DNA of 64,000 nt from an uncultured Clostridia bacterium. GTDB lineage: Bacteria > Bacillota > Clostridia > Oscillospirales > CAG-272. The number at the start of each line of letters is the position of its first letter. Positions within the stretch are counted from its first letter, which is position 1. The translations under genes and the position numbers were made by a program. The stretch spans positions 83,428 through 147,427 of the forward strand of contig CALWJX010000001.1 of assembly GCA_944381085.1 (NCBI GenBank). The letters run 5' to 3'. Below the pieces are notes generated by a model, which saw only the letters and a list, made by a program, of their open reading frames with translations, made no database searches and had not been told where the DNA came from. Shown in pieces: positions 1 to 64,000 of the stretch.

Positions 1-2
1 GC

Positions 3-1007
3 TTTTCCGGCGCCGGAGACATCTCAATCGGAGATACCGTGACAAGTGTGTCAAATCCCGAACCGCTCGAATTTGTAAAGGTAAGCGAGCCCACTGTGGA
101 GATGACTTTTTCGGTAAACGACAGTCCGCTTGCGGGAAAAGAGGGCAAGTTTGTAACCTCCCGCCAGCTTCGCGAAAGGTTGTACAGAGAGCTTTTGCGA
201 GATGTTTCACTGCGTGTCCGCGACGGAGAGACGACCGATGAGTTTATCGTGTCCGGAAGAGGAGAGATGCATCTTTCCATCCTTATTGAAAACATGAGAC
301 GTGAGGGCTATGAGCTTACCTGCTCGAATCCCAAGGTGATTTTAAAGACCATAGACGGAGTTGAGTGCGAGCCTATGGAGCGCGTCACGCTTGACGTGCC
401 GAATGATTATGTGGGCGCCGTAATAGAAAAGCTCGGTCAGCGCAAGGGAGATCTGCTTGAAATGAATCCTGTCGGAAGCCGGATGCGAATTGAATACAGT
501 ATTCCGTCCCGCTGCCTGTTCGGGTATCGCTCCGAGTTTCTTTCGGCGACTCACGGAGAGGGCGTGCTCAATACGATATTTGACGGATATCAGCCGTACA
601 GAGGCGGCGTCATAATGAGATTTACCGGCGCGCTTGTGGCATCCGAGGCGGGAGTTACCACAAGATACGGACTGTATAATGTACAGGAGAGAGGGAGTCT
701 TTTCGTGGGTCCTCAGGTGCAGGTTTATGAAGGTATGATAGTCGGGGAAAATCCCAAAAACGACGATATTCCGGTAAATCCCTGCAAGGAAAAGCACCTT
801 ACGGCGATCCGTTCTTCGGGCGCCGACGAAAAGCTTATTCTGACTCCTCCCAGAATTTTCGGGCTTGAGGAGGCGATAGAGTTTATTGCCGACGACGAAC
901 TTATCGAGGTCACTCCGAAATCAATCAGACTGCGCAAAAAGATACTCAACACCGAGCAACGCATGAAAGAAATGATGAAGGCGAGAAGAGCGGCACAGGA
1001 AGCCTGA
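3..1007 (+). CDS. typA: Translational GTPase TypA/BipA, C-terminal part (5' end outside window)
   Basis: Frame is open from base 3 (FSGAGDISIGDTV...). EPTVEMTFSVNDSPLAGKEGKFVTSRQLRERL and GEMHLSILIENMRREGYEL match TypA domains by eye. Stop at 1005-1007. Confidence 0.9.
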   Translation, partial: FSGAGDISIGDTVTSVSNPEPLEFVKVSEPTVEMTFSVNDSPLAGKEGKFVTSRQLRERLYRELLRDVSLRVRDGETTDEFIVSGRGEMHLSILIENMRREGYELTCSNPKVILKTIDGVECEPMERVTLDVPNDYVGAVIEKLGQRKGDLLEMNPVGSRMRIEYSIPSRCLFGYRSEFLSATHGEGVLNTIFDGYQPYRGGVIMRFTGALVASEAGVTTRYGLYNVQERGSLFVGPQVQVYEGMIVGENPKNDDIPVNPCKEKHLTAIRSSGADEKLILTPPRIFGLEEAIEFIADDELIEVTPKSIRLRKKILNTEQRMKEMMKARRAAQEA

Positions 1008-1078
1008 TATCCGCATGGCTGTACTTTCCGTATTTCGTACTTTATGTTAAGATTGAGTTGTAATAATATATGATAAAA

Positions 1079-1116
1079 CCCCGCGGAAACGTGTTGTATC
1101 GTGCCGCGGGATTTAT
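1079..1116 (+). terminator. Candidate intrinsic terminator after typA
   Basis: CCCGCGG (1080-1086) pairs with CCGCGGG (1104-1110), followed by ATTTAT. The 17-nt loop is long, so support is moderate only. Confidence 0.45.
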
Positions 1117-1173
1117 ACATTATAAAAATAATATCATACAATTAAAAAAATAAAATTTTTTTAAAAAATAGTA

Positions 1174-1202
1174 TTGTATTTTTGTCAAAAATGTGCTATA
1201 AT
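1174..1202 (+). promoter_or_regulatory. Sigma-A-type promoter for the RiPP-like operon
   Basis: TTGTAT (1174-1179), 17-nt spacer, extended -10 TGcTATAAT (TATAAT at 1197-1202). Confidence 0.5.
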
Positions 1203-1261
1203 CTGTTCTCAAGGGAATGATCTGTTTTTTAGTTTGATATTTGAAAGGAATTTTATAATTT

Positions 1262-1384
1262 ATGAAATATGAAAAACCTATAGTTATTATTTATGATGAA
1301 GAAGTAATGAAAGAATTGGAAGCAATGGCGTCTTCCAAATGCCATTGTACTTCAAGTGGTTCAAGAGTAAGTTATGATGAGTAA
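1262..1384 (+). CDS. 40-aa candidate RiPP precursor peptide (MKYEKPIVIIYDEEVMKELEAMASSKCHCTSSGSRVSYDE), absent from the ORF track because it is under 60 aa
   Basis: ATG at 1262 lies about 11 nt after GAAAGGA. TAA at 1382-1384. It sits 58 nt upstream of, and co-directional with, a radical SAM/SPASM gene. Acidic leader-like N-half, then a Cys/Ser-rich C-half (CHC, SSGS). Confidence 0.65.
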   Translation: MKYEKPIVIIYDEEVMKELEAMASSKCHCTSSGSRVSYDE

Positions 1385-1442
1385 AATGAAATTTTGAAAT
1401 AGTTAGATCATTCCCTGATTATTCGATATATAAGGAGTTCAT

Positions 1443-2798
1443 ATGCTTTTTTCCTTTCAAGACTATGTATTTGATTCCGATAGGTTAATTATTTATAATA
1501 TATCCGAGAGCAAAGAGTTTATTGATGTTTTAAAATTAAAATTTGATATTGAAGAAAAAAATAAAGCTGTTTTAGCCGAACTAATATCCAATAAATCGGA
1601 AAATATGCGTATGGATAAAATTGCAATTAACAGAGCAGGCATTTGTTTGACGTATAATTGTAATTTGAGATGCGATTATTGCAGTAATTCCTCCGGCGAT
1701 AATGATACAAATATACTTACAATCGAAGATGTTCAGGTATACATAAAAGACATTATCAAAAAAAGTATAATAAGCAGACTTATAAATAAAAAAATCAAAC
1801 CATTAAATATTTATTTTACTGGAGGGGGAGAGCCTACTTTTAGGTGGGATTTATTCAGAGAGTCGGTTTTATTTATAAAAGAAGAGTGCACGAAAAATAA
1901 TATACCATTGTTTCTCGGTTTAACAACGAACGGCGTTTTGAATGATGAACAGATTGGCTTTATTAGTGACAACGTTGATCATATAATGATATCCTATGAT
2001 GGTTTGCCGGAATTACAGAATAAAAACAGGAAATCGGCAAACCAACAGTGTACAAATGAAATTGTGGAAAATACCATAAAAAGATTATCTGATAAAAAAA
2101 TATCAATGAATGTAAGAACCACTGTTTGGGAAGACGACTATTTTAAATTACGTAGAATGTATGACCATGTTTTTTCATTGGTGGGTGATAACCCGAATGC
2201 GAAGTGGAGTGTTTATCCGACTTTTTATGAGGGTCGTGCATTGGAGAATTTAAAAAATCATGGTAAGACCAATAAAAGTTTTTTATATTATTATATTTCA
2301 TTATTGGATTATATTATTTTGGAGAAAGGCAAGGATAAGTTGAATACTGTCGAAGTCCCATTGTATAATAACGAAATCAGTGAAATCTTTTGCGGAGAGT
2401 ACAGATGCAATAATCCATGGTTACTTCCGGACAAATCAATTGTAACTTGTATAGAGTCATGTAAAGGAAATCAAACAGTAATAGGAAAAATCAATGAAGG
2501 CAAAGTAGAATATTATCATAAATATAATGATAAATTGCTTGAAATAATTCAGCAGAAGTTTGTTGAATGTCGGGAGTGTATTGCATACAATTTTTGTAAA
2601 GGAGGATGTCCCATTTGGGAATTGAGAAATATAAATAAAGACAGCGAATTGCCTGAATGTATGGCTCAGAAAGAATACTGGACTTACGTCATTGAAGCTA
2701 TGTTATTGGGTAAGTACAGTTTTGGATGGCGTCTGCAAAAAATCTGCGTACAAAATTATGAACAGCATGAGGCATATAAATTGGTTTTTGATAAATAA
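1443..2798 (+). CDS. Radical SAM enzyme with C-terminal SPASM domain (peptide-modifying maturase type)
   Basis: CNLRCDYC (CX3CX2C) near residue 72. C-terminal CRECIAYNFCKGGC (CX2CX5CX3C) plus further Cys residues is typical of SPASM auxiliary clusters. RBS AAGGAG lies upstream. Confidence 0.9.
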   Translation: MLFSFQDYVFDSDRLIIYNISESKEFIDVLKLKFDIEEKNKAVLAELISNKSENMRMDKIAINRAGICLTYNCNLRCDYCSNSSGDNDTNILTIEDVQVYIKDIIKKSIISRLINKKIKPLNIYFTGGGEPTFRWDLFRESVLFIKEECTKNNIPLFLGLTTNGVLNDEQIGFISDNVDHIMISYDGLPELQNKNRKSANQQCTNEIVENTIKRLSDKKISMNVRTTVWEDDYFKLRRMYDHVFSLVGDNPNAKWSVYPTFYEGRALENLKNHGKTNKSFLYYYISLLDYIILEKGKDKLNTVEVPLYNNEISEIFCGEYRCNNPWLLPDKSIVTCIESCKGNQTVIGKINEGKVEYYHKYNDKLLEIIQQKFVECRECIAYNFCKGGCPIWELRNINKDSELPECMAQKEYWTYVIEAMLLGKYSFGWRLQKICVQNYEQHEAYKLVFDK

Positions 2799-2820
2799 TA
2801 CTGTTTAATGGAGGTGAAAA

Positions 2821-3135
2821 ATGTTACTTAATGGCAAAGTAATTGAGATTGTATCCTATACCTCGGAGAATATAGATGATGACTTAATTATATATAATGA
2901 ATCATTTAAAAAAATTATAATATTAAATCATACTGCAAAGTATGTGTGGAATTTAATAGTTGGCTGTTATAATAATGGTGAAGACATTGAGGTATCCGAT
3001 ATAGTTTCACATATTAAAGATGTATATAATATATCTCAATGTGAAGACGATAACATTTATAATGATGTGGAAGAAACCTTAGATTTGTTTTTTAAAGCGT
3101 CACTTTTGCGATGTTCTGATGAGGAGCATAATTAA
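2821..3135 (+). CDS. PqqD-like protein (candidate RiPP recognition element)
   Basis: 104 aa, directly after the rSAM gene. The pattern IILNHTAKYVWNLI...DIVSHIKDVYNIS...DVEETLDLFFKASLL resembles the PqqD family profile as I recall it. Confidence 0.7.
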   Translation: MLLNGKVIEIVSYTSENIDDDLIIYNESFKKIIILNHTAKYVWNLIVGCYNNGEDIEVSDIVSHIKDVYNISQCEDDNIYNDVEETLDLFFKASLLRCSDEEHN

Positions 3136-3137
3136 GT

Positions 3138-3959
3138 ATGAAATGCTTTTACAGGTATATTGATAATATACAAATTAGTATTATAATAGAAAATGAACTA
3201 TATGAAGAACACAAATTAATTTTTGATTCGCTATTTATAACATTTTTAGATTATCAAAAAAAAGGATTTTTCAATAATTATTTGTATTATATTTATAAAA
3301 GCAAAAATAATTTGAACGAAATAATACATAATTATAAAATAAGTGATTCGGCAGATAATGATTGGATTTTTTCGCTGATAAATGATTTGGAAAACTTTTA
3401 TGCCGATATATTAAACTGCACTGTGTTGCACGGCTCATGCATACAGATTGAAGGAAAAAATATATTATTGATAGGCGAAAGATGGTCGGGAAAGACAACA
3501 TTGACACAATATTTAACAATAGACATGAAGTGTGGATTTGTCAGCGACGACTGTATTTATCTTTTAAATAATATGCTTATTGGCTTTGGAATGCCGTTGC
3601 CTGTACGCGGTGAAAAAATAGATAATACATATAAAGATTTTTTTATTGGCGCAACGGTAGATTCTGACGGTACAAATCGCATTCTTTACGCTCCTCCGAA
3701 TATAGTTGAAAGAGTTTTTTCTGTCGACTCGGTAATATTCTCTAAATATGTTGAAAGTAAAAACGCAAATATAATTAAGTTGAAATCGGGAGAAGCACTT
3801 GAAAGATTAATAAGAAATGTTCGTTCAAAAAGTACAATGAGTACTTTATTTAATGATATGGTAAGAATATCTAAATTATCAGATTGTTATGTTATGCAAT
3901 ACCCGAGTTGCAATATCGCTTATGAAATGATTTTAGGAGTTATTTTTGATGAAAAATAG
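3138..3959 (+). CDS. HPr kinase/phosphorylase-like P-loop protein
   Basis: LHGSCIQIEGKNILLIGERWSGKTTLTQYL...GFVSDDCIYL parallels the HprK core (HG..v...G.gvLi.G.SG.GKS....L...G..lvaDD). Confidence 0.6.
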   Translation: MKCFYRYIDNIQISIIIENELYEEHKLIFDSLFITFLDYQKKGFFNNYLYYIYKSKNNLNEIIHNYKISDSADNDWIFSLINDLENFYADILNCTVLHGSCIQIEGKNILLIGERWSGKTTLTQYLTIDMKCGFVSDDCIYLLNNMLIGFGMPLPVRGEKIDNTYKDFFIGATVDSDGTNRILYAPPNIVERVFSVDSVIFSKYVESKNANIIKLKSGEALERLIRNVRSKSTMSTLFNDMVRISKLSDCYVMQYPSCNIAYEMILGVIFDEK

Positions 3960-5730
3960 TTTTAAAAAATGGAAAAATTTGACGTGGCTATGCCGCCCCT
4001 ATTGGAAATATGGCAAGGTTTACGTTATTTTATCCTTGTTTTTTGTTGTTATAATGTCGCCTCTTGATGAAATGCTATATGTTTATTCGCCTGAAATAAT
4101 CGTAAGATCTCTGAATGAAGGTCGTTCTTTTTCGTATCTTGTAGTTGTCGCTTTGATAATAGCAGGCGCTAATTTTATAAAAAGTATACCAAGGATGATC
4201 TGTAGTCCGTATTTCACTAAAAAACAAACCGAGATTAACATGAAAGTAAAACGCAACATATATGTAAAGGCGATGGAGATAGACTACAAATATGTGGATT
4301 CTCCCGAATATTACAATGAGTATGCCTGGGCTATGAACGAGTATGTACAGCAGACAAACCAAGCGTTCAGTTTTTCAAAGCGTTTTCTTTCGGCTCTTTT
4401 CAGTATTATAACTCTTTTTTCAATTGTTATGGTGATAGGTCCGTGGCTTATTGTGATAGAGATAATACAGTTGATTTTACAGAAGCTTTTGCTTGCAAGA
4501 AGAAACAAGATTGATATTTGTAAGAAAAACGAAACAGTTCCGGTGGAACGGCGTCTTTCGTATTTTCACAGACTGTTTTATCTTAAAGAGTATTCGGCGG
4601 ATATAAAGACCACGCCTTTAAAGCGATTTGCCTTTGACGGATATGACAAGTCGGGTAAAGAGCAGGTAGATATAAATACCAAGTATGAGAAAAAAGGCGC
4701 GGTTTGTTATATCACTCAGGAATTTCTTTTTATTGTCACCGAGTTTGTTTTGACCTTATATCTTGTACATAGCATTATTGAAGGCAACATTGTGGACGCC
4801 GCTCTGTATATAACCATGAATCTTTCGTTTTACAGGCTTGATTCAAATCTTTACAATCTGATACAGTTGATGGAGGAAGCCAACAATATCTCTATGAACG
4901 CGGATAAAATAAGAGAATTTTTCGATATAAAGTCCAACATTGAGACCAAAAGCACAGACGTACAAATAACCGAGATACATGACCCGTTCGCGGTGCGGTT
5001 TAAAAATGTCGGCTTCTCATATGAAAACTCTGATTTTGCGATTTCGGATTTGAACCTTGATATAAAACCCGGAGAAAAAATCGCCATTGTGGGAGAAAAC
5101 GGAGCCGGGAAATCCACTTTTGTCAAGCTTTTGATGAGGCTGTATGACGTTACGGACGGAGATATTCTTATAAACGGCATTTCAATAAAGGATTATGATG
5201 TGGAACTGTTGCGGCAGCACGTGGGAGTCGCCTTTCAGAACACTAATGTTTATGCCATGAGTTTTGCGGACAATGTATCGCTGTTCAACAAGATATCAGA
5301 GGAAGAGCTTGAGAGAATTTCAAAGGAATACGAATTGGATTCCATTCTTGAAAAAAACCATGCCGATTTTAATTCGGAGCTGACCAGAGAGTTCAGTCCG
5401 GACGGAATAATCCTTTCGGGCGGAGAAGTGCAGAAGATCGCGCTTGCCAGACTTATGACAAAAAAATGGGGACTGCTTTTGCTCGATGAGCCTTCCTCAG
5501 CGCTTGACCCCTTGGCGGAATACAAGCTGAGTAAGCTTATTTTGAGCACCGCCAACCGGGCTACCACTATAATAGTCGCTCACAGACTGTCCACGATACG
5601 GGATGCCGACAGAATAATAGTAATGGAGCGCGGAAAGCTTGAGGAATGCGGCACTCACGATGAACTGATGGAAAAACACGGAAAGTATTATGAAATGTTT
5701 ACCAAACAGGCGGAAAATTATATAAATTAA
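3949..5730 (+). CDS. ABC transporter, fused permease/ATP-binding exporter with no N-terminal peptidase domain
   Basis: N-terminal TM-rich half. Walker A GENGAGKST, signature LSGGEVQK, Walker B LLLLDEPSSALD. ATG 3949 is 9 nt after AGGAG and overlaps the upstream gene. Confidence 0.9.
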   Translation: MKNSFKKWKNLTWLCRPYWKYGKVYVILSLFFVVIMSPLDEMLYVYSPEIIVRSLNEGRSFSYLVVVALIIAGANFIKSIPRMICSPYFTKKQTEINMKVKRNIYVKAMEIDYKYVDSPEYYNEYAWAMNEYVQQTNQAFSFSKRFLSALFSIITLFSIVMVIGPWLIVIEIIQLILQKLLLARRNKIDICKKNETVPVERRLSYFHRLFYLKEYSADIKTTPLKRFAFDGYDKSGKEQVDINTKYEKKGAVCYITQEFLFIVTEFVLTLYLVHSIIEGNIVDAALYITMNLSFYRLDSNLYNLIQLMEEANNISMNADKIREFFDIKSNIETKSTDVQITEIHDPFAVRFKNVGFSYENSDFAISDLNLDIKPGEKIAIVGENGAGKSTFVKLLMRLYDVTDGDILINGISIKDYDVELLRQHVGVAFQNTNVYAMSFADNVSLFNKISEEELERISKEYELDSILEKNHADFNSELTREFSPDGIILSGGEVQKIALARLMTKKWGLLLLDEPSSALDPLAEYKLSKLILSTANRATTIIVAHRLSTIRDADRIIVMERGKLEECGTHDELMEKHGKYYEMFTKQAENYIN

Positions 5731-5844
5731 ACCGATAATTTATTTTGACGTCCGATAATATTGACAAAAGCAGTCATTCTGCAGAACCGACCGAGTATTT
5801 GGGATAAAGTTCATTATGATATGACTGCTTTTTTATGTTTTCAT

Positions 5845-6720
5845 TTACACGCTATGACCGAGTTCCTCATACAGTTTATCTGAAAGCCGGCAGAAATCCT
5901 TTACCGTGAGTTTCTCTCCCCGGATATCCGCGCTGTGCCCGCATGAAGTTATTATTTCCGTGAGCCTTTGCTTTTGTATTTCCGGAAATCCTGTCAAAAG
6001 CGAGTTTGCGAGTGTTTTTCTCCTTTGCTCAAACGCCGCTTTAACCGTTCTGAAAAAGATATCCTCGTTTGAAGGAACGACCGGCTTTTCTTTCCATAGT
6101 TTAATCTGAACCACAGAGGAGTCGACTTTCGGTACCGGCATGAAGTTGTCCGACGTTACGGTGAAAAGAGCGTTTGTCTGTCCGAAATAGTCTATTGCCG
6201 CGGTAATTGCGCCGCAGTTTTTGTTTCCGGCTCCCGCGCATATTCTGTCAGCCACCTCCGACTGAACCATTACCGTAATACTGTCGAACGGCAGCCGGCT
6301 TTCCAAAAGCTTCATAAGTATGGGAGTTGTGATATAATAAGGCAGGTTTGCGCAGACCGAAACCTTTCCCGCGGAAAAATACGGCTTTAAGATTTCCTCA
6401 AGATTTGTTTTCATCACATCGCTGTTTTCGACCCGGACGTTTTTATATCCGTCAAGCGTATAACGCAGTACAGGTATAAGTCCCCCGTCTATTTCAAGGG
6501 CGACAACATTGCGATAACGCGCGGCAAGCTCGCGTGTAAGGCAACCTATGCCGGGACCTATTTCAAGAACGGTTATGTCGGCGTCATCGGAGCAGCAGTA
6601 CGCGATATCCTCGACTGTGCCGTGATTTATAAGAAAATTTTGTCCGAATTCCTTTTTGAATTTCAGTCCGAACATGTCCATGACCTGTTTTATGGTCTTT
6701 GGGTTGCATAGGTCGAGCAT
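5845..6720 (-). CDS. rsmA: 16S rRNA (adenine1518/1519-N6)-dimethyltransferase
   Basis: FGQNFL motif and LEIGPGIGCLT SAM-binding motif. Its start overlaps the upstream stop (TGATG). Confidence 0.95.
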   Translation of the reverse strand: MLDLCNPKTIKQVMDMFGLKFKKEFGQNFLINHGTVEDIAYCCSDDADITVLEIGPGIGCLTRELAARYRNVVALEIDGGLIPVLRYTLDGYKNVRVENSDVMKTNLEEILKPYFSAGKVSVCANLPYYITTPILMKLLESRLPFDSITVMVQSEVADRICAGAGNKNCGAITAAIDYFGQTNALFTVTSDNFMPVPKVDSSVVQIKLWKEKPVVPSNEDIFFRTVKAAFEQRRKTLANSLLTGFPEIQKQRLTEIITSCGHSADIRGEKLTVKDFCRLSDKLYEELGHSV

Positions 6721-7907
6721 CAGCGTTTTTTCCTTTCATAATTCTGCTTGGATTTTGCGGTATTTTTGAAACTTGGCGCGGCTTTAGGCTCAAAGGGTTT
6801 GAAAAACTGATAGAGAAAGCAGGGAATCATGCCGTTGTATAATTTTCTTTTCTTGTCTGCCGGACGTCCGTACAGCTTCTCAAAATAATCGCATGAGGTT
6901 ATTATATACACGTGCCAGCGGTCAAACAGGCAAAAGTTTTTTCCTATATCTCTGTAAAGCTGTTCGGCTTGCCGTATGTCGCCCATTCTCTCTCCGTACG
7001 GAGGGTTGCAGACGATGCTGCCCTTTATGCCGTCGGGTTTTTGTATCCGGCGGGCGTCACCTGTAAAAATGCGCATGTTTTCCTCGACGCCGGCGCGCAG
7101 GGCGGACTCGTACGCGATATCAAGCACCTGCTCGTCCGTGTCGGAAGCCCAGACCTCAAATTTTGAACCGGTTATGATTTTATCCTTGGCTTCATCTCTG
7201 GCGTTCTGCCACATCTTTTTGTCGATGCGACTGAATTTTTCGGAGTCGAAATCACGGTTAAGCCCGGGAGCTATATTTTTTACTATCATGGCGGCTTCAA
7301 TCGCGATGGTCCCGGAGCCGCAGAAAGGGTCCCAAAAGAGAATATCCTCCGACGGTCTGGAGGTTAAGGCGATTGCCGCCGCGAGCGTTTCTCTGAGCGG
7401 GGCGGGTCCGGCTTTCGGACGGTATCCTCTTTTGTGAAGAGCAATACCGGAGGTGTCTATAAGCAGCATTGCCTCGTCCTTGAGTATGAAAAACTCTATT
7501 TTATATTTGGTACCGGTTTCTTCAAACCAGGAGATATTGTAAACCGAGGCAAGCCGATTGACGACCGCTTTTTTTACTATGCTCTGACAGTCGGGAATTG
7601 AGGTGAGTTTGCTTTTTATCGAGTGTCCCGAAACCGGAAACGCGTCGTTTTTGCCTATCCATTCTTCCCAAGGAAGCGAATATGTACCGTCAAAAAGCTC
7701 GGAAAAACTTTCCGCCTTGAAAGAGCCGAGCTTTATGAATACTCTCTCCGCGCAGCGCAGATTGATATTTGCCCTGGGGATATCACATTCAAGCCCCTCA
7801 AAGGTCACTCTGCCGTCAATTGTTTCTGTCCTTTTAAGACCGAGCGCGTCTATTTCTTCTCCGAGCTGCTTTTCAAGCCCGAAAAGACAAGTTGCCACAA
7901 GCTGCAT
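6720..7907 (-). CDS. THUMP-domain class I SAM-dependent RNA methyltransferase
   Basis: DPFCGSGTIAIEAA and NPPYGERMG motifs. I prefer ATG 7907 (MQLVATCLFGLEK) because GGAG lies 7 nt upstream. The track start at 8003 adds 32 unsupported residues. Confidence 0.85.
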   Translation of the reverse strand: MQLVATCLFGLEKQLGEEIDALGLKRTETIDGRVTFEGLECDIPRANINLRCAERVFIKLGSFKAESFSELFDGTYSLPWEEWIGKNDAFPVSGHSIKSKLTSIPDCQSIVKKAVVNRLASVYNISWFEETGTKYKIEFFILKDEAMLLIDTSGIALHKRGYRPKAGPAPLRETLAAAIALTSRPSEDILFWDPFCGSGTIAIEAAMIVKNIAPGLNRDFDSEKFSRIDKKMWQNARDEAKDKIITGSKFEVWASDTDEQVLDIAYESALRAGVEENMRIFTGDARRIQKPDGIKGSIVCNPPYGERMGDIRQAEQLYRDIGKNFCLFDRWHVYIITSCDYFEKLYGRPADKKRKLYNGMIPCFLYQFFKPFEPKAAPSFKNTAKSKQNYERKKR

Positions 7908-8100
7908 ATTTAATCTCCATTCCGCCGCCGAACGGCGGCACAAATCGCAACCGTGAATGTTGCGGCGGACTGCAAAATTCGCGCGTGAAAAAACATTTCT
8001 CATAGTTAGAAGAATGTAACTTTCACGCTTTGTGTTCTTATATTTATGTTACTTTAATTATAACCGACACAGGCGGTTTTGTCAATAAAAATTTTTTCTC

Positions 8101-8134
8101 AAAAAACAAGCCGGACTTTTCGCGCGTGTCGGGC
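8101..8134 (-). terminator. Candidate terminator after leuB
   Basis: On the minus strand GCCCGAC/GTCCGGC form a stem with one mismatch, followed by TTGTTTTTT. Confidence 0.4.
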
Positions 8135-8167
8135 GGAGGAAAAGCCGGCTTTTCTGTTTTTCGACGC

Positions 8168-9238
8168 TTATATATTTGCCGCTATCATATCTCCCATTTC
8201 GGAGCACGAAAGCTTCCTGCAACCCTCCTGCATAATATCGGAGGTTCTGTAATTTTGGTTCAGAACACTGTTGACGGCGTTTTCGATGTCGTCGGCTTCT
8301 TTTGCCATATCAAACGAGTAGCGGAGCATCATCGCAGCGGAGAGGACAGTTCCTATAGGGTTGGCAATATTCATTCCCGCAATATCGGGAGCCGAGCCGT
8401 GTATGGGCTCATACATTCCGAGGGTGGTTGACGACAGCGAGGCGGATGGCATCATGCCTATCGAGCCTGTAAGCATCGAAGCCTCATCGGAAAGTATGTC
8501 TCCGAACATATTTTCGGTGACTATAACGTCGAACTGAGCGGGATTTTTTATCAGCTGCATTGCGGTATTGTCAACAAGTATGTCGCTGTATTCGACCTGG
8601 GGATACTCTTCGGAAAGCCTGTGCATGGTCTTTCTCCACAGGCGAGATGTGTCAAGCACATTTGCCTTATCTACGGAAGCAAGCTTTTTGTTCCTCTTCA
8701 TGGCGCAGTCAAACGCGACTCTGCCTATTCTTTCGATTTCATGCTCATAGTAAGACATCACATCGTAAGAATACATTTCGCCGTTCTTTTCCTCGGTTTT
8801 TCTTTCGCCGAAATATATACCTCCGGTAAGCTCGCGCACTATCATCAGGTCAATTCCGTTTCCGACAACCGACTGCTTGAGCGGAGATGAGTCAGCCAGC
8901 TGTAAAAACAGCTTTGTGGGACGGAGATTGGCGAAAAGCCCGAGTTCTTTTCTTACAGCCAGAAGCGCCTTTTCCGGACGTATCGAGGGTGGACATGAAT
9001 CCCACTTCGGACCTCCCACCGCGCCGAGCAGAACGCTGTCCGCGCCTTTACACTTTTCCATTCCCTCGTCGGTTATCGGTACTCCGAATTTGTCGATTGA
9101 GCATCCTCCGATATCGACATATGTATACTTGAAAGTGTGATTGTATTTATGAGCGATTTTATCAAGCACTTTTATCGCTTCTCTGACGATTTCGGGACCT
9201 ATGCCGTCGCCGGAAAGCACTGTTATTTTCTTTTCCAT
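8168..9238 (-). CDS. leuB: 3-isopropylmalate dehydrogenase
   Basis: ITVLSGDGIGPEI and LLGAVGGPKWD motifs, 356 aa, in leu operon context. Confidence 0.95.
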   Translation of the reverse strand: MEKKITVLSGDGIGPEIVREAIKVLDKIAHKYNHTFKYTYVDIGGCSIDKFGVPITDEGMEKCKGADSVLLGAVGGPKWDSCPPSIRPEKALLAVRKELGLFANLRPTKLFLQLADSSPLKQSVVGNGIDLMIVRELTGGIYFGERKTEEKNGEMYSYDVMSYYEHEIERIGRVAFDCAMKRNKKLASVDKANVLDTSRLWRKTMHRLSEEYPQVEYSDILVDNTAMQLIKNPAQFDVIVTENMFGDILSDEASMLTGSIGMMPSASLSSTTLGMYEPIHGSAPDIAGMNIANPIGTVLSAAMMLRYSFDMAKEADDIENAVNSVLNQNYRTSDIMQEGCRKLSCSEMGDMIAANI

Positions 9239-9305
9239 GATTGATTATCCTTTCAGTATCCGAAGACATTCAAAGATTTTGTATATCGGACGTCTCGGCA
9301 AAGTT

Positions 9306-9797
9306 TTATTTTCCGTCCTGTGAAATTGAATTCAGAAGACCGCCTTTTGAGATGATTTCCTGAATGAAAGGAGGGAAGGGCTGGGCTTTGTATTTTTCGC
9401 CTGAGGTATGATTGTAGATTTCACCCGTGTTAAAATCAACTTCGACCTCATCCCCGTCATTGATTTTCCGGCTTGCCTCGGGACATTCAAGTATGGCAAG
9501 ACCTATATTTATGGCGTTGCGGTAAAATATTCTCGCGAAAGTTTCTGCAATAACCACCGAAATACCCGATTCTTTTATGGCTATCGGCGCGTGTTCACGC
9601 GACGAGCCGCAGCCGAAATTGGCTCCGCCCACCATTATGTCGCCCTTTTTAACCTTTGAAGTAAAGCTTTTGTCTATGTCCTCCATGCAATGGCTCGCGA
9701 GCTCGGCATGATTTGAGGTGTTCAGGTAACGCGCGGGTATGATGACGTCGGTGTCTATATTATCTCCGTATTTATGTACTGTTCCGTGTGCTTTCAT
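9306..9797 (-). CDS. leuD: 3-isopropylmalate dehydratase small subunit
   Basis: [14 protein letters not shown] motif, 163 aa, adjacent to leuC. Confidence 0.95.
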
Positions 9798-9813
9798 ATT
9801 ATGTTAGCTCCTT

Positions 9814-11079
9814 TCACATATCAGACGCCTGCGGGTCTGTGATGTAACCCGTGAGCGCGGACGCCGCGGCGGTCGCGGGACTTGAGAGGTATATTTTTGA
9901 GGTCACATGTCCCATTCTGCCCACAAAATTCCGGTTTGTGGTTGAGATTGCCACTTCATTTTCGGCGAGTATTCCCATATAGCCTCCTAGACACGGGCCG
10001 CATGTAGGCGTGGAGACCACACACCCGGCGTTTATAAACGTCTCGGCATAACCGAGTCTGATGCAGTCCAGATAAATAGACTGTGTCGCCGGAATTATTA
10101 TGCATCTGACGTCGGGGGCTATGTGTTTGCCTTTGAGAATATCAGCCGCGATTTTCATATCGGAAAGTCTTCCGTTGGTGCAGGAGCCGATTACGCATTG
10201 ATCTATTTTGATGTCTCCAAGCTCGGATGCCTTTTTCGTGTTTTCCGGCAGATGAGGACATGCGACAATAGGCACTATCTTTGAAAGGTCAATGTCGATT
10301 ACCTCGTCGTAATCCGCGTCCGGGTCTGCGCTGTAAACCGTATACGGGTGCGTCATGCGCTCCTTATAAAATTTAAGCGTTATGTCGTCCACCTCAAAAA
10401 TTCCGTTTTTGGCGCCGGCTTCAATCGCCATGTTTGCCATGCACAGGCGGTCGTCCATCGAAAGAGAGGCGAGTCCGTCCCCCGTAAACTCCATGGATTT
10501 GTACAGCGCGCCGTCAACGCCTATCTTGCCGATAATGTAAAGAATAACGTCTTTGCCGGAGCAGAACTTCGGAAGTTTTCCGAAAAGATTGAATTTTATC
10601 GCCGCCGGAACTTTGAACCAAGCCTCTCCGGTAGCCATTCCCGCCGCCATGTCCGTCGAACCCACGCCTGTGGAGAATGCGCCGAGCGCTCCGTAAGTGC
10701 AGGTATGGGAGTCCGCGCCTATAACCACGTCTCCGGGACCGACAAGTCCCTTTTCAGGCAGAAGCGCGTGCTCTATACCCATGTCGCCCACGTCAAAATA
10801 ATTTTTAATGCCGAATGTTTTGGCAAACGCGCGGCACTGCTTTGTCTGCTGCGCGGCTTTGATATCCTTGTTCGGAACAAAGTGGTCCATGACCAGAGAG
10901 ATTTTATTTTTGTCAAAAACCTTGTCAAATCCGAATTTGTTGAATTCGTTTATTGCCACGGGAGATGTAATGTCATTTCCGAGAACCATGTCAAGCTTTG
11001 CCCTTATGAGCTGTCCCTTTTGAACCGATTCCAAGCCGGCGTGCGCGGCAAGGATTTTTTGGGTCATTGTCATTGCCAT
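9814..11079 (-). CDS. leuC: 3-isopropylmalate dehydratase large subunit
   Basis: Aconitase-family motifs [15 protein letters not shown] and IGSCTNGR, 421 aa. Confidence 0.95.
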
Positions 11080-11106
11080 ATTTATTTCCGTACCTTTCCT
11101 CTTAAA

Positions 11107-12789
11107 TTATTTATTGTTTTTTTCTTTCACGCTTGCGTATCTGCGGTTTATGGCGGAGAAAAGCGCGTTTATGGAGGACGCGATGATGTCGTCATGAACT
11201 CCCGCTCCCCAGACTACGGTTCCGTCGTCAAAGGTTATGCTTACATATGTGACCGCCTTGGAGGATGACCCCGAGGTAAGAGCGTGCTCCTCATATGTGA
11301 GGTTGGAGTAGCTTATACCCAAATGCTGCTTTATAGCGTTGCTTACCGCGTCAAGCCGTCCGTTGCCGGACGCCTTGAGTTCCTTTATCTCGCCGTTTAT
11401 TTCGACTGTCAGGACGACATTTATTCCGGGATTGCGTATGAAGTGATAGTCAACGAGCTTTATCGGAGAATTGATATTTACATAATTGCTTTGGAATACT
11501 TCGAGCACCTGTCCCGGAGTGAGCTCGGCGTGCGCGTGGTCGGAGACGCTTTTGACTTTGTATCCTACCTCTTCTCTCATTTTGGGAGGAAGCACGTATC
11601 CGAATGTATGCTCAAGCAGATATCCTATGCCGCCTTTTCCGGACTGTGAGTTTATTCTTATCACATCGGTTTCGTAAACTCTTCCAACGTCGGTAGGATC
11701 TATGGGAAGATAGGGAACCGTCCAGAAACGGCAGTCCTTTTCCTCACGCCATTTCATACCTTTTGCGATGGCGTCCTGATGAGACCCGGAGAATGCCGCG
11801 AATACAAGCTTGCCGGAATAGGGCTGTCTGTCATATACCTGCATTCTCGTGACTCTTTCGTAAAGGTCGGTGATTTCGGGCATATTCGAGAGGTCAAGTC
11901 CCGGCTCTACTCCCTGAGAATACATATTGAGCGCCAAAGTGATTATATCGACATTGCCCGTGCGCTCGCCGTTTCCGAAAAGCGTGCCTTCTATTCTGTC
12001 GGCGCCCGCGAGCAGACCGAGCTCGGAATCCGCGACGGCGCATCCGCGGTCGTTGTGAGGATGGAGGGAAACAATGACGTTGTCACGGTATTTGAGGTTA
12101 TCGCACATGTACTCTACCTGGTTTGCGTATACGTGAGGCATGGAGAGCTCTACGGTAACGGGGAGGTTGATGATGACTTTTCTGTCCGGAGTCGGCTTCC
12201 ATACATCGAGCACTGCGTTGCAAATCTCAAGCGCGAATTCAGGCTCCGTGCCGGTAAAGGATTCGGGAGAATATTCATATCTGTAGTTTGCTCCGGTTTC
12301 CTCGGCGATTTTATTGAAGAGCTCGGCTCCGTCGGTGGCGATTTTTATTATTTCCTCTTTGGACTTTTTGAAAACCTGCTCGCGCTGAGCTACCGAGGTG
12401 GAGTTGTAAAGGTGAACTATAGCGTTTTTGCAGCCCGAAAGCGCGTCAAAGGTTTTGCGTATTATGTGTTCGCGGCTCTGGGTGAGAACCTGCACCGTGA
12501 CGTCGTCCGGAATCATGTTTTTCTCTATAAGCGTGCGCAAAAATGTGTATTCGGTTTCGGAAGCGGCGGGGAAGCCCACTTCAATTTCCTTAAAGCCTAT
12601 TTTTACAAGCAGATTGAAAAAATCGAGCTTTTCATCAAGGCTCATGGGGATGATGAGAGACTGGTTGCCGTCTCTCAAATCAACGGAGCACCATATGGGC
12701 GCCTTATTTATATAATTCTTCTTTGCCCATTTCATCTCGCACACGGGAGCGGGGAAATACTGACGTGTGTATTTTGACGCGTTTTTCAT
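11107..12789 (-). CDS. leuA: 2-isopropylmalate synthase (long form)
   Basis: DLRDGNQS and HPHNDRGCAVA motifs, C-terminal regulatory domain, 560 aa. Confidence 0.95.
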   Translation of the reverse strand: MKNASKYTRQYFPAPVCEMKWAKKNYINKAPIWCSVDLRDGNQSLIIPMSLDEKLDFFNLLVKIGFKEIEVGFPAASETEYTFLRTLIEKNMIPDDVTVQVLTQSREHIIRKTFDALSGCKNAIVHLYNSTSVAQREQVFKKSKEEIIKIATDGAELFNKIAEETGANYRYEYSPESFTGTEPEFALEICNAVLDVWKPTPDRKVIINLPVTVELSMPHVYANQVEYMCDNLKYRDNVIVSLHPHNDRGCAVADSELGLLAGADRIEGTLFGNGERTGNVDIITLALNMYSQGVEPGLDLSNMPEITDLYERVTRMQVYDRQPYSGKLVFAAFSGSHQDAIAKGMKWREEKDCRFWTVPYLPIDPTDVGRVYETDVIRINSQSGKGGIGYLLEHTFGYVLPPKMREEVGYKVKSVSDHAHAELTPGQVLEVFQSNYVNINSPIKLVDYHFIRNPGINVVLTVEINGEIKELKASGNGRLDAVSNAIKQHLGISYSNLTYEEHALTSGSSSKAVTYVSITFDDGTVVWGAGVHDDIIASSINALFSAINRRYASVKEKNNK

Positions 12790-12915
12790 ATAAAATACCT
12801 TACCTTTCTTTACGTGAGACCATGATTTTATAAAAGTTACTCACGCGGATTATTATTTCATGTTTTTTGACGTAATAAGTCTTTTATTGAGTGACATGCG
12901 GATTTTTCAGAATAT

Positions 12916-13186
12916 AAAAAATAAGCCCTCATCTCCAAAAAACAGAGACGAAAGCACAATTTCTTCCGCGGTACCACTCCGATTGACAGTAATCCACTCA
13001 ATACGTACATTTAATACGTTTTCTCTTTAACGGGAGAACCCGTCGTTCCTACTCGAAAAAAACTTTCGGTCCGAAGCTCAGGGGAGAGTTCGATATTGCA
13101 CAAGCCTTTGTCTCGCACCGCCCGACAAATCTCTGAAGAACTTTTAAAGAATATCTTATGCCCCGTCATAGCCTTTTGACTTATTA
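12916..13186 (-). promoter_or_regulatory. T-box leader (probably Leu-specific) with intrinsic terminator, upstream of leuACDB
   Basis: Minus strand reads AATCGGAGTGGTACCGCGG (T-box motif, plus-strand 12966-12984). An F-box-like CCGTTA lies upstream of it. AGAGA and GGTGCGA elements are in the Stem I region. The terminator GCTTTCGTCTC/GAGATGAGGGC (12925-12955) is followed by TTATTTTTT. Confidence 0.85.
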
Positions 13187-13192
13187 TATTCT

Positions 13193-13221
13193 ATTATAAT
13201 ACAAAACTAACTGTTTGTCAA
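13193..13221 (-). promoter_or_regulatory. Sigma-A promoter of the leu operon
   Basis: Minus strand reads TTGACA (13221-13216), exactly 17 nt, then TATAAT (13198-13193). Confidence 0.65.
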
Positions 13222-13393
13222 TAGCTGTTTTTAATTTTTTTGATGTCTTTTTGCACAAATGTCCGCTCGGGAAAAAGAAATAATTTTGTCATTTAAAGTA
13301 TTGAAGAGAATTTCCGAAGAGTATATAATAATATATAAATGTTATTTGTTAAAACACGGTGATTTATACCGATGCTTTTGAAAGGATTTAGAA

Positions 13394-14575
13394 TTGAACG
13401 GAGATATTAAACTGAAACTCGGAAGCCTTGTCATTTTCCGCGGACTATTAAAGCTTCCGGTTATTGTGAGACTTACAGAGCTTGATGAAACAAATCCTGA
13501 GGACACGTCCGCTTTGGTATATGCCTACGGGGCTTTTATGTCCGAGCTTTTAAAGGAAACTCCGAATTTTACAGAGTATCTTTTTACCGCGGTAACCGAA
13601 GACGAGAATATATATACCTCTTACCGAATGTCCGGAAAAGAAAAAGACGATATGTACGAAAGTATGCTTGACAGAGAGCTTGCAATACTTCAGAAGCTTT
13701 CAATGTATGACGGCGGCGATGTAAGAGCCGTGGCGCCTGATGAAAAACTTCCGGTATGGAAGGTGAGTAAAGTGGATTTTGTTTCGCTTTACCATGAACG
13801 TATGAACAATATAAGGACCGTAGGATATGGAATTTTTGCGAAATACCGCATGTTCGTGATAGGAGAGGACCGTTCTCTGGTGCCGATAAAGAATCCCGAT
13901 CCCATGAAGCTTTCCGACCTTGTCGGATATGAAAGGGAGAGGGGGCAGGTCGTGACGAACACGGAAGCTTTTCTCTCCGGCAGACCCTGCAACAATGTCC
14001 TGCTTTACGGAGACGCCGGTACCGGAAAAAGCTCTACCGTCAAAGCTTTGGTAAACAGTATGGCGGACAGGGGGCTGAGACTTATCGAGTTTAAAAAAGC
14101 TCAGCTTTCGCTTATTCCCGTGATAACCGAACAGCTTTATAACAACCCCCTTAAATTCATATTTTTTATTGACGACCTGACATTTACGTCTGACGACAAG
14201 GATTTTTGCGCGCTGAAGGCGACGCTTGAAGGAGGCGTTACCGGCAGGGGAAACAATACTCTGATATATGCCACGTCAAATCACCGTCATATGATAAAGG
14301 AATCCGCGTCGGCAAGACAGGATTCGGTAAATACGGCGGATATGATACAGGAAACCGTTTCGCTTTCGGCGAGATTCGGTCTGACCGTTACTTATCTCAA
14401 AACCGACCGCGAGGGGTTTGCCGGAATTGTGTGTGAATTGGCGCGCCGCGCGGGTATTGAAACTCCGGCAAACGAGCTTGCCAATATGGCGGAGGCGTTC
14501 GCGCTTCGGGGAGGCGGACGCAATCCGAGAACCGCGCGTCAGTTTGTCGATATGCTGATGTCAAAAGAAAACTGA
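13394..14575 (+). CDS. DUF815-type AAA ATPase
   Basis: LLYGDAGTGKSSTVKAL ... LRLIEF ... FIFFIDDLTF matches the DUF815 pattern as I recall it. TTG start lies 7 nt after AAAGGA. Confidence 0.8.
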   Translation: MNGDIKLKLGSLVIFRGLLKLPVIVRLTELDETNPEDTSALVYAYGAFMSELLKETPNFTEYLFTAVTEDENIYTSYRMSGKEKDDMYESMLDRELAILQKLSMYDGGDVRAVAPDEKLPVWKVSKVDFVSLYHERMNNIRTVGYGIFAKYRMFVIGEDRSLVPIKNPDPMKLSDLVGYERERGQVVTNTEAFLSGRPCNNVLLYGDAGTGKSSTVKALVNSMADRGLRLIEFKKAQLSLIPVITEQLYNNPLKFIFFIDDLTFTSDDKDFCALKATLEGGVTGRGNNTLIYATSNHRHMIKESASARQDSVNTADMIQETVSLSARFGLTVTYLKTDREGFAGIVCELARRAGIETPANELANMAEAFALRGGGRNPRTARQFVDMLMSKEN

Positions 14576-14624
14576 ACCCGAAGGCTGATGCGGATTGATT
14601 ATTTGATCACACGCGAATATAACA

Positions 14625-14661
14625 AAATCCAAGGTCAATTTATTTTATGACCTTGGATTTT
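14625..14661. terminator. Bidirectional terminator between convergent genes
   Basis: AAAATCCAAGGTC (14625-14637) pairs with GACCTTGGATTTT (14649-14661). It has an A-run on one side and a T-run on the other. Confidence 0.7.
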
Positions 14662-14732
14662 TTGCGTACCTATACAGGTTGAATAAACCTATGAAAAACA
14701 ATCCGTTTTTGTTATGCTGATTTATGACCTTT

Positions 14733-16625
14733 TCAGCCCATGCTTTCATTTCTGAGAATCAGAACCGTTTCTTCGTCCGAGTAAAATTCGACGTAGCCTT
14801 TTGAAATGAAATATTCGGCTTGCTTAAGACTTGAGCTTCTGTAACCCGATCTCATGTCAAGTACCACGAATTCGGTATCTGTCTTGTATTGACCGTTTTC
14901 CGTGTGATATCCTACTTCGTATATCACGTCTCTGTCCGCGATATGCGCGAGCAGAAATGTGGAACAGGTCACCGACGCGTTTTCGGGAAGCACTTCTTCA
15001 AGCGCGTAGTCCATTTTCTCGTAAATTGCCTTGTTTGACGTGTACATGCCGGCATAATGCGTAAATTTCGGAATTACCACCACGGTAAACAGAAGCACCG
15101 AAGCCGCGGCGCCAACCTGTATCATGTATTTCTTTGAAAAATGCGGAAGTTCCGAGAGATTGAGCATCGAGACATAGAACAGAAAAGCCGTTATGCCGAA
15201 GCTGTACTGGAAGTTTATATTCGGCTGATACACATACATTGTAAGGATGTTCAGAAGCACCGGACATATGAGTATGAATCTTGAAACTTTCTTTGTGGCA
15301 AACGGAAGAAACGCGAGAGGCAGAAACAGCTGCAAAAGATAGAGCAATTTATCCGTATTTCCGCTTGAGGTGGTGAATATCTGCGTCAATACATATCCCG
15401 GATTGAGAAGCAGTGTTTTCAGCGCTCCTATGAGTCCGTCCTCACTGTCAAAGATAAGATTTCCGAATCGTCCGGACATGATGCCCGTGCCGTATTTTTG
15501 CATGAAGTAAGATACTGTTACAAAGTAGATAAGCGACAGGCAGAGCATAGGCAGACCGATTTTCCATTTTTTCCTTGAAAAGATAACATAAAGCGCAAAG
15601 AATACAAGGTAGATAAAAGCGTCTTCTTTTACTGTCAGCGTAAGCAGGGCAAAGACAGCCATGGGAATGTATTTTTCTTTTTCAAAGAAGTAAAAGGTCC
15701 ACAAAAGCAACGGAACAAGAAAACAGTTTTCATGCAGGTCGTAAAAGCATCCGGCGCTAAGCGCGGGATATGCGGCATATACGGCTGAGACTGCCACGGC
15801 GAGCTTTTTTGACAGTCCGAGCTTTCTCGCGGTAAGCACGAGAGGTATAATGCCGGAATACAGTACGACCGCCTGCAAAACCTGCAAAGTTGACGGAGAG
15901 GGAAATATAAAATAAAAGGGGAGCATTAAGTAATATACCGGGGAGAAATGCACCGCGAAGTGAGAGAGCAGCATATCCCTCTCGCTTGTTGAATTCGGAA
16001 GCCCCGTTTCTTTCATGTTGTAAAACATGTTGCAGAAAATGCCGAAATCAAAATTGGGCGTGCTGTAGGACAGGTATCTGTAGACGCCTATCGCGGTGAC
16101 AAAAAATCCGAACACCAACGCAAAGAAACCGACCGCCGTCCACATATAAGCGGAATGAAAGTCTGATTTTATAAAGGAAAAACATTCCTTGTCGGTTGAG
16201 TACAGAATGACCATGGCGCATATAAACAGTACGGCAAAGTACATGTAATACACCGAGCTTTCACAGCGTAACAGCAGAATAAACGACATAAGCAGGGCAA
16301 ATATCACCATCAGGTGAGGCGTCGTTTTCCATTTCGGAAGAAAATATTCAAGCGCCGTAAGAAAGAGCATTATGCCGAGAATCAACAGACAGTGCAGGAG
16401 AAAATCCGCGACGGAGGCGTCTTTCTGCAGAAAATCAAGTTTATTGTAATCTGTTTCATCATTTGCGTGAATAAGCAGATTTACCGTACTCACTATAAAA
16501 TAAGAGCATATGAACGTCCTTACGAACATGTCGGTCGAATATCTGAACGGCTTTGAAAAAATCTTTCTGATAAAACCTCCGGTGTTATTCCGGTCTTTAT
16601 TGTTTGAATCGTTGTTGATGTTCAA
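14733..16625 (-). CDS. Polytopic membrane protein, DUF2079-like (possible GT-C-type glycosyltransferase)
   Basis: 630 aa with more than 12 hydrophobic segments and a soluble C-terminal domain. HFAVHFSPVYY resembles DUF2079. Assignment is from memory only. Confidence 0.5.
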   Translation of the reverse strand: MNINNDSNNKDRNNTGGFIRKIFSKPFRYSTDMFVRTFICSYFIVSTVNLLIHANDETDYNKLDFLQKDASVADFLLHCLLILGIMLFLTALEYFLPKWKTTPHLMVIFALLMSFILLLRCESSVYYMYFAVLFICAMVILYSTDKECFSFIKSDFHSAYMWTAVGFFALVFGFFVTAIGVYRYLSYSTPNFDFGIFCNMFYNMKETGLPNSTSERDMLLSHFAVHFSPVYYLMLPFYFIFPSPSTLQVLQAVVLYSGIIPLVLTARKLGLSKKLAVAVSAVYAAYPALSAGCFYDLHENCFLVPLLLWTFYFFEKEKYIPMAVFALLTLTVKEDAFIYLVFFALYVIFSRKKWKIGLPMLCLSLIYFVTVSYFMQKYGTGIMSGRFGNLIFDSEDGLIGALKTLLLNPGYVLTQIFTTSSGNTDKLLYLLQLFLPLAFLPFATKKVSRFILICPVLLNILTMYVYQPNINFQYSFGITAFLFYVSMLNLSELPHFSKKYMIQVGAAASVLLFTVVVIPKFTHYAGMYTSNKAIYEKMDYALEEVLPENASVTCSTFLLAHIADRDVIYEVGYHTENGQYKTDTEFVVLDMRSGYRSSSLKQAEYFISKGYVEFYSDEETVLILRNESMG

Positions 16626-16637
16626 AAGAAATCCTCC

Positions 16638-19103
16638 TTAAATTTCGTCGGTTACCGCGCACTCTTCTATTTTGTCTTCAAGCAGACGGAAAGTCTTTAT
16701 CTCAAAGCCCGTAAAATATATCCGGTAAGTATTGTTTGCCCACTCAAGCGAGGTTGAGTCGGGTTTGTCGTTCGGATTGAAAAGTCTTGTTATGATCTCA
16801 TTTTTCCCGTCAGGTCTGTAAAGCGCGGACATTATGATATTGCCGCCGCTGAGCGTCGGGGGTTCCGTCCTGTTTTGGACTGCTTTTCCGGAGGGGAAGA
16901 ACGAGAGCACCATGGGTGTTTCGTTGAATGTCAGCGCGTCTTTGGCGGCGTTTGCGCAGTCCCCGAGTTTCAGCTGAATGTGGAATATTCTTTCGCCCTG
17001 GTCGATATGGGGAGTGTAGCGGTCATCGGGTACTGTTTTTCTGTCGCCCAGAGGGTGAGCGGTATAGCAGGGTGAGCGCAAAAGCGTGAGAGCGGCTGTA
17101 TTGTTTTCGTATGAATAGCCGTATATGCCCCTGTTCAGTATTGCCATTTCACCGTCGCTTCCGCAGATCTTCAGATATTTTTGCTGCGGCTGCTCGCTCC
17201 CGTCCTCTTTCAGTATTTCCTCTCCGTACACGACCTCGGCGGACGCCTTGGGGTTTGAAATATTGTGAGGTAAAGACAGCTTTATCATTTTCGATTTTTC
17301 ATTGTTGAAGATACGTATCTCAAGACCGATCTCGGGCAGGATTTTTGATATTTTATACCTGATTACGGCGGCGGACGTCCCGTAGCCCAATACCGATTCG
17401 ACTACTGTTCTGACGTCCCCGTCCTCTACCGTCCTCACGGAAGGGATTGTATTCGGCAGGTCCGAAACGACGCTGCCAAGCTCTGCGGAAAGCAGGGTAA
17501 ATTCTCCGATCTTTTCACGCCAAGCCTTTTGCGTCATTCCCCAAGGGTCGGTGTTGTCCTTCATGACGTCGAGCGTTATGCCGCCTTTCAGATATTCTTT
17601 GTTTTTATATACAATGCTTTCGCAAAGTCCGCTCTCTTTGCTTATTTTGACTTTCATCGATTTATTGTCTACGGTAATATATTTATCGTTTCCGTCGACA
17701 GCCGGCACGGGTTTTTTGTCAAGCAGTCTGAAGGTACATTCAAACCGATTCATCGACATGGGTTTGAGCTTCGCGTGAAATACAACTCTTTTTCTCCAGT
17801 CAATCGGAATATTTGAAGCTTCCTTTTCGGGCTGAGAGGGAATGATATTTCCGTTTTCGGAGATGACGGGCATGTTGAAGCTTTCGCTCCAGTTCTGGTC
17901 GGCAAGCATGAATTCGCATTCAAAATCTCCCTCAACGGGATACGGATGCGGATTGAATACCATTATCGGCAGCTCTCCCTCTTTGGCTTTGGGCTGAGAG
18001 GTAGCCATGGCGAAAAAAGCTTTCGCTTTGAGTCTTGACATTATCTCTATGCCGTGGTCAGCCATTCTTACCGCCATTTCCTCCACGCCCTGAATCGAGG
18101 AGCCGGGCAGAGCGTCGTGAAACTGTACCGTAAGCATATCGTATAGGGCGTCCTCAATCTCCTTTGAGGGATATGGGAGTCCGCAGTACAGGCCGGCGCA
18201 GACACACATTTTTTCACCGGCAAAATACATGTTTTCAAGTTCACGGTATTTTTGCTTTACCCGAGCCTGACTTGTAAGACAGCCGGGCATACAGTTATTG
18301 AGGTCTCCCTCATATACCGGCAGCTTTGTATTTTGACTTTTGAGCTCGTCAAAGTATGCCCTTGGTGTTGAGTGGATTATATTTACGCCCTTTTCCCGAT
18401 ATTCGTCAATAAGCTTGTTTATATCCGCAATGTCTTTTCTGGATGGACCTCCGCCATGGTCTCCGACGCCCCACAGACAACAGTCGACTGACTTGTTTTC
18501 ATCGTTGAGCAGTTTATCCGCGCAGGCTCTGATTTTATCCTGCGCGTGACCGAGAGGGGTGTTGTAGGCGTCAAGCCTGCGCACGGTTACCTCAGAGCCG
18601 TCGTATCCTTTCCATATGAACGTGTCCGACGGAAGACTTATCCACCAGTCGCTCGGACGGCAGCACATATATGAGTCGTATCCGGTTTTTGTCACTATCT
18701 GAACAAGTCCTCTCGAATGTCCGAAAGAGTCGAAATTGATGGTTACCGACGGCGAGATTCCGTATTTTTCAGAAAAGTATTTTCTGCCTGACAATATCTG
18801 TCTGATAAGCGCCTCGCCGGATGGCATGTTGCAGTCGGGCTGCAGATGCCACCCTCCCATGATGTGCCATGATTTTTTTTCGACAAGATTTTTGATTTTG
18901 TCGGAAAGTTCAGGCTCGTACTCGTCTATCCATTTGTAAAGCAGGGCTTCATTATGGCAGAAGACAAATCCCTTGAATTCCTCGCACAGCTCCGCCGCGG
19001 TGCGAAAGGTCGATAAAGTCTCGGCGGCGCCTTCTTCCCACTCCCATTGCCAGACGGGGTCTATGTGCGCGTTACATATAAGGTGAAGACTTTTGGTTTT
19101 CAT
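16638..19103 (-). CDS. Glycoside hydrolase family 38 alpha-mannosidase
   Basis: HLICNAHIDPVWQWEWEEG is a typical GH38 N-terminus. ATG 19103 lies 10 nt after GAAAGGA, and the track start at 19154 is unsupported. Confidence 0.85.
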   Translation of the reverse strand: MKTKSLHLICNAHIDPVWQWEWEEGAAETLSTFRTAAELCEEFKGFVFCHNEALLYKWIDEYEPELSDKIKNLVEKKSWHIMGGWHLQPDCNMPSGEALIRQILSGRKYFSEKYGISPSVTINFDSFGHSRGLVQIVTKTGYDSYMCCRPSDWWISLPSDTFIWKGYDGSEVTVRRLDAYNTPLGHAQDKIRACADKLLNDENKSVDCCLWGVGDHGGGPSRKDIADINKLIDEYREKGVNIIHSTPRAYFDELKSQNTKLPVYEGDLNNCMPGCLTSQARVKQKYRELENMYFAGEKMCVCAGLYCGLPYPSKEIEDALYDMLTVQFHDALPGSSIQGVEEMAVRMADHGIEIMSRLKAKAFFAMATSQPKAKEGELPIMVFNPHPYPVEGDFECEFMLADQNWSESFNMPVISENGNIIPSQPEKEASNIPIDWRKRVVFHAKLKPMSMNRFECTFRLLDKKPVPAVDGNDKYITVDNKSMKVKISKESGLCESIVYKNKEYLKGGITLDVMKDNTDPWGMTQKAWREKIGEFTLLSAELGSVVSDLPNTIPSVRTVEDGDVRTVVESVLGYGTSAAVIRYKISKILPEIGLEIRIFNNEKSKMIKLSLPHNISNPKASAEVVYGEEILKEDGSEQPQQKYLKICGSDGEMAILNRGIYGYSYENNTAALTLLRSPCYTAHPLGDRKTVPDDRYTPHIDQGERIFHIQLKLGDCANAAKDALTFNETPMVLSFFPSGKAVQNRTEPPTLSGGNIIMSALYRPDGKNEIITRLFNPNDKPDSTSLEWANNTYRIYFTGFEIKTFRLLEDKIEECAVTDEI

Positions 19104-19211
19104 TTGACATATATCCTTTCGAGCGTTTAAGATATTTGGATATTTTCGATTCACAGTGCTATGCTTTTAAATAATGTACCGGGAAATGCGTGCGCGCGTC
19201 GCGTTGAAGAA

Positions 19212-21173
19212 TCATTTGCCGAAATGTTCGGGAAGCACTGAACCGAAGCAGACATAATGCTCGGAGCAGGTGGGCTCTTTGGAGAAAATGAGGTTATATT
19301 TCGCGTCCGCGTTTACTCTTGTCAGCCTGAAAAGAATTCTGTTTATGCCTTTTTTCAGCTTTATATTCTGTATGTGCACATTTTCGGCGTTCCACGTGTC
19401 GCACCCGTCTCTCCGCGCGACAAGTTCACCGTTTATCATGAGCGAGAAAGGAGAGCTGTGTCCTATCTGAGCGCAGACCGTCATATCTTCGGGGGAAATC
19501 AGTTCTCTTGCCAGATATATCACCGAGGGACCGTAGAATGAGCAGATATCATCCATGCGGAAACTGTCTTCTCTTTGATAAAACACACTTTCTTCATATT
19601 TGGTGTTTGCGTTTTCGTCAAAGGGGGCAAAGCACTCGTCAAACGTCATGTATTCGGTGTCGGTGTCGGCGGCGAAGTTGAGGTGGAATCTGCGTACCAC
19701 ATCCGTCATGTCCCCGTCGTATTTAACCGACGATATTATGTTCCAGTATTTAAGGTCTGATTTTCGCAGAAGCTCTGTTGTGCATATCGGGTCTGTGCGC
19801 CAAATCGGACCTATCGCTTTCCACGGAGTCGCGCCGACGGCTCCGAAGGTAAATACCTGGGGTTTTCCGCATATATCGGCAGATACTGTAATCAGATTTT
19901 TGTCGTATATGTTCTTTTCTTTCGGATCGCATGAAACCGTAATCTCTTTATATTTACACTCATGAGGAGTAACGGAAAGAGAAAAACTGTCCGAGATTCC
20001 CGCTCCGCTTACCGAAACCTCCGCGTTTACCGTGGCTTGGGAAATATTCTCAAATTTTATTTTTACCTCACACGGTTTGCCGGGGTAGAATACGGGGTCG
20101 TCGTTTTCGTATTCCGCGCTTATGCGGAGAGGGTATTGCGATAATTCAAATACGCCCGCAGAGATATTCCGTTGAGCTTCCGCCTTATCATTGGCGCCCG
20201 AAATGACGTCCGGACACCATTGTGCTCCGAGCAGCGCGATATCCTCCGCAAGGTCCTTGACGCTGTCGCTTCTTCTGTCAGAGCGGACGCCGAGCACATA
20301 TTTGACGTCTCCGAGGCTGTATTCGTCAATCAGACTTTGCGCGCCTCTTATGACTCCTATTACCGCTCCCGCGGTGGCGCAGGTGCAGTCGGTGTCAAAC
20401 CCGCAGTTGAGCGCGTCCATGCCGGTCTTTATTATATCAAGATTGCCTTTTAACAGAGAGAGCAGGGTAATGCCTATGTTCTGGTACAGGTTTGTGCAGT
20501 CGGGGTGACCGTATTTTTTCAGAATTTTGCGCAGGATGAGCTTTATGTCGTCGTATTTTGCGCACAACTCCAGAGTATCCGTGACCAAACCGTAAAAGCG
20601 GCTGTCTTTCGGAACAAATTCGAGTCCGATGCTTATAAGCTTTGAGAGCCCGCTTTCAAAAAACGCTTCCGACTCAAGCGCTGCGAAAAATTTTTCGGCG
20701 CTCACGCTGTCTCCGCTGTGGTCGAGTACGCCGTCTCTTGAGGCGTATTCCGCGGCTTTTTCGGGGTCTCCCGGAGCGAGACAAGCCCAGATTTCGGAAC
20801 GTATCGGACATCCCATACCGTTTATGTAAAAATCGTTGCAGAATTTTCCGGAAAGAGGCGGATATATGCCGCGCATGTAATTTTTTCTCATCACCGCATA
20901 TTCGCCGGGACTGTAGTCGCAGTTTTCGACAAACCGACGCAGCAGGTCGTATGATGTGAAGTTCTTTCCGTATTTTTCGGCGACGTCAAGCCAGAGCACC
21001 TGCAAATCGAGGTCGTCGTTCGGAAGCATTGCGTCTATCATGGAACGCTCGAAGGGAAGTTCCATCGGCATTTTAATTCCTTCAAACGGAGCGCCGAGAG
21101 TGCCTACCACGGTCTTGCCCAGAAAGCAGCCGTATACTTTGTTCAGGTATTCGCTGTAAGACAAATTTTTCAT
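19212..21173 (-). CDS. ADP-ribosylglycohydrolase-family protein with a large C-terminal extension
   Basis: GCFLGKTVVGTLGAPFEG, DDLDLQ and GFDTDCTCATAGAVIG motifs. 653 aa, about twice the size of the core domain. Confidence 0.75.
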   Translation of the reverse strand: MKNLSYSEYLNKVYGCFLGKTVVGTLGAPFEGIKMPMELPFERSMIDAMLPNDDLDLQVLWLDVAEKYGKNFTSYDLLRRFVENCDYSPGEYAVMRKNYMRGIYPPLSGKFCNDFYINGMGCPIRSEIWACLAPGDPEKAAEYASRDGVLDHSGDSVSAEKFFAALESEAFFESGLSKLISIGLEFVPKDSRFYGLVTDTLELCAKYDDIKLILRKILKKYGHPDCTNLYQNIGITLLSLLKGNLDIIKTGMDALNCGFDTDCTCATAGAVIGVIRGAQSLIDEYSLGDVKYVLGVRSDRRSDSVKDLAEDIALLGAQWCPDVISGANDKAEAQRNISAGVFELSQYPLRISAEYENDDPVFYPGKPCEVKIKFENISQATVNAEVSVSGAGISDSFSLSVTPHECKYKEITVSCDPKEKNIYDKNLITVSADICGKPQVFTFGAVGATPWKAIGPIWRTDPICTTELLRKSDLKYWNIISSVKYDGDMTDVVRRFHLNFAADTDTEYMTFDECFAPFDENANTKYEESVFYQREDSFRMDDICSFYGPSVIYLARELISPEDMTVCAQIGHSSPFSLMINGELVARRDGCDTWNAENVHIQNIKLKKGINRILFRLTRVNADAKYNLIFSKEPTCSEHYVCFGSVLPEHFGK

Positions 21174-21222
21174 GTTATTTACCCATCCTTAGAAAAATTT
21201 ATTTTTTAAAACCTATTATCGG

Positions 21223-23061
21223 TTATTCATAAAAACTCATTGCTTTTTCAAGCTGATCTCTGAAAAAGGAGGGACGGTTTGCAATAAAACGTCTGATTTC
21301 CGAGTTGCAGCTGCCCCAGGTCTTGATTGTATATGAGGAGGCGTAAGTGCCTTGCCAGCGGTCAAGGTGTCTGCTTATTTCGGGCTTGACTTCCTCCACT
21401 GTCCGAGAAAGCAGATTTTTCAGCGCGTCCGTGTTTTCCGTGTTTGATATGACAAGACAGTAATCATAGAATTTTTCTCGGAATTCATCGTTTTTAAGCA
21501 GGAAGTCGAGCAGTCCCTGAAGTCCCAGCGCGTCAGCGTACAATTTGGTTTCTCCGCTGTCGGGATATTCGTAATCGAGATAATTGCCGAGTGTACGGTA
21601 AAATGTATCAACGCTGTATACCGTGTCAAGCTCGGACGTCACATACGGTGAGTTGTATCTTCCGAAAGTGAAATCCATGTCACGGTACATAAATCTCCAT
21701 TTACCGTCGGTTATTTCTATGCCCTCTATCGGCTCGCCGGTGTATTTCCACAGCTTTACATTGTTGTGCGGCCAGTCCGTATTGCACAGGTAAAGGTTTA
21801 TGGCATAATATTCGATCAGGTTGTCAAGGTCAATTTCAGCCTCTATCTCGGCATATATTTCGTCATAATTTTTATCTGTCGCGTCGGCGGCTTTTTCACA
21901 AAGTTCTTCCCATTCGTCAATATAATTTTCCTGACCTTCATCGGTTTCGTAATAGAACCATGAGCCGCAGTAACGGCACGCGCCACCTCCGGTTCCTCTG
22001 TGACGGCGGCATTCTCTGGTTGTGTCGAGCTCGCTTTTCAGTACAACCACATCGTTGTCATCCACTCCGTAAACATTTTTTACAAAGTCTTCGTTCATGT
22101 TTTCGCGCATGTCGAGAATTCCGTAATATTCACCGTTGACGTAAACCGCCGCAAACTGCGAGCAGGCGTAATCAAAGCTTTCCGAAACCTGCGCGGCGAA
22201 CCTGTTTGACAGGCTGTCACGCAACAGATTTGGTTTGAGCGGGTCGCAGGCGGTTGCCTGAATTGAGTCGTTTCCGCCGTTTCTGAGTATGAAGCTGTCG
22301 TACTTTTGGAGCACCATCCCCGCGTCCTTGCCCGATTTGATTATTCTGTCTTCAAAAAGAGGATATGAAAAACTTCCTTTGCCCGTATAAATATCGCTGC
22401 CGAGCTTATCTTCGTTTCTCGCGTTTATCTTAAAGGACTTTTGCGAGAGAGCCCTTGAAGAACCGCCGAAAATTTTAAGACCCGTATCCTGCGAGATTAC
22501 GGTCTGTCCGTCGGGTGTTATAATCTCGGTATGAGAGGGTATTTCAATGTCGGAATTGTAATTTGCTGTCAGTCTGTCAAGGTCCGAGGTGTGCGCGGTT
22601 ATGGATACGGTCCACAGTGTTGACGCGACGCTGTCTTTAAGTATATATGAGTGGGTGATAACTTTACCGGCAGGATCGCTTTCCTTGCCGAAGCACGCGG
22701 CGCGGATGACGGTTGAATCCTCACGGGACAGCAGTGTTATAGGCTCGGAATATTTTTCGGACCTTTTTGTCGGAATCGAGCCGTCGGTTGTATAATATAT
22801 ATCGTAGCCCGTGACTCCGTTTGGCAGAGAAAGGGTCAGGGTCTGTCTTTCGGTGAAGATACCTCCGGTTACCGAAAAGACAGGGTTGATATAGCTTTCA
22901 AATGTATCAACAACCTCAGAGTTTTCCGTAGACTCCTCGCTTACGGATTCCGCGGAGGTCATACTTTCGGAGCTGGGAGCGTTGTCGTTATTTTCCCTGC
23001 AGGAAGCAAGCGCGGCAATTAATATGACCGGACAGAGCAGGGCGCAAACAATTTTTTTCAT
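21223..23061 (-). CDS. CotH-like kinase-family lipoprotein
   Basis: Lipobox LAS-C after the signal peptide. LRNGGNDS, NTDWPHNNVKLWKY and YRDMDFTFG resemble CotH. ATG 23061 is preferred because the GTG at 23070 overlaps the RBS. Confidence 0.75.
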   Translation of the reverse strand: MKKIVCALLCPVILIAALASCRENNDNAPSSESMTSAESVSEESTENSEVVDTFESYINPVFSVTGGIFTERQTLTLSLPNGVTGYDIYYTTDGSIPTKRSEKYSEPITLLSREDSTVIRAACFGKESDPAGKVITHSYILKDSVASTLWTVSITAHTSDLDRLTANYNSDIEIPSHTEIITPDGQTVISQDTGLKIFGGSSRALSQKSFKINARNEDKLGSDIYTGKGSFSYPLFEDRIIKSGKDAGMVLQKYDSFILRNGGNDSIQATACDPLKPNLLRDSLSNRFAAQVSESFDYACSQFAAVYVNGEYYGILDMRENMNEDFVKNVYGVDDNDVVVLKSELDTTRECRRHRGTGGGACRYCGSWFYYETDEGQENYIDEWEELCEKAADATDKNYDEIYAEIEAEIDLDNLIEYYAINLYLCNTDWPHNNVKLWKYTGEPIEGIEITDGKWRFMYRDMDFTFGRYNSPYVTSELDTVYSVDTFYRTLGNYLDYEYPDSGETKLYADALGLQGLLDFLLKNDEFREKFYDYCLVISNTENTDALKNLLSRTVEEVKPEISRHLDRWQGTYASSYTIKTWGSCNSEIRRFIANRPSFFRDQLEKAMSFYE

Positions 23062-23215
23062 ATAAAACACCTTTCAAAAAATTATTTTGGAAGTTTCAAT
23101 AATGGGCAAATCCGCGTCATTCAAGGCTTTCGGCGGGAGATCGTATCTCTACGTCGAAAAAATAAAGCGGCAAGACATTTTAATTTAGTTATATATAACC
23201 TGAAAAATCCGAGAG

Positions 23216-24574
23216 TCACATTATGTCATCGGCATTATCGGTTTTTTCCGATGACGGCTGGGAAGCGGAGATCTCAAGCAGTGTGTCGGATTCACCGGGG
23301 CTGACCGATTCAACCGATTTGAGCTTTTTCTGTATCATGTCGTTGCGGTGCTGCGCTTCTTCAAGCGAGTGCTTGGCTTCGTCGATTTTCTTTCCGGCTT
23401 TTTGCAGCAGATTTCCGAATGTATCATACTGTGTCTTTACGGCTGAGAGCAGCTTGCGCACCTCGGTGGCTTTTTCGTTTATGGCGGCTATCCTGAAGCC
23501 CATAGCCAGCGAATTGAGAAGCGCGGTGACGGTAGTGGGTCCCGCTATCATAATGCCGAAGGAATTCTGAAGTTTTTCGGGCAGACCGCTTGGGGAAGAG
23601 GCGATTTCGGCGTAGAGACCTTCGGAGGCAAGATACATTATGGCAAAAGGAGTGGTTTTTGGGACCTGTATGTATTTTTTGATATCTTTCGCCTCTTTCA
23701 GAACTCTTTCCTCAAGGTCATGTCTGGCTTTGGCGACTCCTTCCGGATCGGCGCGATCGGCTGCGTCGCAGAGTCGTATGTAGTCCTCGACCGGGAACTT
23801 GGAATCCACGGGGAGATATGTTACCTGACCGTTTGAGTCTGCGGACGGTATTTTTATGGCGAATTCGACACGCTCTCTGCTTCTTTCTTCGGGCGCGAAG
23901 TTTTCAACATACATGCCCGGAATCGTCTGGTCGAGTATGTTTTTAAGCTGGACTTCCGCCCATGTCCCCCTCGCCTTTACATTGGACAGAACACGGTTGA
24001 GTACCGATACGTTGTCGGTTATACCGCTTGACATTTCTTTCATCTCTCCCAAGGCGCGATACAGGTTTTCCAATTGCTCGGATACGGTTTTGAAGGATGT
24101 GTCGAGTCTCTGGGTCAATGTGTTTGTGAGCTTTTCATCAACTACGCCGCGCATTTCATCAAGCTTTTTTTCGTTGCTCTGACGTATTCTTTCGAGAGCC
24201 GTTTCTATTTTTATGTTCTGCTTATCGGCAAGCGTTGCGGAACTGTCACGAATATCGGTCAGTTGTCTGTTGAGTTCCGATGATATACGGTGCAGATATT
24301 CCGCGTTGGACTCGGTGAGCTTTCCGACGCGCTCATATATGTCTTTGAGCTTTGAGGAAACCTCATCCCTTTGCAGCTTGCTTTGGGTTTGCAGTTCGCC
24401 CCGGTTTCTTGAAAATTCATTGTATAGGGATTCTTTGAGTTCTTTGAGCATTTCTTCGGTTCGCTCTGACTCTTTGCCGTCGGTTTGCATTCCGTGAAGT
24501 TTTATAAGATAAAAAAGACATCCCATGGAAATAAAAAGAGACAGGGCGCAAAGTATAATAATTATTATATCCAT
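23216..24574 (-). CDS. rmuC: DNA recombination protein RmuC
   Basis: N-terminal TM, long coiled-coil, and a C-terminal nuclease-like region (FAIMYLASEGLYAE). Confidence 0.85.
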   Translation of the reverse strand: MDIIIIILCALSLFISMGCLFYLIKLHGMQTDGKESERTEEMLKELKESLYNEFSRNRGELQTQSKLQRDEVSSKLKDIYERVGKLTESNAEYLHRISSELNRQLTDIRDSSATLADKQNIKIETALERIRQSNEKKLDEMRGVVDEKLTNTLTQRLDTSFKTVSEQLENLYRALGEMKEMSSGITDNVSVLNRVLSNVKARGTWAEVQLKNILDQTIPGMYVENFAPEERSRERVEFAIKIPSADSNGQVTYLPVDSKFPVEDYIRLCDAADRADPEGVAKARHDLEERVLKEAKDIKKYIQVPKTTPFAIMYLASEGLYAEIASSPSGLPEKLQNSFGIMIAGPTTVTALLNSLAMGFRIAAINEKATEVRKLLSAVKTQYDTFGNLLQKAGKKIDEAKHSLEEAQHRNDMIQKKLKSVESVSPGESDTLLEISASQPSSEKTDNADDIM

Positions 24575-24871
24575 ATTAATCTCCGTTGATAATATAATCC
24601 GTGTTTAAATTAAAATAAACCTGCCGAAAACATTATAACTTAATTAAGATTCCTTGCCGGGTGATTTTTTCGACAGTGAGATACAATATCCGACCGAAAA
24701 AACTGAATGACGGGACTTTGACCCTTATTGAAACTACGGATTTTACATTGTGGATTTTTCTGAGCTGTATACAATTATACCATATACAACTCTGTTTGTC
24801 AGCAACTTTTGAAAATAAAATTTTTTAATTTTCTGTGATGATTTTTTGTTTAAGAAAAATAAAAAAAGTAC

Positions 24872-24899
24872 TTGACTTTGTTTCTGATTCTGATATAAT
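24872..24899 (+). promoter_or_regulatory. Sigma-A promoter
   Basis: TTGACT (24872-24877), 16 nt, extended -10 TGaTATAAT (TATAAT at 24894-24899). Confidence 0.6.
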
Positions 24900-25041
24900 G
24901 TATACAACGGTTCAACGCTTTGATTATCAAAGCCGTCGGGTTTCTTTGTATTATTATAAGGAACAACAAAAGCGTCAAGCTTATTTTGGCTTTCCTTTAA
25001 ATAAAAAATATTCTTTTGTAAACACAGGGGGGACAACGCAT

Positions 25042-26496
25042 ATGAAAATTACAAAAATAGTTGCGTCGGAAGTATTGACTCTGTATACCGATTCCAATAT
25101 CGGCGGAAAGGTATACATAAAATATTTTTCACCCGCGCTTGCGGAAAAAAACGTATTGTGCGAAAAAGAGTCTGAGGTGAAAGACGGTGTTATTGTCTGT
25201 GACAGATTTGAGGGCGGCAGAGATCTGATGTACTGCAGAATCGCCGTGACGGATGAAAACGGAAAACCTGTCGAAGGCAAGGAATATGTCGAGGAAATCC
25301 TTGACTCTGAAAGAAGCTTTGATTATCCTGTCGCGGATACCAAAAAGGGGCTTCAGGTAACTATGGTCAAGGATGCGGTGGAACTTGGCGTGAGACATGC
25401 CGCGCTCAATGTGAACCTCGGGGATTTTTTAATGCCCGCGCCTGACGGAGACAATACAATTGAGTTTATATTTGACGGCAAAATTTATTACATAAACAAA
25501 AAAATCGCGGAAAAAAACGACGCCAAGGTCAAAGAGCTTTCTGACAACGGAATTATCATAACCTTTATCCTGCTCAACAGCAAGCATTGGACGACAACCG
25601 TAAGCGATGAATTCTGGAATATAATAAAGCACCCCGGATATACGCCTGACGGGCTTATTTCACAGTTCAACGTTATGGAAGAACAGGGACTTGATTACTA
25701 CAGGGCATTTGTCGCTTTTATCAGCGACAGATATACGCAGGAGGACGAGAGATACGGGCGCGCCGTAGGTTTGATTGTGGGAAACGAGATAAACAGCGGG
25801 TATGTGTGGTGTAATGCCGGTGAGATGAGCTGTGAACAATACTGTTATGAATATACCACCGCTCTGAGAATCGCGTATCAGACGTCAAGAGTCTTTTACG
25901 ATAAAATGAGAATTTATATTTCGCTCGATCATTTCTGGACCGGAGCTAACGAAAACGCGGCTCCAAACAGATATTACGGGTCAAAATTCGTGCTTGATTA
26001 TATCAACCGTTATTGCCTCGCGGAAGGTCAGATACCCTGGAATATCGCGCATCATCCGTATCCGGAAGACCTGAGATATCCCGATTTCTGGAACGATGTT
26101 TCCGCCCTTCCGAATCTCGACGCGCCAATCATAACCTTTAAGAATCTTGAGGTGCTCGCCGAATTTTTGTATCAGAAAGAATATCTTTACAACGGTGAGC
26201 GCAGACGTATAATTCTTTCCGAGCAGGGATTCAATTCGTTCTTCACACCCGAAAGCGAGATAGTTCAGGCTATGGCTTACGGCAGAGCCTACAAAAAGAT
26301 CATGCAGATACCCGAGATAGACAGCTTTATTCTTCATGCTCATCAGGATAACAAAGAAGAGTTCGGTCTGAACCTCGGTCTTTGGAGAAGAAAGCCGGAC
26401 TCCGGGGAGCTTGACGCGCCCAAGCCCGTTTATTATGTATTCAAAATGATAGACAGGAAAGATGAAAAGGGAGTATGGCATTGGGAAAGATATTGA
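25042..26496 (+). CDS. Hypothetical protein, glycoside-hydrolase-like (TIM-barrel-like, possibly DUF5722)
   Basis: ATG 25042 follows GGGGGGA. The upstream part of the track ORF contains the promoter itself. GNEINSGYVWCN and ILSEQGFNS resemble clan GH-A catalytic-strand motifs. Confidence 0.55.
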   Translation: MKITKIVASEVLTLYTDSNIGGKVYIKYFSPALAEKNVLCEKESEVKDGVIVCDRFEGGRDLMYCRIAVTDENGKPVEGKEYVEEILDSERSFDYPVADTKKGLQVTMVKDAVELGVRHAALNVNLGDFLMPAPDGDNTIEFIFDGKIYYINKKIAEKNDAKVKELSDNGIIITFILLNSKHWTTTVSDEFWNIIKHPGYTPDGLISQFNVMEEQGLDYYRAFVAFISDRYTQEDERYGRAVGLIVGNEINSGYVWCNAGEMSCEQYCYEYTTALRIAYQTSRVFYDKMRIYISLDHFWTGANENAAPNRYYGSKFVLDYINRYCLAEGQIPWNIAHHPYPEDLRYPDFWNDVSALPNLDAPIITFKNLEVLAEFLYQKEYLYNGERRRIILSEQGFNSFFTPESEIVQAMAYGRAYKKIMQIPEIDSFILHAHQDNKEEFGLNLGLWRRKPDSGELDAPKPVYYVFKMIDRKDEKGVWHWERY

Positions 26497-26639
26497 GATG
26501 TCATTGACCTGTATAACGTAATCTTATGTGGATAATAGCCGGATAGGTTAAAAGTTTAAAACAGTCTTGCTTCATGTTCGGTCTGTGCCGGGCGTGGAGA
26601 AAGACTGTTTTTGACGGAAATAACGGGAATTAAATATAT

Positions 26640-26939
26640 TTGGTAAACATAAAAGAGATAGACGGAAAGGTACGGAAAGGTGAAAAAGCGCTGTTTAAAA
26701 GCAGTGATCTGTCGGTTAAAAACTGCATATTTGAGGACGGGGAGTCTACGCTTAAGGAAAGCCGCAATATAAATATAAAGGACAGCGTTTTCAAGTGGAA
26801 GTATCCGCTCTGGTACTGCAAAAACGTCAGTGCGGAAGGCTGTGCTTTGCTTGAGACCGCGCGGGCGGGTATGTGGTATACGGACGGTATATATTTCACT
26901 GATACGGTGATTGAGGCGCCGAAAAGCTTTCGGAGATGA
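26640..26939 (+). pseudogene. Truncated DUF3737-family gene (N-terminal ~100 codons only)
   Basis: EKALFKSSDLSVKNCIFEDGESTLKESRNINIKDSVFKWKYPLWYCKNV...ARAGMWYTDGIYFTDTVIEAPKSFRR matches the N-terminal third of ~280-aa DUF3737 proteins as I recall them. A stop follows, and the next gene's promoter lies within 70 nt. Confidence 0.5.
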
Positions 26940-27002
26940 GTAATATCGGTCTTCGGAGTGAATGCGCCTTCTTATTTTTATTCAATACTTGTATCTATTG
27001 TA

Positions 27003-27031
27003 TTGACAAAGCTGCCGGGTTCGTGTATAAT
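27003..27031 (+). promoter_or_regulatory. Sigma-A promoter
   Basis: TTGACA (27003-27008), 17 nt, TATAAT (27026-27031). Confidence 0.65.
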
Positions 27032-27095
27032 ATTATAAAATCGGGTTAAAAATTTATATTTGTTTGGCAATATTTATTAAACGGAGGATTTGAAA

Positions 27096-27398
27096 ATGAT
27101 AAGACACACAATTATGTGGAAATTTGCGGAGGAATATGGGGGAATGAATAAAGAGCAGATTATGGACAGCGTTATATCGCGCCTTACCGCTCTTGAAGGC
27201 ATAATATCCCAGATTAAGGCGATGAGGCTTGAAAAAGATATTTTACATTCCGAAAGGTCTTACGATTTGATATATATTTCCGAGTTTGATTCGCTTGAGG
27301 CTCTTGAGGCGTACAGGGTACATCCGGAACATGTAAAGGTTGCGGAATTTATAAAAAATGTGAGAATCGCGCAGGCTGTCACCGATACTGAGATTTAA
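27096..27398 (+). CDS. Dabb (stress-responsive A/B barrel) family protein
   Basis: About 100 aa. MIRHTIMWKF...HPEHVKV pattern. ATG 27096 lies 8 nt after GGAGG. Confidence 0.8.
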   Translation: MIRHTIMWKFAEEYGGMNKEQIMDSVISRLTALEGIISQIKAMRLEKDILHSERSYDLIYISEFDSLEALEAYRVHPEHVKVAEFIKNVRIAQAVTDTEI

Positions 27399-27416
27399 AA
27401 AGGCGCGGAGTGAAAT

Positions 27417-28208
27417 ATGGAGGAAAATTATATCAGACCGAAATGCAGCTGTTCAAAGGAGCCGGTGGATTATATCCCGACAGACAGAATAATCGGAAAG
27501 CTGGATTCTTTATTCGCAAGAAACGACATGTCCGGAGCCGGAAGGCTTCTTAAATATTGGGAAAACGAGGCGAGAGCTTTGGGAGACAACAAGGGGCTTA
27601 TTGAAATCCTCAATGAGGAAATAGGATATTACAGACGCACAAAGGACAGGGACAGGGCGCTGAACTCGGTATATGAAGCCTTTGATTTGATAAAGGAAAT
27701 GTATGAGGAGGAAAATATATCCGCGGGAACAGTCTTTCTCAATGGGGCAACTACGCTGAAAGCTTTCGGAAGGCTTGATGAATCTTTGCCATATTACGAA
27801 AAAGCGGGGAAAATATTTGAAGATCTGCTTTCGGAAGACGATTACAGGATGGCGGCTTATTACAATAACGCGGCAGCCGCGTATGAGGAAGCGGGGAAAA
27901 CCGAAAAAGCCGCGGGGTATTATATTAAAGCAATAGGAATTTTGCAAAAGAAGGGCGACAGCCACGCCGACGCGGCGGTAAGCTTTGTAAATTTAGCGCA
28001 CCTTTATTACAGGAGCGACCCGACCGACGGAAAGATATACGAATGTATGGACAAAGCATATGACGCTATCGTTTCGGAGGCCGCCGTGCGCGACGGAGAG
28101 CTTGCGTTTACGATTTCAAAATGTATAGACGCCTTTGAATTTTTCGGATATTTTGCACTTGAAAAGGAACTTCGGCTTATAATGGAGAATATATATGAGG
28201 GGACTTGA
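27417..28208 (+). CDS. Tetratricopeptide-repeat protein
   Basis: Repeated A/Y-rich helical units (AAYYNNAAAAYEEAGKTEKAAGYYIKAI). Overlaps the next gene. Confidence 0.7.
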   Translation: MEENYIRPKCSCSKEPVDYIPTDRIIGKLDSLFARNDMSGAGRLLKYWENEARALGDNKGLIEILNEEIGYYRRTKDRDRALNSVYEAFDLIKEMYEEENISAGTVFLNGATTLKAFGRLDESLPYYEKAGKIFEDLLSEDDYRMAAYYNNAAAAYEEAGKTEKAAGYYIKAIGILQKKGDSHADAAVSFVNLAHLYYRSDPTDGKIYECMDKAYDAIVSEAAVRDGELAFTISKCIDAFEFFGYFALEKELRLIMENIYEGT

Positions 28209-29124
28209 GCTTTCAAAAGCGTTTTTTGAGAGGTTCGGTCTGCCGATGCTCCGAAACGAGTTCGCGGAATACGCGGACAGAATCGCCGCTGGGCTTGTCG
28301 GTCACGGGTCAGAGTGCTTCGGATATGACGACGATATCTCTGCCGACCATGATTTTGAACCGGGTTTTTGCCTGTGGATAACCGAAGAGGACGACAGTAT
28401 ATTCGGGTTTCGTCTGATGAGGGCGTATTCAAGGCTTCCGAAAGAATTTGAGGGTATTTCTATAAAAAAACGCAGTCTGCTTGGGAGTGACGGAAAGGGT
28501 GTGCATACGATCCCGGATTTTTATAAATTTTATACCGGAAGATCCGGAGCGCCCCGGGACTGGAGAGAGTGGATGTCGATCCCCTCGCATTATCTGGCTG
28601 AGGCGGTAAACGGGGAAGTTTTTTATGACCCGATGGGGGTTTTTTCCGGAATAAGGGAAGAGATAAAAAACGGGATGCCCTTTGACGTCAGACTCAAGAA
28701 GATTGCCGCGAGAGCTGTCATGATGGCGCAGACCGGACAGTACAATTACTCAAGATGCATCTCTCACGGCGAAAAGTGCGCGGCGGAGATTGCCCTGCAC
28801 GAATTCGCTAAAGAAACCGTGCAGATGGTGTTTTTGCTCAACTCGGAGCACTGTCCGTATTATAAATGGATGTTCAGGGCGATGAAATCGCTGAGTATGC
28901 TTTCGGACGTCGCGGACAATCTTGAAAGTCTTCTGCTGTGCAATTCGGGAAATGTCGCGGGCAGAAAGCAAATGATTGAAAATATATGCGAGAAGATTGC
29001 TTCTCAATTGAAAGCTATGGAGTTGTCGGATTCGGAGGACGGTTATCTTGAGAGTCATGCGTTTTCCGTCAATTCGAAAATAAAGAACCCGGAGATAAGA
29101 AACCTTCATATTATGGAGGGTTGA
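28195..29124 (+). CDS. DUF4037-like (nucleotidyltransferase-fold-associated) protein
   Basis: GHGSECFGYDDDISADHDFEPGFCLW motif. Overlaps the TPR gene by 14 nt. Confidence 0.65.
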   Translation: MRGLELSKAFFERFGLPMLRNEFAEYADRIAAGLVGHGSECFGYDDDISADHDFEPGFCLWITEEDDSIFGFRLMRAYSRLPKEFEGISIKKRSLLGSDGKGVHTIPDFYKFYTGRSGAPRDWREWMSIPSHYLAEAVNGEVFYDPMGVFSGIREEIKNGMPFDVRLKKIAARAVMMAQTGQYNYSRCISHGEKCAAEIALHEFAKETVQMVFLLNSEHCPYYKWMFRAMKSLSMLSDVADNLESLLLCNSGNVAGRKQMIENICEKIASQLKAMELSDSEDGYLESHAFSVNSKIKNPEIRNLHIMEG

Positions 29125-29222
29125 TTATACAATTATAAAGCGGCGCTGTTTTTTATCGCCCTTACGCGAAGAAATTTTTTCGGGAAATTCCGGATTGCGG
29201 CGTCGCTGCTGAGGAAAGGACG

Positions 29223-32200
29223 GTGTTTTATTTGAAAATCAGGAAATTGGTTGTGGCGCTTCTTGCGTTTTCGTTTATGCTGTCGGTTTTTGCTCCCGCG
29301 CTGTTTGCCGTAAGCTTTATCGAGACCGAAGAACCCGACGACGCAAGCGTAAGCTTAGGAGGAGACGGGAATAACGCCATGCAGCTCAATCCGTCCGACG
29401 TTGTGGCTGTTCAGTTTTTCACCACGGCGGAGGTGCTTGCGTTGTCGTTCAGTATGCCGAGCTTTAACAATGACAGCGGCTCGGTAACGGTAGCTTTGTT
29501 TGAATTTAATGAGGACTATTTTAACACTGTTGAGGGAGTTGCGGTGGCGGAACATACCTTTGAAAACTTCAAGGACAATTCCGAGCTTACCATTCGTTTT
29601 GATGAGAACGACCCTTTGAGCGCCGGAGAATATTTGCTTGTGCTTTATGACGCGAAGGATGACAATCCAGGCAGCGGAGGAGGAACCGGCATCGGAATCT
29701 GGTACGGAGGAGGACATGAAAGCCAAAGATTTTACAATTCCATGCCTCTGAATATTCTGTATAAAAACCGACCCGAAAAGAATTATGAAATTCCGACGGT
29801 ACCGGAGATAGGAACGGATATAGACATGTCTCCCAAAATGGATTCCGTAATTTATTTTTCCGACCCGGATGAAGCGTCCAAAGCAAGCGCGGGAAACCAG
29901 ACTAAAGTGGAGTATACCGACGGATTTACACGGATTTCCACTTCAGGGGCGGCAAGCGACCCATATGCTTTTGTCGATCTGTCCTCCAAAGGCAGTGTGA
30001 TCGATACCGGTACATACAAGGCGGCGGTCATAAAAATGAGAAAAAGCGAAGGAGCGCCGTCGGCGTTTCAGGTGTTTTTCACAACTTCGGTCACCGGCTT
30101 GTCCGAAGCGGCTTCAATCAAAGCCAATTATAAGGATACGTCGGAGTGGCAATATGTAATTCTTAATTTCGCAACAAACGGTCTGTATACCGGCGAGCTC
30201 AAGTCGCTTCGTTGGGATATATTCCAGAGCACGGAAACCACGGCTTATGTGGATATTGATTATGTGGCTTTGTTTACCTGCGTGGAGGCCGCCGAGTCTT
30301 TTGCGGGGAATGATAATTTTGAAGATTTTGAAGAAACCGGGCAGGGTGGAGATGAAGGTATGGATAATGTCAAAGGCGTCGAAATAAAAGACCCGGATAC
30401 GACTCTTAAGCCGTATTTTGAGGAAAACGGTCAAAGATCTTTTTATGAGACGAGATATACTTATACTATGGATTTTACGGACAGTCTGCAGAATTATTCC
30501 GCGTCAAAGGGGTTCGGTTTTACCTCTATAGGAAATGCCTATATCAGTGAAGAAACGCTCAGATGCAGGGCGTTTACCGGTTTTTCACTGTATTCAAAGG
30601 AGATCTTAGGCGATAAATACGCTTTGACAGACGGAGTTCTTTCCTTTGATATGAATCTTGAGAGCGGCGATGTGACTGTCGGGACGAGGCTTTTGTACCA
30701 GAGCGATGATTTTGAAAAATCGGGTATTTATTTTAGGCTTACAAACGGCAGCGAGATAACCGTATCCGAGAAAAGCTCCGGTTGTGAGGTGACTGTAGAC
30801 GTCGGAAAGGATTTGTCCGGACTTCACTCATATTCGTTTAAGGACTGCCACGACGAAATATTGATTTGCTGCGACGATGAAGTGTTGCTTACTATAAAAT
30901 ATGACAGAACGGCAAAAGAATTTGAAGTCTTTGATTCTTCGGGCAAGTCTCACGGAAAATTTACAAGCGAAATTCTGCCCGAGTGCGGGTATTTTTCGGT
31001 TTCGTTCAACAGAATGAAGGGATATGTCGATAACATATCGTATAACAACAGTGTTATTACACAGAAGAGATTTACACCGGAATATGAGACAGACTACTCG
31101 ACCTGGGTAGCCACGGATGACCTTGACAGGACCACTCCGCTGAACCCGGATGCGGGAGACGCCAAGGAAAAGTATGTGGGGCTGTTTTACTTTATTTTTC
31201 ACTCGGACGATACGACAGGGAAGGTTATCAACGATGTGACGGAGATGTATCTTAACGGAGGGGCGCAGAATGTCACGGATACCTTGTCGTCATTCGCCGG
31301 CAGAAACGGCGCGTATTGGGCGGAGCCGTACTTTGGCTATTATACGAGCAACGACGTTTGGGTTTACAGGAAGCACGCAAGTATGCTGAGCGCCGCCGGA
31401 GTGGACTTTATATTCCTCGATTTGTCTAATAACAAATTTTATACAGAGCAGGTGACCTTGCTGTTTGACACCTGGTTACAGATGAGAAAAGAAGGCATGG
31501 ACACTCCGCAGATTTGTATGATGTTCGGAGATATGCCTTATACCACGCTCAACGGACTTTACACACTGCTCGACCCGATATACAACAATGAAGAATACAA
31601 GGAGCTTCTGTTCTGCTATGAAGGAAAGCCGCTGCTGCTCGGAAATACCGACACTCCCAAATCAAGAGAATGGACAAATTCGACGGGCACCACGCCGCAG
31701 AGTAAGGCGGAATATTTGAATCTGCTTGAGCAGAACCCCGAGGTCAAGGAATTTTATGAGAACGAGTATCAAAGCGTCCTTGAGCGATTCACAGTGCGCA
31801 AATGCTGGGCATGGCAGGCGGGTACGCATGACGGCTATTGGGATTGGCTGCAGGAGTCTCCGCAGGCATTGGGAACAGATTCTGAGGGAAATCCCGAACA
31901 GATTTCGGTAAGTCTCGGTGTTCACGCGCATACAAGCCGCGGCAGAAGCTATGTCAATTCTATGAACAATTACAATAAAGAGGGCGAATACGGTTTCAGG
32001 CTGACTTCAACCCCTTACGGGAAATTCTTGGAGGAACAGTTTGAGTATGCCTTGACTCAGGATGTAGACGTGCTTATGATTACCGGATGGAATGAATGGT
32101 ATGCAGGAGTGCAGTCCACCTCAAATCAGAATCAGACGACAGGTCAGACCCTGACTCCCGGATTTTATATGGTCGATCAGTGCTCTCCGGAATACAGCCG

Positions 32201-33116
32201 TGACGGAGAACCGATGAAGATACGCGACGGCGTGGGATTCGGAGACAACTATTATTATCAGATGGTGTCCTATATCCGTAAGTTCAAGGGTATAGACGAG
32301 GCTCAGAAAACGGTTAACGGCGGTACCGTGAACATGGGCGCTTCGGATATTGACGCTCAGTGGGAGGGTATAGGTCCGGTATTTACCGACGGAGTAAACG
32401 ATATTTCTTTCAGAAGCGAATATTCATGGGCAGGCAAATACCTTTATGTGAACAACACCGCGAGAAACGATATATCGTATGCCAAGATCTCTCAGGACAG
32501 CGAAAACATATATTTCTATGTAAGGACCGCGAACGACATGATAAACGTCGATTCCGAAGACTGGATGAATCTGTTTGTGGACATCGACTCCGACAACAGT
32601 ACCGGTTGGGAAGGTTTTGACTTCCGTATCAACAGCCAAAGAGAAGGAAATAAGACATCGGTGGAAAAATTTGTCGACGGAAAATGGGAATTTGAGTCGG
32701 TCGGGGAAGCAGATATGATTTTGGGTGATCGCAGTATAACCATAAGGGTATCCAAATCGATTTTAGGTGTAGGAAACGGAACCGAGGTTTCGTTCAATTT
32801 CAAGTGGGCGGACAATTCCGTGACCGACGGGGATGTGATGAAGTTCATGGAGCTGGGAGACGCCGCTCCGGATGACAGGTTCGCGTTTGCGTATACCGCA
32901 AACGGACTTGAGGACAACAGAGGAAAAAACGAAGAGAGCACAGGCGCGGAAACCGAGGGCGAAACAGGTACTTCGGATACCGAACCGGTTGACGATATCG
33001 GCGGTCAGAACGGCTGCAACGGGTGCAAATCTTCACTCGGCGCGGGAGTCGCTGCCGTGGCTTCAATCACCGCGGTCGGATGTGTATCGGCAGCCGGAAA
33101 GAAAAGAAAGAAATAA
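29223..33116 (+). CDS. Large secreted/cell-surface protein with GH99-like core and C-terminal hydrophobic anchor
   Basis: Has a signal peptide. The centre reads YWAEPYFGYYTSNDVWVYRKHASMLSAAGVDFIFLD ... ITGWNEWYAG, an endo-alpha-mannosidase-like pattern. The tail reads NGCNGCKSSLGAGVAAVASITAVGCVSAAGKKRKK. Confidence 0.7.
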   Translation: MFYLKIRKLVVALLAFSFMLSVFAPALFAVSFIETEEPDDASVSLGGDGNNAMQLNPSDVVAVQFFTTAEVLALSFSMPSFNNDSGSVTVALFEFNEDYFNTVEGVAVAEHTFENFKDNSELTIRFDENDPLSAGEYLLVLYDAKDDNPGSGGGTGIGIWYGGGHESQRFYNSMPLNILYKNRPEKNYEIPTVPEIGTDIDMSPKMDSVIYFSDPDEASKASAGNQTKVEYTDGFTRISTSGAASDPYAFVDLSSKGSVIDTGTYKAAVIKMRKSEGAPSAFQVFFTTSVTGLSEAASIKANYKDTSEWQYVILNFATNGLYTGELKSLRWDIFQSTETTAYVDIDYVALFTCVEAAESFAGNDNFEDFEETGQGGDEGMDNVKGVEIKDPDTTLKPYFEENGQRSFYETRYTYTMDFTDSLQNYSASKGFGFTSIGNAYISEETLRCRAFTGFSLYSKEILGDKYALTDGVLSFDMNLESGDVTVGTRLLYQSDDFEKSGIYFRLTNGSEITVSEKSSGCEVTVDVGKDLSGLHSYSFKDCHDEILICCDDEVLLTIKYDRTAKEFEVFDSSGKSHGKFTSEILPECGYFSVSFNRMKGYVDNISYNNSVITQKRFTPEYETDYSTWVATDDLDRTTPLNPDAGDAKEKYVGLFYFIFHSDDTTGKVINDVTEMYLNGGAQNVTDTLSSFAGRNGAYWAEPYFGYYTSNDVWVYRKHASMLSAAGVDFIFLDLSNNKFYTEQVTLLFDTWLQMRKEGMDTPQICMMFGDMPYTTLNGLYTLLDPIYNNEEYKELLFCYEGKPLLLGNTDTPKSREWTNSTGTTPQSKAEYLNLLEQNPEVKEFYENEYQSVLERFTVRKCWAWQAGTHDGYWDWLQESPQALGTDSEGNPEQISVSLGVHAHTSRGRSYVNSMNNYNKEGEYGFRLTSTPYGKFLEEQFEYALTQDVDVLMITGWNEWYAGVQSTSNQNQTTGQTLTPGFYMVDQCSPEYSRDGEPMKIRDGVGFGDNYYYQMVSYIRKFKGIDEAQKTVNGGTVNMGASDIDAQWEGIGPVFTDGVNDISFRSEYSWAGKYLYVNNTARNDISYAKISQDSENIYFYVRTANDMINVDSEDWMNLFVDIDSDNSTGWEGFDFRINSQREGNKTSVEKFVDGKWEFESVGEADMILGDRSITIRVSKSILGVGNGTEVSFNFKWADNSVTDGDVMKFMELGDAAPDDRFAFAYTANGLEDNRGKNEESTGAETEGETGTSDTEPVDDIGGQNGCNGCKSSLGAGVAAVASITAVGCVSAAGKKRKK

Positions 33117-33172
33117 ACGATTTTGTTTATGGGATATTTTGAAAATATGTCCGATTAAGTTAATTTGAAAAG

Positions 33173-33200
33173 CCGGCCCGGTTTTCCGAGCCGGTTTTTT
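33173..33200 (+). terminator. Intrinsic terminator
   Basis: CCGGCCCGG / CCGAGCCGG stem with one mismatch, TTTT loop, then TTTTTT. Confidence 0.75.
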
Positions 33201-33362
33201 CATGCGGAGCTACAACATATTGTCAAATATAAAAGCTTTAAAGGGCAATGTAAAGCCTGACTGTGCTGACAACTTACAGTATATGATGAATCACAAGGTC
33301 AAAAAATGTAATTTTGATTAAAAAAGTTTTACCGGATTTTAGTTTTAAGTTTAAAAATGATA

Positions 33363-33391
33363 TTGACAAAAAAAGAATTAAATGGTATAAT
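33363..33391 (+). promoter_or_regulatory. Consensus sigma-A promoter
   Basis: TTGACA (33363-33368), 17 nt, extended -10 TGgTATAAT (TATAAT at 33386-33391). Confidence 0.75.
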
Positions 33392-33401
33392 TTATAGCGT
33401 T

Positions 33402-33494
33402 GAAAAGGGAGTAGCCGACGGTATACCGCATTCGTGAGCGTCATTACGGAACTTTTTTCAGTTCTCGCTCCGGATTTAAACGGCAAGACTTTTG
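33402..33494 (+). ncRNA. Candidate yybP-ykoY-like (Mn2+) riboswitch aptamer
   Basis: Three blocks appear in the order I remember from the L. lactis Mn2+ riboswitch: AAAAGGGAGTAGCC (33403-33416), ATTCGTGAGCG...CGCTCCGG, and GGCAAGACTTTT (33482-33493). AAAAG/CTTTT can close P1. Confidence 0.5.
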
Positions 33495-33531
33495 CTTGCA
33501 CGACCGTGCGGACAAGGGTCTGTTTTTTTGT
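33486..33531 (+). terminator. Leader terminator (expression platform)
   Basis: AGAC..CTTGCAC GACC GTGCGGACAAG..GTCT hairpin followed by GTTTTTTTG. Its 5' arm overlaps the putative P1 3' strand. Confidence 0.6.
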
Positions 33532-33573
33532 ATACTTTAAGTGAGCGACTCTGTGAAAAAGGAGTGATAATTT

Positions 33574-34695
33574 TTGGATTTTTTCAGCGACTTGTTTTCC
33601 AACGTCCCCAATCTTTTCGGTGAAGGCGGCTGGAAATATGTGGTCATGTGGATTATCGGAGGCGTTCTGATTTTTCTTGCCATCAAGAAAAAAATGGAGC
33701 CTACATTGCTTCTTCCAATGGGATTCGGAGCCATTCTGGTGAACATCCCCATGTCGGGAGCGGTGGAAGCCGACGGCGCGATAAGTATTCTTTACAACGC
33801 GGGTATCGCCAATGAGCTTTTTCCTCTGCTGCTGTTCGTGGGAATCGGCGCGATGATAGATTTCGGTCCCCTGCTCTCAAACCCGAAGCTTATGATATTC
33901 GGCGCGGCGGCTCAGTTCGGTATATTCTTTACGCTGAGTCTGGCGTCGCTGTTCGGATTTGATCTGAATGACGCCGCGTCTATTTCGATAATCGGCGCCG
34001 CGGACGGACCCACCTCAATTTTTGTCGCCAATCTGTTGAATTCAAACTATAAGGGCGCGATAATGGTAGCGGCGTATTCTTACATGGCGCTGGTTCCGAT
34101 TATTCAGCCCCCGGTAATCAAGGCGATAACAAGCAAGAAAGAAAGACGTATTAAAATGCCGTACAAACCGGCAAACGTATCAAAGCTGACAAGAATCCTT
34201 TTCCCGATATTCATTACCGTTATTGTGGGAATCGTGTCTCCCAAGAGCGTTACTCTGGTCGGTTTTCTGATGTTCGGAAACCTCATTCGCGAATGCGGCG
34301 TGCTTGACAACCTCTCTGAAACCGCGCAGAATGTACTTGCTAATCTGATAACCATATTCCTCGGTATTTCCATATCCCTGAATCTTCAGGCTGAACAGTT
34401 TATCAAGGTAGAAACCTTTATAATTCTCGGCTTGGGACTTATCGCGTTTATTTTCGATACTTTCGGCGGCGTTATGGTTGCGAAATTCATAAATCTTTTC
34501 CTGAAGAACAAGATAAATCCCATGATAGGCGCGGCGGGAATATCCGCGTTCCCAATGTCGGCGCGTGTTGTTCATAAGATAGGACTTGAAGAGGACAACC
34601 AGAACTTTTTGCTTATGCATACCATAGGAGTAAATGTTTCCGGTCAGATAGCCTCGGTTATCGCGGGCGGACTTATACTCAATATGGTTATGTAA
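33574..34695 (+). CDS. Sodium-ion-translocating decarboxylase beta subunit (OadB/GcdB/MmdB family)
   Basis: 373 aa, polytopic. GAADGPTSIF and family-typical N-terminus. TTG start after AAAAGGAG. Confidence 0.9.
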   Translation: MDFFSDLFSNVPNLFGEGGWKYVVMWIIGGVLIFLAIKKKMEPTLLLPMGFGAILVNIPMSGAVEADGAISILYNAGIANELFPLLLFVGIGAMIDFGPLLSNPKLMIFGAAAQFGIFFTLSLASLFGFDLNDAASISIIGAADGPTSIFVANLLNSNYKGAIMVAAYSYMALVPIIQPPVIKAITSKKERRIKMPYKPANVSKLTRILFPIFITVIVGIVSPKSVTLVGFLMFGNLIRECGVLDNLSETAQNVLANLITIFLGISISLNLQAEQFIKVETFIILGLGLIAFIFDTFGGVMVAKFINLFLKNKINPMIGAAGISAFPMSARVVHKIGLEEDNQNFLLMHTIGVNVSGQIASVIAGGLILNMVM

Positions 34696-34719
34696 GTCCA
34701 AGGGGAGGTGTGTTGAAAT

Positions 34720-34998
34720 ATGAATAATGAATTTGTGTTTTTGTCGGAAACAGAAGCAAATACAAACTCCGAAACAGAGTCGGGATCACTTGAAAACGGC
34801 TCTCAGGAGTTGACAGAGGAAATTACCGATGCTACGATGAATTTCAGAATTGACGGTCAGGCTTTTGTCGACAGTCTTCCTATTATGGGAAAAGGAATGC
34901 TCGGAATTTTTCTCGTCACCGCGGTTATCGTAATAACTGTGGCTATACTCAATAAAGTGACCGGCAGAAAGAAAAAAAGCGAAAACAATGAGAGCTGA
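34720..34998 (+). CDS. OadG-like small membrane subunit
   Basis: 92 aa with a single TM (GMLGIFLVTAVIVITVAILNKV), immediately downstream of the beta subunit. Confidence 0.6.
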   Translation: MNNEFVFLSETEANTNSETESGSLENGSQELTEEITDATMNFRIDGQAFVDSLPIMGKGMLGIFLVTAVIVITVAILNKVTGRKKKSENNES

Positions 34999-35067
34999 CC
35001 CTTTCGTTATGAGCTTTGAATATATCAGTTTGTTTTCTGTCGGGAAAAAATTACATTAATAAAAAGA

Positions 35068-35120
35068 GCATATCCGGTGTTTCCGACAAATGGTCGGAAT
35101 ACCGGGTATGCCCGTTTTTG
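35068..35120. terminator. Long hairpin terminator between convergent genes
   Basis: GCATATCCGGTGTTTCCGAC aaatg GTCGGAATACCGGGTATGC followed by CCGTTTTT. Confidence 0.7.
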
Positions 35121-35144
35121 TATTTTTGAGGTGTTTTTATTTCT

Positions 35145-36224
35145 CTATGTGATTATTCCGCCGCCTATCACATATTCTCCGTCGTACATTACGGCGGATT
35201 GACCGGGGGCGGGAGCGCGCTGAGGGGAGTCGAACATGAGCGTTATTTCATCGTCTCCGGTCTGTTCGGCAAGCGCCGGTACAGCTCTCTGTCTGTACCT
35301 TACTTTTGCCGTAATTTTAATCGGAGAGGAGAGCTTGTCAAAGGGTATCAGATTTATATTTTTGATTACCACTCTGCTTTTAAACAGCCTGTCTTCGTCC
35401 CCGAGAGTAACTGTGTTGTTTTCAGGATTTTTGTCGCATACGAATATATGGCGACCCATGGATATTCCAAGCCCCTTTCTCTGACCGACGGTATAGTGAA
35501 TAACGCCCTTGTGAGTGCCGAGTATGTTGCCCTTCTCGTCAATATAATTTCCGGGCTTCGGTATGTATCCTGAATAATTTGTTATAAATGAAGCGTAGTC
35601 GCCGTCCGGAACAAAGCATATGTCCTGACTGTCGCTTTTGCGGGCGTTTATAAATCCCTTTTCCGAGGCTATGCTGCGAATTTCGGATTTTGTGTAATTT
35701 CCCAAAGGGAAGAGACAGCGTGAAAGCTTATTCTGGTCGAGCGACCAGAGCACGTATGATTGGTCTTTTGAAGAATCGGCGGCTTTTCTCAGCAGAAATC
35801 TCCCGTTTACGTCGCGTTCCGCTCGCGCGTAATGTCCCGTCGCGATAAAGTCGGCGCCGTCATTCTTTACTGCGTCAAGCAATGCTCCGAATTTAAGATA
35901 ACGGTTGCACTCTACACAGGGGTTGGGAGTTTTCCCGTTAATATACGAATTTACAAAGTTGTCTATTACGTTTTTCCTGAATTCGGTTTCAAAGTCATAT
36001 AATTTGTGGGGAATATTGAGGAAGCGGCATATTTTGGCGGCGTCCTGTATTTCCCGGTTTGCGTTGCCGTCGTTCGTAGTCACGCTTGGGTCGCACAGCT
36101 TCATTGTCGCTCCGAAAGCGTCATATCCCGCGTCAAGCACAAGATATGCGCATACCGAGCTGTCCACGCCTCCGCTCATCGCGACGGCCACTCTGTTTTG
36201 AAATTTATTTTGTGTTTTTTCCAT
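35145..36224 (-). CDS. mnmA: tRNA 2-thiouridine(34) synthase
   Basis: PP-loop VAVAMSGGVDSSV and a family-typical cysteine motif (NPCVECN), 359 aa. Confidence 0.95.
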   Translation of the reverse strand: MEKTQNKFQNRVAVAMSGGVDSSVCAYLVLDAGYDAFGATMKLCDPSVTTNDGNANREIQDAAKICRFLNIPHKLYDFETEFRKNVIDNFVNSYINGKTPNPCVECNRYLKFGALLDAVKNDGADFIATGHYARAERDVNGRFLLRKAADSSKDQSYVLWSLDQNKLSRCLFPLGNYTKSEIRSIASEKGFINARKSDSQDICFVPDGDYASFITNYSGYIPKPGNYIDEKGNILGTHKGVIHYTVGQRKGLGISMGRHIFVCDKNPENNTVTLGDEDRLFKSRVVIKNINLIPFDKLSSPIKITAKVRYRQRAVPALAEQTGDDEITLMFDSPQRAPAPGQSAVMYDGEYVIGGGIIT

Positions 36225-36231
36225 TTTTTGT

Positions 36232-36729
36232 TTACCATGTGTATTTCGTGAGGTTTCCGGTTTCCTTCATTCCGTAAAAATCCTTTTGACGAAGAACCTC
36301 GTAGACCGCGATTGCCACCGAGTTTGAAAGATTGAGAGAGCGAAGATTGTCTCTCATAGGTATTCTTACGCAGGTTTCCCGGTTTTTGTACAGCAGTTCC
36401 TCGGGAAGTCCTTTTGTTTCTTTGCCGAACATGAGCCATGTTTCGTCCGGGTATGACACATCGCAATAATTTTTGCGGGCTTTGGTGGAAAAGTAGTATA
36501 TTGTTATGCCCGGATGCTTTTCGTTGAAATCTTCTGTTCCGTCGTAATATGTGATATCAAGTTTGTCCCAGTAATCAAGACCGGCGCGCTTCAGTTTGGC
36601 GTTGTCGATTTTAAAACCCAGAGGTTTTATCAGATGAAGACAGGCTCCGGTGGCGGCACAGGTACGCGCGATATTGCCGGTATTCTGAGGAATTTCTGGT
36701 TCATGCAGAATTATATTGATTTTATACAT
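36232..36729 (-). CDS. trmL: SpoU-class tRNA 2'-O-methyltransferase (TrmL-like)
   Basis: 165 aa. NTGNIARTCAATG and LNLSNSVAIAVYE motifs. Confidence 0.85.
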   Translation of the reverse strand: MYKINIILHEPEIPQNTGNIARTCAATGACLHLIKPLGFKIDNAKLKRAGLDYWDKLDITYYDGTEDFNEKHPGITIYYFSTKARKNYCDVSYPDETWLMFGKETKGLPEELLYKNRETCVRIPMRDNLRSLNLSNSVAIAVYEVLRQKDFYGMKETGNLTKYTW

Positions 36730-37062
36730 AAAAAAGTGCCTTTCGGTTTCACGAAATTATTTTATTATGAAAGTATGACCTACTCATTATATATCAATTT
36801 TAAAATATTTGCAAGTATTTTCCGAAAATTTACAAAAAAAATGCTGTTTGGTATTAAATTTATAGTATAATAATCATTAATTGTATTTATATATAATTGT
36901 TGTGATTTTTGTTTTCAATAAGGGGAAAAGCCCCCTCATCAATGTTTTCGGTGAGAGATGTGTATCTTCGCTGAAAATTCAAGCGGCGCCCGCCTTTTTT
37001 TGAGGCGGGGGACATGTTAATTTAGTTATAAAACCGGTTTATCAGGGAGGACAGAATAATAT

Positions 37063-39825
37063 ATGGGACTCGGAAGCAAAATTTTTGGAACATACAGTGA
37101 CAGACAGATAAAAAAACTCGAAAAGACGGCAAGGCAGATTGAGGCGTTGGCGCCGAAGTATTCGGCGATGACCGACGCGGAACTGAAAGGAATGACGGAA
37201 AATTTCAAAAGACGTCTTTCGCTTGGGGAGTCGCTTGACGATATTCTCCCTGAGGCATTTGCGGCGGTAAGAGAAGCGGACGACAGAGTGCTGGGCAAAA
37301 GACCCTTCCATGTGCAGCTGCTCGGGGGAATCATACTTCACCAGGGAAGAATCGCGGAGATGAAGACCGGAGAGGGAAAGACGCTTGTCGCCACTCTTCC
37401 GGCTTATCTCAACGCGCTGAGCGGAAAGGGCGTTCATATCGTTACGGTAAACGATTATCTGGCGCGGCGTGACAGCGAGGAAATGGGAAGGGTTTACGGG
37501 TTCATGGGGCTCAGCACCGGGCTTATCGTGCACGGCGGAAACACCGCGGAAAAACAGGCGGCATATAACGCGGATATAACCTACGGGACAAACAATGAGT
37601 TCGGCTTCGACTATCTGAGGGACAACATGGTAATATATAAAGACCGCATGGTGCAGAGGGGGCACGTGTTTGCCATAGTGGACGAGGTTGACTCGATACT
37701 CATTGACGAGGCAAGAACGCCTTTGATAATATCGGGAGCGGGGGATGAGCCTACCGATATGTATGTAAAGGCGGATAAATTTGTGCGTACCCTGAAAAAA
37801 TATGTTATAAAGGAAATGGATACAAAGTCTGAGGACGACGATATAGACGCGGACTATATTGTTGACGAAAAGGCAAGAAACGCGGTTCTTACTCCCAGAG
37901 GAGCCAAAAAAGCCGAGTCGTTTTTCGGCGTTGAGAATTTTACCGACCCGGAAAATTCATCGCTTATGCATTATGTCAATCAGGCGATTAAAGCTCACGG
38001 AACAATGCACAGAGACCAGCAGTACGTCGTTACCGATAAGGGCGTTATAATCGTAGACGAGTTTACCGGACGTATGATGCCGGGAAGAAGGTATTCGGAC
38101 GGTCTGCACCAAGCCATTGAGGCAAAGGAAGGCGTGAATGTTGAAAAAGAGAACAAAACGCTTGCCACGATTACCTTTCAGAATTATTTCAGAATGTACG
38201 GGAAGCTGTCGGGTATGACGGGAACCGCGCTGACCGAAGAATCGGAATTCCGTGAGATTTATAAGCTCGACGTGGTGGAAGTTCCTACCAATAAGCCGAT
38301 GATAAGAGTCGATCACCCCGACCGTGTGTATAAGACCGTGAACGGAAAGTACAGAGCGGTTATACAGCAGATAAAGGAATGTCACGAAAAGGGTCAGCCT
38401 GTCCTTGTGGGAACCGTTTCTATAGACAAGTCGGAGGAATTGTCAAAAAGACTCAAGAACGCGGGCATAGCGCATACCGTGCTCAACGCCAAATATCATG
38501 AAAAAGAGGCGGAAATTGTCGCGCAGGCGGGAAAGTTCGGCGCGGTGACCATCTCGACCAATATGGCGGGAAGAGGAACCGATATTATGCTCGGCGGCAA
38601 TCCGGAATACATGGCGAAAGCCGAGATGCGCGCGCGGGGAACTGCGGAGGAACTCATTGTTCAGGCAAACGGAACCAATGAGACAGATGACGAAGAAGTA
38701 CTTGCCGCCAGAGCGTTGTACGACGAGCTTTATAATAAATTCAAGGAGGAGATCGCTCCGGAGGCTGAAAAAGTAAAAGCGGCGGGAGGACTTTTTATTC
38801 TCGGAACAGAGAGACACGAGAGCCGTCGTATAGACAATCAGTTGAGAGGACGTTCGGGAAGACAGGGGGATCCCGGCGAATCAAGATTCTACCTTTCTCT
38901 TGAGGACGATCTGATGAGACTGTTCGGGTCTGAGCGGGTGATTGGTATTATTGATAAAATGGGACTTGACGAGGATACTCCGATAGACGCGAGAATACTG
39001 TCAAATACCATTGAAAGCGCGCAGAAAAAAATAGAGGATAAGAACTTCAAACGCAGAAAATATGTATTGGCTTATGACGATGTGATGAATCAGCAGAGAA
39101 CCGTCATATATAAACAGCGCGCGGAAGTGCTTGACGGAGGAGACGGAATTGAGGAAACCATACGCAAGATGATACTTGCCAATGTGGACGAATGTATCGC
39201 GGCTCACACCTCGGAAGAAAATCCCGAAAACTGGGATTTTGAGGGGCTCCGCTCAAGTCTTATGTATCTCTGCACCGAGGATGATTTCCGGTATACCGAT
39301 GATGAGCTTAAAAAGCTCAAGAGAACAGATATAGAAGATCTGCTTGAAAAACGCGCCCTTAAGCTTTACAGTGAGAAAGAAGAGCTGTTCGGTCTTCAGA
39401 ATTTCCTTGAAATCGAAAGAGCGATACTTTTGCAGAATGTTGACCGCGCGTGGATGGAGCACATTGACGCCATGGATGACCTTAAGGATACCATTGGGCT
39501 TCAGGCTTATGCGCAGAGAGACCCGGTTACCGAATACAGGATAGTGGGCGGAGATATGTTCGACGCTATGGTTTCGGATATAAGAGGGAAGACTGTGCGA
39601 ATGGTGCTTTCGGTAGTTCCGAGACCCAAACAGGAATTCAAGCGTGTACAGGTGGCAAAGCCGATGAACGAGGGCTTTGAAGGCGGAGAGAAAAAACCTA
39701 AAAAGGTTGTCATCCGTCGTGAATCCTCAAAAATAGGCAGGAATGAGCCTTGTCCCTGCGGTTCAGGAAAAAAATACAAAAATTGCTGCGGCGCGGCTGC
39801 GAACAATGTAAACAGGGATAGTTGA
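37063..39825 (+). CDS. secA: Preprotein translocase ATPase SecA
   Basis: [43 protein letters not shown], and a C-terminal zinc finger [14 protein letters not shown]. Confidence 0.97.
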
Positions 39826-39826
39826 G

Positions 39827-40579
39827 ATGGGCTTCGGATTATTGTTTATCGGCTATGTGATTACGTATATTCTTCGGCTGGGGCTCGGAGATTACGCTTT
39901 TGCATCAATGCTTATCGGTTGCTTTTTAATGTATCTGGGACTTTCGGAGCTGCGCAAATACGGACCGGCATTTATTTACGCGCTGATTGCGGATATTTTG
40001 CTGATTTTATGTTCTTTTTTTGAATGTCTTGAGGGGATTGACATGATATTATCCCTTGACATTGAGGTGTACGGCGCTTTTGTATCGGAAGTCTTTATGT
40101 GGATAGGCATAGCGCTTGATCTTGTTTTCAATATAGTTTTGCTGTACGGCATAGCTGACATGGCAAGAAGGGTGGATTTTCCCCAGATTAAAGGCAAAGC
40201 GTACCGAAATATGGTGTTTGTCGGAGCCTTTAATATATTTCAGATCGTCTTGCTTTTGCCTATTGAGTCTATGAGTGAGGATAAGTCCTTTCTTATGACT
40301 TTGCTTGTGGTTTTTTCACTGTTTTATACCTTGATGAACGCCGCGCTTGTTTTCAGGTGCTATGCGTTGATATGTCCGCAGGGCGATGAAGAAATGAAGC
40401 GTAAGCCGTCGAGATTTGAATTTATCAACCGGATGAATGAAAAGGCCGACGAGAGGGAACAAAGGGCTGCCGAATCCACCATAAAATATCTGGAGGAAAA
40501 GGCAAGAAAGAAGAAGGAAGAGCGGGAGAAGAGGTATAAATCCAATCATGTAAGATATCACTCAAAGAAGAAAAAATAA
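39827..40579 (+). CDS. Hypothetical polytopic membrane protein with K/E-rich tail
   Basis: 250 aa with about 6 hydrophobic segments. Starts 1 nt after the secA stop. Confidence 0.6.
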   Translation: MGFGLLFIGYVITYILRLGLGDYAFASMLIGCFLMYLGLSELRKYGPAFIYALIADILLILCSFFECLEGIDMILSLDIEVYGAFVSEVFMWIGIALDLVFNIVLLYGIADMARRVDFPQIKGKAYRNMVFVGAFNIFQIVLLLPIESMSEDKSFLMTLLVVFSLFYTLMNAALVFRCYALICPQGDEEMKRKPSRFEFINRMNEKADEREQRAAESTIKYLEEKARKKKEEREKRYKSNHVRYHSKKKK

Positions 40580-40601
40580 ATTAATGTAAAGGGGGATTTT
40601 T

Positions 40602-42077
40602 ATGAAAAATAAAATCAGAAAAAATATGGGTCTGTCTCTTTTGCCTTTGTCGTTTATTTTTCTTTTTAATCCCGATTTGGCAATATTTGATTTTTTGCCG
40701 GATTTTATCGGATATCTTATTTTATTTGTATCGCTTACGAATATATCGGATATGAACTATCATATAGCCGACGCCCGAAATGCCTTTAAGAAGGGAATAC
40801 TTTTCAGCATCTTAAAAGTTCTGTCTATTGTGGTGACGTATGCGCTTTTCGGTCCTGAGGACCAGCCCATTATGCTTTTGCTGTTTACATTTGTATTTAC
40901 CGTTCTTGACTTTATTTATATAATTTACGCGTTTAAAAAGCTTTTTGAAGGTTTGCTGTATGCGGGACAATTGTCGCAGTCTGACTGCGTGTATAAGAAA
41001 AGTCTCGGATTGAGCAGGGAAGAAAGGTATGAACGGCAAATACAAAAGCTTGACGGGGTAAACGGAAAAAAAGCGGATAAACTGAGACGAAAACTTGAAC
41101 GGGAAAAGGTTAAGTCAAGTACGTCGGGCAAGAATATCACCGTAAAGGCGGCTTCTGTCAGCGTCAGGTTTATTCTCATAAAAGATCTTGCCGCGCTTCT
41201 GCCCGAATTTACCGTTCTGATCAACAATTCGGAATATGAGTTTGTCGGGCTTCTCAGGATGATCGGAGTGGGAATCTCCCTGTTGTCCGGGGCAGACTGG
41301 CTTATATATATGTTCCGTTATTTTTCCGTGCTGAGAAAGGACAGGCTGTTTATAAGCGAGCTTGAAAAGAAGTACCGGGACGAAGTGGCGCCGAATACGG
41401 ATATGTTTATAAAAAGGAATTTTCATACCGCCATCGTTCTGATAACCGCAGGCTTTGTGCTTTCTGTGGATCTTTATTCGGAATATATAAATTATCTGCC
41501 GGATTTTCTTGCGTCTTTGATGATGATTGTCGGGATACTGTGTCTTAAAAACTATTCGTCAGGATGGAGAGCGGCGCTTGTATGGTCGGTATCGTCAACG
41601 GTCATGTCCGCCGCCGCGTACGGAGTGTCGCTGTATTTTTATACGGAATATTTTCCGAGCACGATAAATGTGAGTTATGACGCTTATGTGCTTTATTATA
41701 TCATGTTGACTTTGTACGTATTAAGCGCCGCGGTTTTTGTAATTATGATATTTTTCATCCTGAGACTGTTGCTCGACATTGCAAAAAAACACACGGGACG
41801 TATACTGATATCAGAGGACGAAGACCGCACGGGTATAAACGGGGAAATATACCTGGGTATAAAGAAAAGAGCCGTTGCTTGTTTTGTATTGTCCGTAATA
41901 GCCGAGGCGGGAATGTTGTTTTACATTTGGTCACAGCCTTTTTCGGTTGACCTGTGGTTTATGGAGGCGGCATCCGTCATATCTGTGGTTTTAAGTATGG
42001 TATTCGCGGCGTTTTCGGTATTTTCTCTTATGGGAAGCTTGCAGAGTCGGATAAACGACAGATACAGTCTTTCGTAA
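40602..42077 (+). CDS. Hypothetical polytopic membrane protein (internally duplicated, related to the preceding gene)
   Basis: 491 aa. Motif FLPDFIGYLILFVSL recurs as YLPDFLASLMMIVGIL. A coiled K/E/R-rich loop lies between the halves. Confidence 0.6.
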   Translation: MKNKIRKNMGLSLLPLSFIFLFNPDLAIFDFLPDFIGYLILFVSLTNISDMNYHIADARNAFKKGILFSILKVLSIVVTYALFGPEDQPIMLLLFTFVFTVLDFIYIIYAFKKLFEGLLYAGQLSQSDCVYKKSLGLSREERYERQIQKLDGVNGKKADKLRRKLEREKVKSSTSGKNITVKAASVSVRFILIKDLAALLPEFTVLINNSEYEFVGLLRMIGVGISLLSGADWLIYMFRYFSVLRKDRLFISELEKKYRDEVAPNTDMFIKRNFHTAIVLITAGFVLSVDLYSEYINYLPDFLASLMMIVGILCLKNYSSGWRAALVWSVSSTVMSAAAYGVSLYFYTEYFPSTINVSYDAYVLYYIMLTLYVLSAAVFVIMIFFILRLLLDIAKKHTGRILISEDEDRTGINGEIYLGIKKRAVACFVLSVIAEAGMLFYIWSQPFSVDLWFMEAASVISVVLSMVFAAFSVFSLMGSLQSRINDRYSLS

Positions 42078-42171
42078 GACACGTTATTTAAATTATATTT
42101 ATTGAATAAAGTATAAACATTGTGAGCATAATTAATCATGTAATTTAAAATTACAAAAGGAGTTTTCAATT

Positions 42172-42342
42172 ATGCAAAACAATCAGAACAATCAGAACAA
42201 TCAGAATCGTAATCAGAACCAGAATCAGAACCAGAACAAAAATCAGAATCAAAATCAGAACAACCGCGCTCAGAATAATCAGAACAAAAATTCCCGTGGC
42301 AAAGACGAGCAGGATAACGAAACTGACAGAGAGCAGTACTGA
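42172..42342 (+). CDS. 56-aa Asn/Gln-repeat protein (MQNNQNNQNNQNRNQNQNQNQNKNQNQNQNNRAQNNQNKNSRGKDEQDNETDREQY)
   Basis: ATG lies 8 nt after AAAGGAG. In-frame AATCAGAAC-type repeats, TGA at 42340-42342, hairpin downstream. Below the ORF-track size cut-off. Confidence 0.55.
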   Translation: MQNNQNNQNNQNRNQNQNQNQNKNQNQNQNNRAQNNQNKNSRGKDEQDNETDREQY

Positions 42343-42366
42343 TTCGCATAAAACAAAACAAACCGG

Positions 42367-42391
42367 AAGCCTCCGATTTTTCGGGGGCTTC
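42367..42391 (+). terminator. Hairpin after the N/Q-rich ORF
   Basis: GAAGCCTCCG / CGGGGGCTTC with a TTTTT loop. No clear downstream T tract. Confidence 0.4.
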
Positions 42392-42586
42392 TCGGCGAGA
42401 AAGGACACGTGGCGTGAAAGTTTTACTTTTCGGCATTGACGTAAATATGATTTCACGTGTAAATTTTCTGAAAGGTCATTTTATTTTGCAAAGTAAAATT
42501 TTTCGTTGTGAAAAATTGGTTTACTCTGTAAAACCTAAATTTTTTATATTCTATTTGCGCCGCCTGAGGCGGCATAGGAGATTTAT

Positions 42587-45025
42587 ATGAATAATATCGG
42601 AGAACAATATCTCGGATTGAAAAGAAAACTTTTTGACAAATGCTATTCGTCGCTAAACGGCAAACAAAGAGAAGCGGTCTTTACGGTAAATAATCCGTTG
42701 CTGATACTTGCGGGTGCGGGCAGTGGAAAAACCACCGTTCTTGTTAAACGGATAGTTTACATAATAAAATACGGGGACGCTTATTACACCGATTACGTAC
42801 CCGAATTTGTTGACGAAAATTACATCGCGGATATGCAAAAAGCTCTGGACTCCGACAACGCGGAGGAAGCGGAGCAAATGCTGCCGGATTTTGCGTACAA
42901 TCCCTGTCCTCCCTACAGAATACTCGCGATTACGTTTACAAACAAAGCCGCTAACGAAATAAAGGAGAGACTTGTCTCGTCATTTGATGACGAAAGCATC
43001 GCCAAGGATATCTGGGCGGGGACGTTTCATTCGGTCTGCATGAGGATACTCAGGGTAAACTGTGAAAAAATAGGATATAAAAAAGAATTTACCATATATG
43101 ATACCGACGACGTAAAAAAAGCGGTAAGCTCGGCTATGAAAAAAGCCGGAGTGGATGAGAAGCAGTTTCCGATAAAAAGCGTGATGAGCGCGATAAGCAG
43201 AGCCAAGGACAAGCTGCTTACACCTGAAAAGTATTCCGCAGAGGCGGCAAGCGATTTCAGAATGTCGAAAATCGCGCGGATATATGAAGAATATCAAAAG
43301 CAGATGGAAGCGTCAAACGTCATGGATTTTGACGATATAATAATGAAGACAGTGTTTCTTCTGAGAGAAAATCCCGATGTGCTTGAGTATTATCAGAAAA
43401 AATTCAGATATGTGTGCGTGGATGAGTACCAGGATACTAACGAGGCGCAGTTTGTACTCACCTCACTGCTTGCGGGGGGCTTCAGAAATCTGATGGTAGT
43501 GGGCGACGACGACCAGTCTATATACAGATTCAGAGGAGCTACCATAGGAAATATTCTGAGCTTTGATACTACATACAGCGACGCCAAAGTTATAAAGCTT
43601 GAACAGAACTACCGTTCCACCGCCACGATACTTGACGCCGCCAACGCCGTAATTTCCAACAATAAGGGAAGAAAGGGGAAAAATCTCTGGACGGACGGGG
43701 CAAAGGGAGAGCAGATCATATTGCGATGTCTTGAGGACCAGAACGCCGAGGCGAGGGCAATTGTCGATACCGTTTACAGGGCTGTCTCCAAAGGCGGGAA
43801 AAAATACAGGGATTTCGCGGTGCTGTACAGAACAAACGCGCAGTCGAGCGGAATCGAGAGGGCGTTTGCCAAGAGCGCGATACCTTACCGTATGCTTGGC
43901 GGCGTGAGATTCGCGGACAGAAAGGAAATCAGAGACGCCGTGGCATATCTTCAGCTTGTGGCGAATCACGCGGACAGGGAGAGAATGCTCAGAATAATAA
44001 ATGAGCCGAGGCGCAAGATAGGCGAACGCACTATAGACGCAATAGAACAGATTGCCGCCGAAAACGACTGCACCATGTTTGAGGTTCTGGAGAATGCGGG
44101 CAGATACACGGCGCTTTCAAGAAACGCCTCTACTCTTGAGTCATTTGCCTGCCTTATCAATAAGCTTACAGAAATATCGCAGACCGAATCTTTGCCGGAT
44201 TTGTTTGACAGTGTTCTGGAGCTCAGCGGTTACCGTCGTATGCTGCAAGAGGCGGGAGAAGAGGAAAAGGACAGGCTTGACAATCTTGACGAGTTCAAAT
44301 CAAGTATAATCGAATATGTAAATAACACCGAAGAGCCTTCGCTTATGGGATTTCTTGAGGAAAACGCGCTTGTCGCCGACGTAGACAGATATGACGAGAG
44401 CGCCGACGCGGTAGTGCTTATGACTATACACAGCGCGAAGGGCCTTGAGTTTCCGATAGTATTTCTTCCCGGTATGGAAGACGGGATTTTTCCCGGTATA
44501 CAGACGATAACCGGAACAGAGGAGGATATGGAGGAGGAAAGAAGACTTGCGTATGTGGCGCTGACACGCGCGAAAGAGCAGATATACATATTGCACGCGA
44601 AAACCAGACTTTTGTACGGTCAGACTCAGTATAACCCTCTTTCCAGATTTGTAAACGAGATTCCGGATGAATATGTTAACGAGGTCAGCGAATCCGCAAT
44701 GTCGGGGGCGGGGAACGGAGGAACGCCCAAGGTGTATTTTAAGGATACGGGATATTCCTCCGAAGCGTCGGGCGGAGGCGCGACGGTCAAAAAAAGACAA
44801 AGCGTGAGATTTGAGGAGAAGGTCACTGTAGGAAAGCCTTTGTTTACGAAGGATAACCGGTCGGAAAAGCTTGCTCCCGGCGACAGAGTGATGCATATGA
44901 CCTTCGGAGAGGGCGAGATTTTGTCGGTAAAGCCCATGGGCGCGGATATACTTTACGAAGTTATGTTTGACCGGGTAGGGACCAAAAAACTGATGGGAAC
45001 CTACGCGAGACTGAAAAAAATATAA
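42587..45025 (+). CDS. pcrA: ATP-dependent DNA helicase PcrA/UvrD family
   Basis: AGAGSGKTTVL, VDEYQDTN and TIHSAKGLEF motifs, 812 aa. Confidence 0.95.
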   Translation: MNNIGEQYLGLKRKLFDKCYSSLNGKQREAVFTVNNPLLILAGAGSGKTTVLVKRIVYIIKYGDAYYTDYVPEFVDENYIADMQKALDSDNAEEAEQMLPDFAYNPCPPYRILAITFTNKAANEIKERLVSSFDDESIAKDIWAGTFHSVCMRILRVNCEKIGYKKEFTIYDTDDVKKAVSSAMKKAGVDEKQFPIKSVMSAISRAKDKLLTPEKYSAEAASDFRMSKIARIYEEYQKQMEASNVMDFDDIIMKTVFLLRENPDVLEYYQKKFRYVCVDEYQDTNEAQFVLTSLLAGGFRNLMVVGDDDQSIYRFRGATIGNILSFDTTYSDAKVIKLEQNYRSTATILDAANAVISNNKGRKGKNLWTDGAKGEQIILRCLEDQNAEARAIVDTVYRAVSKGGKKYRDFAVLYRTNAQSSGIERAFAKSAIPYRMLGGVRFADRKEIRDAVAYLQLVANHADRERMLRIINEPRRKIGERTIDAIEQIAAENDCTMFEVLENAGRYTALSRNASTLESFACLINKLTEISQTESLPDLFDSVLELSGYRRMLQEAGEEEKDRLDNLDEFKSSIIEYVNNTEEPSLMGFLEENALVADVDRYDESADAVVLMTIHSAKGLEFPIVFLPGMEDGIFPGIQTITGTEEDMEEERRLAYVALTRAKEQIYILHAKTRLLYGQTQYNPLSRFVNEIPDEYVNEVSESAMSGAGNGGTPKVYFKDTGYSSEASGGGATVKKRQSVRFEEKVTVGKPLFTKDNRSEKLAPGDRVMHMTFGEGEILSVKPMGADILYEVMFDRVGTKKLMGTYARLKKI

Positions 45026-45067
45026 TATTTATGTTTTGTCTGAATTTTCAAAGTATGATAAAATTTA

Positions 45068-45096
45068 GGCGGCGACTGTATGCGGTCGCCGCTTTT
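45068..45096. terminator. Terminator between convergent genes
   Basis: GGCGGCGAC tgtatgc GGTCGCCGC followed by TTTT. Confidence 0.75.
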
Positions 45097-45127
45097 CGTG
45101 TTATCATAATAAAATATTTACGTTAAT

Positions 45128-46129
45128 CTAAAACACGGTCTCAATCTTTTTCCCTGAATATTCCGGAGAATATTGCCATGAGTCGATGTGTGTGACGTTT
45201 TCACAGTCGATAAAATATTTCAGCTTTGACTGAGCGTGTTCGCCTTTATATGAATCTATAAGCACAAGCTTGATTTTCATTCGTTCGGGTATAATGCTTT
45301 TTATGTAAACCGCCGCGAAACGCCCGATAAGATTTTCGTCACAGAAAGCCGATTTTTTGCCCGATGAGGAGGTCAGGGGTGATTGATCGGAAAGTCTGAA
45401 GTCATCTCTCAGCTCCGCGAGTCCCGCAAGGTTGGGCATAAGCTCGACGAAAACCCCGTAGCTTTCGATACTGCGGATAATTCCCGCGACCGTTTGTCCG
45501 GGAGAATACAGGTTCGCGTTTTCTTCCCATGTGCCGAGCAGTTCTCTCATGCTTACAAAAATTCTGCCGTTGCTTTCGTCAATGTTTTTAACTACGGTAT
45601 ACAGCTGCATACCGCAGAACAGCCTGTCTTTGGGATGAGATATGCGGGAAACCGAAATGCAGTCAACCGTGAGAAGCGAAACTATTCCGCATCCGATGTC
45701 AACAAAAGCCCCGAAATTTTCAAGATGCGTTACCTTTGCCTGTATTATGTCGCCGGGAATCAGGTCGGAAATATAATTGCGCAGACACTCTATCTGGGCT
45801 TCACGTCTTGAAAGCAGAGCAACCGTTTTGCCGTCCTGTTCGGCAATTCCCATGACCTTGAAGCAAACAGGCTTGCCTACCCTTGTAATAATAGCTATGT
45901 CCTTTATGTCCTCGCCGTTTTTACTGTATACGACCTCGCTTCTCGGTATTATTCCCGTAATGCCGTGCAGATCGACATGCAGATTCATATCGCTGTCGCA
46001 TAAAACAACCGTTCCCTCAAGTATCGCCCCCATTGCCATGGCTTTTTCCAATCCTGCTCTGTTTGACGTTAATTCTCGGTTTTGTATGTTTGACGAAAGC
46101 ATTCCCTCGGGCTTGTAAACATTTATCAC
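45128..46129 (-). CDS. S1 RNA-binding-domain protein (multi-S1)
   Basis: Repeated G.i..g.V....fGaFV.l units (GDIIQAKVTHLENFGAFVDIG, GQTVAGIIRSIESYGVFVEL). Confidence 0.75.
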   Translation of the reverse strand: MINVYKPEGMLSSNIQNRELTSNRAGLEKAMAMGAILEGTVVLCDSDMNLHVDLHGITGIIPRSEVVYSKNGEDIKDIAIITRVGKPVCFKVMGIAEQDGKTVALLSRREAQIECLRNYISDLIPGDIIQAKVTHLENFGAFVDIGCGIVSLLTVDCISVSRISHPKDRLFCGMQLYTVVKNIDESNGRIFVSMRELLGTWEENANLYSPGQTVAGIIRSIESYGVFVELMPNLAGLAELRDDFRLSDQSPLTSSSGKKSAFCDENLIGRFAAVYIKSIIPERMKIKLVLIDSYKGEHAQSKLKYFIDCENVTHIDSWQYSPEYSGKKIETVF

Positions 46130-46353
46130 TGTATTCTACCTCCTTAGTTTTGGGTGAATTGATGTATCTGTAACAAGTCTATTCGGAGAGATTCAAAAAA
46201 ATACCATAAAAAATTTTTTGTTTTCGGAAAATTATAAGATGAAGTATATACAAAAAGATGTTCGATTAATAAATATATTTATGATGAATTTGTATCTTGT
46301 TGGTATATGATGCCAAAAAATATAGCATTTTATACAAATATGAATTATTGCTA

Positions 46354-46382
46354 TTGACATACTGATATGAACGTGATATAAT
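46354..46382 (+). promoter_or_regulatory. Consensus sigma-A promoter for the paralog/ABC cluster
   Basis: TTGACA (46354-46359), 17 nt, extended -10 TGaTATAAT (TATAAT at 46377-46382). Leaves a leader of about 210 nt. Confidence 0.7.
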
Positions 46383-46599
46383 GCGGTTAAATAAAATATT
46401 TAAAAAAATAATATCAAAAAAATAAAAATATAAAAAAGGGGGTGATTGAGTGCTGTACTTTGATTTTTTGTCGGATAAAATTTCAGAAACGCCTTTTAAG
46501 CTACCTTTAATCTTGCTTTTTTAGTTCCCTTGAAAAGATTTTACCTGATGTGTCGTGATATCGCCAATTTAAATTTTTTAAAATGAAAGGAACGCGAAA

Positions 46600-47199
46600 A
46601 TGAATAACAAAAAATTTATTACAAAAATATTATTATGCGTAATTTCAATGGTTATGATATTATCAGCCACATTGATTCCGTCTTCGGCTGCTTCGTCAGG
46701 AGAATATGTAGGCGCGTATGGAAATCATAAAGTTTATCATACGGGTAGTTTTGTTGTTAGACATAACGGCGATGTACTGACTGATAAATATTATCATGTA
46801 AAGGGAGATACGACAAATATGTATTATAACAAAACCACAGTATATCCTGCTATGAATGTTGACGAACTGAACTGGCTTTTTGGAAATGCATTTCAGGATC
46901 ATATTTATGAGGCTATCGATATGGTTTTCGGCGACGCGAGCCTTTACAGAGAGGGACATACTTGGAGTGGAACGGTTGCTAAGCCCCAATATTGTGACAG
47001 TATAGAAAACACAGATCCAACAGGATATTATTTCTGTATAGCGGTTGACTATACATATACGTTTGATGTTGAAACACCAACTTATACCAAAGTGGGTCCT
47101 ATGACTTTCAGAAATAACAAGGATGTTGTTGCATATATCTGCTACAGTCAGAACACGACTGATTCAGGAAGTCTCTTTAAAGTTGCTGAACGTCAATAA
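46600..47199 (+). CDS. Secreted hypothetical protein
   Basis: Signal peptide ending SSAAS, 199 aa, no motif I recognise. Confidence 0.7.
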   Translation: MNNKKFITKILLCVISMVMILSATLIPSSAASSGEYVGAYGNHKVYHTGSFVVRHNGDVLTDKYYHVKGDTTNMYYNKTTVYPAMNVDELNWLFGNAFQDHIYEAIDMVFGDASLYREGHTWSGTVAKPQYCDSIENTDPTGYYFCIAVDYTYTFDVETPTYTKVGPMTFRNNKDVVAYICYSQNTTDSGSLFKVAERQ

Positions 47200-47256
47200 A
47201 TAAAAAACAAGAGGCTGCCGTTATCGGCAGCCTCGGAAAGAAGGCGGTATATATTT

Positions 47257-48288
47257 ATGAAAAAAAAGCCTTTAATTATATTAATAATATCAATAGTAGT
47301 AATATTAGTGACTGCTGCCATAGTAAGCGTTATAATAATTACGAACAGGAGTAAAGAGCCCGGTGAAGAAACAAATACCGGGACACAGCAAGGTGAACCT
47401 CAACCGATAACCGGATGCGGAGTGGTATCAGATGACGGCAAATATGTTTTCTCTTTTCCAAAGTATTCTTATGACAAACAATGGGTTTTGACAAGATCTA
47501 ATATGTATGTCGGATGTTTTAACTTTGTTTTTTCCAAGGAAGAGATAACGGATTATGAATTGATTGATGTGTACGGTCAGAATGTCGATATAATAGAGTT
47601 TGATTCGGGATTGTATACAGTAGATGGATACGAAAAACGTGGTGAATACGGGTATTTATATGATATGGCATTCTCTACATTTAATACTGAGGAGATGAAT
47701 CCGTATAAAAGATACCCGGAACTTATCGGTAAGGATATAATAATTGAGGGAATCATAATCAGAATTAACGGCAAGGAGTACAATTTAAAACGAGAGGTAG
47801 ACGCTGAGTTCAGAAATGTAATATTACAAGAAGGAGAACCTCAATCTCCAGTTATTGCTCATTTAAAATATGATCCTAGTGATATAAATAATGATGAAAA
47901 GAGATTTATTCTACACTCCAGTGTAGACCTTTTATTACATGATATTGGTGTATATGATTATTTTAATGTTAAAATGAAAGAGGTATATAAAACGGAATTA
48001 ATTACATTTGAAGATGGAAAACAGGAAGAAATAACAATATTTCTCGGTATGGCTGAAGATTTATTTCCGATGTATATAAAAGACGAGGAAGTATATGAAA
48101 TTAAATTTGAAGTAAGCTATAAGTACGATGATCCGGAAAAGCAGCCGATAAGAGCATGGGTTGATACTTACAGTGTATATGAATATGAGGGAAAGACTTT
48201 TAAAAGTTACGCCGGTACACTTTTTTATCATGATACATACGACCCCGAAATATTGGCGGACGATTTGCTCGGAGAAGATTACAGGTAA
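47257..48288 (+). CDS. Membrane-anchored paralog 1 (type A, 343 aa)
   Basis: N-terminal TM anchor, ITGCGVVSDDGKYVFSFPKYSYDKQ, EKRGEYGYLYDMAFSTFNTEEMNPY, C-terminal DPEILADDLLGEDYR. Confidence 0.8.
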   Translation: MKKKPLIILIISIVVILVTAAIVSVIIITNRSKEPGEETNTGTQQGEPQPITGCGVVSDDGKYVFSFPKYSYDKQWVLTRSNMYVGCFNFVFSKEEITDYELIDVYGQNVDIIEFDSGLYTVDGYEKRGEYGYLYDMAFSTFNTEEMNPYKRYPELIGKDIIIEGIIIRINGKEYNLKREVDAEFRNVILQEGEPQSPVIAHLKYDPSDINNDEKRFILHSSVDLLLHDIGVYDYFNVKMKEVYKTELITFEDGKQEEITIFLGMAEDLFPMYIKDEEVYEIKFEVSYKYDDPEKQPIRAWVDTYSVYEYEGKTFKSYAGTLFYHDTYDPEILADDLLGEDYR

Positions 48289-48334
48289 TTAAGACGCAAA
48301 ACAAACGGAATGAAAAAGAGGGGCAGTGGTGAAA

Positions 48335-49354
48335 ATGAAAAGAAAATATATAATTATATTGGTAATATCAATAGCGGTTATATTGGTGACTGCTGTCATA
48401 GTAAGCGTTATAATAATTACGAACAGGAGTAAAGAGCCCGGCGAGGAGACAGATACGCAAAAAGGAGAAGCTCAACAAATTACAGGTTGTGGAGTAGTAT
48501 CAGATGACGGTAAATTTGTATTCTCTTTTCCAAAATACTCATATGATAAACAATTAATTATAACAAATTCAAATATGTACATAGGATGTTTTAACTATGT
48601 TTTTTCAAAAGAAGAGATAACGGACTATGAATTGCTTGATGTATACGGTCAGAATGTCGATATGATAGAATTTGAATCGGGAGTATATCCGGTAGAGGGT
48701 TATGAAAAACGTGGGGAATATGGATATTTATATGATATGGCTTTTTCTACATTTAATACGGAGGAGATGAATCCGTATATACGATATCCGGAACTTGAGG
48801 GTAAGACCATAATAATAGAGGGTATAATTATACGAATCAACGGTAAGGAGTACAATATAGAACGACAAGTGGATGCTGAATATACACCATTGATATTAAA
48901 AGATGGAGAAATGCGTAGCCCATTTTCGGTATTAATTAATTATGATCCAGATGATAATAAATATAATAGGTCATATTTGCGTTTTAACGAGGAGATGGTT
49001 TTATACAATATCGGTATTTATGAATATTTTAATTTGGAAATAAAAGAAGTATATAAAACAGATTTAATTATGAATGATAATGGAATGCAAAGTGATGTTA
49101 CAGTATACCTTGGAAAGGCTGAAGATGTATTACCATTGAAAGTTAAAGCGGGAGAAACATATGAAATAACATATGAAATAACATATAAGTATGATGACCC
49201 TGCAAAACAACCTATAAGAGCATGGGTCGATACATACAGTGTGTTTGAATATAACGGAAAAGTTTATAAGGGTTATGCGGGAGTAATGTGTTATCATGAT
49301 ACATACGACCCCGAAATATTAGCTGACGATATACTGGGAGAAGATTACAGGTAA
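48335..49354 (+). CDS. Membrane-anchored paralog 2 (type B, 339 aa from ATG 48335)
   Basis: Same architecture. GAGGGG RBS lies 11 nt before the ATG. The track GTG at 48326 is too close to the RBS. Confidence 0.8.
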   Translation: MKRKYIIILVISIAVILVTAVIVSVIIITNRSKEPGEETDTQKGEAQQITGCGVVSDDGKFVFSFPKYSYDKQLIITNSNMYIGCFNYVFSKEEITDYELLDVYGQNVDMIEFESGVYPVEGYEKRGEYGYLYDMAFSTFNTEEMNPYIRYPELEGKTIIIEGIIIRINGKEYNIERQVDAEYTPLILKDGEMRSPFSVLINYDPDDNKYNRSYLRFNEEMVLYNIGIYEYFNLEIKEVYKTDLIMNDNGMQSDVTVYLGKAEDVLPLKVKAGETYEITYEITYKYDDPAKQPIRAWVDTYSVFEYNGKVYKGYAGVMCYHDTYDPEILADDILGEDYR

Positions 49355-49398
49355 ATAAGACGCAACAAACGGAATGAAAAAGAGGGGCAGTGGTGAAA

Positions 49399-50430
49399 AT
49401 GAAAAGAAAATATATAATTATATTGGTAATATCAATAGCGGTTATATTAGTGGCTGCTGCCATAGTAAGCGTTATATTAATTATGAACAGGAGTAAAGAG
49501 CCCGGTGAAGAAACAAATACGGGGACACAGCAAGGTGAACCGCCACCGATAACCGGATGCGGAGTGGTATCAGATGACGGCAAATATGTCTTTTCATTTC
49601 CTAAATATTGTTATGATAAACAATGGATTTTGACAAGATCTAATATGTATGTCGGATGCTACAACTTTGTTTTTTCCAAGGAAGAGATAACGGATTATGA
49701 ATTGCTTGATGTGTACGGTCAGAATGTCGATATGATAGAGTTTGAGTCGGGATTATATTTAGTAGACGGTTATGAGAAGCGTGGTGAATACGGGTATTTA
49801 TATGATATGGCATTCTCTACATTTAATACAGAGGAGATGAATCCGTATAAGAGATATCCGGAACTAATCGGTAAGGATATAATAATTGAGGGAATCATAA
49901 TCAGAATTAACGGCAAGGAGTACAATATAAAACGGGAGGTAGACGCCGAATTCAGAAATGTAATATTGCAAGAAGGCGAAATACAATCTGCTATTATTGC
50001 TCATATTGATTATGATCCGAATGACCCGGAGAGAGGCAAACACGGCTTTATAATGCATTCCGGAGAGGATCTATTGCTGCATGAAATCGGAATATATGAT
50101 TATTTTAACATAAAATTGAAAGAAGTATATAAGTTGGATCTGATAACACATGAAAACGGTATGCAAAGCGATGTTACATTATATCTCGGTATGGCGGAAG
50201 ATATTTTCCCGTTGCAGGTCAAAGCGGGAGAGACTTACGAAGTAAAGTATGAAATAAGTTATAAGTACGATGATCCGGAGAAGCAGCCGATAAGAGCATG
50301 GGTTGATACTTACAGTGTTTATGAATATGACGGGAAAAAATATCAAAGTTCTGCCGGTATACTTTTTTATCATGATATATATGACCCCGAAATATTAGCT
50401 GACGATATACTGGGAGAAGATTACAGGTAA
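49399..50430 (+). CDS. Membrane-anchored paralog 3 (type A N-half, B-like C-half, 343 aa)
   Basis: Same architecture. ATG 49399 is positioned as in paralog 2. Confidence 0.8.
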   Translation: MKRKYIIILVISIAVILVAAAIVSVILIMNRSKEPGEETNTGTQQGEPPPITGCGVVSDDGKYVFSFPKYCYDKQWILTRSNMYVGCYNFVFSKEEITDYELLDVYGQNVDMIEFESGLYLVDGYEKRGEYGYLYDMAFSTFNTEEMNPYKRYPELIGKDIIIEGIIIRINGKEYNIKREVDAEFRNVILQEGEIQSAIIAHIDYDPNDPERGKHGFIMHSGEDLLLHEIGIYDYFNIKLKEVYKLDLITHENGMQSDVTLYLGMAEDIFPLQVKAGETYEVKYEISYKYDDPEKQPIRAWVDTYSVYEYDGKKYQSSAGILFYHDIYDPEILADDILGEDYR

Positions 50431-50476
50431 ATAAGACGCAAAACAAACGGAATAAAAAAGAGGGGCAGCGGTGAAT

Positions 50477-51496
50477 ATGAAAAGAAAGTATATAATTATA
50501 TTGGTAATATCAATAGCGGTTATATTGGTGGCTGCTGCCATAGTAAGCGTTATATTAATAACGAACAAGAGTAAAGAACCCAGCGAGGAGACAGATACAC
50601 AAAAAGGAGAGCCTCAGCAAATTACCGGGTGTGGAGTGGTATCAGATGACGAAAAATTTGTTTTTTCTTTTCCGAAATATTGTTATGATAGACAAATGGT
50701 TATAAAAAATTCAAACATGTATATAGGATGTTTCAACTTTGTTTTTTCAAAGGAAGAGATAACGGATTATGAATTACTTAATGTATATGGTCAGAACGTC
50801 GATATGATTGAATTCAAATCGGAGGTTTATCCTATAGAGGGCTATGAAAAGCGCGGTGAATATGGGTATTTATATGACATGGCATTCTCTACATATAATA
50901 CCGAGGAAATAAATCCGTATCTAAGATATCCCGAACTTGAGGGCAAGGATATAATAATTGAAGGTATCGTTATGCGGATTAACGGCAAGGAGTACAATAT
51001 AGAACGGCAAGTGGATGCTATTAATGAACCGGTAAAATTAAAACAAGGAGAATTATTAACTCCGGTTTCTACCATAATTAATTATGACCCTACTCAAAAA
51101 CCTGATAAACGTTTTATTTTTGATGCTCATGACGATGTAGTATTATATGGATTATGTGTATATGATTACTTTGAATTGAAGATAAAAGAAGTATATAAAA
51201 CAGACATAATAACGCATGAAAACGGTATGCAAAGTGATGTAACGGTGTATCTCGGAAAAGCAGAAGATATATTTCCGCTGAAAGTAAAAGCCGGTGACAC
51301 ATACGAAGCGACATATGAAATAAGTTATAAGTATGATGATCCGGCGAAGCAACCAATAAGAGCATGGATAGATATGTACAGTGTTTATGAATATGAGGGA
51401 GAAAAATATGAAAGTTACGGGGGAACATTGTACTATCATGATACATACGACCCTGAAATATTGGCGGACGATATACTGGGAGAAGATTACAGGTAG
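50477..51496 (+). CDS. Membrane-anchored paralog 4 (type B, 339 aa)
   Basis: Same architecture, ATG 50477. Confidence 0.8.
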   Translation: MKRKYIIILVISIAVILVAAAIVSVILITNKSKEPSEETDTQKGEPQQITGCGVVSDDEKFVFSFPKYCYDRQMVIKNSNMYIGCFNFVFSKEEITDYELLNVYGQNVDMIEFKSEVYPIEGYEKRGEYGYLYDMAFSTYNTEEINPYLRYPELEGKDIIIEGIVMRINGKEYNIERQVDAINEPVKLKQGELLTPVSTIINYDPTQKPDKRFIFDAHDDVVLYGLCVYDYFELKIKEVYKTDIITHENGMQSDVTVYLGKAEDIFPLKVKAGDTYEATYEISYKYDDPAKQPIRAWIDMYSVYEYEGEKYESYGGTLYYHDTYDPEILADDILGEDYR

Positions 51497-51514
51497 ATTG
51501 AGGAGGAATGTAAT

Positions 51515-52381
51515 TTGAAAAGACGTGTGTTTATAGTATTTGTAATGCTTGCGGCTTTGGCGGTTCTGGCGCTCACAGGGTGCAAGAAACAAGAAAATCC
51601 CAATTCGCAGGAAACCGAGACCGAAAGCGGAATTATTGGCAAAACGGTTCTAACAAGACAAAACATTCCGAACACGGTTGTATATCAAGCGAGAATATCC
51701 GACGAGAATCCCGAAGTCTATGAAAAGAGAGAAATATACAAAGGTATAGATATAGATGAAGTGACGGCAGAGCCGTTGCAGCTGTTGAAACCTGACTCCG
51801 TATTGAACAGCTATTCCGCAAATAAAGTGTTGTTCGGGTACGACGGTATATTTGTGGGAGCAGAGGAGAGTACGGAAGGTGTGATTGTTACATATCTTGA
51901 TGTAAATAAGCTGTATATTGACGTCCCGGTTGAATACGGCACTGTCGATATGTTGAGGTTTTGTTCCGGCATGACGGTTTTTTCATCAGTGCCGGGAAGG
52001 TCATCCGGGGGATATGATACCGAAATAATATCGATAGGTTATGTTATGTCCGAAGACGGAAAATTAAATGTGCGCTTCAAGGCGCCTTACGGTCTTCTGC
52101 CCGGCGAAAATGTCAGGGTTGAACTGAAAATCGGTATGAGAGAAAACATACTTGCAATAGAAAAAGACTATTTGTATGAATCCGCGGGCAAGAGCGGCGT
52201 TTATATCCTTGAGGGCGAAGAGTATAAGTTCTATCAGATAGCGGTATTGTCGGAATTTCAGGTTTACAATAACGGTGTTTATACGGATTATGTTGAGATT
52301 TCCGGTATTGATGAGGGAACCGAGATATACCGGCTTTCAGAGGACAAATTCAGAGACGATATAGAGAAAATATTTGAATGA
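51515..52381 (+). CDS. Lipoprotein, HlyD/MacA-like periplasmic adaptor lacking a long coiled coil
   Basis: Lipobox LALTGC. The C-terminal pattern GENVRVELKIG...ILAIEKDYLYESAGKSGVYILEGEEYKFYQIAV resembles the beta-barrel/membrane-proximal domains of membrane-fusion proteins. Confidence 0.55.
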   Translation: MKRRVFIVFVMLAALAVLALTGCKKQENPNSQETETESGIIGKTVLTRQNIPNTVVYQARISDENPEVYEKREIYKGIDIDEVTAEPLQLLKPDSVLNSYSANKVLFGYDGIFVGAEESTEGVIVTYLDVNKLYIDVPVEYGTVDMLRFCSGMTVFSSVPGRSSGGYDTEIISIGYVMSEDGKLNVRFKAPYGLLPGENVRVELKIGMRENILAIEKDYLYESAGKSGVYILEGEEYKFYQIAVLSEFQVYNNGVYTDYVEISGIDEGTEIYRLSEDKFRDDIEKIFE

Positions 52382-52488
52382 ATTGTCCATGTACTTGATT
52401 GAAGTTTAAGAGTCAGAATTGATTTTTTAGTCTGCATAATGCATAACATAATTTTTGATTGTGCTTTTGCTGACAGAACGGAACAGAT

Positions 52489-53166
52489 ATGAGTGAAAAG
52501 ATAATATCTTTAAAAGATATCCGCAAAACTTACGACGGCAAAAAATATGTGCTTGACCGGCTTGACTTCAGTATCGAAAGAGGAGAACTCGCGGTCATTA
52601 CCGGAAAATCCGGGTCGGGTAAGAGCACGCTAATGAACATAATAGGATTGCTTGATACTTTTGACGCGGGAATTTATATGTTTGAAGGAGAGTCAATTGA
52701 CGTAAAGCGTAAAAGTTATTCGCGTCTGAGGGGCGGCAAAATAGGATTCATATTTCAGTCTTATTATCTTATAGAGAGCCTTTCGGTAAGCGACAATATA
52801 TTGATGCCCTTATTGTATTCCGACAAGAAAAAAATTGAAAAAAGCACTATAGATAAAATGAATTCCTGTCTTGAGGAATATGGTCTGTACGATTACAGAA
52901 ATAAAAAAACCGCCCTGCTTTCCGGGGGCGAGAAGCAGAGAGTCGCGGTGGCAAGAGCTTTAATAAAGGACCCTGACTTAATAATTGCCGATGAACCTAC
53001 GGGGAACCTTGACCGTGAGAACGGGTCATTGATAAAAAAGTCTCTTGTCAGACAGACCGAGCTCGGCAAATCGGTAATAATAGTCACGCACAATAAAGAT
53101 TTGTTTTCCGACGCCCCAAGTATGTATATGTTGTCTGACGGAAGGCTGGAGGCAATAAATGAATAA
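52489..53166 (+). CDS. ABC transporter ATP-binding protein (MacB/LolD/FtsE type)
   Basis: GKSGSGKSTL, LSGGEKQRVAVARAL, IIADEPTGNLD. Confidence 0.9.
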   Translation: MSEKIISLKDIRKTYDGKKYVLDRLDFSIERGELAVITGKSGSGKSTLMNIIGLLDTFDAGIYMFEGESIDVKRKSYSRLRGGKIGFIFQSYYLIESLSVSDNILMPLLYSDKKKIEKSTIDKMNSCLEEYGLYDYRNKKTALLSGGEKQRVAVARALIKDPDLIIADEPTGNLDRENGSLIKKSLVRQTELGKSVIIVTHNKDLFSDAPSMYMLSDGRLEAINE

Positions 53167-54547
53167 GCGTTTTTTATATTTAAAGCAGCTTTTGACGCTG
53201 ATGACGGCATCAAAAATACGTCTTGTTTTGATCTTCGCGGGAGTTTTTGCCGGAATTTTTTTGCTTTCATTGGGAAATCTCCTGATAAGCTCGTATTATG
53301 ATTCCAAGATGGCGGACATAATGCAGGTTCCCTCAAATGTCGTAGAGGTGTATGTCAGCGAGGAACTTAATGATATTGATAAAGAAAATATGCTGTTTGT
53401 CGAGCCTTTTGAAAAAAGCTGTCAAGTAGTCAGAGCCGGATACTCCGTATCTGAAAACCGGGGAATATTTGTCGACCGTCTGGCTGTGAACCCGTCGAAA
53501 AGTGTAAACGTAAGTCTTGATGTGTGTTTCACCGATGATGAGAATATTGTTTTTGTACAGAATGATAATTTTGAAAATATAGTGATAGAGGCGGAAATAA
53601 TAAAGGGAAGGGGGTTCAGTGAGGATGAGATAAAATCAGGCGCCCCGGTCATTATTATAGATGAGGCTTCGGCGTTTATGCTTTTCGGAGAGGATGACCC
53701 TATAGGGCAGACTGTTGATTTGGGAAATCATGAGGTTTTGGGACTTGAAACCCCGGACCCCGATACCGGAAAGTATTTTACGGATAAAAATCCTTTTACG
53801 GTAATCGGCGTATATAAAAACAATTTAAAGACCGAGCAGAATATAATGGATTTCAAATCCGATTATTACGGCGAGGGCAAATATGTAGGGGATATCGTGA
53901 TAAATTCATTTACCTCGTTTGCCTCGGTGCCTTATAATGCAGGCGAAGCCGCTTATCGCTTGGGCAGTTCAAGAGCCATGGACTATTCATATGTTTATGT
54001 TTTTGAAAATGAAAAAGACGCGGATAATTTCGCCGACATATTCAGAAACGAGTATTCAGAATATTTGATGAATACTTATGCGGTAAACACAGAGGTAAGC
54101 ACACGGCGTATTTTGACCGAGCAGTTGGACGGCGAGCTTGCTCCGCTTAAGCTCTTTCTCAATGCCGCTGTAATCTCACTGATAGCTATTTCCGGTATTT
54201 GCAATGTCGCGGTAGTTATATTCAATACAAAAGAGCGGTTTACCGAAATAGGAATAAGGAAGACATACGGGGCGGGCAGCTCGCAGATCATATGTCAGAT
54301 AATACTTGAAAATCTTATGGTTTCGGTTGTTGCCTCGGTTTTCGCCGTTATTGTCAGCATTTTAGCGGGATATCTGATTTCGGGATATATACAGGATGTA
54401 TTTAGTGTATTGTTTGATATTAATGTCAAACCGGGCACGGTTTTGCTCCCGTTGTTTGCCGGGGCTGCCGAGGGAATAGTATTCGGACTTATACCGGCAG
54501 TCTGGGCGTCAAAGGCAAAGATTGCGGATATACTTAAGTTTGAATAA
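53159..54547 (+). CDS. ABC transporter permease, FtsX/MacB-like
   Basis: N-terminal TM, a large extracytoplasmic domain, then three C-terminal TMs with IGIRKTYGAGSSQI. Overlaps the ATPase gene by 8 nt. Confidence 0.85.
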   Translation: MNKRFLYLKQLLTLMTASKIRLVLIFAGVFAGIFLLSLGNLLISSYYDSKMADIMQVPSNVVEVYVSEELNDIDKENMLFVEPFEKSCQVVRAGYSVSENRGIFVDRLAVNPSKSVNVSLDVCFTDDENIVFVQNDNFENIVIEAEIIKGRGFSEDEIKSGAPVIIIDEASAFMLFGEDDPIGQTVDLGNHEVLGLETPDPDTGKYFTDKNPFTVIGVYKNNLKTEQNIMDFKSDYYGEGKYVGDIVINSFTSFASVPYNAGEAAYRLGSSRAMDYSYVYVFENEKDADNFADIFRNEYSEYLMNTYAVNTEVSTRRILTEQLDGELAPLKLFLNAAVISLIAISGICNVAVVIFNTKERFTEIGIRKTYGAGSSQIICQIILENLMVSVVASVFAVIVSILAGYLISGYIQDVFSVLFDINVKPGTVLLPLFAGAAEGIVFGLIPAVWASKAKIADILKFE

Positions 54548-54654
54548 TCGTTTTGCGAGGTACAGCAAAAGAGGTCAAAAAGCTTAAAAAAGAGAGAAAA
54601 CAGGAGTTATTGGGCATGTAAATTAAAAAATCCGAAAAAACTTGAAAAAAGGTA

Positions 54655-54683
54655 TTGACAAAATTTTCTGTATGTGGTATAAT
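54655..54683 (+). promoter_or_regulatory. Consensus sigma-A promoter of rplM-rpsI
   Basis: TTGACA (54655-54660), 17 nt, extended -10 TGgTATAAT (TATAAT at 54678-54683). Confidence 0.75.
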
Positions 54684-54735
54684 ACACGGGTATGAAAAAT
54701 AAAAGTATGCCTAATAAAGTTGGAGGATAACTAAA

Positions 54736-55164
54736 ATGTCTACATTTATGCAGAAAAAGGAAGCAGTTGTCCGCAAATGGTATGTTATCGACGCGGCGGG
54801 AAAGCCCATGGGTAAAACTGCTGTCGCGGCTGCAAACCTTCTTCGCGGAAAAAACGCTCCCGAATTCACGCCGCATGTCGACTGCGGAAATTTTGTAATA
54901 ATAATCAATGCGGATAAAGCAGTCCTTACGGGAAAGAAGCTTGAGCAGAAATATTACCAGAGACACTCCGGATATATCGGCGGACTTAAGAGTGTTCAGT
55001 ATAAGACACTTATGAGTACCAAGCCGGAATTTGCCATGGAGACAGCAGTAAAGGGAATGCTCCCCAAAAATTCACTCGGCCGTGCCGCTGCAACCAGACT
55101 TAAGGTTTACGCCGGCGACTCTCATAAGCATCAGGCGCAGAAGCCCGAAGCTTACGAGTTTTAA
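54736..55164 (+). CDS. rplM: 50S ribosomal protein L13
   Basis: [13 protein letters not shown]..., 142 aa. Confidence 0.97.
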
Positions 55165-55190
55165 TTTGATGAAAGGACGGATGTAAACTG

Positions 55191-55592
55191 ATGTATACAA
55201 GTGCTAAACCCTATTTTTACGGAACGGGAAGAAGAAAAAAGTCTGTTGCCCGTGTAAGAGTTTATCCCGGAACAGGTTCAATTACCGTAAACGGAAAGGA
55301 TATTGACGAGTACTTCGGCCTTGAAACACTGAAGCTTATAATTAATCAGCCTTTCGGTGTTACAGGCACGACCGGAAAGTTTGATATAGTTGTTAATGTA
55401 AACGGCGGAGGCATTTCCGGTCAGGCAGGCGCTATCCGCCACGGAATAGCGCGCGCTCTTGTTCTGGCGGATGAGACTTATCGTCCGGCGCTCAAGCAGG
55501 CAGGATTTTTGACCAGAGACCCTCGTATGAAAGAAAGAAAGAAATACGGACTCAAGGCTGCCCGCCGTGCTCCCCAGTTCTCAAAGAGATAA
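55191..55592 (+). CDS. rpsI: 30S ribosomal protein S9
   Basis: [12 protein letters not shown] ... C-terminal RAPQFSKR, 133 aa. Confidence 0.97.
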
Positions 55593-55610
55593 TTATTTTA
55601 TCAATAAATT

Positions 55611-55650
55611 GGCTTGTTTACAAGGTTTTACCTTGTTGCAAGCCTTTTTT
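55611..55650 (+). terminator. Intrinsic terminator after rpsI
   Basis: GGCTTG..ACAAGG tttta CCTTGT.CAAGCC followed by TTTTTT. Confidence 0.8.
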
Positions 55651-55790
55651 GTTTATATAAAAATTTGCCTTATCTTTGTATGCGTTGTTTAAGTAAACCG
55701 ACTCAATCCCTTTTTTGGATATCAACTTTAAAATATTCAGAGATTTGGTTAAATAATAAATACAAATTCCAAAATAAAGAGGACGTTAAT

Positions 55791-56630
55791 ATGGAAAGAA
55801 AAATCAGTATAAATAAAATCAAAAGCTTTGAGAAATTTTTAAAAAATGAGGAGAAAAGCAAAGCGACAATTGAAAAATATATTCGCGATGTGCGATATTT
55901 TGTGAGTTTTATCGGTGACGGCGCGATTGACAAACAATTAGTATTGAATTATAAAAGTGAGCTTGGAAATTCTTACGCCGTAACGAGCGCAAATTCCATG
56001 ATTGCCGCGCTTAATTCTTTTTTACGTTTCTGCGGCTGGCATAGTTTATGCGTAAGGCAATTCAGAGTGCAGAGACAGGCATATTGCTCTGAGGATAAGG
56101 AACTGACAAAAGCCGAATATATTCGTTTGATTGAATCTGCAAAAGAAAAAAACAATCAAAGACTGGGTCTTATTATTCAGACTATTTGCGGTACAGGTAT
56201 CCGGGTGAGCGAATTAGAGCATATAACCGTGGAGGCATTGTATAAAGGAGAGACGGTAGTCAATTGCAAATGCAAAAGCCGCCGTATTTTTATAGTACCC
56301 GAGCTAAAGAAAAAACTGCTCCGGTACGCGAAGGAGCACAATATCAAATCGGGCGCGGTGTTTATTACGAGAAGCGGTAAACCCGTCAGCAGAATTAATA
56401 TATGGCGGCAGATGAAAGACCTGTGCGAGACGGCAAAGGTTTGTCCGAGTAAGGTGTTTCCGCATAATCTGCGGCACTTGTTCGCGAGAACATTTTACAG
56501 CATTGAAAAAGACATAGCCAAACTTGCGGATATTCTCGGTCATTCAAGCATCAACACCACACGTATTTATATAGTTACAACCGGAGCCGAACATAAGCGC
56601 AAAATGGAAAATATGAAACTTATAATATAA
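55791..56630 (+). CDS. Tyrosine-type site-specific recombinase (279 aa)
   Basis: GTGIRVSEL (Arg), HNLRHLFA (H-x-x-R) and LGHSSINTTRIY (His, Tyr nucleophile). ATG 55791 follows AAGAGGA. The track start at 55614 lies inside the rpsI terminator. Confidence 0.85.
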   Translation: MERKISINKIKSFEKFLKNEEKSKATIEKYIRDVRYFVSFIGDGAIDKQLVLNYKSELGNSYAVTSANSMIAALNSFLRFCGWHSLCVRQFRVQRQAYCSEDKELTKAEYIRLIESAKEKNNQRLGLIIQTICGTGIRVSELEHITVEALYKGETVVNCKCKSRRIFIVPELKKKLLRYAKEHNIKSGAVFITRSGKPVSRINIWRQMKDLCETAKVCPSKVFPHNLRHLFARTFYSIEKDIAKLADILGHSSINTTRIYIVTTGAEHKRKMENMKLII

Positions 56631-56661
56631 AAAAATTCCCCGGTACGGAAATGTCGGGAAT

Positions 56662-56681
56662 AACATAACGAGAATTATGTT
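56662..56681 (+). repeat. Recombination core site A: AACATAA-CGAGAA-TTATGTT
   Basis: 7-bp inverted arms around an asymmetric 6-bp spacer, 32 nt after the recombinase stop. Confidence 0.7.
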
Positions 56682-56704
56682 GCATTTAAACTATAGATGT
56701 GTAT

Positions 56705-56733
56705 AGTATACTACATAAATGTAAAAAAGTCAA
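56705..56733 (-). promoter_or_regulatory. Leftward-facing promoter inside the switch
   Basis: Minus strand reads TTGACT (56733-56728), 17 nt, TATACT (56710-56705). In the present orientation it fires toward site A and antisense into the recombinase gene. Confidence 0.5.
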
Positions 56734-56771
56734 CATATTTGGAAAAAATTTTAAAATTTTTTTTGTATAAT

Positions 56772-56820
56772 GAAAAGACCTTTCGATTGATTTTTCAAAA
56801 AAAACATGAAAGGTTTTTTC
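56772..56820. terminator. Central bidirectional hairpin inside the switch
   Basis: AAAAGACCTTTC (56773-56784) pairs with GAAAGGTTTTTT (56808-56819). The A-run/T-run arrangement suits termination in both directions. Confidence 0.5.
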
Positions 56821-56865
56821 GTCACGCTTATTTTATATGAGCATCATTTAAATTATATTACCGAT

Positions 56866-56893
56866 TTGACGGATTGTTTACATATTTTATAAC
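56866..56893 (+). promoter_or_regulatory. Rightward-facing promoter at the right edge of the switch
   Basis: TTGACG (56866-56871), 16 nt, TATAAC (56888-56893). The -10 element runs into site B. Confidence 0.45.
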
Positions 56894-56910
56894 ATAATTC
56901 TCGTTATGTT
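56891..56910 (-). repeat. Recombination core site B: AACATAA-TTCTCG-TTATGTT (exact reverse complement of site A)
   Basis: 20/20 identity to site A in inverted orientation, 229 bp from A. Confidence 0.7.
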
Positions 56911-56967
56911 GTTATCGTCTCGGTGTACTTGCATCGGGCATTTATTTATATTGAAAATCAATTTCAC

Positions 56968-56986
56968 AACATAATTCTCGTTATGT
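56968..56986 (-). repeat. Recombination core site C: AACATAA-TTCTCG-TTATGT(a)
   Basis: 19/20 identity to site B in the same orientation as B, 77 bp from B and 306 bp from A. Confidence 0.65.
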
Positions 56987-57097
56987 AATATCCGATAAAT
57001 CAAAATTATACTTAATTCGACAATAATTCCGTTTGATAGGATTTCGGTAGTCATACCGATTCTATATAAAAATTTTTAAAGAAAGAAAGGAAAAAAC

Positions 57098-57619
57098 ATG
57101 AAAAACAGAAGAATTATTCTCATTTCGTTCCTGTTGGTCACTACGCTCTGTATGGGAATTGGTTATGCGGAACTTCAGGACACTCTTAGTGTTAAAGGTA
57201 ATGGATCGGTTGAAGCTGAATCTGCTGAGGTTGCTCTTGATGCGGATGTATATTTTTCTAATGCGCAAGCAACAAATGCGACCGATACAGCATCAATATC
57301 TGACGACAATGACAATGACAATGACACGGCAACATTTACAGTTAATTCACTTCAAGGCAAAGATGATAGTGCCACATTTACTTTTACAATAATAAATGAT
57401 GGCGACCTTCCTGTCTCTATACCCAAACCTACAATAACAGACCCTGAGGATTATTTTGATATTACAACAGATTGGGGTGAAGAGGCAAAAGAGTTAGAAG
57501 GTGGTGGCGCTACATTGACATTTACAGTAACCGTTACACTTAATGCAACTCCTACAGAGACTGTTACAATGAGTGCGTCTACGATTTCATTTACCGCAAC
57601 CGCAGGTGGAACACAATAA
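57098..57619 (+). CDS. Small secreted protein with SipW-cognate-like signal peptide (TasA/BsaA-like candidate subunit)
   Basis: MKNRRIILISFLLVTTLCMGIGYAELQDTLSVKGNGSV. The rest is T/D-rich and beta-strand-like, 173 aa. Shares an N-terminal motif with the 60390 gene. Confidence 0.7.
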   Translation: MKNRRIILISFLLVTTLCMGIGYAELQDTLSVKGNGSVEAESAEVALDADVYFSNAQATNATDTASISDDNDNDNDTATFTVNSLQGKDDSATFTFTIINDGDLPVSIPKPTITDPEDYFDITTDWGEEAKELEGGGATLTFTVTVTLNATPTETVTMSASTISFTATAGGTQ

Positions 57620-57668
57620 TAAATGCCATTTTGCACTGCAATAAGTAATTAGCCACAAGGAGGATAAA

Positions 57669-58784
57669 ATGAGTATCGACAAGATAATTACATACGCCGT
57701 AACTGTAGCTTTTCCGTGTTTTATCCTCCTTGTTTACCTGATTCCGGATGATACCTCAAAGAACATCATTCTGGCGGCGTTGTGCGTGCTTTTCGCGGCG
57801 CTTACCCTGTTGTTTATTAAAAAACGCGGTATTCTAAGGCTTGAAAAACGTCAGATACTGCTTGTGATGTCCGTGCTGTCGGTGTTTGTCGTCATGCTCG
57901 GATATATGACGGGGATTAAATTCGGGTTTGTCAAAAACCCCATTGTTACCCTGTACCTTTGGAAATACATTTTGCCCTACGCGGTAATAATAGCTTCTTC
58001 GGAGATTGTCAGAAAAACACTGCTTGCTCAGCAAAGCAGATTTGTATTCATATTTACATATTTCTCGTTCGTTATCCTCGACTGCGCTATGCTGTCGGGA
58101 GGCATAATATTTGACAGGTACGACGATTTCGCGGATTTTTTCGGAATGATACTTTTCCCCGCGCTTACGTCCAACATCCTGTATCACTATCTGTCGGGGC
58201 GGTACGGCGCGCTTCCGAATATCGTTTACAAGACCGTGATTTCGCTCTACAGATATGTAATTCCCATATTGCCCAAAATGCCGGACATGATGCTTTCCTT
58301 CGCGAAGATTATTTTGCCGCTGATAATCTGTCTGTGCATTTATGAGCTTTACAGAAAAAAGAAATCCGTCGTGTCAAGAGTAAGAAACCGCATAGGCATT
58401 GCCGCGGTATGCGTGTCGTTTGTGTTGACGTTTGCCTGCGTCATGCTTATATCCCGTCAGTTTCAATACGGACTTATTGTGGTAGGTTCCGAGAGTATGT
58501 CGGGGGAGATAGAGAAGGGCGACGGAATTGTTTTCGAGCAATACGACGGTCAGGTTCTTGAAGAAGGACGGATAATTGTCTTCAACCGGGACGGAACCGA
58601 AATAATCCACCGTATTATTGATGTGGAGAACATAAACGGTGAAATACGTTATTATACAAAGGGCGACGCCAACGACAGCGCCGACCCCGGATATATCACG
58701 TCCGACGACATAGTCGGCACATTAACCCTGAATATAAAGTATATCGGACTTCCGACAATTTGGATCCGATCGTTGTTTACATAG
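57669..58784 (+). CDS. Polytopic membrane domain fused to a SipW/ER-type signal peptidase I domain
   Basis: About 260 aa of TM-rich sequence, then VGSESMSGEIEKGD ... IIHRII ... TKGDANDSAD. These correspond to SGSMEP / THRIV / KGDNN in B. subtilis SipW. Confidence 0.75.
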   Translation: MSIDKIITYAVTVAFPCFILLVYLIPDDTSKNIILAALCVLFAALTLLFIKKRGILRLEKRQILLVMSVLSVFVVMLGYMTGIKFGFVKNPIVTLYLWKYILPYAVIIASSEIVRKTLLAQQSRFVFIFTYFSFVILDCAMLSGGIIFDRYDDFADFFGMILFPALTSNILYHYLSGRYGALPNIVYKTVISLYRYVIPILPKMPDMMLSFAKIILPLIICLCIYELYRKKKSVVSRVRNRIGIAAVCVSFVLTFACVMLISRQFQYGLIVVGSESMSGEIEKGDGIVFEQYDGQVLEEGRIIVFNRDGTEIIHRIIDVENINGEIRYYTKGDANDSADPGYITSDDIVGTLTLNIKYIGLPTIWIRSLFT

Positions 58785-58813
58785 AATTTTTAAATGTACA
58801 AGGAGGGGGCGTT

Positions 58814-60328
58814 ATGTCAGAAAAAGAAAAACTACAGCGCGACGAATATCAGAAAAGCCGTAAAAAACTGATTTTTTTGTTCTCGGTAATTGCTCTGGCG
58901 CTGGCATTTTTAACGGTGGTTACTTCCGTTGTCTTTGGGATACTCGACAGAAAGACATATGTTTCTTTCAAAGAACAGGGAAGCGTCGTATATAAGGCTT
59001 ACCTTGCCGACAATGAGTTTTACAGCGAGGAGTATCTCAACGGTAACCACGCCTATGTGGCGGAGCTGATTGAGAGCATGACCGCGGATTTCAGATACGA
59101 CCTGAATATGGACGCGAAAGACGTTACATATAAGTATTCGTATAATGTTGAAGCGGTGCTTGAGATTAAAGATCGCAATTCGGGCATGGTTATCTATAAC
59201 CCGGTATATGAGCTTGTTCCCGAAACCTCTGCGACTTCAGGCGACAGAGACCTTTCAATCGAGGATAATGTGTACATAGATTACAACATGTACAATGATA
59301 TCGCCAAAAACTTTCTTGAGGTATACGAGCTTAACAACACAACAAACACTTTGCGTGTAAGTATGTATGTGGATGTTGTGGGAGAGAGCGAGACATTCGC
59401 GAACGATAAAGAGGGACAGTATGTCATAGAGCTTTCGATACCATTGGCTCAGACCACAGTTACTCCGCAGGTATCGGCGTCGGTTCCGGCTTCTTCTCAA
59501 GTGCTCGCGCTTGATGGAATCGCTAAAATAGTACTGAAAGTTCTCGCAATCGTGTTCGGCGTTCTGTGCGGACTGATGATTGTCTTTACGGTTTTGTTTA
59601 TCGTACTTACCAGAGACGAGCATCTGGATTATTCCAGAAAAGTTCAGAAGCTTGTCGCGAGCTATAAATCTTATATACAGAAAATCAATAATCCCTTTGA
59701 TATGGAAGGGTATCAGATACTTTACGTGGATACGTTCCCGGAAATGCTTGAGATAAGGGATACCATTCAGACCCCGGTGCTCATGTATGAAAATGAAGAC
59801 AGAACCTGCACGCAGTTTTTTATTGCTTCGTGCGCGAAAATACTTTATCTCTTTGAGATTAAGGTTGATTTTCCGCCGGCTCCTCCGGAAGACCCTATAG
59901 ATTCCGAGCCTGTTTTGGAAGTTGTTACTCCCGAGCCTGAGCCTGAACCTATACCTGAGCCTGAACCCGAACCGGAACCCGAGCCTATACCTGAACCGGA
60001 ACCCGAACCGATAATTGAACCTGAACCGATTCCCGAACCCGAGCCGACAAAAGAAGAGGCGCAGGAAGCCGAGAATATGGTTGACGCTATTGACATCTCG
60101 TGGCCTGAGGGTGACGGCAGGACATACAGATACGACCCTAATGGGGAAAAACTTGATAAAGGCGACGAGGTGCTGGCGCCGTCGTTTGATAAGTTCAGAA
60201 AAAGAGAAATAGTGCGCAAGGCGACAGTCGCGCAGGGAAATTATAAGGTAGACCCCGACAGCTTGGAACATCCGCTTAAGAAAATAGCCGGAGTTGTCAA
60301 GAGAAATCTGTTGAGTATGTTCTGCTGA
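58814..60328 (+). CDS. Bitopic (TM-ectodomain-TM) protein with cytoplasmic PE-repeat linker and C-terminal globular domain
   Basis: ATG 58814 follows AGGAGGGGG. TMs at roughly residues 20-45 and 235-265. PEPEPEPIPEPEPEPEPEPIPEPEPEPIIEPEPIPEPEP. The N-terminal part may be DUF5305-like (from memory only). Confidence 0.7.
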   Translation: MSEKEKLQRDEYQKSRKKLIFLFSVIALALAFLTVVTSVVFGILDRKTYVSFKEQGSVVYKAYLADNEFYSEEYLNGNHAYVAELIESMTADFRYDLNMDAKDVTYKYSYNVEAVLEIKDRNSGMVIYNPVYELVPETSATSGDRDLSIEDNVYIDYNMYNDIAKNFLEVYELNNTTNTLRVSMYVDVVGESETFANDKEGQYVIELSIPLAQTTVTPQVSASVPASSQVLALDGIAKIVLKVLAIVFGVLCGLMIVFTVLFIVLTRDEHLDYSRKVQKLVASYKSYIQKINNPFDMEGYQILYVDTFPEMLEIRDTIQTPVLMYENEDRTCTQFFIASCAKILYLFEIKVDFPPAPPEDPIDSEPVLEVVTPEPEPEPIPEPEPEPEPEPIPEPEPEPIIEPEPIPEPEPTKEEAQEAENMVDAIDISWPEGDGRTYRYDPNGEKLDKGDEVLAPSFDKFRKREIVRKATVAQGNYKVDPDSLEHPLKKIAGVVKRNLLSMFC

Positions 60329-60389
60329 AATCTCGTTGATAACTTAATTCAGGTTGTTTTCTTTGAGTGAAAGGAGGTGTGAAGATAAA

Positions 60390-61472
60390 ATGAAAAGATT
60401 TGTGATTGTTGTAACCTGTATATTGCTCTGCTTTATTTTTGTCTTCACATGTATAGGTTACGCCGCGATTTCCGATACCTTGCAGATTTCGGGAAACGCG
60501 ACCGTGACGCCTCCGGAAGCAGTGTTTATTTCCGGCGCGGAGGTTGTTGGGGGAAACGCTACGGTGACATATTCGGGAACAAGCCTGTTTGTTACCGGAA
60601 GCGGTCAAGTGACAGTCAATATTACATTTTTCAATAATACTGCCGAGGTACATAGGTATAACGGGATAAGCGTGATTGATTCCTCAATTTTCAGCACTTA
60701 CCCTATGAGTATTTCAAGGGGAGCTGAAATCGCCATAAGTGGCACATTGGAAGCGACGATTACGTTAAATATTACCGGCAGCGCGAACGGAGAGGGCATA
60801 GTATTTGACTTTGTAACGGGAGATAGCTATATTGATAATCCGGCGGATCAGTTTGAGGATATACTGAATAATGAGGATAGCTTTAAGGAGCTTGAAGATA
60901 TTTTAAACGATGAGACGACAGTAGGCGGTGAAGGTCAGCGTGGAGACACGTCATATATTCAGAATACCGGAAACAATGCCGATGAAGTGAATAAAATAGT
61001 AAATGAATTGTTTGATGTCAATGGCGAGAGCCTTCTTACCGATGATACTACTGTCCTTATCAAGAGAGAAAACAAGGATGATATGCCACAGGGTGTAGAT
61101 GTTATGACATTGTATTTTGCAGCCACCTCAGAGATAACGTCTAAGGAACCCTCTATTATGGGGGTGACTGAAAATGTCAATGTCAGAGCTGCCATCTTTA
61201 TTAATAATGGTGAAGGTTGGGAACAAATAGTAAATCAGGAAGACGCTGGGAACGGCGGAATGTTTACGGGGGAGGCATTGGCGACATATTATGACTACAA
61301 GTATGAAGAGTGGTGGGGTCAACATCCGAGAGAGAATTATGACTCATTTGACACCGGTACATGGAGTACATACGACAATGGCATCATAACCAACATTGAA
61401 GGAGGGTCAACGGATATCGTGGCAAACGATGATGTCAGAACTATTGTAAACAAATACCTCGGGTATTATTAA
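60390..61472 (+). CDS. Secreted protein with SipW-cognate-like signal peptide (larger candidate subunit)
   Basis: MKRFVIVVTCILLCFIFVFTCIGYAAISDTLQISGNATV. ATG 60390 follows AAGGAGG. 360 aa. Confidence 0.7.
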   Translation: MKRFVIVVTCILLCFIFVFTCIGYAAISDTLQISGNATVTPPEAVFISGAEVVGGNATVTYSGTSLFVTGSGQVTVNITFFNNTAEVHRYNGISVIDSSIFSTYPMSISRGAEIAISGTLEATITLNITGSANGEGIVFDFVTGDSYIDNPADQFEDILNNEDSFKELEDILNDETTVGGEGQRGDTSYIQNTGNNADEVNKIVNELFDVNGESLLTDDTTVLIKRENKDDMPQGVDVMTLYFAATSEITSKEPSIMGVTENVNVRAAIFINNGEGWEQIVNQEDAGNGGMFTGEALATYYDYKYEEWWGQHPRENYDSFDTGTWSTYDNGIITNIEGGSTDIVANDDVRTIVNKYLGYY

Positions 61473-61512
61473 CTGCGGTTGGTATTCGTATAAAAGTAAA
61501 TATAAAATTACA

Positions 61513-61550
61513 GCCCCAAGGCGTCCGAAAACGGTCCTTGGGGCGATTTT
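61513..61550. terminator. Bidirectional terminator between convergent genes
   Basis: GCCCCAAGG (61513-61521) pairs with CCTTGGGGC (61536-61544), followed by GATTTTGTTT. Confidence 0.8.
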
Positions 61551-61577
61551 GTTTACAAATCTGTTTTAAATTCGGTT

Positions 61578-63245
61578 TTATTTCAGCTCAATAATGGATT
61601 CGTCCCACTTTTCGGGTTTTTCGTATCCCATGAGGTTGACCATAGTCGCCGCGACGTCCGAAAGCCCGAACTGTCCCTTGTCCTCTTTCACGGTATAATG
61701 CTCACGCGCGGAGGTGTTGTCGTATATAATACAGGGCACGGGGTTCAGGGTATGGCTTGTCTTGGCTTTCATTTTGCCGTCCTTACCTACCTTGGGAGCG
61801 CCGGTTTTTTTGTCGGTCTCAAACATTTCGTCGGCGTTTCCGTGGTCAGCCGTAATCACCGCCACTCCGCCGCACTTGTCGATTACCGGAAGAATTCTTC
61901 CAAGCTGAAGGTCAAGCGCTTCCACGGAGCAGCGTGTAGCCGCCAGATTTCCGGTGTGACCTACCATGTCCCCGTTCGGGAAATTGACGCGCAGGTAAGT
62001 GTATTTGCCCGACTCAAGTGCTTCGATGAGCTTGTCGGTTATCTCGGCGCACTTCATCCACGGGCGCTGTTCAAAGGGCACGACGTCGGACGGAACCTCC
62101 ACATATGTCTCAAGCTCCTCTGAGAATTTTCCCGACTTGTTTCCGTTCCAGAAATATGTCACATGACCGTATTTCTGCGTTTCGGAGATGGCGTACTGCG
62201 TTACCCCGGTGTTCGCGAGGTATTCGCCCATAGTTTCGGTTATTTCGGGCGGGGATACGAGATATTTGTGAGGAATATGCAAATCTCCGTCGTATTCGAG
62301 CATTCCCGCGTATACGACCTTGGGATAGCGCACTCTGTCGAACTTGTCGAACTCGCCCTCCGGAGTGTCAAAAGCTCTCGAAATTTCAATCGAGCGGTCG
62401 CCTCTGAAGTTGTAAAAGATAACGCTGTCGCCGTCTTCAATGGTTCCTACCGGCTTTCCGTCTTCGGCAATGACAAAAGGCGGGAGGTCCTGGTCGATGA
62501 CGTGATATTCGTCTCTGTAAGCCTTTACGGCGTCCGCCGCACAGGAAAACTGTCTGCCGATGCCGAGCACGTGTGTCTGCCAGCCAAGCTCAACCATAGC
62601 CCAGTTTGCCTCGTATCTGTCCATGGTTATCTTCATTCTTCCGCCGCCGCTCGCGATTTTTATATCGCAGTTATCGTCGCGCAGGGAAGCGATAAACTCC
62701 TCAAAAGGATTTATATATTCAAGCGCCGAGGTCTCTCCCACGTCCCGTCCGTCGATGAGAATGTGTATTCTTATGCGACCTACGCCTTCACTTTTCGCGT
62801 GTACTATCATGGCTCTCAGGTGTTCAATATTTGAATGAACATTGCCGTCGGAAAAAAGTCCTATAAAGTGCAGGGTGGATTTATTGTCTTTCACATTGGC
62901 GATAATTTCTTTCCAGGTGTTGTTGGCGAACATTTTACCGCTTTCGATAGACTGCGAGACCAGCTTCGCTCCCTGAGCGAAAACCTGACCTGCGCCGAGA
63001 GCGTTGTGTCCGACCTCGCTGTTTCCCATATCGTCGTCCGAGGGAAGACCTACCGCGGTTCCGTGCGCTTTCAGCTTTACCATCGGGTAATTTGCCATAA
63101 GCATGTCAAGGTTAGGAGTGTATGCCGAGGATACGGCGTTGGAGATCGAGTCGGGAGCCAGTCCTATTCCGTCCATAACAACCGTCAGAACGGGACCTTT
63201 AACGCCTTCAAATACGGAAGATTTTTTTAAAATATGTTTTTCCAT
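61578..63245 (-). CDS. gpmI: 2,3-bisphosphoglycerate-independent phosphoglycerate mutase (long form)
   Basis: VVMDGIGL, MGNSEVGHNALGAG (catalytic Ser region) and ITADHGNAD, 555 aa. Confidence 0.9.
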   Translation of the reverse strand: MEKHILKKSSVFEGVKGPVLTVVMDGIGLAPDSISNAVSSAYTPNLDMLMANYPMVKLKAHGTAVGLPSDDDMGNSEVGHNALGAGQVFAQGAKLVSQSIESGKMFANNTWKEIIANVKDNKSTLHFIGLFSDGNVHSNIEHLRAMIVHAKSEGVGRIRIHILIDGRDVGETSALEYINPFEEFIASLRDDNCDIKIASGGGRMKITMDRYEANWAMVELGWQTHVLGIGRQFSCAADAVKAYRDEYHVIDQDLPPFVIAEDGKPVGTIEDGDSVIFYNFRGDRSIEISRAFDTPEGEFDKFDRVRYPKVVYAGMLEYDGDLHIPHKYLVSPPEITETMGEYLANTGVTQYAISETQKYGHVTYFWNGNKSGKFSEELETYVEVPSDVVPFEQRPWMKCAEITDKLIEALESGKYTYLRVNFPNGDMVGHTGNLAATRCSVEALDLQLGRILPVIDKCGGVAVITADHGNADEMFETDKKTGAPKVGKDGKMKAKTSHTLNPVPCIIYDNTSAREHYTVKEDKGQFGLSDVAATMVNLMGYEKPEKWDESIIELK

Positions 63246-63622
63246 TCAGTATTTCCTTTCTTGATTTTTTCATTTTTCACTGATAACAGTATAACCCATT
63301 TTGTTTGTATTTTCAAGTATAAGCCTGAAAATTTTTGAAAAAAAACAGTATGAATTTTTAATTCAACATTACGTATTCTTTTGTAAAATAAGTACAAAAT
63401 AATTTCGTAAGCGGTTTTTTATTCTGAAAATACTCCGAAACACAAGCCGAAGTTGTAAAATTAAAAAAGATTTAATCTTTTTTTCTTGGGATATTAAATT
63501 ATAAAGTGAGAAAATATGTTGCATTTTCGGGGAAAGTAGTGTATAATATTAAAAGCAAAATCCGGAAAAATCAAAAAAGCATAAGCTAAGTGTAATAACT
63601 GCTTTGGGAAAGGAAGTAAAAA

Positions 63623-64000
63623 ATGTCGGAAGAATGTAATCATGATTGTTCAAGCTGTTCTGCCGATTGCTCGTCAAGACAGGGCGGAGTGACATATGAC
63701 GCGCCCAATCCGAAGAGCTCGGTGGGGCATATAATTGCCGTGGTCAGCGGAAAAGGCGGTGTGGGAAAATCGCTTGTGACCTCGATGCTGGCGGTGCAAT
63801 TGTCAAGAAAGGGATACCGTGTAGGTATACTTGACGCGGATATAACCGGTCCGTCGATACCGAAAGCGTTCGGTTTGCGTGAACCGGTTGAGGGCGACGG
63901 CGAAGGGTCTATGATACCTCCCGTGACGGCTACCGGTATTGGCGTGATGTCCGTAAACCTGATGCTTGACGACGAGAGCAGTCCGGTAATCTGGAGAGGG
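63623..64000 (+). CDS. Mrp/NBP35-family iron-sulfur cluster carrier ATPase (3' end outside window)
   Basis: ATG 63623 follows GGAAAGGAAG. Cys-rich N-terminus CNHDCSSCSADCS, then VVSGKGGVGKS. The frame stays open to the window end. Not in the ORF track. Confidence 0.85.
   Translation, partial: MSEECNHDCSSCSADCSSRQGGVTYDAPNPKSSVGHIIAVVSGKGGVGKSLVTSMLAVQLSRKGYRVGILDADITGPSIPKAFGLREPVEGDGEGSMIPPVTATGIGVMSVNLMLDDESSPVIWRG

Follow-up and report, generated by a model that had tools for sequence, protein, structure and literature searches.

A compact five-gene RiPP-type operon pairing a radical SAM/SPASM enzyme with a predicted lasso- and LPP-type recognition element, an HprK-like kinase and an ABC exporter

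The DNA analysed here (the window) is a single stretch of 64 kb, and the ORF listing places five intact, co-directional genes on its plus strand at 1262-5730. The first four are spaced by 58, 22 and 2 nt, whereas the kinase and exporter genes share 14 nt, a layout that agrees with a preliminary description of this DNA. The operon forms an AT-rich island, with a GC content of 33% against 44-48% in the flanks. The following features were annotated:

1174-1202, plus strand: candidate promoter, read by eye
1212-1224, plus strand: 5' arm of an RNA bracket helix, pairing with 1404-1416 over 13 bp
1262-1384, plus strand: precursor, ORF of 40 aa
1404-1416, plus strand: 3' arm of the RNA bracket helix, following the stop codon of the precursor and preceding the ribosome-binding site of the radical SAM gene
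1443-2798, plus strand: radical SAM/SPASM peptide maturase, 451 aa (PF04055, invariant Cys, AF2 model)
2821-3135, plus strand: discrete RRE (PqqD fold) of lasso-B1/LppB type, 104 aa (PF05402, hhalign)
3138-3959, plus strand: HprK-like P-loop kinase, 273 aa (weak TIGR04352 match, motifs, fold)
3946-5730, plus strand: MsbA-like ABC exporter with fused TMD and NBD, 594 aa (TIGR02203, PF00005)

The five genes are regarded as real rather than as chance ORFs, because 154 homologues of the radical SAM enzyme and 20 homologous precursor peptides were found and the gene order recurs in independent contigs. Judged by these homologies, the operon is a genuine RiPP-type set of five genes for a small modified peptide.

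The precursor peptide (MKYEKPIVIIYDEEVMKELEAMASSKCHCTSSGSRVSYDE) carries the leader motif Y3-x-x-P6-x-V8, a candidate cleavage site at A21-M22-A23, and Ser24 and Ser25 at the leader-core junction. Its core is predicted to comprise 17 residues, with the motif C27-H-C29-T-S-S-G-S-R35. An alignment of five peptides (the window, L001, L002, L168 and L167) revealed invariant Y3, K5, P6, D12, C29, T30 and G33. The cluster had earlier been read as peptide-modifying, and it had been proposed to look for a similar short ORF ahead of the radical SAM homologues. Both the reading and the check turned out well: a short ORF is retained upstream in the relatives, and its leader (Y-x-K-P-x-V...) and core (C-x-C-T-x-S-G-S-R/K, or more loosely C-x-C-T-x-S/G-G-S/A-R/K) are conserved. 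Wherever the context was available, the precursor lay directly upstream of the radical SAM homologue, except in L177-L180, where one 287-aa gene without assignment separates the two. Cys is the sole feature common to all cores, the distant ones included.

The radical SAM protein has CNLRCDYC at residues 73-80 and CRECIAYNFCKGGC at 376-389, and C73, C77, C80, C317, C336, C376, C379, C385, C389 and C406 are invariant in an alignment of 36 homologues, which agrees with the CNLRCDYC motif and full SPASM signature noted earlier. It belongs to the radical SAM/SPASM superfamily, as it has the CX3CX2C motif of the SAM cluster and the 7-Cys SPASM motif that serves two auxiliary 4Fe-4S clusters; Pfam Radical_SAM (PF04055) scored 56.4 bits, well above the 29.5 required. 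No named family was reached, because the best NCBIfam model, the ranthipeptide maturase PapB (NF047865), scored 99.5 bits, far below its cut-off of 340. The protein is likewise no member of the SCIFF/sactipeptide maturases (TIGR03974 and TIGR04068, 66.6 and 69.7 bits against 425 and 500). It also falls outside the anaerobic sulfatase maturases (TIGR03942 and NF010321, 71.4 and 62.5 bits against 349 and 441), an assignment that would have contradicted the preliminary description, and the ORF list holds no sulfatase gene near the cluster; a conserved precursor and an RRE are found there instead.

The AF2 model of this enzyme (pLDDT 90.2) was closest to the solved structure of CteB (Foldseek E 5e-16), followed by anSME and SkfB, and among sequence matches in the PDB anSME ranked first and CteB second. 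A Cys-cross-linked product is plausible, since Cys is shared by all cores and the thioether-forming CteB is the closest enzyme of solved structure; PapB, the best NCBIfam model, forms thioethers as well. Whether the bond would be a thioether, a C-C link, an epimerisation or something else can only be guessed, because the enzyme reaches no curated family cut-off. These matches would also suit an ordinary ranthipeptide or sactipeptide cluster, in which the radical SAM links would be the only relevant change and the HprK-like protein an inactive or accessory passenger (scaffold, immunity or regulatory ATPase). The top NCBIfam and structural matches, PapB and CteB, speak for it, and the maturases of such systems (PapB; CteB/SCIFF; PDB 5WGG/5WHY) are, as in the window, radical SAM enzymes with a full 7-Cys SPASM domain that act on a Cys-containing ribosomal peptide. 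Against this stand the wide margins by which the PapB and SCIFF cut-offs were missed. CteB contains a full N-terminal RRE domain, whereas the N-terminal extension of the window enzyme is only ~60 aa long, modelled as three strands plus two helices, and the RRE, of lasso type, is a separate gene. The window leader also has YxxP in place of the sactipeptide-type motif of sactipeptide systems, and the kinase is an addition.

The closest known system to the window cluster is the LPP (linear polyphosphorylated peptide) family, with the lppAKBSDN genes of Paenibacillus alginolyticus (Popov et al., Nat Commun 2026, PMC13381572). LPPs were described only in 2026. Their core genes encode a signal-peptidase-like leader peptidase, an RRE, a kinase resembling HprK, an NTP transferase and a pump that is MsbA-like; the leader consensus is YxxPxVLxHQxIxFETxxS, and LppK polyphosphorylates Ser3 of the core (PMC13381572).

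The PqqD-like profile proposed earlier for the third gene was confirmed, with PF05402 at 26.4 bits above the gathering cut-off of 23.4 (27.8 bits for the L177 homologue). The nearest relatives of this RRE are lasso B1 proteins and LppB, rather than PqqD or MftB. A profile of the RRE family gave the lasso RRE TbiB1 as its only significant PDB match, over the full length (E 0.0033), and hhalign aligned the RRE with LppB over 81 columns (E 3e-4, probability 39%), a distant homology. In this alignment N33 and D70 of LppB, which hold the Pro kink and the Tyr hydroxyl of the leader, have N36 and D82 as counterparts, both of them nearly invariant. As far as sequence can tell, the window thus has a discrete LppB-related RRE together with a YxxP leader, and binding between the two is predicted.

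The preliminary description had been reminded of SynChlorMet cassettes (ScmC, ScmD, ScmE, ScmF), and the gene kinds (radical SAM/SPASM, PqqD-like, HprK-like) are indeed superficially alike. This resemblance could not be upheld beyond the superfamily level: the ScmD model (TIGR04248) scored 13.1 bits (18.7 for L177) against a cut-off of 100, ScmC gave no match, and ScmE and ScmF lie outside the best 25 of 51 matches, which puts each of them below 35.5 bits. We consider it highly improbable that the operon is a cassette of this kind or another non-RiPP radical SAM system, such as an anaerobic sulfatase maturase or a PQQ- or mycofactocin-like cofactor pathway. The first rank of anSME among the PDB sequences and the faint ScmD matches of 13-19 bits would speak for it; it is countered by the low anSME model scores, the lack of a sulfatase or dehydrogenase partner gene, the kinship of the RRE, and an export pump and fast-diverging precursors that suit a secreted peptide.

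NCBIfam matches of the 273-aa protein were confined to TIGR04352 (HprK_rel_A), TIGR00679 and ClpX models, with TIGR04352 at E 3e-5 and 23.3 bits (equivalog cut-off 200). The same model matched all 11 members of the kinase family (best E 7e-11) and eight of ten distant representatives, with a highest score of 50 bits. The putative kinase is thus homologous to TIGR04352, yet no member stands at equivalog level. Conservation within the family is complete for H98-G99, for Walker A (G113-x-R-x-x-G-K119-T) and for D137-D138, and this invariance across identities of 30-49% argues that catalysis has probably been retained. Foldseek searches with the AF2 model (pLDDT 87.8) retrieved ATP-PEPCK (E 6e-9, TM 0.5-0.59) and HprK/P (E 2e-5 to 1e-3). 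Weak HMM matches, conserved motifs (Walker A, HG, DD) and a predicted HprK/PEPCK-like fold together sustain the earlier naming of this gene as HprK-like.

The precursors offer a candidate substrate for this kinase. A Ser stands just ahead of the first Cys in seven of seven kinase-containing loci (ASSKC, AASTC, ANSTTC), in a comparison that covered some ten loci, including several close relatives of one another. Family members without a kinase are L087/L168-170, L088, L003 and L005. Of these, L087 and L168 have EVAC at this place; L003 has three repeats, two reading AVAC or PVAC and the middle one PSAC, that is, with Ser; and the cores of L005 and L088 are divergent. The Ser of the G-S-R/K motif is dispensable, since L175 has G-A-R and keeps its kinase. 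For the ordinary ranthipeptide or sactipeptide cluster described above, the number of kinase-less members is a point in favour, as it implies radical SAM chemistry independent of the kinase. It is nevertheless an unlikely explanation, given the invariant active-site residues, the position of the kinase, which lies between RRE and exporter at all loci of the window's clade, the tracking of junction Ser with kinase presence, and the fact that homologous kinases of LPP and paeninodin systems phosphorylate the precursor.

The exporter matched MsbA (TIGR02203) with 216 bits over residues 24-586 and PF00005 with 102 bits, and is 57% identical to the L177 exporter. It was concluded to lack a C39 domain, as reported earlier, because it aligned to peptidase-containing exporters (TIGR03796) only from profile position 160 onwards. 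The cluster encodes no leader protease either, in line with the preliminary description, and tblastn with the proteins of relatives detected no homologue of the S24-type peptidase, NTP_transf_5, ACP or FkbH in the 64-kb window.

The order precursor, radical SAM enzyme, PqqD-type RRE, kinase and ABC exporter is kept in L001, L002, L167, L175/L176 and L177-L180. The precursor (40 aa in the window), the predicted radical SAM/SPASM enzyme and the discrete RRE make up a conserved trio, to which the window's nearest clade adds conservation of the putative HprK-like kinase and MsbA-like ABC pump. L001, whose radical SAM enzyme is 59% identical, agrees with the window in all five genes and in their order; no peptidase gene occurs in the 2 kb of contig after its pump, where ACP and FkbH genes come next. 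L177-L180 add a 140-aa S24-type peptidase, with archaeal-type signal peptidase I as best NCBIfam match (E 3e-7) and LppS found by BLASTP (2e-11), and an NTP_transf_5 protein. Signal-peptidase-like leader peptidases are present in L177-L180, L172 and L002/L175/L176, and a PF14907 NTP transferase occurs together with the SipW-type peptidase in L177-L180, L175/L176 and L002. By homology, these fuller relatives have all five LPP core genes plus a radical SAM enzyme, and the window represents a reduced set without the predicted peptidase and NTP transferase.

LPP systems and the window cluster share a short precursor, a discrete RRE with a leader of YxxPxV type, a kinase related to HprK and an exporter resembling MsbA, with the likeness to LppK and LppD being one of kind, set by their description. 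Phosphorylation of a Ser where the core begins is proven in LPP and predicted here. The differences are also clear. A radical SAM/SPASM enzyme is integral to the window operon and to its whole family, whereas the LPP product is linear and has no cross-linking enzyme; radical SAM is mentioned 0 times in PMC13381572. The cores are short and Cys-containing in the window family and long and Gly/Asn/Pro-rich in LPP. The window leader has YxxPxV without the HQxIxFETxxS part of the full consensus, and neither a SipW-type peptidase (LppS; tblastn over the whole window) nor a PF14907 NTP transferase (LppN), present in relatives, was found in the window.

YxxP is the recognition sequence described for the lasso class, and paeninodin-type lasso clusters (HprK-like kinase, NTP transferase, B1 RRE) have a [Y/W]xxPx[L/V/I] leader, a B1-type RRE, a kinase and an ABC exporter in common with the window, where action of the kinase on a precursor Ser is predicted. 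The operon is not a lasso peptide cluster, as the cyclase (C, macrolactam synthetase) and the B2 cysteine protease have no match among the five genes; any ring chemistry would be radical-based. What the preliminary description overlooked is that LPP and paeninodin-type lasso pathways are built on this very chassis of predicted RRE, kinase, exporter and YxxP leader. This chassis provides a precedent for the kinase-like protein as a precursor-Ser kinase. No published description of a radical SAM enzyme combined with an LPP-type RRE, kinase and exporter was found in the literature.

We therefore favour, as the probable explanation, a horizontally acquired RiPP operon that works through an RRE, radical SAM cross-linking, a kinase and a pump, a cut-down version of an LPP-plus-radical-SAM cassette. 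The RRE would bind the Y3-x-x-P6-x-V8 leader as lasso B1 and LppB do and present the peptide to the enzymes. The radical SAM enzyme, equipped with a single SAM cluster and a pair of auxiliary ones, would abstract hydrogen in the core and join C27 and C29 to downstream residues of the core motif, perhaps through thioethers of sactipeptide or ranthipeptide type (-2 Da per link). The kinase would use ATP to phosphorylate Ser24 or Ser25, possibly repeatedly, like LppK and the paeninodin kinase. The pump would export the peptide, and the leader would be cut after A21-M22-A23 by a peptidase encoded outside the window, a step that the SipW-type signal-peptidase-like gene may perform in the fuller relatives. 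The small size of the Ser-kinase correlation and the distant homology to LppB and LppK weigh against this tentative scheme.

Because the window lacks the peptidase and NTP transferase, the favoured explanation is open to a partly decayed cassette. In the stronger form of this idea, the operon would be a decaying remnant of a bigger LPP-plus-radical-SAM cassette, yielding no mature product since those two genes were lost. The tblastn result agrees with such decay, and degraded versions exist elsewhere: the radical SAM genes of L008 and L010 are truncated, that of L171 is missing, with transposases adjoining, and L173 has only precursor and pump. We nevertheless regard a remnant as quite improbable. 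The five ORFs are full length relative to their homologues and their active-site residues are intact, L001 shares the five-gene order with no peptidase after its pump, the bracket helix and ribosome-binding sites are kept, and cleavage after A-x-A by a housekeeping signal peptidase is feasible.

The bracket helix encloses the precursor ORF with its 5' and 3' arms. Its score was reached by 0 of 300 dinucleotide shuffles, and the MFE and centroid folds of 1205-1425 (z = -3.58) are both closed by this stem. The same architecture occurs in L001, L002, L177, L179 and L180 with different sequences and compensatory changes, so that the predicted helix is a conserved one. It suggests an RNA-level way to raise the precursor message above the enzyme message. 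The single promoter proposed earlier was upheld only in part: a by-eye candidate has a weak -35 TTGTAT (1174-1179), a 17-nt spacer and an extended -10 TGCTATAAT (1194-1202), and similar TGTG-n-TATAAT elements lie 5' of the precursor in L001 and L002. The consensus scan of the region did not list it, because its -35 matches just three of six positions, and promoter-like sites were no more frequent there than in shuffled sequence.

Taken a step further, and held more tentatively than the favoured explanation itself, the family may represent an undescribed RiPP class of short C-x-C peptides that are cross-linked by a radical SAM enzyme and phosphorylated at the junction Ser, with this enzyme recruited into a lasso/LPP chassis and the bracket helix setting the precursor mRNA apart. 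If so, the lasso-type RRE and leader would be a portable module across lasso, LPP and radical SAM pathways, three routes with unrelated chemistry. The cluster also shows that YxxP leaders are not confined to lasso peptides, a point of importance for genome mining wherever tools infer the class from the recognition motif. The compact system of five genes in less than 4.6 kb is an easy target for heterologous expression, and it could reveal a new cross-link and show how one RRE serves two unrelated enzymes.

Both LPP and the window family are patchily distributed and occur in Bacillota. The LPP-like chassis for recognition, phosphorylation and export is, in the window family, also paired with a radical SAM enzyme. 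The LPP sources are Bacilli isolates, whereas the window family is known mostly from metagenome contigs. For most of these contigs the source is a gut, a rumen or an unspecified metagenome, among them human-gut and animal-gut samples, and some belong to archaeal genomes.

An ORF listing of the window bore out the preliminary description of five co-directional ORFs, which are separated by gaps of 58, 22 and 2 nt and end in a 14-nt overlap between the kinase and exporter genes. The cluster and its neighbours are arranged as follows:

39-1007, + strand: 3' end of a translational-GTPase-like gene, presumed bipA/typA from its sequence (left neighbour)
1080-1110: GC-rich hairpin after the presumed bipA/typA, read by eye
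1194-1202: extended -10 element TGCTATAAT of a candidate promoter with a weak -35, read by eye
1262-1384, + strand: precursor ORF, 40 aa, MKYEKPIVIIYDEEVMKELEAMASSKCHCTSSGSRVSYDE
1443-2798, + strand: radical SAM (rSAM)/SPASM gene, 451 aa
2821-3135, + strand: PqqD-type RRE gene, 104 aa
3138-3959, + strand: HprK-like kinase gene, 273 aa
3946-5730, + strand: MsbA-like ABC exporter gene, 594 aa
5845-6720, - strand: convergent methyltransferase gene, presumed rsmA (right neighbour)

The cluster (1000-5730) forms an AT-rich island, with a GC content of 33% overall and 26-32% over 1000-4000, compared to 44-48% in the flanks. The same contrast between cluster and host was observed in the relatives L177, L179 and L175 (L numbers denote relatives' loci on other contigs). 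Because these relatives come from other hosts, the base composition points to horizontal spread of the cluster. To address a plasmid origin, 72,556 plasmids were searched by tblastn with the rSAM protein, and one irrelevant match of 24% was returned.

Wherever the context was readable, rSAM homologues were preceded by a short ORF and followed by a PqqD gene; in L177-L180 alone, a 287-aa gene intervenes between the two. Across loci the short ORFs are homologous, and a profile search recovered 20 precursor-type peptides, including those of L001 (MEYEKPTILIYDEEVLKELQAMASSKCNCTASGSRVCYEA), L002 (MVYIKPTAVIYDQEVMKEIEAAAASTCHCTASGSKVCHKPTY) and L168 (MMIYQKPSVFVIDKDLVEALLPVYEVACHCTSGGARVCYGASSLVN). 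The preliminary description had read the genes as a RiPP cluster and had named a conserved upstream ORF as one of the points on which this reading would turn. Such an ORF is present, and the sequences thus argue that the cluster is indeed a peptide pathway. The precursors carry the leader motif Y-x-x-P-x-[V/I/L], and all cores, the distant ones of L088, L167 and L005 included, have only Cys in common. The precursor of L003 from Chitinispirillales (4578-4895, 105 aa) contains three tandem cores, ACKCTMGQSK, ACHCTMGQAR and ACHCANGGSR, spaced by P-x-x-D-K-L-R-P linkers, indicating a multi-core precursor. In this locus, VWA, PP2C and Ser/Thr kinase genes follow in place of the ABC pump.

The 451-aa protein was identified as a radical SAM enzyme (PF04055, 56.4 bits). 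The Cys residues of the CX3CX2C motif (73, 77 and 80) and seven others (317, 336, 376, 379, 385, 389 and 406) are invariant across an alignment of 36 homologues, indicating a full SPASM domain with two auxiliary clusters. None of the curated rSAM family cut-offs was reached: the top score was obtained with the PapB ranthipeptide maturase model (99.5 bits, cut-off 340), while the anSME and SCIFF models gave 71 (cut-off 349) and 67 bits (cut-off 425), respectively. The closest structure to the AF2 model (pLDDT 90.2) was the thioether-forming CteB (Foldseek E 5e-16), followed by anSME, SkfB, ChlB and SuiB, and a PDB profile search with the rSAM family concurred, returning anSME and CteB. Residues 1-60 (nt 1443-1622) form an N-terminal extension whose predicted structure is three short strands plus two helices, with D11 and R14 conserved. 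This extension is too short for a full RRE and may be a remnant serving to dock the separate RRE. A collection of 5.8 billion proteins contained 154 rSAM homologues, nearly all metagenomic (human-gut and goat-gut samples included) and a few from archaeal genomes. The rSAM protein alone as query gave no match in species-representative genomes, and alignment-based scans of genomes and metagenomes yielded generic rSAM genes for the most part, with Methanocorpusculum, two truncated remnants, L087 and L088 as the only true family members.

The PqqD-like profile seen earlier in the third gene was verified, as the 104-aa protein scored above the Pfam PqqD threshold (26.4 vs 23.4). The sole significant PDB match of its family was the lasso RRE TbiB1, over the full length (E 0.0033). 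It also aligned by hhalign (E 3e-4) with LppB, the RRE of the linear polyphosphorylated peptide (LPP) family (Popov et al. 2026, PMC13381572). In the LppB crystal structure, N33 and D70 hold the Pro kink and the Tyr hydroxyl of the leader (PMC13381572); they align to N36 and D82, which are among the few nearly invariant residues of the RRE family studied here. In both lasso peptides and the LPP family, a leader motif of the Y-x-x-P-x-[V/I/L] type serves as recognition sequence (for the latter, PMC13381572).

HMM matches of the 273-aa protein were weak (HprK_rel_A E 3e-5, HPr kinase E 1e-3); HprK_rel_A matched 11 of 11 kinase relatives, among which H98-G99, the Walker A motif and D137-D138 are invariant. 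An exhaustive profile search yielded 82 representatives at E<=1e-30 and 1247 at E<=1e-3, and 8 of 10 sampled distant representatives again matched HprK_rel_A weakly. Searching PDB sequences with the kinase profile gave only generic P-loop matches (shikimate kinase, ClpX), with HprK at E 0.86, and structure prediction was therefore needed to place the protein. Its AF2 model (pLDDT 87.8) matched ATP-dependent PEPCK and HprK/P, two enzymes of the same fold. In all seven kinase-containing loci, A-[SA]-S-[KT]-C or N-S-T-T-C stands at the first Cys of the core. The junction reads E-V-A-C in the kinase-less L087/L168, and the repeats of L003 have A-V-A-C or P-V-A-C in two of three cases and P-S-A-C in the middle one. 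From this pattern, the kinase probably phosphorylates Ser at the leader-core junction. The Ser of the G-S-R/K motif was ruled out as an obligatory phosphosite by L175, in which it is replaced by Ala (G-A-R) and the kinase is retained. Lanthipeptide-like phosphorylation of Ser/Thr followed by elimination was likewise rejected, since a lyase/cyclase is not encoded.

Alignment to the NCBIfam model supported the earlier view of the 594-aa protein as an exporter lacking a peptidase domain: it is an MsbA-like half-transporter without such a domain at its N-terminus. Relatives whose rSAM proteins are 50-53% identical to that of the window encode, in this order, the precursor, rSAM, RRE, kinase and ABC exporter, followed by an S24-type peptidase (126-140 aa) and NTP_transf_5. 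The peptidase is 29% identical to the LPP leader peptidase LppS (E 2e-11), retains the GTSMYP, HR and KGD motifs, and has archaeal-type signal peptidase I as its top NCBIfam model. With this LppS-like peptidase and NTP_transf_5, the larger cassette amounts to the LPP core set with an rSAM enzyme added. Homologues of the peptidase, the NTP transferase, ACP and FkbH were absent by tblastn across the 64-kb window, which agrees with the earlier statement that no leader protease is encoded, and no peptidase gene was found within 2 kb after the pump of L001. On gene content, the cluster, like L001, is a reduced five-gene form of the larger cassette.

Downstream, several relatives encode an ACP together with an FkbH-domain protein (L001 6230-8047, L171 7461-9282, L179 14889-16129, L180 9476-10727; FkbH TIGR01686, 226 bits), an addition which suggests that their peptide, or its phosphate, receives a glyceryl-type unit. 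A purple-acid-phosphatase-like metallophosphatase lies immediately upstream of the precursor in L177-L180. Decayed forms were also observed: L173 (8001-10573) and L174 retain only precursor and pump, the rSAM gene is gone from L171, which adjoins transposase genes and an agr-like locus, and truncated rSAM genes occur in an Oscillospiraceae genome (L008, 629-1342) and a Ruminiclostridium genome (L010, 5004-5486). A second, divergent RiPP operon adjoins the kinase-containing one in L167 (1-3189, - strand). The 50-aa peptide of this operon has a WxxP leader (..KKWVKPSIKTI..) and is encoded together with a 181-aa protein, an S24-type peptidase, a PqqD protein and a further radical SAM protein; a signal-peptidase-like protease is thus paired more than once with an rSAM enzyme and a lasso-type RRE.

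The cluster shares superfamily-level enzymes with the PapB, SCIFF and anSME families, and it has the chassis of recognition, kinase and export proteins in common with lasso and LPP systems; judged by their defining features, it falls outside all five. The LPP kinase polyphosphorylates Ser3 of the core (Popov et al., PMC13381572), but radical SAM enzymes are nowhere mentioned in that paper and are a feature of the present cluster. The resemblance to SynChlorMet cassettes (ScmC/D/E/F models) suggested in the preliminary description failed every model-based test, and the term was absent from the searchable full texts. Among ~8.3 million full texts, none was found that describes an rSAM/SPASM RiPP with an HprK-like (HPr) kinase or a YxxP leader.

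We propose that the RRE would bind the YxxP leader and present the peptide, the rSAM/SPASM enzyme would cross-link the core, and the kinase would phosphorylate the junction Ser. Links of the S-C type, joining C27 and C29 to residues within C-x-C-T-x-S/G-G-S/A-R/K, are favoured, with the bond type a proposal, because Cys is the shared core feature and the nearest characterised relatives form thioethers. The leader would be cut after A21-M22-A23, an A-x-A sequence just upstream of the junction Ser that fits signal-peptidase specificity, to give the core SSKCHCTSSGSRVSYDE, and the pump would export the product.

A 13-bp helix (1212-1224/1404-1416) encloses the whole precursor ORF and was reached by 0 of 300 dinucleotide shuffles. 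Both the MFE and the centroid fold are closed by this helix (z = -3.58). In L001, L002, L177, L179 and L180, a helix occupies the same position with different arm sequences and preserved pairing, at the following coordinates where listed:

L001: 1535-1546/1741-1752
L002: 357-372/612-627
L177: 7946-7958/8237-8249 and 7965-7974/8248-8257
L179: 7943-7955/8236-8248

One compensatory change (T-A to C-G, L177 vs L179/L180) and several wobble-preserving changes were identified. The helix was significant against shuffles in five loci, within the kinase-containing clade; those of kinase-less loci were not significant. It may define, process or stabilise a separate precursor transcript. The single promoter described earlier was not substantiated: the extended -10 with its weak -35 is visible by eye, but it was not listed upstream of the precursor by a consensus promoter scan, and promoter-like sites in the region are no commoner than in shuffled sequences. 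An Rfam search found no known RNA family in the cluster. Its sole match in the window was a T-box leader (12941-13178, - strand, 98.8 bits vs gathering score 93), which is indicative of a host in Bacillota and is located upstream of a minus-strand operon that ends in a presumed leuB (8168-9238).

Follow-up and report, generated by a model that had tools for sequence, protein, structure and literature searches.

The window, by which we mean the whole 64,000-nt stretch of DNA analysed here, carries a five-gene cluster lying wholly within an AT-rich island, whose neighbours are typA/bipA (39–1007) and rsmA (5845–6720, minus strand). The genes and signals of this island are as follows.

1139–5860, plus strand: AT-rich accessory island of 4.7 kb containing the whole five-gene cluster, ~27–40% GC against ~50% in the flanks
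1194–1202, plus strand: promoter-like extended −10 element TGCTATAAT, inferred by reading the sequence and identical in L102 and L103
1212–1223, plus strand: 5′ arm AGGGAATGATCT in a long-range RNA stem that encloses the precursor ORF, forming a 12-nt perfect inverted repeat with 1405–1416
1243–1249, plus strand: Shine-Dalgarno-like GAAAGGA, 12 nt before the ATG at 1262; at this position relatives have GAAAGGAG or AGGAGG
1262–1384, plus strand: precursor peptide gene, 40 aa plus stop, peptide MKYEKPIVIIYDEEVMKELEAMASSKCHCTSSGSRVSYDE, called on comparative and coding evidence
1405–1416, plus strand: 3′ arm AGATCATTCCCT in the stem enclosing the precursor ORF, immediately ahead of the radical SAM ribosome-binding site
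1443–2798, plus strand: radical SAM/SPASM peptide maturase (rSAM), 451 aa, with C73x3C77x2C80, GGGEP and seven C-terminal Cys including C376x2C379x5C385x3C389
2821–3135, plus strand: discrete PqqD-type RiPP recognition element (RRE), 104 aa, Pfam PqqD at 26.4 bits (GA 23.4)
3138–3959, plus strand: HprK-like P-loop kinase of 273 aa containing H98-G99, G113xRxSGKT121 and D137-D138
3946–5730, plus strand: MsbA-like ABC exporter of 594 aa, its TMD and NBD fused; NCBIfam MsbA at 6e-64 (residues 24–586), Pfam ABC_tran

The small ORF is the precursor, i.e. the substrate gene of the adjacent operon of radical SAM/SPASM enzyme, discrete PqqD-type RRE, HprK-like kinase and MsbA-like ABC exporter. Re-reading of the sequence gave an ATG at 1262, a TAA at 1382–1384, two Cys (C27, C29) along with seven Ser/Thr (S24, S25, T30, S31, S32, S34, S37) in the peptide's C-terminal part, and no GG or GA cleavage site anywhere in its 40 residues, all of which, with the GAAAGGA, match exactly the first-pass annotation of this DNA. 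The ribosome-binding sites of the relatives' precursor ORFs are spaced 6–9 nt from the start codon; the 12-nt spacer in the window is on the long side. A peptide HMM built from 20 family peptides matches this ORF alone in the 64-kb window (E = 5e-25, with the runner-up at ~1). When compared with the close relatives L101, L021, L022 and L028, the 25 leader codons give pN/pS values of 0.10–0.23 in the ORF frame, against 0.55–6.3 in the two shifted frames; purifying selection on the leader is thus confined to the ORF frame, an indirect indication of translation and modification in vivo.

Related loci were found by an alignment-based scan of genome contigs (a scan with the single rSAM protein matched none), and 156 homologues of the rSAM were identified. 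The same leader and core design occurs just upstream of the homologous rSAM gene at ~60 of 66 related loci, which is almost every one whose upstream sequence is present, and a profile search of 1.84 billion representative proteins returned 17 called homologues of the precursor. Both in the window and at almost all of the related loci examined, the gene immediately after the precursor encodes a SPASM radical SAM protein, and the order peptide-rSAM-RRE(-kinase)(-ABC) is kept across bacteria and archaea. The first-pass annotation had called the ORF a precursor from its letters, had proposed a look for conserved short ORFs upstream of homologous rSAM genes, and would have given up the call if the ORF were unconserved or another short ORF conserved in its stead; neither of these was found in the related loci, and the shared design, the frame-specific constraint and the sole HMM match all bear the call out. 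Its placing of the leader in the first ~23 residues holds as well: residues 1 to ~23–25 are conserved in the family and the core is more variable, as in L101, where the window's leader is joined to a different core, TSCYCMSGMGILHTGPGKG. The ORF is almost certainly a genuine precursor on which the adjacent rSAM and RRE act.

These loci define an uncurated radical SAM family of more than 150 members from gut Clostridia, Treponema, Planctomycetota, Chitinispirillales, Opitutales and Methanocorpusculum. Our literature search found no publication describing this radical-SAM peptide family, a search in which the six unnamed groups of PMC10288494 were not compared. The precursors form an undescribed family of ribosomal peptides presumably modified by radical SAM enzymes, with leader-recognition and serine-kinase machinery of the kind used by lasso peptides and by the linear polyphosphorylated peptides of Paenibacillus alginolyticus (LPP; LppA/K/B/S/D/N; Popov et al. 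2026, PMC13381572). Three segments of the precursor carry this design.

1268–1285, plus strand: leader recognition motif, Y3-E-K-P6-I-V8 in the window (YxxPxV), shared by nearly all precursors of the family, its role taken from PMC13381572
1319–1336, plus strand: junction motif E20-A-M-A-S-S25 ([EQ]-A-x-A-x-S), with A21-x-A23 a candidate signal-peptidase-type cleavage site and S25 a candidate phosphosite
1340–1369, plus strand: core motif C27-H-C29-T-S-S-G33-S-R35-V36, the predicted radical SAM target, from a comparison of 34 motif instances

The N-terminal leader of the family has the form YxxPx(V/I), and Y3-E-K-P6-I-V8 fits the definition [Y/W]xxPx[L/V/I/F/A] of the leader motif that RREs such as lasso B1 and LppB bind (PMC13381572). 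This motif, and the link that it makes to lasso-type and LPP-type RREs, are absent from the first-pass annotation. A PDB sequence search with the single RRE sequence found nothing useful, and its single-sequence AF2 model has a pLDDT of 42; the closest solved relatives of the RRE family profile are the YxxP-binding TbiB1 of a lasso pathway (8e-4) and LppB (9x8z, 4e-3), both weak alignments. In the weak LppB alignment (E = 4e-3) the invariant RRE residues N36 and D82 align with N33 and D70, which in LppB fix the Pro kink and hydrogen-bond the Tyr of the leader (PMC13381572).

The core of the family can be written as C-x-C-[TAS]-x-[SG]-G-[SA]-[RK]-[VAM]. Over the 34 instances both Cys are invariant (100% each), and G (82%), [SA] (97%), [RK] (97%) and [VAM] (97%) are nearly so; the CHC that had drawn notice in the first reading of the window is retained as this CxC in 34 of 34, which supports the precursor call made there. 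Some precursors carry the motif in two or three copies (L002, L045, L047, L049, L062). Core position +10 switches between Cys and Ser in the family, being Ser in the window, and the C-terminal residue is variable, being Tyr in several relatives (L011, L015, L025, L028). The presumed modifying enzyme has both the CxxxCxxC SAM-cluster motif and the seven-Cys SPASM motif, with C73/C77/C80, C317, C336, C376, C379, C385, C389 and C406 invariant in 37 sequences. It matches Pfam Radical_SAM at 5e-15 and, among PDB sequences, anSME (1e-13) and CteB (3e-13). Its top NCBIfam match is PapB (NF047865; 99.5 bits, 2e-28, with a cutoff of 340, which places it outside that family), and since it scores far under every curated family cutoff, thioether formation is an extrapolation. 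That the Cys residues serve as thioether donors, as had been proposed from the letters, is plausible only by distant similarity to PapB, CteB and anSME-type SPASM enzymes, and we put a thioether product at about an even chance.

Among distinct precursors, all 12 from loci with the kinase gene carry the leader extension [EQ]-A-x-A-x-S, and not one of the 20 from loci lacking that gene does (Fisher p = 4e-9, a value that is not corrected for phylogeny), and at least four separate kinase/motif transitions fall on a simple NJ tree of the rSAM proteins. The junction Ser always lies 22 residues after the YxxP Tyr, which makes it S25 in the window, and among the relatives the archaeal-type signal peptidase I (SPase I) occurs only in kinase-positive loci. 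The nearest small-residue pair A-M-A-S, remarked on earlier for want of a double glycine, thus proves to belong to a conserved motif, A21-x-A23-x-S25. TIGR04352 (HprK_rel_A) was matched by all 12 family kinases, each below its cutoff (best 1.5e-12), and the window kinase, at 23 bits against a cutoff of 200, falls outside the curated family. Because a PDB search with the single kinase sequence found nothing useful and the kinase profile gave P-loop matches only, the fold is taken from an AF2 model (pLDDT 87.8) and its Foldseek matches (ATP-PEPCK 6e-9, HprK/P 2e-5), by which the protein is predicted to have a PEPCK/HprK fold. Its HprK/P catalytic signature (H98-G99, the P-loop G113..G118-K119-T and D137-D138) is invariant among the family kinases, which argues for an active enzyme. 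The first-pass annotation had offered the Ser residues at large as sites for the kinase; one of them, S25, tracks the kinase and is rather likely to be its target, and the claim is weakened for the core Ser (e.g. that of G-S-R), which are found in kinase-less loci as well, such as L001.

The exporter has no C39 peptidase domain (bacteriocin-exporter models match it only from their position ~160), and with no GG or GA in the peptide a double-glycine leader processed by a C39-peptidase exporter was rejected. No homologue of the SpI-like peptidase, NTP_transf_5, ArsR-type or FkbH proteins was found in the 64-kb window, while most kinase-positive relatives carry the SpI-like and nucleotidyltransferase genes (the L025 and L028 clusters, for instance, have the SpI-like one). 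Without an SpI-like peptidase in the window, leader removal is unaccounted for, and the island could be reduced or partly decayed. The island is an accessory element: window positions 1–1138 and 5861–8858 align at 96.5% to an uncultured Eubacteriales MAG (L104) that has ~320 nt in its place. The −10 element was missed by a consensus scan because the −35 is weak. The stem formed by 1212–1223 and 1405–1416 closes the MFE fold of 1209–1420 (−52 kcal/mol, z = −4.58); a 12-nt inverted repeat was reached in 0 of 300 shuffles, and the stem is kept in L021 with one G.U pair.

Several other explanations of the locus were weighed. The ORF might be a chance frame in AT-rich intergenic DNA, with the rSAM acting on some other substrate: it has only 40 codons, is not represented in curated family libraries (NCBIfam, Pfam) and is overlapped by an antisense 30-aa ORF (1253–1345, rejected as a gene). 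Deep conservation, frame-specific purifying selection, a kept ribosome-binding site and a leader motif in keeping with the adjacent RRE's type rule this out, the comparative data already refuting it, and we give it practically no weight. A decaying or non-functional remnant, in which the ORF is homologous yet yields no mature product in this strain, would fit the lack of the leader peptidase, nucleotidyltransferase and regulator genes usual in kinase-positive relatives and the missing island of a near-identical genome; the long Shine-Dalgarno spacing and the Ser that stands where most close relatives have a third Cys would also fit. However, all five reading frames are unbroken and keep the invariant catalytic residues in full, nearly identical loci recur in independent metagenomes with a single amino acid change in the peptide (L102, L103, P0121, P0123), and the sister locus L021 likewise shows no peptidase within its available 5 kb of downstream sequence. 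Cores ending in RVSY are found also in P0141, P0146, L047 and L049, and the AxA site could be cut by a housekeeping signal peptidase, so we regard decay as quite improbable.

The remaining alternatives accept the precursor and concern its chemistry. The rSAM might make a non-thioether change, i.e. Cys/Ser to formylglycine as in anSME, C–C or C–O cross-links, epimerisation or C-terminal chemistry as in MftC, with the CxC serving mainly as ligand for the auxiliary Fe-S cluster or for a metal in the product. The protein of solved structure nearest to the rSAM in sequence is indeed anSME, over nearly the full length (residues 72–418), anSME is also its second NCBIfam match, and the Cys/Ser switching at core +10 recalls the Cys/Ser tolerance of that enzyme; but the anSME target motif C/S-x-P/A-x-R is not in the core. 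Other pathways that pair a discrete RRE with a SPASM enzyme, namely PqqD/PqqE and MftB/MftC, form C–C bonds, and several relatives end in Tyr, although the C-terminal residue is unconserved. Two invariant Cys in a short core, repeated in multi-core precursors, form the pattern of thioether RiPPs (freyrasin, StsA), and the top-scoring curated model is that of a ranthipeptide maturase; a non-thioether product is to our mind unlikely. An equally unlikely alternative is that S25 is no target, and that the kinase acts on core serines (S31, S32, S34, S37) or is a non-catalytic scaffold or ATP-dependent chaperone of the rSAM complex like ScmC. The core is Ser-rich, some kinase-positive cores have a terminal Ser (CCPTGKTNS, CKCFSGKSTHS), and ScmC and ScmD give weak matches in this family; lasso-associated HprK-like kinases phosphorylate a C-terminal core Ser, according to work cited in PMC13381572. 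No core Ser is specific to kinase-positive loci, though: L001 (GGSRV) and L054/L009 (GKSTHT) lack a kinase, and L054 has the same core as the kinase-positive L052. The sole feature tracking the kinase is the junction motif, with its Ser fixed at Tyr+22, and the invariant catalytic residues favour an active enzyme over a scaffold.

We therefore return to ORF 1262–1384 as a RiPP precursor processed by RRE, rSAM, kinase and exporter, an overall model that we consider likely. Residues 1 to ~23 would be the leader, its YxxPxV bound as a β-strand by the discrete RRE as in lasso and LPP pathways, and the substrate so held would be presented to the radical SAM/SPASM enzyme, which may modify the core at C27-x-C29...G33-S-R35-V. 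In the most probable product, intramolecular thioethers would join the two Cys to residues downstream of them and so close one or two rings, either at a Gly Cα (sactionine-type) or at a side-chain carbon (ranthionine-type). The kinase would phosphorylate the invariant junction residue S25. Cleavage of the leader is predicted at A21-x-A23, in relatives presumably by the co-encoded archaeal-type signal peptidase I, for which the window has no gene, and the modified product of ~17 residues (SSKCHCTSSGSRVSYDE) would then be exported by the MsbA-like transporter. More tentatively, we propose an undescribed RiPP class in which an RRE-held YxxP leader recruits three enzymes in turn, among them a SPASM rSAM cross-linking the C-x-C...G-[SA]-[RK] core and an HprK-like kinase (poly)phosphorylating the Ser at Tyr+22. 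In such a class the kinase, peptidase and leader extension may be gained and lost together as a module, and gut anaerobes, methanogens among them, may export the products as small peptides bearing phosphate groups and thioether bridges.

With the substrate, leader logic and conserved core motif now defined for an uncurated radical SAM family, co-expression of three to five small genes would put its chemistry directly to the test. One prediction is specific and falsifiable, namely that S25 is the phosphosite, its distance from the RRE-binding motif being fixed as by a ruler.

Several known systems share parts of this design. The PQQ and mycofactocin pathways (PqqD/PqqE, MftB/MftC) likewise pair a small precursor with a discrete PqqD-type RRE and a SPASM rSAM, but they make redox cofactors by C–C chemistry on Glu/Tyr or Val-Tyr, with neither exporter nor kinase, whereas in the window family the Cys are invariant, the cores vary or are repeated, and there is an ABC exporter. 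The SynChlorMet cassette (ScmC, ScmD, ScmE/F; TIGR04248, TIGR04249) is alike in its SPASM rSAM proteins, PqqD-related protein and HprK-like protein. The matches are weak (ScmD in 4 of 23 RREs, best 7e-4; ScmC at 0.12; a precomputed weak Pfam ScmC match in L022), with every score far under the cutoffs, and the cassette is uncharacterised; we know of no YxxP precursor for it. Ranthipeptides and SCIFF peptides (PapB/freyrasin, CteB/thermocellin) share the SPASM rSAM maturase and Cys-containing, sometimes repeated cores, but their RRE is fused where that of the window is discrete, and their Cx3D/E or SCIFF spacing differs from the family core CxC...G-[SA]-[RK]. To our knowledge, no kinase and signal-peptidase module occurs in ranthipeptide clusters. 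The sactipeptide StsA of Streptomyces sparsogenes, in which StsB makes Cys-to-Gly Cα sactionines (Precord et al. 2023, PMC10288494), offers the closest precedent of how a CxC core followed by conserved Gly might be cross-linked, compared by core pattern and not by sequence relationship. Its motif, CxCxCx4GxGxG, has three Cys and three Gly, however, StsB groups with MftC, and no kinase is reported.

Paeninodin-type clusters for phosphorylated lasso peptides, with split B1/B2, are similar in having a discrete PqqD-type B1 protein that reads a [Y/W]xxP leader (TbiB1 being the nearest protein of solved structure to the window RRE family) and an HprK-like kinase and ABC exporter as accessory genes. 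They differ in the class enzyme, which in the window is a SPASM rSAM, and in the phosphosite, predicted here at the leader/core junction and located at a C-terminal Ser in lasso peptides; the window core has no macrolactam features. A lasso cluster was rejected, as none of the five cluster proteins matches the macrolactam synthetase (C) or B2 cysteine protease families. [quoted passage not shown] The window shares with these the MsbA-like exporter, a discrete RRE (its family profile matching LppB in the weak alignment above, invariant N and D included) and an HprK-like kinase, which was set against LppK and the lasso kinases by description and not by direct alignment. LPP membership was rejected: the gene set is incomplete in the window, where peptidase and nucleotidyltransferase are missing; a SPASM rSAM is present, while no radical SAM is mentioned for LPP clusters and their products are described as linear (PMC13381572); and the leader consensus is unmatched, being YxxPxVLxHQxIxFETxxS in LPP (Ser at Tyr+18) and YxxPx(V/I)x(I/V)Yx8[EQ]AxAxS in this family (Ser at Tyr+22), with YxxPxV alone in common. 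LPP hosts are Bacilli, whereas the family is hosted by gut Clostridia, other bacterial phyla and methanogens. The family thereby ties the toolkit of LPP and phosphorylated lasso peptides (YxxP leader, RRE, HprK-like kinase, SpI-like peptidase) to radical SAM cross-linking, which suggests a portable module on which several RiPP classes draw.

The short ORF that the first-pass annotation took for the precursor, with a leader and a Cys-containing core, heads a five-gene cluster:

1212-1223 and 1405-1416, perfect 12-nt inverted repeat bracketing the precursor ORF
1243-1249, GAAAGGA, putative ribosome-binding region, 12 nt 5' of the precursor ATG
1262 (ATG)-1384 (TAA), precursor ORF, product MKYEKPIVIIYDEEVMKELEAMASSKCHCTSSGSRVSYDE
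1443-2798, radical SAM/SPASM protein (rSAM), co-directional with the precursor
2821-3135, PqqD-family protein (the RRE), co-directional with the precursor
3138-3959, P-loop protein with weak HprK similarity (the kinase), co-directional with the precursor
3946-5730, MsbA-like ABC exporter without a peptidase domain, co-directional with the precursor

The window rSAM has at least 156 homologues. About 100 loci encoding them were gathered from genome and metagenome collections (L handles), and nearly all with upstream sequence have, immediately 5' of the rSAM gene, a short ORF of the same design, whose product has an M-x-Y-x-x-P-x-(V/I) leader at its N-terminus and a C-x-C...G core toward its C-terminus. 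Examples from close relatives are MEYEKPTILIYDEEVLKELQAMASSKCNCTASGSRVCYEA (L021), ...ALASSTCNCTASGSKVCYDAA (L022) and ...AAAASTCHCTASGSKVCHKPTY (L025); distant ones come from Treponema (L001, ...ACHCTAGGSRVRY...), Chitinispirillales (L002, three copies of ACxCTMGQxxA) and Planctomycetaceae (L003, ...CKCMSGQAKV). The JGI contig L101 shares the leader of the window peptide and differs in its core (TSCYCMSGMGILHTGPGKG). Over 25 leader codons, the window compared with L101, L021, L022 and L028 gives pN/pS of 0.10-0.23 in the annotated frame, against 0.55-6.3 in the two shifted frames; changes relative to L101 are mostly at third positions, and the flanking non-coding DNA is unalignable. An HMM of 20 family peptides has this ORF as its sole match in the 64-kb window (E = 5e-25), and profile searching across 1.84 billion representative proteins gave 17 called homologues. 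The neighboring same-design ORFs and the frame-specific constraint bear out both the precursor and its leader, with no other short ORF kept instead in related clusters; ORF 1262-1384 very probably encodes a real precursor on which the neighboring rSAM and RRE act. Two loci stand apart: (i) a human-gut contig (L029 1984-2109), in which the L028 precursor recurs with a frameshift (MKYMKPQVAIYELCKNLKPQ...) that reflects either a pseudogene or faulty assembly; and (ii) L101, where positions 1-609, upstream of the precursor, encode the C-terminus of another SPASM-like protein (...CKECPILHNECRDGCINL), which suggests a cluster with two rSAM enzymes in that organism.

The family leader motif, YxxPx(V/I), fits the [Y/W]xxPx[L/V/I/F/A] recognized by discrete lasso B1 RREs and by LppB, the RRE of the linear polyphosphorylated peptides (LPP; PMC13381572). 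A profile built from 23 PqqD-like proteins of the window family has lasso TbiB1 (8e-4) and LppB (9x8z chain B, 4e-3) as its closest solved relatives. Just two residues, N36 and D82 (window numbering), are invariant in the RRE family, and they align to LppB N33 and D70, an assignment for which the chain numbering, set against the residues named in PMC13381572, confirms an 18-residue tag offset. In the LppB crystal structure, N33 fixes the kink at the motif Pro and D70 hydrogen-bonds the motif Tyr (PMC13381572). By analogy, there is good though indirect support, from weak alignments, for the predicted binding of leader Y3...P6 by the window RRE.

The 37 rSAM sequences compared all keep C73x3C77x2C80, GGGEP and, toward the C-terminus, seven Cys (C317, C336, C376x2C379x5C385x3C389 and C406); the CxxxCxxC and the seven Cys mark the window protein as a SPASM enzyme carrying two auxiliary clusters. 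Among curated families it matches the PapB ranthipeptide maturase best (2e-28) but does not join that family, scoring 99.5 bits against a cutoff of 340; solved sequence relatives are anSME and CteB. In the precursors, 34 motif instances from 28 peptides yielded the core pattern C(100%)-[HNK]-C(100%)-[TAS]-x-[SG]-G(82%)-[SA](97%)-[RK](97%)-[VAM](97%)-[CS]-[YH], so that the CHC motif noticed in the window peptide is conserved as C-x-C. Position +10, Ser in the window peptide, is a third Cys in 13 of these instances, and RVSY recurs in L047, L049 and two further family peptides (P0141, P0146). The core is repeated in tandem, two or three times, in some precursors, a layout shared with iteratively cross-linked radical SAM RiPPs. 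With PapB as nearest curated match and anSME and CteB as solved relatives, the most economical guess from sequence is that the two invariant Cys form thioethers, and we place a thioether product at about an even chance. A precedent for such CxC...G logic is StsB with its substrate StsA, on whose CxCxCx4GxGxG core StsB forms Cys-to-Gly sactionines (PMC10288494); the conserved core Lys/Arg is an alternative acceptor. Core architecture varies: termite-gut-type loci have two or three tandem repeats (L002 5581-5898; L045, L047, L049; L062), L006 (5297-5892) and L012 (3783-4004) have long multi-Cys, Cys/Gly-rich cores, and an FExP-leader group (L053, L057, L065) has CPDAT...C cores, in two copies in L057.

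The catalytic signature of HprK/P consists of H-G, P-loop and D-D elements. Invariant in the kinase family are H98-G99, the P-loop G113..GKT121 and D137-D138, and 12 of 12 members match HprK-related kinase A, all under cutoff. Foldseek matched an AF2 model (pLDDT 87.8) to ATP-dependent PEPCK (6e-9) and to HprK/P structures (2e-5 and weaker), the PEPCK/HprK/P fold being the one expected for the modeled kinase. Only a subset of related loci has the kinase gene. The motif [EQ]-A-x-A-x-S directly before the first Cys, with its Ser at YxxP Tyr+22, occurs in 12/12 distinct precursors of kinase-positive loci versus 0/20 of kinase-negative loci for which 1.8 kb or more is available downstream (Fisher p = 4e-9, with no correction for phylogeny). 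L015 (HEVP...TALAGS), which diverges most among the kinase-positive loci, still has Ser at +22. An NJ tree of the rSAM enzymes scatters the kinase-positive loci over four or more positions; L001, which has no kinase, sits inside the window's clade, while L054 and L009, both without the kinase gene, are sister to kinase-positive L052, and all three share the core CxCFSGKSTH[ST]. These counts and placements argue that the leader/core junction Ser (S25 in the window), not the core serines, tracks the kinase; for the proposed Ser phosphorylation by the HprK-like protein, S25 is thus a likelier site than the core serines. S25, next to the leader end, parallels the LPP core residue Ser3, which lies shortly past the leader and is polyphosphorylated by the kinase LppK (PMC13381572), and is a fairly probable kinase target.

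Apart from the window and L021, all kinase-positive loci sequenced far enough encode a small peptidase (GxSMxP...GDI...IHR); no kinase-negative locus does. The peptidase most resembles archaeal-type signal peptidase I (TIGR02228; 3/5 proteins over the curated cutoff), also matches Pfam S24 and S26, and is of one enzyme type with LppS of LPP. Most peptidase-bearing kinase-positive loci add an NTP_transf_5 nucleotidyltransferase gene, like LppN of LPP; LppS-/LppN-type genes are absent from all kinase-negative loci. Some relatives further encode an ACP and FkbH-domain protein (TIGR01686, 5e-67), a diphthamide-synthase-like PP-loop protein, or an upstream 350-aa ArsR-type HTH protein. Such accessory genes suggest extra tailoring, possibly of the phosphate, and dedicated regulation.

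LppS-/LppN-type genes: L022 7599-8279; L025 5145-5567, 5574-6458; L028 9354-10665; L052 6063-7422; L010 11664-12131, 4703-5608; L013 12086-13326
FkbH/ACP, PP-loop and ArsR-type genes: L021 6230-8047, 122-1174; L052 7419-8038; L028 10955-11326; L005 10306-11013, 4263-5327; L010 10386-11081; L013 10330-11061

Type I signal peptidases classically follow a -3/-1 rule. The conserved A-x-A before the junction Ser agrees with it, so cleavage is predicted after A23 (between AMA and SS) and would leave a 17-residue core. Peptidase, NTP_transf_5, FkbH/ACP, PP-loop and ArsR-type genes are all absent from the window's 64 kb, so the window cluster has no leader peptidase of this kind.

The 12-nt repeat closes the predicted mRNA fold of 1209-1420 (-52 kcal/mol, z = -4.58). 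Comparable flank-to-flank stems of different sequence occur in L025 (16 nt), L005 (14 nt), and L052 and L050 (11 nt), and L021 has the window's arms, one pair being G.U; at other loci a local GC hairpin 3' of the peptide gene takes the place of the bracketing stem. The stem may serve mRNA processing or stability and so uncouple precursor from enzyme expression. Separately, 1241-1250 (TTGAAAGGAA, the precursor ribosome-binding region) is perfectly complementary to 1451-1460 (TTCCTTTCAA, rSAM codons 3-6), a match that could be fortuitous in AT-rich DNA or could serve to couple translation.

The cluster is AT-rich throughout: its GC content is 27-40%, against roughly 50% for the genome. An uncultured Eubacteriales MAG, L104, matches window 1-1138 and 5861-8858 at 96.5% identity and has ~320 nt between typA and rsmA where the window has the 4.7-kb cluster (1139-5860); because L104 is near-identical yet lacks it, we consider the cluster a strain-variable island of a gut Oscillospiraceae/Eubacteriales lineage. 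The cluster recurs in near-identical form in other metagenomes, and at the typA-rsmA site further relatives have variable DNA of 1.7-6 kb. In L104 (region 2999-3450), the spacer still resembles window 1139-1195 and holds TCATTCCCT, which resembles the 3' stem arm and may point to a scar left by a deletion. Just before the island, a GC-rich hairpin 3' of typA (1076-1114, AAACCCCGCGG...CCGCGGGATTT) is likely an intrinsic terminator ending the conserved flank.

Searches of the literature on HprK or YxxP with radical SAM, and by peptide strings, found no published account of this precursor/rSAM family, and the LPP paper makes no mention of radical SAM enzymes (PMC13381572). The radical SAM enzyme, a different leader consensus, and the lack of peptidase and nucleotidyltransferase in the window rule out LPP membership; a lasso cluster is ruled out by the lack of a C or B2 gene, and the curated ranthipeptide and sactipeptide families by scores under cutoff. 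In its workings the window system resembles a radical SAM RiPP pathway that depends on an RRE, and has in common with the toolkit of LPP and paeninodin-type lasso peptides the leader motif, probably the RRE type, the kinase and the exporter, to which relatives of the cluster add the peptidase and nucleotidyltransferase.

Follow-up and report, generated by a model that had tools for sequence, protein, structure and literature searches.

The RNA leader that precedes the oadB gene in the window (the whole stretch of 64,000 nucleotides analysed here) is a riboswitch, and on the evidence of its sequence it is a member of the three-way-junction (P4-less) subtype of the yybP-ykoY metal riboswitches, with a metal ligand that would follow from its likeness to the known members of this family. 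The gene downstream encodes a paralogue, referred to here as beta2, of the membrane subunit of the Na+-pumping decarboxylases. We think it somewhat better than an even prospect that the switch supplies an alternative beta2 membrane module under metal excess and thereby sustains Na+ extrusion. An element of the yybP-ykoY type had been claimed for this region in an earlier note, and the claim is borne out by covariation, by the invariant nucleotides of L1 and L3 and by matches of our covariance model R1 to streptococcal leaders, the ligand being assigned by analogy. The features of the region are as follows:

33363-33391, + strand: sigma-70 promoter (-35 TTGACA at 33363-68, -10 TATAAT at 33386-91; 12/12 consensus)
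17 nt, + strand: promoter spacer, with an extended -10 TG at 33383-84
33402-33494, + strand: predicted aptamer of the three-way-junction yybP-ykoY subtype (R1 76.4 bits, E~1e-16; SSRC10; covariation)
33403-33407, + strand: 5' strand of the switch helix P1.1, AAAAG, with partner CUUUU at 33489-33493 (92.5% of cells paired, 40 distinct leaders)
33408-33413, + strand: 5' strand of the metal-pocket loop L1, GGAGUA (G-G-G-A-G-U-A invariant in 41/41 leaders)
33414-33417, + strand: 5' strand of P1.2, GCCG, with partner CGGC at 33481-33484 (compensatory changes at 4/4 pairs)
33419-33428, + strand: P2 hairpin, CGG-UAUA-CCG (double changes at 3/4 pairs; MFE fold)
33430-33475, + strand: P3 arm, made up of P3.1, the L3 bulge and P3.2
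33430-40 with 33466-75, + strand: P3.1, with U33435 bulged (8/10 pairs covary)
33441-33447, + strand: L3 bulge, UCAUUAC (C-G followed by U-C-A-N-Y-A-C, at least 90% conserved)
33448-53 with 33460-65, + strand: P3.2 (4/4 pairs covary)
33476-33480, + strand: junction UUAAA, that is, U-N-AAA in place of P4 (~90% conserved)
33485-88, + strand: 3' strand of L1, AAGA (A-G-A-C kept in 40/41 leaders)
33489-93, + strand: 3' strand of P1.1, CUUUU, pairing with AAAAG at 33403-33407
33486-33529, + strand: intrinsic terminator (stem 33486-33521, U7 tract 33523-29)
33560-33564, + strand: ribosome-binding site AGGAG, 9 nt 5' of the TTG start (read from the sequence)
33574-34695, + strand: oadB, beta2 paralogue, 373 aa (Pfam OAD_beta, PF03977, 3e-151; TIGR01109)
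34720-34998, + strand: small single-TM protein, 92 aa, OadG-like at the family level, core FVDSLPIMGKGMLGIFLV

Architecture and conservation of the leader

The promoter had been called perfect, and it does match the sigma-70 consensus at every position, with the extended -10 element in addition. Transcription would start near 33398, and the leader measures ~176 nt up to the TTG at 33574, in agreement with the ~175 nt estimated previously. RNA contigs from five metatranscriptomes of two studies cover, within the window, positions 33416-35008 only. Their 5' ends lie at 33416-33427, with none upstream of those, and the contigs at 33416-33571 and 33427-33577 span the aptamer, the terminator and the start of oadB; the support from this source consists of assembled contigs, which may contain DNA.

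Within the predicted aptamer, the L1 internal loop is composed of a GGGGAGUAG-type 5' strand at 33407-33414 and A-G-A(C) at 33486-33489. In L3, the C, G, C and A of the conserved motif occur in 40/40 leaders, an invariant C-G pair flanks the bulge, and the C-A of the bulge is equated with C40 and A41 of the L. lactis element, following PMC6649816. As expected for this family, P1.1 is common to the aptamer and the expression platform. The strings by which the element had been recognized are all present (AAAAGGGAGTAGCC at 33403-16, ATTCGTGAGCG at 33430-40, CGCTCCGG at 33466-73 and GGCAAGACTTTT at 33483-94), but the proposed order of conserved blocks holds only in part: the middle block, ATTCGTGAG, is not conserved, and the alignment to L. 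lactis on which it was based was out of register. We rejected ATTCGTGAG as a motif because it occurs in no relative; it is the 5' strand of P3.1, its resemblance to a conserved block is a coincidence, and the true L3 is the UCAUUAC bulge.

The conservation of the leader is far greater than chance would produce. R1, a covariance model built from oadB leaders only, with a hand-specified structure and realignment by Infernal, matches 41 leaders, each located directly 5' of oadB on the same strand. The leader lies upstream of oadB in 40 of the 80 loci of oadB relatives, with covariation in every helix, and the species-level assemblies of gut Clostridia in which it precedes such genes number at least 57. 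In the leader alignment 85.4% of the cells are paired, as compared to 37-47% with slid partners, which is the fairer comparison for a fitted R1 alignment that is biased toward its model. Double changes are seen in 21/27 pairs, and none of 500 shuffles reached the observed score. RNAalifold applied to a plain MAFFT alignment recovered P1 alone, the variable helices being out of register in that alignment. By fold and covariation, no P4 and no four-way junction were found in the window leader, which has a three-way junction instead; a real P4, the canonical yybP-ykoY trait, is kept within a four-way junction in four orthologous oadB leaders.

The 5' arm of the window terminator uses nucleotides of the 3' strands of L1 and P1.1, which confirms the overlap with the 3' strand of P1 that had been noticed before, and the same overlap, with an arm that begins GACUUUU, recurs in 39/41 leaders. 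Since the terminator overlaps the P1.1 switch helix, the ON-switch logic that had been suggested for this leader is supported as a prediction.

Streptococcal relatives and the Rfam families

The characteristic features of the oadB leaders (GGGAGUA, the C-G pair with its UCA..AC bulge, UUAAA and AGAC) are those of the S. pneumoniae mgtA riboswitch, the only validated member of the three-way-junction subtype, in which replacement of P4 by U-N-AAA is the defining trait of the streptococcal mgtA class (Martin et al. 2019, PMC6649816). Common to the window leader and the mgtA riboswitch are the succession of P1.1, L1 and P1.2, the short P2 hairpin, the P3 arm with a 7-nt L3 bulge, the sequences GGGAGUAG, UCA and AGA, the U-N-AAA that stands for P4 and the terminator over P1.1 (ON switch), and streptococcal leaders reach 55-73 bits with R1. 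The two differ in their hosts (streptococci versus Oscillospirales-type gut Clostridia), in the base 5' of AGA, which is G in streptococci and mostly A in the Clostridia leaders, and in the gene that lies 3', a PII-type P-type ATPase for mgtA and OAD_beta for the window leader. The canonical four-way members of RF00080 (L. lactis yoaB, E. coli mntP and X. oryzae) possess P4, whereas the window leader does not.

All 4227 Rfam families were scanned, at the gathering score and then at E<=10 on positions 33340-33600 (261 nt). RF00080 does not match the window leader at either threshold over these 261 nt, an outcome that had been put forward in advance as a refutation of membership in the family. 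It does not refute membership and is in fact uninformative, because a validated-type streptococcal three-way-junction element also falls below the threshold of this model (27.6 bits versus a gathering score of 45), while the positive control, E. coli mntP, is found (40.9 bits). RF00080 does not cover the three-way-junction subtype. The only Rfam match to the window leader is SSRC10 (RF02617), typed as "sRNA", at 28.9 bits and an E-value of 9e-4, which is below its gathering score of 56. SSRC10, the entry that stands for the streptococcal mgtA elements in Rfam, lies directly upstream of a P-type ATPase gene, and its ~113-nt RNA is probably a terminated leader. Standard annotation is thus blind to the regulon of the P4-less subtype, which RF00080 misses and for which the closest Rfam entry is listed as an sRNA of streptococci.

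It appears to us very improbable that the leader is a constitutive attenuator, a small RNA gene of the SSRC10 kind or a Na+ or Li+ riboswitch. The typing of the sole Rfam match as sRNA and the lack of an RF00080 match are consistent with such possibilities, as is the fact that genes for oxaloacetate decarboxylase are targets of the Na+-I (DUF1646) riboswitch (White et al. 2022, PMC9337991). However, SSRC10 adjoins a P-type ATPase gene and is built like the validated mgtA riboswitch, every helix of the oadB leaders covaries while their unpaired pocket nucleotides are invariant, and metatranscriptome contigs (which may contain DNA) join the RNA to the mRNA. The Na+ (DUF1646) and Li+ (nhaA-I) models, which had been proposed as alternatives to be checked, were run, and neither matches positions 33340-33600 at E<=10. 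The Na+-I riboswitch does resemble the window leader as a cation-sensing ON switch for part of an enzyme of this Na+-pumping class, but its fold is unrelated, its ligand is Na+ and its targets are pycB/oadA, not a beta paralogue.

The known targets of yybP-ykoY riboswitches are MntP, TerC, YybP, UPF0016 and P-type ATPases, and include no decarboxylase subunit. The description of oadB as an atypical target agrees with the searchable literature, in which we found no paper that pairs yybP-ykoY with oadB (the gene-association lists of Dambach 2015 and Price 2015 lie outside this search) and in which the sole co-mention of oxaloacetate decarboxylase is the Na+ riboswitch paper (PMC9337991).

The beta2 paralogue, its small partner and their genomic setting

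By profile, the product of the window oadB is a carboxybiotin-decarboxylase or Na+-pump membrane subunit. It scores 422.8 bits (1e-126) against TIGR01109, for which the cut-off is 190.6, and matches Salmonella OadB (6IVA) at 1e-100 with ~52% identity over the core. The beta2 and beta1 proteins are ~47% identical to one another and form separate clades, with distances of 0.49 between them and of 0.21 and 0.24 within them, and neither clade varies at the residues of the Na+ site and of catalysis. Residues D144, S324, N354 and S361 of the window protein correspond to Asp203, Ser382, Asn412 and Ser419 and are invariant in 81/81 beta2 proteins, as is Glu40, the equivalent of which in the window OadB lies within KKMEP. 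In comparison to Salmonella OadB/OadG (6IVA/6IWW, PMC7274780), the window protein shares E40, D203, Y229, N373, G377, S382, R389, N412 and S419, but lacks an insertion of ~55 aa (residues 63-118) and differs by R304N, N392H, S378A, V384F, V416Q and other substitutions. The position of Arg304 is occupied by Asn246 in the window and is never Arg among the 81 beta2 proteins; Asn311 is retained in the window and is Lys in 54/81 of them. A total of 31 substitutions, among them His at N392, are specific to the beta2 clade, and many of these lie within the ion-path helices. Beta2 has retained the residues of the Na+ site and of catalysis, around a cation cavity that appears to have been remodelled.

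What had been described as a beta/gamma pair is an OadB by profile in its first member, but the small ORF of the window, taken alone, has no match in Pfam (OAD_gamma, PF04277), NCBIfam or PDB. Ten of its 19 homologues match Pfam OAD_gamma weakly (best 4e-5). The TM helix of the small protein is C-terminal and is followed by a short basic tail only, a layout that differs from the N-terminal TM helix and alpha-binding tail of OadG; as in Salmonella, a small single-TM partner is encoded adjacent to OadB, although the window partner has its helix at the other end and is devoid of the alpha-binding tail. The small ORF is found next to beta2 in at least 44 of 78 cases, as counted with a strict regular expression that undercounts, and it is co-transcribed with oadB in the metatranscriptome contigs (which may contain DNA).

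Neither a biotin carrier nor a carboxyltransferase is encoded anywhere within the 64-kb window, as had been noted for the immediate neighbourhood, and the window genes differ from the Salmonella system in being apart from alpha and BCCP. The pair is thus an orphan locally, but the term does not extend to the genomes, as in related ones the riboswitch-oadB unit is accompanied by a complete gamma-BCCP-beta1-alpha operon. Four assemblies hold both the beta1 operon and riboswitch-beta2, and in L201/L065 the two are on one contig. No riboswitch was found at 80 beta1-operon loci; among the beta paralogues it precedes beta2 only. The beta2 unit stands alone in nearly all 80 loci, and in one relative, L072, it lies inside a full operon of the order alpha-x-BCCP-beta2-small ORF. 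Close beta2 genes without the riboswitch (40/80) have a plain promoter and a short UTR, and no second conserved leader was found in these 40 loci. A riboswitch-specific OadB subfamily was considered and rejected, distances within and between the two groups being equal and no residue discriminating between them. Riboswitch-controlled and uncontrolled beta2 proteins are alike in sequence, and metal control is therefore not intrinsic to beta2 function.

The possibility that the membrane pair has a role independent of a decarboxylase, which the earlier note had raised, receives no support from the conserved residues Glu40, Asp203, Ser382, Asn412 and Ser419, though the divergence of the paralogue clade and the apparent remodelling of its cation cavity are such that beta2 may still have a role of this kind. 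In its strongest form, the beta2/small-subunit pair would be a stand-alone transporter of Mn2+ or another cation, induced through the riboswitch for export, which we regard as quite unlikely. The solitary position of the unit in nearly all of the 80 loci would fit such a transporter, the other well-understood targets of the riboswitch family are all exporters, and the 31 clade-specific substitutions (with Arg304 never Arg, Asn311 often Lys and N392 His) and the missing OadG alpha-binding tail of the partner point in the same direction. Against it are the invariance in 81/81 proteins of Glu40, a residue critical to the decarboxylation of carboxybiotin, of the two Na+ sites (D203, S382 and N412) and of S419, the operon of L072, in which beta2 and the small ORF are joined with OadA and BCCP, and the finding that the R304A and N311A changes impair the Salmonella enzyme only moderately (Xu et al. 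2020, PMC7274780). The loss of Arg304, the Lys311 of most beta2 proteins, and His392 and Gln416 in the beta2 cavity are also the basis for a further and rather doubtful reading, according to which beta2 and its partner are a specialised isoform with an altered range of what the decarboxylase pumps or tolerates, swapped in under metal stress, such that decarboxylation would directly drive, or remain capable of driving, the extrusion of Mn2+/Ca2+. If true, the altered isoform would represent an undescribed kind of primary divalent-cation exporter, and the P4-less yybP-ykoY element would be the master switch for a combined divalent-cation and Na+-cycle regulon of gut anaerobes.

The regulon and the proposed role of the switch

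Beyond the streptococci, the P4-less subtype occurs in Oscillospiraceae, Lachnospiraceae, Erysipelotrichaceae, Chloroflexota and Acidobacteriota, with a regulon that is rich in Na+-coupled transporters. Our sample of it consists of 119 listed matches to a search pattern modelled on oadB and streptococcal sequences. Among the matches listed, the downstream genes encode P-type ATPases (at least 34), oadB (at least 31), Na_Ca_ex (at least 23) and Na/Pi (at least 10), with CNNM, CitMHS, SPFH and TerC as further examples; the classic Mn exporters hardly figure among these 119 (TerC 1, MntP 0). Comparison of the downstream-gene classes revealed no pocket nucleotides specific to a target class.

The transcript from ~33398 bears the P4-less yybP-ykoY aptamer, and the terminator at 33486-33529 competes with it for the 3' strands of P1.1 and L1. 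In the scheme that we favour, a divalent metal, most likely Mn2+ and possibly Ca2+, would dock L1 on L3 and hold P1.1 closed, as in the known family mechanism, whereby the terminator would not form and read-through would release beta2 and its small OadG-like TM partner. Judging from relatives, an OadA-type alpha and a biotin carrier, which make up the soluble half of the enzyme, would be encoded elsewhere, outside of riboswitch control, and the same would hold in several genomes for the housekeeping operon gamma-BCCP-beta1-alpha. It is because neither the soluble half nor the beta1 operon would be controlled by the switch that we see the switch as supplying an alternative membrane module under metal excess. 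The extra or altered pump might then sustain Na+ extrusion, the weakest step of the scheme, and the Na+ gradient would drive the Na_Ca_ex, CNNM, Na/Pi and PiT transporters that are under the same aptamer type in related bacteria.

The same RNA and mechanism might instead respond to Ca2+, or to Ca2+ plus Mn2+, within a regulon for Ca2+/Na+ homeostasis in which beta2 would provide the Na+ gradient for Na+/Ca2+ exchange, an alternative that we judge unlikely. The S. pneumoniae three-way-junction aptamer has a higher affinity for Ca2+ than for Mn2+ (PMC6649816), and the matches listed are mostly PII-type (Ca2+-type) P-type ATPases, Na_Ca_ex and phosphate transporters, with TerC found once and MntP never among the 119. 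On the other hand, Mn2+ activates read-through of the S. pneumoniae mgtA riboswitch far better than does Ca2+ (PMC6649816), the L3 adenine that confers Mn2+ selectivity (N7) is within the invariant UCA of all leaders, and the regulon sample comprises the matches listed for a pattern of oadB and streptococcal origin.

With beta2 under metal control, a well-studied family of metal riboswitches would gain a non-exporter target, namely a second, divergent paralogue of a subunit of an energy-coupling Na+ pump, which suggests that a bioenergetic membrane module is switched between paralogues in metal stress. Such control would link divalent-metal stress with the sodium economy of a chicken-gut bacterium and offer a concrete handle on how gut anaerobes that rely on Na+ gradients cope with an excess of Mn2+/Ca2+, while beta1 and beta2 would constitute a natural isoform pair for dissecting the ion selectivity of decarboxylase pumps. 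One assembly shows two target classes among the matches listed, and at one locus (L005) the riboswitch, PiT, DUF47 and oadB are arranged as a single operon.

Leader, genes and transcription of the oadB locus

The leader that precedes the oadB gene in the window is structured, conserved and transcribed, combines pocket features of the yybP-ykoY riboswitches with a competing terminator, and is placed specifically 5' of a divergent paralogue of the beta subunit. The locus consists of the following features:

33363-33391, consensus promoter (TTGACA, 17 nt with TG, TATAAT; 12/12 match)
Between promoter and oadB, leader of ~176 nt
33486-33521, stem of a strong terminator, followed by U7, in the minimum-free-energy fold
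33574-34695, OAD_beta gene (oadB), TTG start (Pfam 3e-151; TIGR01109 match)
34720-34998, small ORF of 92 aa with a single TM helix

An earlier note on this DNA had called the promoter perfect, which it is at all 12 consensus positions (33363-33391), and the strings that it quoted are all found in the window sequence. Its proposal that the 5' arm of the terminator overlaps the 3' strand of P1 is borne out by the minimum-free-energy fold. Its elements are a closing helix, a small hairpin, a long arm interrupted by a bulge of 7 nt, and the strong terminator, whose 5' arm takes in the closing helix's 3' strand. The sequence was found in chicken-gut metagenomes, and RNA contigs from five metatranscriptomes (two studies) span 33416-35008 only, with none over the 500 nt upstream of this region. 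Aptamer, terminator and oadB start are joined in the RNA contigs 33416-33571 and 33427-33577; with the usual caveats for assembled contigs, this fits a single transcript of leader, oadB and small ORF, with read-through of the terminator in the gut. Directly 5' of the riboswitch unit lies a 1297-aa ORF (29223-33116, +) with its own terminator (33178-33194); its N-terminal segment is signal-like, and near its C-terminus is a hydrophobic stretch rich in Gly/Ala that ends in KKRKK. This ORF is unrelated to the riboswitch-oadB finding.

Conservation of the leader and its family assignment

Relatives of the window OadB (70-85% identity) were collected at 80 loci, all from uncultured Clostridia, Oscillospiraceae or Acutalibacteraceae. 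About half of these carry GGGAGTAG...CAAGAC upstream, and none carries ATTCGTGAG. A covariance model (R1), built from 29 oadB leaders with a structure specified by hand, yields one window match, at 33402-33494 with 76.4 bits. It also recognises half of the 80 loci (40), in each case on the same strand as oadB, and nothing else across the 662 kb searched. In the R1 alignment 85.4% of cells are paired, versus 37-47% with slid partners, 21 of the 27 pairs show compensatory changes, and the observed pairing score was reached by none of 500 shuffles. Conservation sits in unpaired nucleotides: GGGAGUA, invariant in 41/41 leaders, the C-G|U-C-A-N-Y-A-C bulge, UUAAA and A-G-A-C; the metal-pocket loop L3 reads UCAUUAC in the window (33441-33447). 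The middle of the three blocks that had been likened to conserved motifs is absent from relatives and forms the P3.1 stem in the window; since the conserved bases lie elsewhere, it is a chance resemblance. The ON-switch logic suggested for the terminator holds, as 39 of 41 leaders have a terminator starting at G-A-C-U-U-U-U, and the platform is therefore conserved. A genuine P4 hairpin appears in the folds of four orthologous leaders (L006, L024, L032 and L053), one of which, L024, has downstream synteny in common with the window; P4-less and four-way forms thus interconvert within one leader family.

Another oadB leader (L026, 3878-4001) has the aptamer without a terminator, and the P1.1 3' strand CUUUU could instead base-pair with the ribosome-binding region (AAAGGAA, 38 nt 5' of the start), which suggests a translational version of the switch. 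At L053, a cobalamin riboswitch (RF00174, 50.3 bits; 5810-6016) is located ~650 nt 3' of oadB.

The Rfam check on RF00080, the yybP-ykoY model, that the earlier note had named gave no match at E<=10 on a 261-nt leader stretch, nor did its Na+ (DUF1646) and Li+ (nhaA-I) alternatives. The one meaningful match on the leader in this search is RF02617 'SSRC10' (28.9 bits, E 9e-4), described as a small RNA of S. pyogenes directly 5' of a 'putative calcium transporter' (PMC3675131). This locus type is that of the S. pneumoniae mgtA riboswitch, a yybP-ykoY family member according to Martin et al. 2019 (PMC6649816), in which a three-way junction with an invariant U-N-AAA in place of P4 is followed by a terminator, L1 is conserved, the 3' AGA and the C-A metal ligands of L3 are invariant, and both Mn2+ and Ca2+ are bound, with activation by Mn2+. 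Like it, the window leader has UUAAA (33476-33480) at the exact U-N-AAA position.

At gathering thresholds, Rfam assigns five streptococcal leaders (L083, L110, L124, L127, L187) to SSRC10 (68-116 bits), in no case to RF00080, and calls no family for the same aptamer type 5' of other genes. On a short stretch with the S. uberis leader RF00080 scores 27.6 bits versus its gathering score of 45. In a search where it misses an oadB leader, the model does recognise the leader of E. coli mntP, a canonical member, at 40.9 bits. R1 scores 55-73 bits on the streptococcal leaders, although it was trained on oadB leaders only, and does not match the E. coli mntP leader. The assignment to the yybP-ykoY family is thus based on architecture, on pocket nucleotides and on the bridge to the validated streptococcal class, and not on RF00080.

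The mntP score (L200, 211-307) is itself under the gathering score in this Rfam release, and the alignment as printed stops short of the P1 3' strand. RF02617 corresponds to the three-way-junction Mn2+/Ca2+ riboswitch 5' of streptococcal P-type ATPase genes; it is typed 'Gene; sRNA' and no clan joins it to RF00080, so that pipelines annotate these riboswitches as sRNAs. The sole Rfam family to reach its gathering score in the whole window is a T-box (RF00230, 98.8 bits), probably Leu-specific and on a leu operon:

12941-13178, - strand, T-box leader, 5' of the isopropylmalate synthase gene
11107-12789, - strand, LeuA-type isopropylmalate synthase (HMGL-like, IPMS_D2, LeuA_dimer)
9814-11079, - strand, aconitase-family (LeuC-like) gene

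The beta paralogue and its probable decarboxylase partners

The 64-kb window contains no biotinylation motif, OadA-type RDAHQS motif or carboxyltransferase, LeuA being its only HMGL-like protein, which makes the pair an orphan at this locus. The description of an orphan pair stands for the window, with no alpha or biotin-carrier gene in it, but not for related assemblies (JAEDLK, JAFWAC, JAZQYL and URPQ), which have a complete operon with its own beta subunit (beta1) besides the riboswitch-associated one (beta2). Nothing is common to the 80 OadB-relative loci beyond oadB and the small ORF. When the OadA near one riboswitch locus (L065) was used as query, 80 loci were obtained; a biotin carrier is present at 68 of them, and a beta gene directly 5' of OadA at 71. 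On the L065 contig itself (locus L201) the operon reads OAD_gamma, BCCP, OAD_beta, OadA, and the riboswitch and a second oadB lie 2.4 kb beyond it. In-operon beta1 proteins share only 44-53% identity with the window OadB; beta1 and beta2 are separate clades (distance 0.21 and 0.24 within, 0.49 between), with Salmonella OadB nearer to beta1. R1 found no riboswitch at the 80 beta1-operon loci, the beta2 leader in L201 excepted. From this context, the riboswitch-oadB unit probably supplies an alternative membrane module for a decarboxylase that has its remaining subunits encoded at other sites.

At one locus (L072), an OadA C-terminus, a 108-aa protein and BCCP are followed in the same operon by beta2 and the small ORF, and beta2 can thus be a working decarboxylase subunit. 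The 108-aa protein (378-704, between OadA and BCCP) has an N-terminal TM helix, a C-terminal ...AAMIMAIVADKMGKP... segment and no Pfam match, though in gamma/delta position; with the small ORF, the operon therefore encodes two different small membrane proteins. Common to the small ORF family are a core, FxDxLPIMGKGMLGIFIV, and a TM helix; weak matches to OAD_gamma are obtained for 10 of 19 members, and none for the window member.

With residue roles taken from Xu et al. 2020 (PMC7274780), D203, Y229, N373, G377, S382, R389, N412, S419 and an E40-type glutamate are conserved in beta2, and 31 near-fixed columns set it apart from beta1 and Salmonella. Position 304 is never Arg in beta2 (the window has Asn), Lys replaces Asn311 in 54/81 (the window keeps Asn), and N392H, S378A, V384F and V416Q are further changes. 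In Salmonella, R304 and N311 both line the Na+ cavity, and R304A and N311A raise the Na+ for half-maximal activity ~3-fold (Xu et al. 2020, PMC7274780). Because catalytic and Na+ residues are kept and cavity residues changed, beta2 looks, from its sequence, like an active protein with a remodelled cation cavity. An OadB type specific to the riboswitch was rejected, as riboswitch-controlled and uncontrolled beta2 proteins show no difference.

Regulon and possible ligand of the P4-less aptamers

A pattern search specific for the P4-less type returned at least 120 stretches, and the matches listed come from Streptococcus, Oscillospiraceae, Lachnospiraceae, Erysipelotrichaceae, Chloroflexota and Acidobacteriota.

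First gene downstream of P4-less aptamers
PII-type P-type ATPase, at least 34 loci
oadB, at least 31 loci
Na_Ca_ex family, at least 23 loci
Na/Pi cotransporter with PhoU, at least 10 loci
CitMHS, at least 2 loci
CNNM/CorC, at least 2 loci
SPFH, at least 2 loci
TerC, at least 1 locus

Among the matches listed, pocket nucleotides do not separate by target class, and two riboswitch targets occur in one assembly. The OadB-relative and pattern searches together place the riboswitch-oadB unit in at least 57 distinct assemblies. The earlier note had considered oadB an atypical target, and this agrees with reviews, which list MntP, TerC, YybP and P-type ATPases; no yybP-ykoY-oadB link was found in the searchable literature. 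One locus (L005) looks like a riboswitch-controlled operon of phosphate transporter and Na+ pump (2120-5113), with 25 nt only between its last two genes:

2120-2205, riboswitch
2271-3320, PHO4/PiT phosphate transporter
3353-3973, DUF47/PhoU_div
3998-5113, oadB

By analogy with the riboswitch family, bound metal would stabilise P1.1 and allow read-through. Two points favour Mn2+ as the probable ligand, namely the streptococcal data and the invariance of the bases around the N7-donating adenine; Ca2+, which the mgtA riboswitch binds as well, is a serious alternative. The weakest step concerns purpose: the unit might sustain the Na+ extrusion that powers Na+-coupled divalent-cation and phosphate transport, for which only the regulon held in common and the operon at L005 speak.

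Clostridia-type beta2 oadB genes (>=70% identity) also occur on two contigs with other labels, L047 ('Methanobrevibacter sp.') and L100 ('Bacteroidales', also with the riboswitch), likely through mis-binning in MAGs. An ORF family of ~470-480 aa (cluster 4), pyruvate kinase-like by eye and with the N-terminus MKKTKIICTIGP...MNFSH, adjoins riboswitch-oadB units, usually divergently, at L012, L017, L019, L041, L057 and L065.
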